Assembly: GCA_964035545.1 (NCBI GenBank)
Contig: OZ037766.1
Coordinates: forward strand, 30,742,773 to 30,806,772
Direction: 5' to 3'
From: Bugula neritina
Lineage: Eukaryota > Animalia > Bryozoa
DNA length: 64,000 nucleotides
The notes below the pieces were generated by a model, which saw only the letters and a program-made list of their open reading frames with translations, had not been told where the DNA came from and made no database searches. Position 1 is the first letter of the stretch. Every line of letters begins with the position of its first letter. This document shows positions 1 to 64,000 of this stretch, one piece after another. The position numbers and the translations under genes were made by a program.

Positions 1-1073
1 ATTCACACTGTTTACTGGCTTGAAACTTCCATGCTATGACTAAGACTAACAAGTTGTCAGGAGTTAGCTCCATATCTTCCAAAAACTTCATGACTCCATT
101 GGCTGTCATTTTGGTAGAATCTCTTTCATCTGCAATAATATTTATTATATAATATTATAATATAAAAAGCAGCAACAGCTGAAATTTCAATATAGGAAGT
201 TAATGACAAAATTAACAAAAAAATATCTATTTGACCTTTGTAGCGAGAAAAGAGGTGTTCTAGTTTGGCTCGATCCACTGTGCTCCGTGATGAACTGTGA
301 GAAGAAGATTGAGAGTACCTATCAGCGTGCTGAAAGTAGTGGTCAATTGCTTGGTCTACCTTCCAGTCAAATGATGTGAGACACTGTAGAGCCACCCTCT
401 CAGCAGCGTGTGTGAATGACATAAACTGCCTTAGTTTGTCTTTCTGTGATGACTTCAACTTTGCTGACTTGAAGTATACATCAAATAGTGTAATGCAGCA
501 TAGAGAAGCTTAAAATAAAGTGAAGGAGACCAATTAGGTTGCTTTTGCTAAAATAAATTGTATAAATTTATTTATAAACATAAAGTTATGATTATAATTA
601 AGTTTAACTATTAGTATTAGCATTAGCCATTACTATAAGTAGAACTATAAGATTAAGTATAGGTAATCAGTGAAATTCTACTATAACCTATAACTTATAC
701 ATATAAGTATAACTAGTAATATCACCAATAGTATCACTATTATTAAATTAATATACTGATATCAATATTACCTTTAGCCTTAAGTTTACTTGTTAACTGT
801 TGAGGAATATTAAATTTAATATTAATAACAATAATAATATTATTAAAAATATTAATATAGATATAGCGATGGCCCATAATTACTACTGGTAGTAGTACTA
901 GACAAAGTATGAAAGTTACACTTAAAGTTTCTTCGACACCAACATGAATATTAAATAATCACCAGTCTCAGTGAATGTAATTTGTATTTAAATTCAACGT
1001 TTCGGGGAAACTCAAACTACATCACTGTCAGAATGAGAGTGAGAATGAGAGTCAGAGTGAGAGTGCTTACCAT
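1..1073 (-). CDS. DCUN1D1: DCN1-like protein (defective in cullin neddylation 1), 5' part; exons 1073-1071 (ATG only), 467-236, 129-<1
   Basis: Spliced translation M|SAKLKSSQKDKLRQFMSFT...WKVDQAIDHYF (UBA-like) ...KLEHLFSRYK|DERDSTKMTANGVMKFLEDMELTPDNLLVLVIAWKFQASKQCE matches DCN1 family motifs. GT-AG boundaries are phase-consistent. Confidence 0.92.
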
Positions 1074-2190
1074 TTTGTTTTTGTTTTTCGTTTATTACTA
1101 TTATTATTCTACCGATTTAAACTCGAAACTGGTCCGTATATTTTCAAGCAAAGTATTGAAAGCTTATTTTACATAATAGTATATTACAAAAGAGAGTGTG
1201 GTGAAATACTAAAATTAAAATCTCAGCTTGAGAATGATAGATAGTCCAAAGCTATCAGACTGTTGCAAAATCACAAAGTGATACCAGAAACGCAGTAAAT
1301 CTTCAAGCCGATAAATAAATACGAATTTTTCGTGCCATGCACGATAACGTTAAAATGTAAATATATTTTTTCGACTATTTTCAAAACGAAAGTACGCCCT
1401 TGATTTTCTAGGTTCACGTGCCATTTGTTTAGTAAACATACACGCATGTCACTGGTGTTAAAAAACCACAATGGCTGCAATAGTTACAATTATGAAAACC
1501 ACTAAATTTAAACTTGAGCATATTAAATAAATGTTTCATGAAGTATTTAGTAGTTTTTGTTACTGCAATTGACACTTAGCATTGCAATGGTGCAATGGCA
1601 GCATATTTTTAGTAAATATACTACACTTGTCTCAAAATAACAATGATGATTCATAACACAATGCATTATTTTTATATCAACTCCATGCTCATCATCAGCA
1701 ATACTATGTTTGGTTTCTAAAAAAGGCATTAAGTTTATGTCCATCATTGAAAAGCAGTGAACCTTAAATAATTCAAACTAAAAATTCATCAAACAAGTCA
1801 TGCAGTTATATTCGTCACATATATTAAATATTTGAGTTGCACTTATTTCAGCTCTAACTTGTATGCACTGATTGATAATGTTGAACAAATAAAAACTGTA
1901 CAAGCAGCTTCCTGAAGTTAAAATATAATTGACATATAGGCTATTTATCACATTCATTAGTGATATAATTATGAATATGAAATAATTTGACGTACATCTA
2001 TATGTTTGAAACTCTACAATATCATATAGTATATATAGGCTACAGCAGATATACTTAGGCCCAAGGACTATATTAAAACTATTCTGAAACTTTTGCCTAA
2101 TTTGATAGATTAACATGCATGATCAAGTTCCATACTCATCTCAAAGGCAGCCAAAGCTGCATATAAGTTCTTGTCTGTTCTAGAATGTTC

Positions 2191-2320
2191 TGAAAGAGTA
2201 CTCTCGCACCTATGAAAGAGTACTCTTGCACCTATGAAAGAGTACTCTCGCACCTATGAAAGAGTACTCTCGCACCTATGAAAGAGTACTCTCCAGCTAT
2301 GAAAGAGTACTCTCTAGCTA
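2191..2320. repeat. 22-bp minisatellite (tgaaagagtactctcgcaccta), about 6 copies, each containing the palindrome agagtactct
   Basis: Direct reading of the tandem units. Confidence 0.9.
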
Positions 2321-2780
2321 TGATTATTGTTTTATAAAAGTGCCTAATTATTTAAGTCATGCAGGAAAAAAGAGAGACTTGGCCGTTCAGTCAATGATTT
2401 CAATGTTGAACTTTAGACTGGATTATGTTGTTTGTAAAATAATCTATCAGCAACAACCCTCATTTGTCTATTATGAGTCTATTATGAGTCTATTATGAAA
2501 ACCATCATAATATTGTAGCATAGGCAAACTGCATGTGAGACGTTGCTATGTCTGTATATTAAAATTCAATTAGAATATAGAAACTTTAGCTTCTCAAATA
2601 GCTGAAACCTTTGTGCAAATATGGATGTTTATAATGATATGATGTGTTGTTTTGTGAATGAATCAAATATAACACTTATTATTAAACAACTGTTATGTCA
2701 TTTTCATTGTTTATTTTACATATTTTTGTATTCTGTATTATTTTTAAAGCTTAAAAAATGAACAATGCATTTTAATAGTT

Positions 2781-3647
2781 TTAATTAAACAACCCTTGAA
2801 GATATCCATAGCAAACCCCTGCTAAGTGAGCAGAATTCTCTACTTTCTGAGATGAACCTGCCATCATTTTATAAGCATCAAGGATGGCGCAAGGCCACAC
2901 AATGTACTTGGTTGGCACCTCCAGTGAGATTATCTCCTTCAACAAAGGCACAGACAACTTCACTTCTGGATACTCGGAAACTGTGTAGGCGTAGAGAGAT
3001 AAAATGGCCGCTGAGGCTCCTTGAGCCATTGGCCATCGCTTTGGCCGAAGAACGTTGCTGATGTAACTGCCTAAGCAGCCGAATAAACCGCCATTAGTGT
3101 ACACGTGAGCCATAGTGTAGGCATCTATAGGCATCGCTGCCTCTATTACCGTCAAAGCCAACATGTTCATACATATATGCTGGACATCAATGTGGTTAAA
3201 CACACTGCCAAACATAGAAGGAACTGCTGTCTTGCTGTAGACGCTACATATCAAATACTGTCTCTCAAATCGTCTGAACCTAGCCCAGTTATTCCTCTTT
3301 GCCATTTGGGAAATAGCAAAAACAGAAACATTAGCTAGAACGATTCCTTTGAATAGAGTATCCTTTGAAATCTTTTGCCTTGAATGGTCAGTGTAGAGTT
3401 CAGGATTCTTCTTCTTGTGGTAGGCGAGTAGCCAATTGCTACCAGCTGCAAAAGAGGCTACAAAGATGGTTGGTTTGACTAAAAATGATAAACGGTATTT
3501 CAGTTGCCCAGGCTTTTGGTTGCTGGAAGATTCAATAGTTTCAATGATAATGTTCTTGCGCTGTGATAGTAGCAACTTGAACTTTCTAGAACAAACTTTG
3601 CTGCTACAGTTCAAAGACCGTCCAGCTGCTGTAATTAATGCCAACAT
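2781..3647 (-). CDS. PARL: PARL-like mitochondrial rhomboid serine protease, single coding exon, 288 aa
   Basis: Basic/hydroxylated N-terminus resembling a mitochondrial presequence; SVFNHIDVQHICMNM (rhomboid HxxxxHxxxN motif); catalytic GASA (GxSx) and downstream SAHLAG His; several hydrophobic segments. Divergent, so it may be a paralogue. Confidence 0.8.
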   Translation of the reverse strand: MLALITAAGRSLNCSSKVCSRKFKLLLSQRKNIIIETIESSSNQKPGQLKYRLSFLVKPTIFVASFAAGSNWLLAYHKKKNPELYTDHSRQKISKDTLFKGIVLANVSVFAISQMAKRNNWARFRRFERQYLICSVYSKTAVPSMFGSVFNHIDVQHICMNMLALTVIEAAMPIDAYTMAHVYTNGGLFGCLGSYISNVLRPKRWPMAQGASAAILSLYAYTVSEYPEVKLSVPLLKEIISLEVPTKYIVWPCAILDAYKMMAGSSQKVENSAHLAGVCYGYLQGLFN

Positions 3648-4046
3648 CCCAACAGCCAGCCAGTGGGAGTGGTAGATCTGTTTTATTTAGCCTGGAAAAT
3701 GGTCAAATTATTCAATATAACAATACAATGTTTAATGCATTTCATATGAGTGCACGTAAATCATATTAGTTTGATGTATGAAATAATACTATTAGATACA
3801 CATTTTGAATTTTGTGCTTGTATTCAAAATATTAATCTAAATAGTAACTCATTACACCCACTCATTGTCTTTATTATAATATTATTTCAAAAAGAAAAGT
3901 GTTGTATAAACTTTTCGATAAAAAATTGTTTTGTTATAATAATTCAAGGTCTTCTTAATTAGCAAAAAATATCTCCAATCCAAAAATTGAAATTGCAAAG
4001 AAATTATAATTTTATATATGCAACGGTTTCTTATACATTGTGATGT

Positions 4047-4049
<3 letters not shown>

Positions 4050-4104
<55 letters not shown>

Positions 4105-4116
4105 TATATATATATA
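4050..4116. repeat. (TA)n microsatellite
   Basis: Direct reading. Confidence 0.95.
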
Positions 4117-4664
4117 ATTTTTTAGTTACATAAAAAATCCTTATAACTAAAAATATATAGTAAAATGGTATTATGTTTTAAGTGTTATTTTACAACATTT
4201 ATAATTTGAATAAATGAGAGTAAGCAGTTGTCCAGTAAACTTTTACCTTGGAGGCAGGGTTTAGTAATGGACAGTAGAATGGGAGCCATTAGTAAAATAA
4301 CTATTTATTATTACCTGCATGCTATAAAGTTCAGCTAAAAGTCAATATATAGCAAATAAAATTAATTATATTTCAATATGTTTATTATATATGTATATTT
4401 TTGTGCTTATTAAGTTCAAATTACTTTTTATTTCAAAATATGTAAAGCAAATATTTTAAATAACATTATTAAACTTTTTTAATAGCATCATTAATAACAA
4501 TTTACCAATAATTATAGTGTATACTAAATTATAACTATAAAGTTATATAGATATATTTTTTTCTTATTAGCCAATAAAAGCCTAAAATCAGATATAAAAG
4601 TTGAATAGAATTTTTTTCTACTCACATGGCTTTTTGTTTTTCATGTTTAAATGCAAAGCATTAG

Positions 4665-5187
4665 TGTCACAAATTCTGAGTGTACATATACCTATAAATA
4701 GACTTACCGGGTTTTTCCTAATGATTATACAGGAATGTTCATAAATATTCTAGACTAATCAAAGAGATGGGTCATTGTTCATTGTTACTGTTTTGGTTAG
4801 TCATGTTAACTACTGCCCAGCAATGTAAACAAGGTATTGCGCAATAATTGCGAAATAACCATGGAAATTCCAATGTTTTGTTTTGTTTTGATTTTCTATA
4901 AATAGTATTGGCATGTGGGGAATGTTTTCTACTAGAATCTTCTATACTGGAATGCTTGAGAATGTTCTAGAGTGTTTTGTTTACTATAAATACTGAGGCA
5001 GTTGTGTTTACGAATCAGTTCATTTTTATAAATTCATCTGTGCATATCTTACTAGAAAAATAAAGTCTACTTATTCACAACTCTATTTACTCACAACTGG
5101 ATTAGCAAGCTGTATGCTACTTGTCTATACACTTCCGACTACCAGACTTTTCGAACTCGTCACACTGCTACCAACAGTTTTGTGACA
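4665..5187 (+). mobile_element. Solo LTR, 523 bp (Gypsy or BEL/Pao type)
   Basis: Starts TGTCACAAA and ends TTTGTGACA (TG...CA inverted ends); 5-bp target duplication ATTAG at 4660-4664 and 5188-5192; TATAAATA at 4985 and AATAAA at 5059. Confidence 0.85.
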
Positions 5188-5879
5188 ATTAGACAAAGCA
5201 CTTTTTTATTTGACTGCAGCCATAAATACTGATATGGTTGAGCTTTTACATGTATATCTCTATTTTCTTTTCAAGCTAAAAGTGTAATAGACATGCAGTA
5301 ATTTTCTCTCATAAATGTATGGTATTGTTTACAGCTATATATAATGTACTAAAAGGTTATGGATGCCATGCTGAATAATGACGAGCTCTGAAAATAGTCT
5401 GAATGATAAATTTGCCACAAGATAAGGCTTTACAATCTACATTTAAAATACTTTAATCTCCTTACATCATTATGGTGACTTTGTAATAACATAAAATAAC
5501 CACATATTATAAATTTATTATTTTTTCAACTTTCAGACCTGCATAGAAAAAACAAAAGCTTTATAGTTAAAGCTAGATTGATATTCAGCAACATGGAGCT
5601 ATTATAGAATCTAGAAACATTGCTTCTTAGTTCTGCACATGAAAGTATACTTGGTTAATAAAACATGATGGCCTTCTGTGTAGCTCAAAAGAAAGATGTG
5701 TTTTTTACAAAGTTCTTGTTCACTCAGAAGATTAACTTTTGAAAAAAATTTTGCAGAAAAGTTGTCAACATTCCTGGAAAATTTTTAACTTTCTTTCTGG
5801 AACTGTTGGAAATAGAAGCTTTCTTATTACGTGCACTCCACTAGTGTTTCAGTTTTAGTATGAAGGGAAAAACGAGTCA

Positions 5880-6190
5880 CTTATGTATTTGGAGTTGCCC
5901 TTTCTTAAATTTTCTAACTCGCTAAGAATTCGTGGAGCAGCGCAACAACGATATTATGATTTTATTTCATTCCGGCGGACATGTGTATGTTGAATTACTA
6001 AAATTTAGCGACCCCAGCTACTCATTTTCTTATGGTGACCTTATTGGCTACTGCTAATAATCCAAACGCATGATTGGGTTGTTTGGTTAGCCGAATTCTA
6101 TTAGAAACAGGAAACACATTTATTTATATCGGGCAAGCTTCTGATGTTTATCCTTCAATTATTTCGATGGAAAGTGTATCTGTAAGTGTA
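5880..6190. promoter_or_regulatory. Candidate bidirectional promoter shared by the rhomboid gene (minus) and MEGF8 (plus)
   Basis: Locally CpG-richer; two ATTGG (CCAAT) boxes about 30 bp apart (~6043, ~6073); plus-strand donor gtaagt at ~6182 that could join the acceptor just upstream of the MEGF8 ATG; minus-strand donor-like site at ~5880. Inference only. Confidence 0.4.
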
Positions 6191-6649
6191 AGCGCTTTAA
6201 AGTTTATGGAATTATGAATTTCACCTTTTAAAACTAAGATATATTTTAACATACTCATTCTGTGATTAAATAAATTTTCAAATTATGTTATCTGAATCCA
6301 CCCTGACTCTGCAGCTTCTATTACTTGAATCACTGCGATGGTCATGATCACTTCATCATCATGATGATTATCAATATGAATATCATATTCATTATCATGT
6401 CAACATGATCATGATGATGATATTCCATTTCATATTCATATTGATAATGATTATAATTGTTAAAATGAAATTATAGAAATCATGTAGTTAATCATAAATG
6501 ACAAAAATATAATGCAATTTTAAATATACTGTTGGTACTATAAACTTTGTATTATTAAATTTAATAATCATAATGATACTAGCCACTATGACTATGACAT
6601 TGACTAGGCCTAACAGTAAGTCATAGTAAATGTAACTCTAAAGTCTAAT

Positions 6650-7403
6650 TATAAAAGTAAAGAAGCCAAACACCCGCGTATAAACTAGGTGATGCTGACA
6701 TACCTTGGACAGACAAGACTCGCTATCTTGGTATCACGCTCCAGCAAGATCTAAAGTTTGACCAACACATCGCTCAAAAAACCAGCAAAGCAACCAAAAT
6801 TCTTGGGGCTATTAAATACACACTACATTCTGCACCTACCAAAAGCCGATTATTGGCATACACTAGCCTGTGTCGACCGATACTGGAGTATGGGGACACT
6901 CTATGGGATCCCACCAGTAAACAGACCATTAAATTCATAGAAAGTGTTCAACGGAAAGCTGTCTGCTTCATAAGTACTGTTAAAGGACGGGAAAGTGTCA
7001 CTGAAGCCAGAAATCTTCTTGAACTGGTACCACTAGAATCCAGAAGACGAAACCATCGAATGACATTACTACACAAAATTCTAGAAAATGAAACCAGCAA
7101 TAATACTTTATCTTCTAATTATGATGAGATCGTCAACAACCGATTAAATACAACTATGACCACTAGAGCTGCGAGCAGAGGACAGTTAACATCAATATCT
7201 GCAAAGACTACCACAACAGCTTCCTTCCCCGAACAATACGGGATTTGAGAATAAATATTCATGAATAATTAGAAAAAAATTGGTGATATGCTGATTCACT
7301 GCCTACCCACTGTAACACACTGTTATAAACGAAGCATTTAACTTACACATTTTTGTGATATCTAAATGTTCTATCGACACAGAGTGAGTACAGAGTGAGT
7401 ATT
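6650..7403 (+). mobile_element. 5'-truncated non-LTR retrotransposon (CR1/Jockey-like ORF2 C-terminus)
   Basis: Frame reads ...TRYLGITLQQDLKFDQHIAQKTSKATKILG...AYTSLCRPILEYGDTLWDP...IESVQRKA...LESRR, the typical post-RT region of LINE ORF2. Frameshift near 7210 (YHNSFLPRTIRD is in another frame); short tandem tail (acagagtgagt)x2; possible TSD agtctaat at 6642-6649 and 7404-7411. Confidence 0.88.
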
Positions 7404-8026
7404 AGTCTAATAGTAATACTAATACTAATAGACTGATTGAATTTAAGCGATACTAATTATACTTAAACTTACAGTATGAGTATGAGTATTGGCATGTATT
7501 TTATGTAAAATATGTTTATTAAGTTTATTTTTATGTCATTGAAAATAAATTAAAATGGAAAACGTATTACTTGTTTACTAAACTTGTTGTAATGCTCTAC
7601 TAGATTGTATGATTTTAATTATAGGTTATTTAACATTTGTGTTTTACTATTACTAGTTATTGTAATAACTATACTGTCAGCTATTCAGTCGTGGTTACAT
7701 TTGAAACTAGAATTGATTGATCAAAGTGACCAAGCAAAATAGTTATGCTTCAGTCTTTTGTGCAGAAATGTAGCTATACTGTATTCAGTAAGCCACAAAC
7801 CAATCTGATAACATTTAGATACACTTATTAAAGGTTTCTAGCAAAACTTGACTAATTGTAATGGTTGTATAAAATCTCATCGAGTTTAAGCTTTAAGTAT
7901 TGTATGTATTTATTTTTATAGCTAGTAAATAAATTCTTAACTATATTCTATGGGTTTCCCTTTTTAGAAGTCAATGAATGAGTTCTCTGATAGCCAAAGG
8001 TAAAATTGGTTCTGCCCTGGACTAGC

Positions 8027-52142
<44,116 letters not shown>

Positions 52143-53543
52143 TAGATCATAGGCCCGTTTAAACTACATTCCAAGTTGTTGACTCATTCACACAGCAGCT
52201 AATACATGATAAATATATTTCTTGTTAGTTTGAGCAAATCTATAGAATTATCTGATGACCCAGTAAAATATTGTGCAATTTTATAGCTGGTGCCAGACTT
52301 CCCTGCCAATATGTGGCGTGTTGCTGTATGTATGCATATGGTAGTCTACTCTATTTTATATAGTTTTATATGTTTTAATTATATATATTTTATATAGGAG
52401 AACTGAGCCGAATTATTTCCCAATTATGCAATAAGTTATTCAGATACAAATTCACAATGATTCACTCCTTACCCGACATTGTGCTATATAACCTAGGTGT
52501 GCTTGCAAAAAGCCTACTACTCACTGTTGCTTATAGCCTTTGAATCTCATGACTATTCTATTAACTGGATTTCTATTTTAGCCTTCAATTCTTTATATTT
52601 TTGCAATAAATTTTGCAAATTTGGAAATGAAACTTGAGTTATGATTATTAAATACTTGTAAATGCTATGTGATTCTCTTTTATGTTGCTGATTTTTTCGG
52701 AAATGCAGTTGCGTTGAATGTGCAATGTTGACTAAAAACACAACTTACTTGCATAAAAGTGTCTTTGAAAGGCAACTATTTACATATTACTTTATGTTAA
52801 CATTGATTTGCATAACTTAGTTTAGTGGCTCGTATAGTAGTTTACTTGAAGCTCTGCAAGGAATGACATTCCAAGTTTATTATATTAATATAGTTACAGC
52901 TAACTGAGGAGGTTTGTGTGTAGAATGCAACTACACACAAACCTACGAACCTCAGTGCTATTTTTTGATATCCCAAACAATAATAGTAATACACAAAATA
53001 TGTAAAGGTGAAAGATAGCTAGCTGCTAAATTGATATGCTTCAACACAGCTTCTGTTCTTCTTGAGAGAAGACTGAACATTTTCTCTTTAATAATTCATT
53101 GGGTAGAGATAAAAATAATATCACAATTACTACTGCAACTCAGGTTCATGAATCTAATTTTTGTCATTTGCTATCAACATAGCTTATATATTATGTATGC
53201 AAAATGTTTATATATTCTATATTCAGTATTGTGGCTAGCTTTTACTTGTTTGTATATAATGGCTTATTCCAATCAATAATTGATGCTTATTTTGGATGGA
53301 ATAAACTTGATTCCGAACTGCAGTTTTTGTTACAGAACCAAGAAAATCAATCAAATTTTATCTTTATTTGATCCGGCTGAATGTGATTTCAGATTTGCAT
53401 TTTATACTAATCAAACATACTATGCATGGTTAGGGATAGTAACTTTAGCGTTCAGTTGTTACACAGCAGCCTAGCTAACAACCTACATGCTGCTAATTGT
53501 TCACATCTAGTCGGCTACACAAAGTATATTATTTTATTTCAAG

Positions 53544-56272
53544 ATGGCACCCTTCGGCTTCATACTAAGTAAGTACATATGTTTTACTATGAAAGTTTTA
53601 TTATAAAAGGATATATATCATTGTTTTAATGCGTAATGTGTGTTGTGACATGGTTTTGGCTGGTTTTTATATTGCCCCTCAGCCAATCAACTTTAAGAAC
53701 ACTACAAATGAAAAATATATAAGTAGAGACCTGATGGAGAAAAAGAACTACCTAGCGAGAAGATTACCATCTAGGATAGACATTTCCTCAAGTTATTGAA
53801 CAGCTAGCAGAATTGCCACTGTTGGAGTTTTAAAATATTCCACAATGTTTAGTTGAGATTATATAGCAAATTTTCTAGGATGAAATATTGTCCCTTTTGA
53901 ATTACTATTATTTATTTGATTAAAGACTATGTATGTATCTCATTATAGATGAATTTAGATGGTTTGTTAAAATAGCATTTGATTGAAAGCAAACTCACTC
54001 TTTCAGTCCAAAATGTTTATTTTTATCCCTGGGCTTATTTTCCTATGGTTGAAATATTAACTTCCAAGACTTTTTTGAAATGTTGCCACTACTAGTCATT
54101 GTTTTTTGTATTAGTCTACATGCAGAACTTTGCTAACTTCTAAATTTTGATTTTGTTGACAGTTGTTACAATCTTCCAAGTAGAAGGTCAAGGCGTGATG
54201 CACTTCAAGCGAAGTAGCCAGTTAGACAACTATCACTATGACTCTCTTACCCCCAGTAATCTGTACAGTGTGACTCACTGTGCCAGTCAGTGTCTAAACA
54301 ACGCTTTCTGTCTCGGATTTCTCTTCACAACCACCAAGTGTCGTTTAATCAAGTGTTTTAAGTCTCACATTCCGGCAGACTCTCAAGTTCTTCTAGAATC
54401 TTCTATTTATACAACCGATGCCACACCATCTCTGCAGAGCAACCTAGCTTTAGGTATGCAACCAGAACTGATGGCTTGATATAATAGTATCAGGGTTTGT
54501 TACATGCAGTTATAAATAGATTGCACTATATTTTAACTTCCTGCTGTTGATTAGTTGATCATTTTCTACAAACAACTTGCCTGTATTATAGATTTTTAAG
54601 GCTAAAAATAGCCAAATTTAAAATATATATTATAAATAGAAAGAATGCAAGTTGTAACTACACTAGAGCTTATTAGAGCTATAAATAGCCATCTATATAA
54701 ATAGAAACAATTCAAGTAATTATTACTAGTTTATAGCTTTATCTATACAGTTTTCATTTCCTTCTATAAATAGAAGGAAATGAAAACTGTTGGTAAACTA
54801 ATTCAAAGTAAAGATATAAATTGCAAGTCTTCTAGAATATGAAACATTTTAGGAGTTGCATTTCCTGAAACCTTGCTCCAATTTGCATTTAATATTAATC
54901 TTTTCCCCATCTATGTTATTTTCTGTTATGTGTATGTTTACTTTACTTAGCTTCACCAGATTGAAATATTCATTAATACAATTTTAATTGAAATTTGTTT
55001 GGTATTGAAAACTAAACGCATGCAACTAGTAATTAGAATATCTGTCCCATATTCAAGCCATGAATGAAAGCAGTCGAAAGCTGTAACTTTCAAAAAGCTA
55101 TAAATACTAAAGTCTTTTTTAACTTCTGTGTACTAAAACACAGACTGCCATAATTTTTCCATTTGAGCTTGAGCTCTGGTCAAGCAGAAGCCCTACCAAA
55201 ACTGAAACATGTTAGATAATATATAGCAAAGTAAGCACAATATAACAAATTCACGGTATGAAAAAGGAAGCAAATTGAATTATTTAAATAGGAAAGCCAG
55301 CTTGGCAAAGCTCTACCTTTAGACAAAGAGAAGCTGACCATTGTACTGATGGAGACTACAGAGCCAATTATGATCACCTCTGTCAAAGTGCTGACTCAGA
55401 TAGTCAGCCATGGTGGAGAGTTGACTTGGAAGATGTTTATTGTGTCTGGGCTGTGAAGATCGTGAACAGAGATGACCCATGTGAGTCATAGACATGTATT
55501 TCAGTTTGCAAAAGATATATTTGAAGTTTCGACTGGGCTAGTTGACCTTCTTAAAATCTAATTGGTTGATTTTAAAATACAGTCAATTTTTATCATTGGT
55601 AACTCTTCATAGCTAAAAAGCTTTTAAACATGTAGCACTACGTTGTACAAAACTTATAAACATGAGCTATAAGTCACCCTGACTTTAATTTTGTCATAAT
55701 TGGTAAAAATAACTTCCTTATGTAATAAAATACTTATTAAATGGTGTTCATGTTCACTTATGAAAATTAACAAGAGCCCATCATTACCTGGGCAGTAGAT
55801 TTATATTATCCATGGAGTGTTAATTGGAATGAGATATTCATTCTGCAGTTTTAATTGAAATAAAGTATTCCTACTCTTAAGAATAGCTCTAAATAAATTG
55901 ATAGCTACAAATTATACATTTTGATTAATTAATAAGCTTCAAAAGAAATTGAGTATTTGCTAATTGGCTGATATAACTAAACTAATGGTTTTGTTGATTA
56001 ACTAATCCCAAACTAAAATGGCTGCCGATTTTACAGCATATGGAATTCGCACAAAGAATGTTCTCATCACCGTATCTGCTGAAATTACAGACCTCTTTTT
56101 CACAGGAAACGATGATATATTCTGCAATTATCATCATGGTAGTTTAAGTACAACTGACCCTACTCTAATTGCATGTGATAAGTCAATGATGGGCAGGTAC
56201 GTGCAGTTAGAGCTATTAGTCGAGGGTGATACAGGTATAAATATGGCAGAAGTTGAAGTACAAGGATTATAA
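53544..56272 (+). CDS. Secreted PAN/apple plus F-type lectin (fucolectin-like) protein, 4 exons (53544-53568, 54163-54453, 55292-55480, 56037-56272), 246 aa
   Basis: Signal peptide MAPFGFILIVTIFQVEG; PAN-like CASQCLNNAFCLGF...KCRL; F-type lectin signature NLALGKPAWQSS...DG...QPWWRVDL...VKIVNRDD...GRYV...AEVEV. All introns phase 1. Confidence 0.85.
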
Positions 56273-57776
56273 ATTTTCTGTTAATAGCTATTTTTGTTGT
56301 GAGTAAATATAATAATTTATCTAATTTTTGTGTTTCCTTAGTTACGCCTATTTTTTGCATAATATACTTGATTCCCTTTCCATTATTTTGAAATATAAAC
56401 AAAAAGTGCAAATATGACAGAAATTGAAGTAAAGTAAATTTTCTATTTATAGCTATATATTTTTGTTGTTTGTAAAAATTTACTCAGTTTAATTATATAA
56501 TAATTAATTTAATTTTTTGTATTTTGCTATCTGTGCATATTTTGTATATGTGTTTACTTCATTAGATTGCGCTTTTATTATTTTGAAATATAAATAAAAA
56601 ATTGAAAGAATAAAAATTTGGTGCTTGAATATTCTAAGAGCAAATATTTTTCTAAAGATTAAAAAGTTTTCAGAATTCCACATAGCTAGCATTGTGACAA
56701 CCTAATTTTTTACAAAAAGTTAACATTCCAGTATATTTAATATTGTCTTGTCTTCAATAAAGTTTGCCTTGTTGGTGTTATTGAATTCAACAACTGACTT
56801 GTAAAATAGTAATATAATACACACCATAATAAACTTAGAATAATAATGCCTCATACAATTAAAGTCATGCTCAGTAATTTAATTGTTTGTATTTAATAAC
56901 AAAGTCATTTAAAGAGGTGTATACAAACTTTTTAGACCTTTATACAATTTTTGGCATATGAAATATTTGCACTACAAATCAACTTTTGCAAAAGTTACTT
57001 TTCTCTTCAAAAACTTATTAGATGAAGTTATTGCATTCAAAAGAATAGAAGATTATATAATTATGGCGTAAGTAAATATTTTGAAGCAATTGTTATAAAG
57101 AACTTTTGTCAACAGCCAAATTACCTGACTGTGAGAGATATTTTAGTTTATCTTGTTCACCTTGTCAGAAATGATTTCATTTATATATTATATAACTACA
57201 GTATATATATAGCTTACTATACATTTAAACAGACCCAAAACCTACAAATAAAATTACTTAAAAAAAAGTACGTTAGACTTTATAAAATTTGTGTAATATT
57301 GCTTGTAGATACACTGAAAAAAAAACCTGTTTTCGAGCATAATTTAAATTTAAATAATATACATGTTTTTTGCAGACATGACCAGTTTTTTAAAGTAAAC
57401 TTATAAGAAATTAAGACATTCATTATTCATAATGAGCTGCATGCATGGCCACTCAAACACAATGCTTTATTGACCACTCAGCATGTTTGGGCTAATTTAA
57501 TTTTCAGCCGCTGTTTATGAATTTTGACAAATATGAAAGTTTCACCAAAGAATACAATTTTATCATTATAGGAATATTAATATGAGTATTTTACGAATGA
57601 TATTTTTGCAGGGTTGCATGCAAAGCTGAAAGTTTCTATACTAATTCATAACTTATCACAGTTTATTATAATAAAGCTACTTTATATATATAATTCTATA
57701 ACATAATAATTTGCATTTTTACAACAATTCAATACAGTTAATGCTGTGTTTGATTTATTGAAACGTTGCTCTAACA

Positions 57777-60700
57777 ATGGATGCACCAAGCATTATGTGG
57801 TGCCAGTTTAGCCAGCACGTACCATGTTTTGTTACTATGTGGCAAGTTGGGAATTACCTGCTCACACTATCTCATCTGCTAGTTCAACTCGTCCCTGCTC
57901 AAGCGTACACATTCGAAGGTAAAACAAGCTTTATACATTCTTAGCTTTTTTGAAGTCTTAGTTTCAGCATATTGTAATCTGTCACTTGAAATGAATGGGA
58001 AAAATGTAAACTCAAGCTTCAGTCTCTTTTATATTTCACGCGTATTTGCAATTATTTTTCACTCAATTTGTAACACTGGCATCAGGGTGGTCTAAAACAA
58101 ACCTTAAATAAAGATGAAGTTAGTAAATGGTAGATGTAGTGGCACAAAAAGTGTTGCATATAATTTTAGATGTAGAGAAAGATAAATACTTGTAAATGTA
58201 GAGAAGAATAAGGTATTTAATGTACTTTTAGATGTAGAAGAATAGATAAGATAGCGAGTTTATTTGTAGATGTTCGAGAGAGAACCTGTACAGGAAATAG
58301 CATGACAGATTTCCCCGACGAGACTCTGATAACAAAGAGAAACTACCTGAGTAACAAGTACACCGGTTGTTACTATGTCAACGGAAACATAAACATACCT
58401 TCGCAGGTGTATCTGGGGAATGAACTTGACTTCCTGAATGACATCATTGATGTCTCTGGTTACATCAGATTGGAAGGTATACACTGTTTGCATGCTTAAA
58501 CCTCTTTCTGTTGGCTAACATATGTCTTTTTCTCTGCCTGCCTGCCTGTCTGTCTGTCTGTCTGTCTCTCTGTCTGTCTGTTTGTCTGTGTGTGTGTGTC
58601 TGTCTGTTTGTCTACTTACATTTCTCTCTCTCTCTATCTCTCTCTCTGTGTCTGCTTGTCTGCCTGTGTGTCCCCATGTTTGTCTGCTTATATTAAATAA
58701 ATCTGATGCAAAACTCATAATAAATTCAAATACTTTATTTAGACATATATACAATAATTTATAATGTAGATCAATGTTATTTTTATACTTTTTGTTTTAT
58801 ATACGAATTAGGCAGCATATTTCAATTTAAGTAATTTTATTGTTTTCAAAAGTTGGTACACATTCTCGCAGGTAGAGACACGTCACTGAGAGGAACTAAA
58901 GCTCTTGAAAAGCTGAGAACTGTAAGAGGTTCAGAGCTAACCTCGGGCAGTACGGAGAAGTCCCAGTACAGCCTTTTCATCGATATGTTAGGACCTCAAA
59001 CCGTCAGGTTGAAATCATTGTTGCGTAGGTTTGTGCATGGTTGTAGCTATTCTTTCTTGATTTCTAAACCATCTTTTACATGGAAGCTTTTTTTATAAAA
59101 AGTCAAAATAAAATTTGTTTGAAATAAAATTCAGTAACTGCATTTTACACACAAAACTGTTAGTGCAAACACTTCTAAACCTTTGCTTTTCTCACCAATA
59201 GGCAGTCATCAAAAGTAGTACATAATTCCCATTACAAATCTTTTGTTTATATTTGATGTTGACAATATTTTAGGCTCCATACATTTATTATTGCTGCAGA
59301 ATATGATATAAAAATTGCTTATTAACAGCCTACTCTAAACTATGTAAAACACTAATAGATTAATAAAAAGAGTTATATAGAAGTCTTGTAAGTTGGTTCT
59401 ACCAATCTTTTTTGTAGCACTGAGTGAATATAAAAAGTATATATACACCATATTTATAGTTTTTTTGTAAATTTGCTCTTGCATCAATCAATTTCAACAG
59501 AATCTTTAAAACTTAAAGCCAAACAGTTCTAATACATGTTTTATTTCTTTTAATAAAAACTCTCTGGCTCACATATAAAACTACAAACCAATTCCAAACA
59601 ACAAAACTAATTTGCAATATGTGAACGCACTTGTTTTAGACTTAGCACTTTTTAAACTGTAGGAATAGAAAGAGGAGATGTCTACATACGTTCCGATAAC
59701 TGTCACCTATCAACTATTGACTGGGGACCCCTACTAGCTTATCCCTACTTCCAGAGTGTCAACGTAACTTCACCACCAAATTATTGTACCTCCAGAGGTG
59801 AGCAAGAATATCTTCTACAAAACAATGTCATCAAAGTATATCACTTTATATATGATGTGATTTCATTTTGATGAAGTCAAAAACTATTAGACTGGAAGCT
59901 TTAAATCATTTGTACCTAAACTTTAAATTAACGCTAGCGCTTTTTGATTAATAATATCATGTCTACGTGCTGTCCTTTGGTTGCCATCAATCACCTATGT
60001 GTATGCAACAAAACTATAATGCAGTTCGTTTTAATAGTTCTTTGTCTGATGCAAATATTCATCTACAATATAGCTGAAAATACATATAAACTACGTGTAA
60101 TAGTCATAATAATTATACTAATTCATATTATTGTTTCTATAACCTTGCTGTCACTATAGAACAGTGTGTGGAGTAGAAGAGAGGTGTGGGAAAAACTGTT
60201 AGTAATTAATCAATGAGGTGTCAAACGACATAAATCAACCAGCCTGTACGCTAAGACAGTGCAGTGTTGGAGATTTTAATGCTAACCGAGTGTTTTGAAA
60301 CTCAAACTGTAACTGATGCATGCAACTATAATTAGCATATTTTGTGCATGGAGTCACAAAACATCCTCTTGTCTTCTTAAGGGTTAACCTTGCCGTGGCG
60401 CCGGTGCATATTTTTAGTAACATCACTAATAAGTTTCAATCCTTGGCCTGCTTGTGTAGTGAAAAAGGTTATATCTAAATTAGGGTAAGAACACGACGTT
60501 TTGCATATTATGTTCTTTCTAAATTTTACAGATGTTTTGCAATATACTTTATTAGTTAATATAGTTAGTTGAACACTCAAATCTTGTATAATAATTTATC
60601 TTGTAGATGAATCAGTTTGCCCCACTGAGTGCTCACATGGTCACTGCTGGACTGACAACCCTGGCAACTGTCAGTTAAATTGTCACTTTGCATGTGGTGA

Positions 60701-63700
60701 CCTTGGTTGCTATGGTGAAGGTGAACAAGAGTGTTGTCATAGAGATTGTGGTAGGACATGCAATGGATCACAGTCTACAGACTGCAGATTGGTGAGCAAC
60801 TGAGTGTCAGATTTTGCTAATATGGTAAGGGGTGTATATAGCAAGGGGTGTATTATAGCAAGTGGTGTATATACGTAGTAAGGGGTGTATAGAGCAGAAG
60901 TGTAAATAACAAAGGGTGTATATAGCAAGGGGTGTATATATGACAAGGAGTGTATATAACAAGGAGTATATATAACAAGGAGTGTACATAGCAAGGGGTG
61001 TATATGGCAAGGAGTGTATATAGAAAAATGTTTGTATAAGGCATGTGTTTAACAGGAAGTGTATAAAAATAGTGTAAAGTGATTGTACCTATTAAACACT
61101 GTATACAGCAATGAGTTCGCGGCAGCCTAGCCAAAGTATATGACAGAAAACATTTCTTTAATTTTATTTTACACCCTTTTTTAATTTAAAGTTGAATAAA
61201 CTAGCAATTTTACAAGTTACAATAGCAACTTTCTACTTTTAACTTCATTTTTAAAGTCTCAATTTTCATTTGGTATCTCCATTTATATCAAGTTTGACAA
61301 AAAATTTAAATACAATTGCATTAAGACTATTATTGAAATATCTAAGTAGACAGCATTAAATTATTTTCTCTAGATTCTAGACCATGATGTCTGGTTTGTT
61401 TGACAGTTTGATGGATGCTCAGGGTACTATGACTCTAGTGGAAAGTGTCTAGACACATGTACAGATGAATATAGTTCAGGTTTAGAGAGATTAGCACAGA
61501 GAGTTGCTCTAAACAACAAGTTCTGTCTTGACAAATGCCCAAAAGGTAGTTTCTGTATAAAAGCTAAGCATTTCATTTGAATATCTTCATTCAGACAAAT
61601 ACTTGATTTTTGCTGCTGAAAATTTAAATTCAACCTATAAACATTTTGCTTACCTAAAAAGCAAATTTGTAACTAGCACTAGCATCTTTACGTTGTTTAA
61701 AAACTGCTGCCAATAGTTGAATATTTTATTTTATGCATATAGTTGTGGTTTTGATTATGTGTACATAATCTGCAAGTACTATAGAAGCTGTAGAACTTAG
61801 AATCAGCATGTATTATAGCCTAAATATATTATAGCTATTAAGTATCATAGCTATTATAGCTAGCTTAGAATGTAGATAACACTGATTGGTGCCGATGAGA
61901 TTACCACTTGACTATAGCTGATGATATACATCTACACAATATATAATTTAACAATCGTTAGCTTTAGCATATAATATAATATCTTAATACATTGTAATAC
62001 AGAAAAATATTTTTCTGTCCAAAGGAGATGGAAACTTTGCACTAAACATGACAGCCATGAAAAGTAGGTCATATTACGAGGTCTTCTCTGCTAACAAGAT
62101 GATAAGTCAAGCTGCCGCTGCCGTGGATGGACTAACAGACATTGGTGACCTCTCCTTGACCCCAGAAACAACCAACCAATGGTGGACGGTCAAACTTAGA
62201 CAACTTATTGAGCTTCTCTTTGCAAATGTTTACTTACAGAAGAGAGATTCTGAAGATGCATGTGGTGGGTTATACGCAGCACAGTCAAATCCCACCAAGC
62301 CTTGATTTTAAATATCAGAATATTTATATATTTTTTTATTCTGCATGATAACATTCTAAAACTGTCTTAACCCTTCAAACCTCATAACATATTTGAACTA
62401 AAGAAACTACTTTGTAAATCATCAACATTGAAGATGCATTTACAATACTGGGGTTTTTCTAAATATTACATTTAGATGTGTAAAATGTTATATAAAAACC
62501 TAAACGTTTGGGCTATCAAAAATTCCTTTTACAAATCAGAAGCTTTAGCAAACTCTTGTGGAGTTGTAGGTCACTACTCCCTGAGAGAGACTCATTACCT
62601 GATCTCAAACTTGACCTACATAAGAGATGACCCTCACCCTGGTAACCCTGGCTGGAAATCCTGCACCTACCGGCATGACAGCTCTTTAACAGAGTTTACT
62701 GTAGTTTGTGACGAGTATGACCCCACCCCTGTAACTAAGCACTTTGCTATAAGGACCACAGGGCAATTTGCTGGTGGAATACAGCTAAGAGAAGTTGAAG
62801 TTTTTGGACTGGGTAAATGTACTAACAACTGGGCATATAGAATAACAATTATATCTTAGTGTATAACTAATTTGCATTATAAAATAATCTTTAGTTGATA
62901 TACTGTAGCAATAATCTTGAGTAACCAGTACAATATTATTTTCTCTTGCAGTGATTGAATGTTACAAAATGGTAAAACAAGTTGAAATATCACACAAGGA
63001 AAGCTAGTTATAATTTAAGAAAATATTTTTAATTATTTTAAATAAAAGATTTTCAAAAACCTATTTAAAAACAAACTTGAAGTAACACTATTTCATGGCC
63101 AGTACCTGTTGTAGACATTTTTGATTTATCAATAAAAGGGAAAAAATGTAGAAATAAAATTAGGAGAAAGTTTTGTTTTTCAATTAAAAGTACTAGTTAC
63201 AATGTGAAGTTGTCCTATTGATATAAATACAGGTCTGCTTCTATGATATAATTGAAATCAATTACACATTTTATAAATACTAGCATAAAGAGTTCACTGT
63301 AAATAGCATTTTGAATTTTAAAATCAATTTAACACAAAATACAGTCTGTAATAAAATTAGTTATGATTAGTTACAAGGCAGTTCTTTTCATTGCAAGTAA
63401 GATAAGTATAAATAAAATTATAAATTAAATAGAATAGCAGATATGAAAATAAAAAATGCAATGCATCTTTTAAATACTATAATGTTTTCCAAGTATTACG
63501 GAGTTATCCTACATTCATCTGTAGAAAACATAAACTTAGCTACCACAGAGACGAATGTGGGAACTTATTCTAACAACCAGGGACAAGCATCAGTACTAAA
63601 TGATGGCAGAAGAGATTCTGCGAGTACGTTCAGGGCGGCATCATCTTTCTGGGCGCTATCATTTGGTCGCGACGTGAAGTTGTCATATGTGAAGATATTT

Positions 63701-63740
63701 CTTGACTCTCACACAAACCTCTGTTCTTCTCAAGACTGCA
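57777..63740 (+). CDS. EGFR-like L domain plus furin-like Cys-rich domain plus at least two F-type-lectin/F5-8C-like domains; 3' end beyond the window (exons 57777-57918, 58270-58476, 58872-59024, 59663-59797, 60607-60791, 61407-61545, 62025-62264, 62570-62812, 63525-63740)
   Basis: Signal-peptide-like ...LLVQLVPAQA; CTG...KYTGCYYVNGNINI...LDFLNDIIDVSGYI, LEKLRTVRG, IERGDVYI...CHLSTIDW (EGFR domain I); CPTECSHGHCW...CCHRDCGRTCNG...CLDTC...CLDKCP (domain II); then NFAL...AVDG...WWTVKL...LREVEVFG and NLA...LNDG...FWALSF. Phases are compatible throughout. Confidence 0.8.
58533..58672. repeat. Compound (CTGT)n/(GT)n/(CT)n microsatellite
   Basis: Direct reading. Confidence 0.9.
60825..61025. repeat. 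~18-bp minisatellite (caaggrgtgtatatarc)
   Basis: Direct reading. Confidence 0.85.
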
Positions 63741-64000
63741 GTAAGTTGAACAATATGTCTAGTGACAGTTATAAAATGGGCTTTGGTTTTAGGCATTATA
63801 TAAGATTATCTGTTATTGTAGAGAGACAATATGTGCTGAAATAGTCATTTCAAACCAAATTTATTTAGCAGAGTATAAACAGTGCTGTCAAAAGTATAAT
63901 AGGCTTACAATGCAATTATATGAAAAAAATAAAATGCGGTTTGCAAGGTTTTGAATGTTGCTGTCTGAGCATGTATTTAAAAATCTGTAATTGTTACTGG

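Follow-up and report, generated by a model that had tools for sequence, protein, structure and literature searches.

In the bryozoan Bugula neritina, a gene that starts at position 57777 of the window (the whole stretch of 64,000 nucleotides analysed here) and runs past its end is likely to be intact and under purifying selection, and to encode a kinase-less, probably membrane-anchored protein with a complete ErbB-type ectodomain, L1-CR1-L2-CR2, in which two tandem F-type-lectin-fold domains lie inside CR1. We found no earlier description of an EGFR-type ectodomain with a lectin pair inserted in CR1 and no kinase. The preliminary description of this DNA had not recognised the architecture, and no paper or database protein with such a layout was found.

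Gene model and conservation

The GT-AG model comprises 19 exons on the + strand and is open for 1195 codons, from 57777 to a stop codon at 74294-74296; its first exon, the guessed acceptor of exon R and its 3' end are tentative. All exons named in the preliminary description were present on this strand with GT-AG borders. Exon coordinates beyond 64000 are extrapolated from the window, the position in the downstream piece being the coordinate minus 63800. Homology searches were run exon by exon, and joined exons were used only for the frame, the stop codon and the counts of cysteines and sequons.

Exon A (57777..57918; open reading frame, phase-1 donor AAG/GTAAAA) is tentative and holds the start codon. 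The signal peptide described previously is present there as a candidate following the ATG at 57777, but a long N-region precedes a stretch that is only moderately hydrophobic, making it a weak signal peptide and the weakest part of the exon set. A separate small gene with PAN and F-type lectin domains lies just upstream (54144-56269). This PAN-lectin gene at 54-56 kb was rejected as the 5' end, its last exon reading into a stop and a paralogue having its own leader exon near L1.

In contigs of relatives, the exons were 87-93.5% identical with 0 indels, and the introns 74-84% identical with 7-56 gap columns. Over five exons compared with a relative (dS about 0.28), dN/dS was 0.24 and splice sites were conserved. 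Exon F was 93.5% identical to the relative's (dN/dS 0.18), exon G 89% with its splice sites kept (dN/dS 0.31) and exon I 88% with AG and GT kept (dN/dS 0.34), all three having no indels; across the indel-free lectin exons, dN/dS ranged from 0.10 to 0.44. The weak signal peptide would suit a silent or decaying gene copy, as would the lack of exon cover in an RNA-labelled run, though this run is probably a relative's DNA: on 5,901 bases, its sole match was 100 bases of exon K at 93% identity, best explained as a relative's genomic contig. However, the frame open over all 19 exons, together with the low dN/dS, the indel-free exons and the splice sites conserved at this dS, makes decay improbable.

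EGFR-type domains

L1, the first receptor L domain, is encoded by exons B to D. Exon B (58279..58476, its first part) is 38% identical to the L1 exon of a paralogue designated C2u; exon C (58872..59024, the middle) is an open reading frame with an L-domain-type L..LR.VRG motif, whose borders are the sole phase-compatible pair; and exon D (59663..59797, the end) is an open reading frame with an acceptor, the donor GAG/GTGAGC and a weak paralogue match. Searched against the PDB, a profile of the L1 exon and its paralogues matched EGFR L1 (E 1.3e-8) and, in the 60 matches listed, no insulin receptor, in agreement with the L1 domain described previously. The furin-like domain reported alongside it was likewise recovered in exon E (60616..60791), the first part of CR1 (domain II), with a Pfam Furin-like match at E 4.6e-6 (27.0 bits vs a cut-off of 26.8) and 36-39% identity to paralogue exons.

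Exon F (61407..61545) encodes a CR1 module with a long loop between cysteines, ends in ..CPK and has a phase-1 donor. Its cysteine pattern, C-x9-C-x3-C-x21-C-x3-C-P-K, is kept in four paralogues and presumably resembles that of the dimerisation-arm module of human EGFR. Aligned by eye, the loop of exon F may be the counterpart of the dimerisation arm. PDB searches with single exons F, K and G and with the exon F profile were blank or non-significant, and single-exon Pfam searches missed L1 and most lectin exons.

The preliminary description proposed that lectin modules replace domain III, and within the window nothing does follow the lectin exons. Beyond it, however, come exon K (64569-64808), which spans the end of CR1 and the start of L2, exons L (68980-69157) and M (69665-69852) of L2, and exons N (70744-70958) and O (71301-71437) of CR2. 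All of these share the strand of the upstream exons, fit their phase and are arranged as in the paralogues. L2 is thus present, exons K-M lying directly after module B, the second lectin-fold module, and being followed by CR2, and a truncated chimera is very improbable. The exon K profile matched IGF1R residues 266-332 (E 6.9e-10), the matches to IGF1R and the insulin receptor ranging from 7e-10 to 2e-8; exons L and M gave a weak Pfam Recep_L match (0.0028, below the cut-off); and CR2 matched Furin-like (8e-7) and ErbB3 domain IV (3e-7). Exon K is therefore nearer to IGF1R and the insulin receptor than to EGFR, the label "ErbB-type" resting on L1, CR2 and the domain order. Exon-by-exon profile matches follow the ErbB/EGFR ectodomain order L1-CR1-L2-CR2, in a unit interrupted by two extra domains. 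Because the exons for the end of CR1, L2 and CR2 come after module B, the lectin pair interrupts domain II as an insertion and does not replace domain III, and both L domains are available.

Lectin-fold modules

Each of the two F-type-lectin-fold modules is encoded by two exons, and all flanking introns are in phase 1. The short phase-1 intron noted previously after 61407-61545 measures 479 bp, the acceptor at 62025 being in phase 1. Module A, previously drawn as one lectin-like block at 62025-62812, is indeed lectin-like, but consists of exon G (62025..62261; N-half, Pfam PF22633 E 0.016) and exon H (62543..62812; C-half), the latter 33-38% identical to the same exon of paralogue and phosphatase-receptor genes. 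For exon H, the acceptor at 62543 was preferred to that at 62540 because the split codon 62261+62540 is a stop, while 62261+62543 encodes Ser in both species. Module B starts at 63525, as had been noticed, with the phase 1-1 exon I (63525..63740; N-half) and extends beyond the window, which ends within intron I-J (63741..64000 inside the window), to the extrapolated exon J (64038-64316; C-half).

A profile of the lectin N-halves matched the solved F-type lectins FBP32 (1.6e-10) and eel agglutinin (1k12, 1.4e-5), supporting the earlier reading of two F-type-lectin-like modules. With hhalign, the N-half of module A reached 93.6% against reference F-type N-halves, the C-half of module B 97% and the N-half of module B just 47% (E 2e-4) against F-type N-halves; the lectin C-half profile gave blank or non-significant results against the PDB.

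The fucose-binding motif of F-type lectins consists of His followed by R-x-D-x4-(R/K) (PMC5712786). A motif check by alignment showed that the canonical His-Arg-Arg triad is absent from both modules: module A has Leu at the His position, keeps the first Arg and has no basic residue at the last position, and module B has none of the three residues, with Ser at the His position. Both modules retain the D-G of the calcium motif h-h-D-G-x (AVDGL, LNDGR), but with deviating flanking residues. Sugar binding by the modules is thus doubtful, which weakens the earlier idea of a glycan-sensing receptor; since the triad is missing from both, fucose is probably not what they bind, and the ligand may be something other than a sugar.

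Insertion site and paralogues

From exon F to exon L every intron is in phase 1, in this gene as well as in paralogue C2u. Alignment of the exon K profile with EGFR begins at about residue 274 (a weak alignment, E about 0.1), which is where exon 8 of human EGFR starts, as shown by the EGFRvIII junction (PMC2959087). The lectin pair would thus occupy a phase-1 intron equivalent to intron 7 of human EGFR, immediately behind the module judged arm-like by eye. In a neighbouring paralogue that lacks the lectin pair, an F-like exon is joined to a K-like exon across an empty phase-1 intron of 500 bp. The order CR1a, lectin C-half, exon K was found in the present gene and, judged by match coordinates, at eight loci 130-235 kb upstream. 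Paralogue C2u shares the order CR1a, two lectin-fold modules, CR1 end/L2, CR2, as well as the intron phases. Identity among the paralogues is only 35-40%, and they are arranged in tandem clusters.

The lectin exons could instead be a gene of their own, lying within an intron of the receptor gene, and the PAN-lectin gene upstream shows that separate genes of this kind do exist. Nevertheless, no start codon or signal-peptide exon was found between 61545 and 62025, the phases fit on both sides and eight paralogues have the same arrangement, all of which renders a nested gene highly improbable. A more serious, if tentative, alternative is that the four lectin exons are cassette exons, used as one or two units, yielding a plain L1-CR1-L2-CR2 isoform alongside the lectin-bearing one. 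With introns F to K all in phase 1, a join of F to K, or the loss of G-H or I-J, would keep the frame, and the lectin-less paralogue shows that the plain form is viable; however, the lectin exons are indel-free, have dN/dS of 0.10-0.44 and occupy the same place in nine genes, which shows use, though not constant use.

As the origin of the inserted pair, we propose exon shuffling into the intron equivalent to human EGFR intron 7, likewise in phase 1, directly after the arm-equivalent module. Its source may have been a pool of two-exon F-type modules that is also used in receptor tyrosine phosphatases of the same genome; the lectin exons of these phosphatase genes have the same two-exon, phase 1-1-1 structure.

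Membrane anchor and absence of a kinase

The membrane-proximal part is encoded by exons P (71937-72115), Q (72277-72405) and R (about 73471-73668, acceptor guessed), followed by exon S (74118-74296). Extending the model past 64000 in search of a membrane span and a kinase, as advised previously, revealed a short hydrophobic segment in this last exon but no kinase. The segment (74222-74275) comprises about 17 residues, is kept in the relative and has an atypical charge distribution, with more basic residues on its N-terminal than on its C-terminal side; the stop codon, nine codons further on, is also conserved in the relative. Within the last exon, a conserved GTAAGT at about 74272 might lead on to an unseen tail exon. 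Kinase motifs (HRD, DFG, GxGxxG and related motifs) were absent from all six frames on both strands from 57 to 93.4 kb, and a kinase motif was likewise absent within 29 kb downstream. The next genes on the same strand are unrelated Rost/AIG1-like genes.

Discussion

We propose that the protein would serve in binding or recognition at the surface, with no catalytic activity, rather than as a growth-factor kinase receptor, and that two bulky domains beside the arm would hinder back-to-back dimerisation of the ErbB type. It is conceivable, though we hold the idea with low confidence, that evolution has remodelled a growth-factor-receptor scaffold into a rapidly diversifying family of non-catalytic recognition receptors (for self/non-self, symbionts or microbes), whose variable binding head would be the lectin-fold pair beside the former dimerisation arm. 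Another possibility is a role as decoy or modulator for EGF- or insulin-like ligands, in which the protein would hold the ligand between L1 and L2 without signalling. The presence of both L domains and both Cys-rich regions with no kinase would be consistent with such a role, and kinase-less L-domain families of C. elegans have been proposed as decoys or modulators (PMC9262388); however, the 35-40% paralogue identity and the tandem clusters are more in keeping with varied targets than with a small set of conserved growth factors, and we regard a decoy as unlikely.

The gene would represent a clean, datable case of exon shuffling, in which an EGFR-type gene received a two-domain phase-1 cassette in an ancient phase-1 intron, at the same border as is used by EGFRvIII in human tumours, and would indicate that the L-CR-L-CR scaffold tolerates about 340 extra residues next to the dimerisation arm. 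Should the family be expressed, it would represent, in a colonial invertebrate, a class of surface receptors not described before and assembled from parts of growth-factor receptors without a kinase. What is described here from sequence is an architecture, not a function, and may be of interest for receptor evolution and invertebrate recognition systems.

Literature searches for F-type lectins with receptor L domains, furin-like domains or a kinase-less receptor returned nothing relevant. When the lectin C-half profile was searched against 1.84 billion representative proteins, 45 matches were obtained, the long ones being multi-lectin, lectin-fibronectin or lectin-phosphatase proteins. None of these long matches contained L or furin-like domains, which is weak evidence given that most of the 45 were exon-sized fragments, and the contigs behind two foreign matches (<2 kb) carried no neighbouring genes.

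Among known systems, the ErbB/EGFR family (human EGFR and ErbB3, Drosophila EGFR, C. elegans LET-23) shares with the Bugula protein the ectodomain order L1-CR1-L2-CR2; L1 is closest to EGFR among the matches listed, CR2 is closest to ErbB3 domain IV, and the phase-1 intron after ..CP[KR] corresponds to the human exon 7/8 border (PMC2959087). Unlike these receptors, the Bugula protein has no kinase motif, carries two lectin-fold domains in CR1 and has a very short candidate tail, and its identity to them is too low for single exons to match solved structures. In the insulin receptor/IGF1R family, fibronectin III domains directly follow L2 and there is no second Cys-rich region. Exon K best matches IGF1R 266-332 and the insulin receptor, whereas an ErbB-type CR2 follows L2 in the Bugula gene. 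The C. elegans IRLD (insulin/EGF-receptor L domain) family, which is not known to contain a lectin-fold insert, belongs to a different phylum. By description it is, like the Bugula family, an expanded kinase-less L-domain family, whose members are proposed ligand binders (PMC9262388).

The modules belong by profile to the same domain family as the F-type lectins (eel agglutinin 1k12, striped-bass FBP32 3cqo and mosaics such as Drosophila furrowed) but do not keep the fucose motif. Tandem pairs and mosaic proteins are usual in that family, and a text search of the reviewed architectures showed no receptor L or furin-like partners (PMC5712786). The lectin modules closest to module A, at 33-38% identity, are those of the F-type-lectin receptor tyrosine phosphatases encoded on contig C3 of the same genome (7.1-8.1 Mb). 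In these proteins, unlike in the present one, the lectin modules are N-terminal, and fibronectin III repeats, a membrane span and the phosphatase domains come after them.

Results

The window lies at G000:C2:30742773-30806772 in a 216-Mb, AT-rich animal genome. As the gene under study sits at its right edge, the region examined was extended 30 kb beyond. GT-AG-bordered open pieces form a chain on the + strand from 57777, and all domain searches were run exon by exon. The EGFR-type L1 domain and furin-like domain II of the preliminary description were confirmed: a profile of the L1 exon and two paralogous exons matched the human EGFR L1 domain at 1.3e-8, then fly EGFR and ErbB2-4, with the insulin receptor absent among the 60 best matches listed, and exon 60616-60791 matched Pfam Furin-like above the cut-off (E 4.6e-6). 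The proposed exons were also recovered, though the signal peptide assigned to them is weak. Exon F (61407-61545) ends in phase 1 and is followed by a 479-bp intron and a phase-1 acceptor at 62025, in agreement with the short phase-1 intron of ~480 bp described.

The F-type lectin-like domain reported at 62025-62812 is present, but as two exons (G, 62025-62261; H, 62543-62812) rather than a single block; the second module begins at 63525, as described. The best single-exon Pfam match of the lectin exons was PF22633 (E 0.016), and single exons are too diverged for Pfam; full-length database proteins retrieved with the C-half profile carried PF22633 and PF00754 at 57-92 bits. An N-half profile, in which exons of the present gene were combined with those of one paralogue and of receptor phosphatase genes in this genome, matched the solved F-type lectins FBP32 (1.6e-10) and eel agglutinin (1.4e-5), as well as pneumococcal and S. 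mitis fucolectin domains. In hhalign comparisons, the module A N-half (against a separate reference set) reached 93.6%, the module B C-half 97% and the module B N-half only 47%. The family's fucose motif is a His followed by R-x-D-x4-R/K (PMC5712786); in module A the His is replaced by Leu and the last basic residue is absent; module B retains 0/3 key residues. The His is also missing from the lectin domain of a small separate gene directly upstream (54144-56269, +), which encodes a hydrophobic leader, a PAN/apple domain (Pfam PAN_1, 1.4e-4) and a two-exon F-type-lectin-like domain (55288-55488, ..PWWRVDL..; 56006-56269, ending ..EVEVQGL, then stop).

Domain III had been thought to be replaced by the lectin modules; this did not hold. 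A profile of exon K, which comprises the CR1 end and L2 start, gave 6.9e-10 for IGF1R 266-332, about 1e-8 for the insulin receptor and only 0.1 for EGFR 278-345. The exon is followed by two L2 exons (Recep_L 0.0028, below the cut-off) and two CR2 exons (Furin-like 8e-7; ErbB3 domain IV 3e-7). Because the K, L2 and CR2 exons come after module B, the gene is predicted to encode an ectodomain in which L1-CR1-L2-CR2 is complete and CR1 carries the lectin pair within it, an anatomy that we regard as highly probable. Within the K-L intron, L006 5517-5901 (extrapolated window 65116-65500) is probably a high-copy repeat, since in both runs its word depth was higher than that of the surrounding sequence by a factor of 20 to 250.

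The 19-exon GT-AG chain keeps an open frame of 1195 codons to a stop at 74294-74296, with a tentative exon R acceptor. The last exon encodes a hydrophobic segment of ~17 residues, then 9 codons and the stop. Segment and stop are conserved in a relative, as is a GTAAGT inside this exon, which could be a donor to an unseen exon. Up to 93.4 kb (extrapolated window coordinate), neither strand contained a kinase motif. A ligand decoy is a rival reading of such a product. The next same-strand genes, before the next EGFR-like gene, are two Rost/AIG1-like genes, marked by tandem copies of a Rost / FAR-17a-AIG1-like membrane protein exon (L003 4827-5303 and 9299-9775, +).

Elsewhere in the window are a large attractin/MEGF8-like gene (~8000-52000, +) with Kelch repeats, PSI and laminin-type EGF domains and, near 51.2 kb, a membrane span, a rhomboid-domain single-exon ORF of 301 aa (2784-3686, -; Pfam 1.3e-14) and a UBA-like exon (129-509, -; 4.5e-12). 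Long (TA/CA)n and TGC/TGT-type simple repeats at 13000-13640, 45720-46350 and 58500-58700 give spurious long ORFs in several frames. A 195-aa open piece (6661-7245, +) looks by eye like the C-terminal region of a reverse transcriptase from a retroelement, with no Pfam match.

Genome-wide profile matches in the order Furin-like, lectin C-half, K-type occurred at eight loci at C2:30.57-30.68 Mb, a cluster established from match coordinates, and in the gene under study, the ninth member, 125 kb away; two further loci lie on C6. The 3' part of the lectin-bearing paralogue C2u encodes a stalk of mucin type, a clear membrane span and a tail that is rich in Tyr, with no kinase. A downstream paralogue (L004 1030-3340, +) has CR1-end, L2 and CR2 exons; neither lectin exons nor an L1 exon were seen in it, and it may represent either a family member that lacks lectins or a gene of repeated half-receptor units. 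Another K-type match lies at G000:C2:30838656. At G000:C6:9.41-9.60 Mb, some 17 K-type exons lie ~3.5 kb apart, with only two weak lectin matches, which fits giant genes with repeated CR-L units. On C3, 13 lectin C-half matches lie at 7.12-8.12 Mb (L007-L018) among phosphatase-receptor genes. In the four of these that were inspected, F-type-lectin modules occur together with fibronectin III repeats, tyrosine phosphatase motifs and a membrane span, and module A has its closest relatives among their lectin exons.

Discussion

Exon F terminates in ..C-x3-C-P-K plus one base, and its long inter-Cys loop is presumably the counterpart of the dimerisation arm, from Cys spacing aligned by eye with the human sequence. 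The first residue of exon K aligns with about EGFR 274, in the K profile alignment with an EGFR match of 0.1. In EGFRvIII, exon 1 is fused to exon 8, and a new Gly is created in front of NYVVTDH (PMC2959087); the human exon 7/8 border therefore also splits a codon, and the insertion point appears to correspond to it. Every intron from F to L is phase 1 in both this gene and C2u, and the phosphatase-receptor lectin modules share this layout of two exons with phases 1-1-1. In a paralogue 20 kb downstream, an F-like exon joins a K-like exon over a 500-bp phase-1 intron without lectin exons; there the same site is empty. Rival readings are that the lectin exons are cassette exons giving alternative isoforms, or a nested gene.

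A further rival is that the gene is a silent copy. Of two sequencing runs, one of DNA and one presumed to be RNA, the latter was compared with 5,901 bases and covered no exon except 100 bases of exon K (93% identity), a match that looks like a genomic contig of a relative. Two metagenome or Logan contigs of a relative (82-84% DNA identity), spanning exons F-G-H and I-J, preserve every splice site there and settle the G|H junction as 62261|62543. Exons are 87-93.5% identical with zero indels, and introns 74-84% with 7-56 gap columns. The dN/dS was 0.18, 0.31, 0.44, 0.34 and 0.10 for F, G, H, I and J, respectively, and 0.24 overall at a dS of 0.28.

We propose, tentatively, that the encoded protein most likely serves to bind partners at the cell surface and is non-catalytic. 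Placed next to the arm, the lectin pair would prevent dimerisation of the ErbB type and would present a new, non-fucose binding surface.

Our literature search found no paper in which receptor L or furin-like domains are combined with F-type lectin domains. With the lectin C-half profile, a search of 1.84 billion representative proteins gave 45 matches, 0 with L or furin-like domains, which is weak evidence of absence because most are exon fragments. New here are the distant ninth member, the intron-7 homology, the empty-site paralogue, the exon structure common with phosphatase receptors and the evidence of selection. The nearest concepts are L-domain families that lack a kinase, for example IRLD of C. 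elegans (PMC9262388), and the mosaic F-type lectins (PMC5712786).
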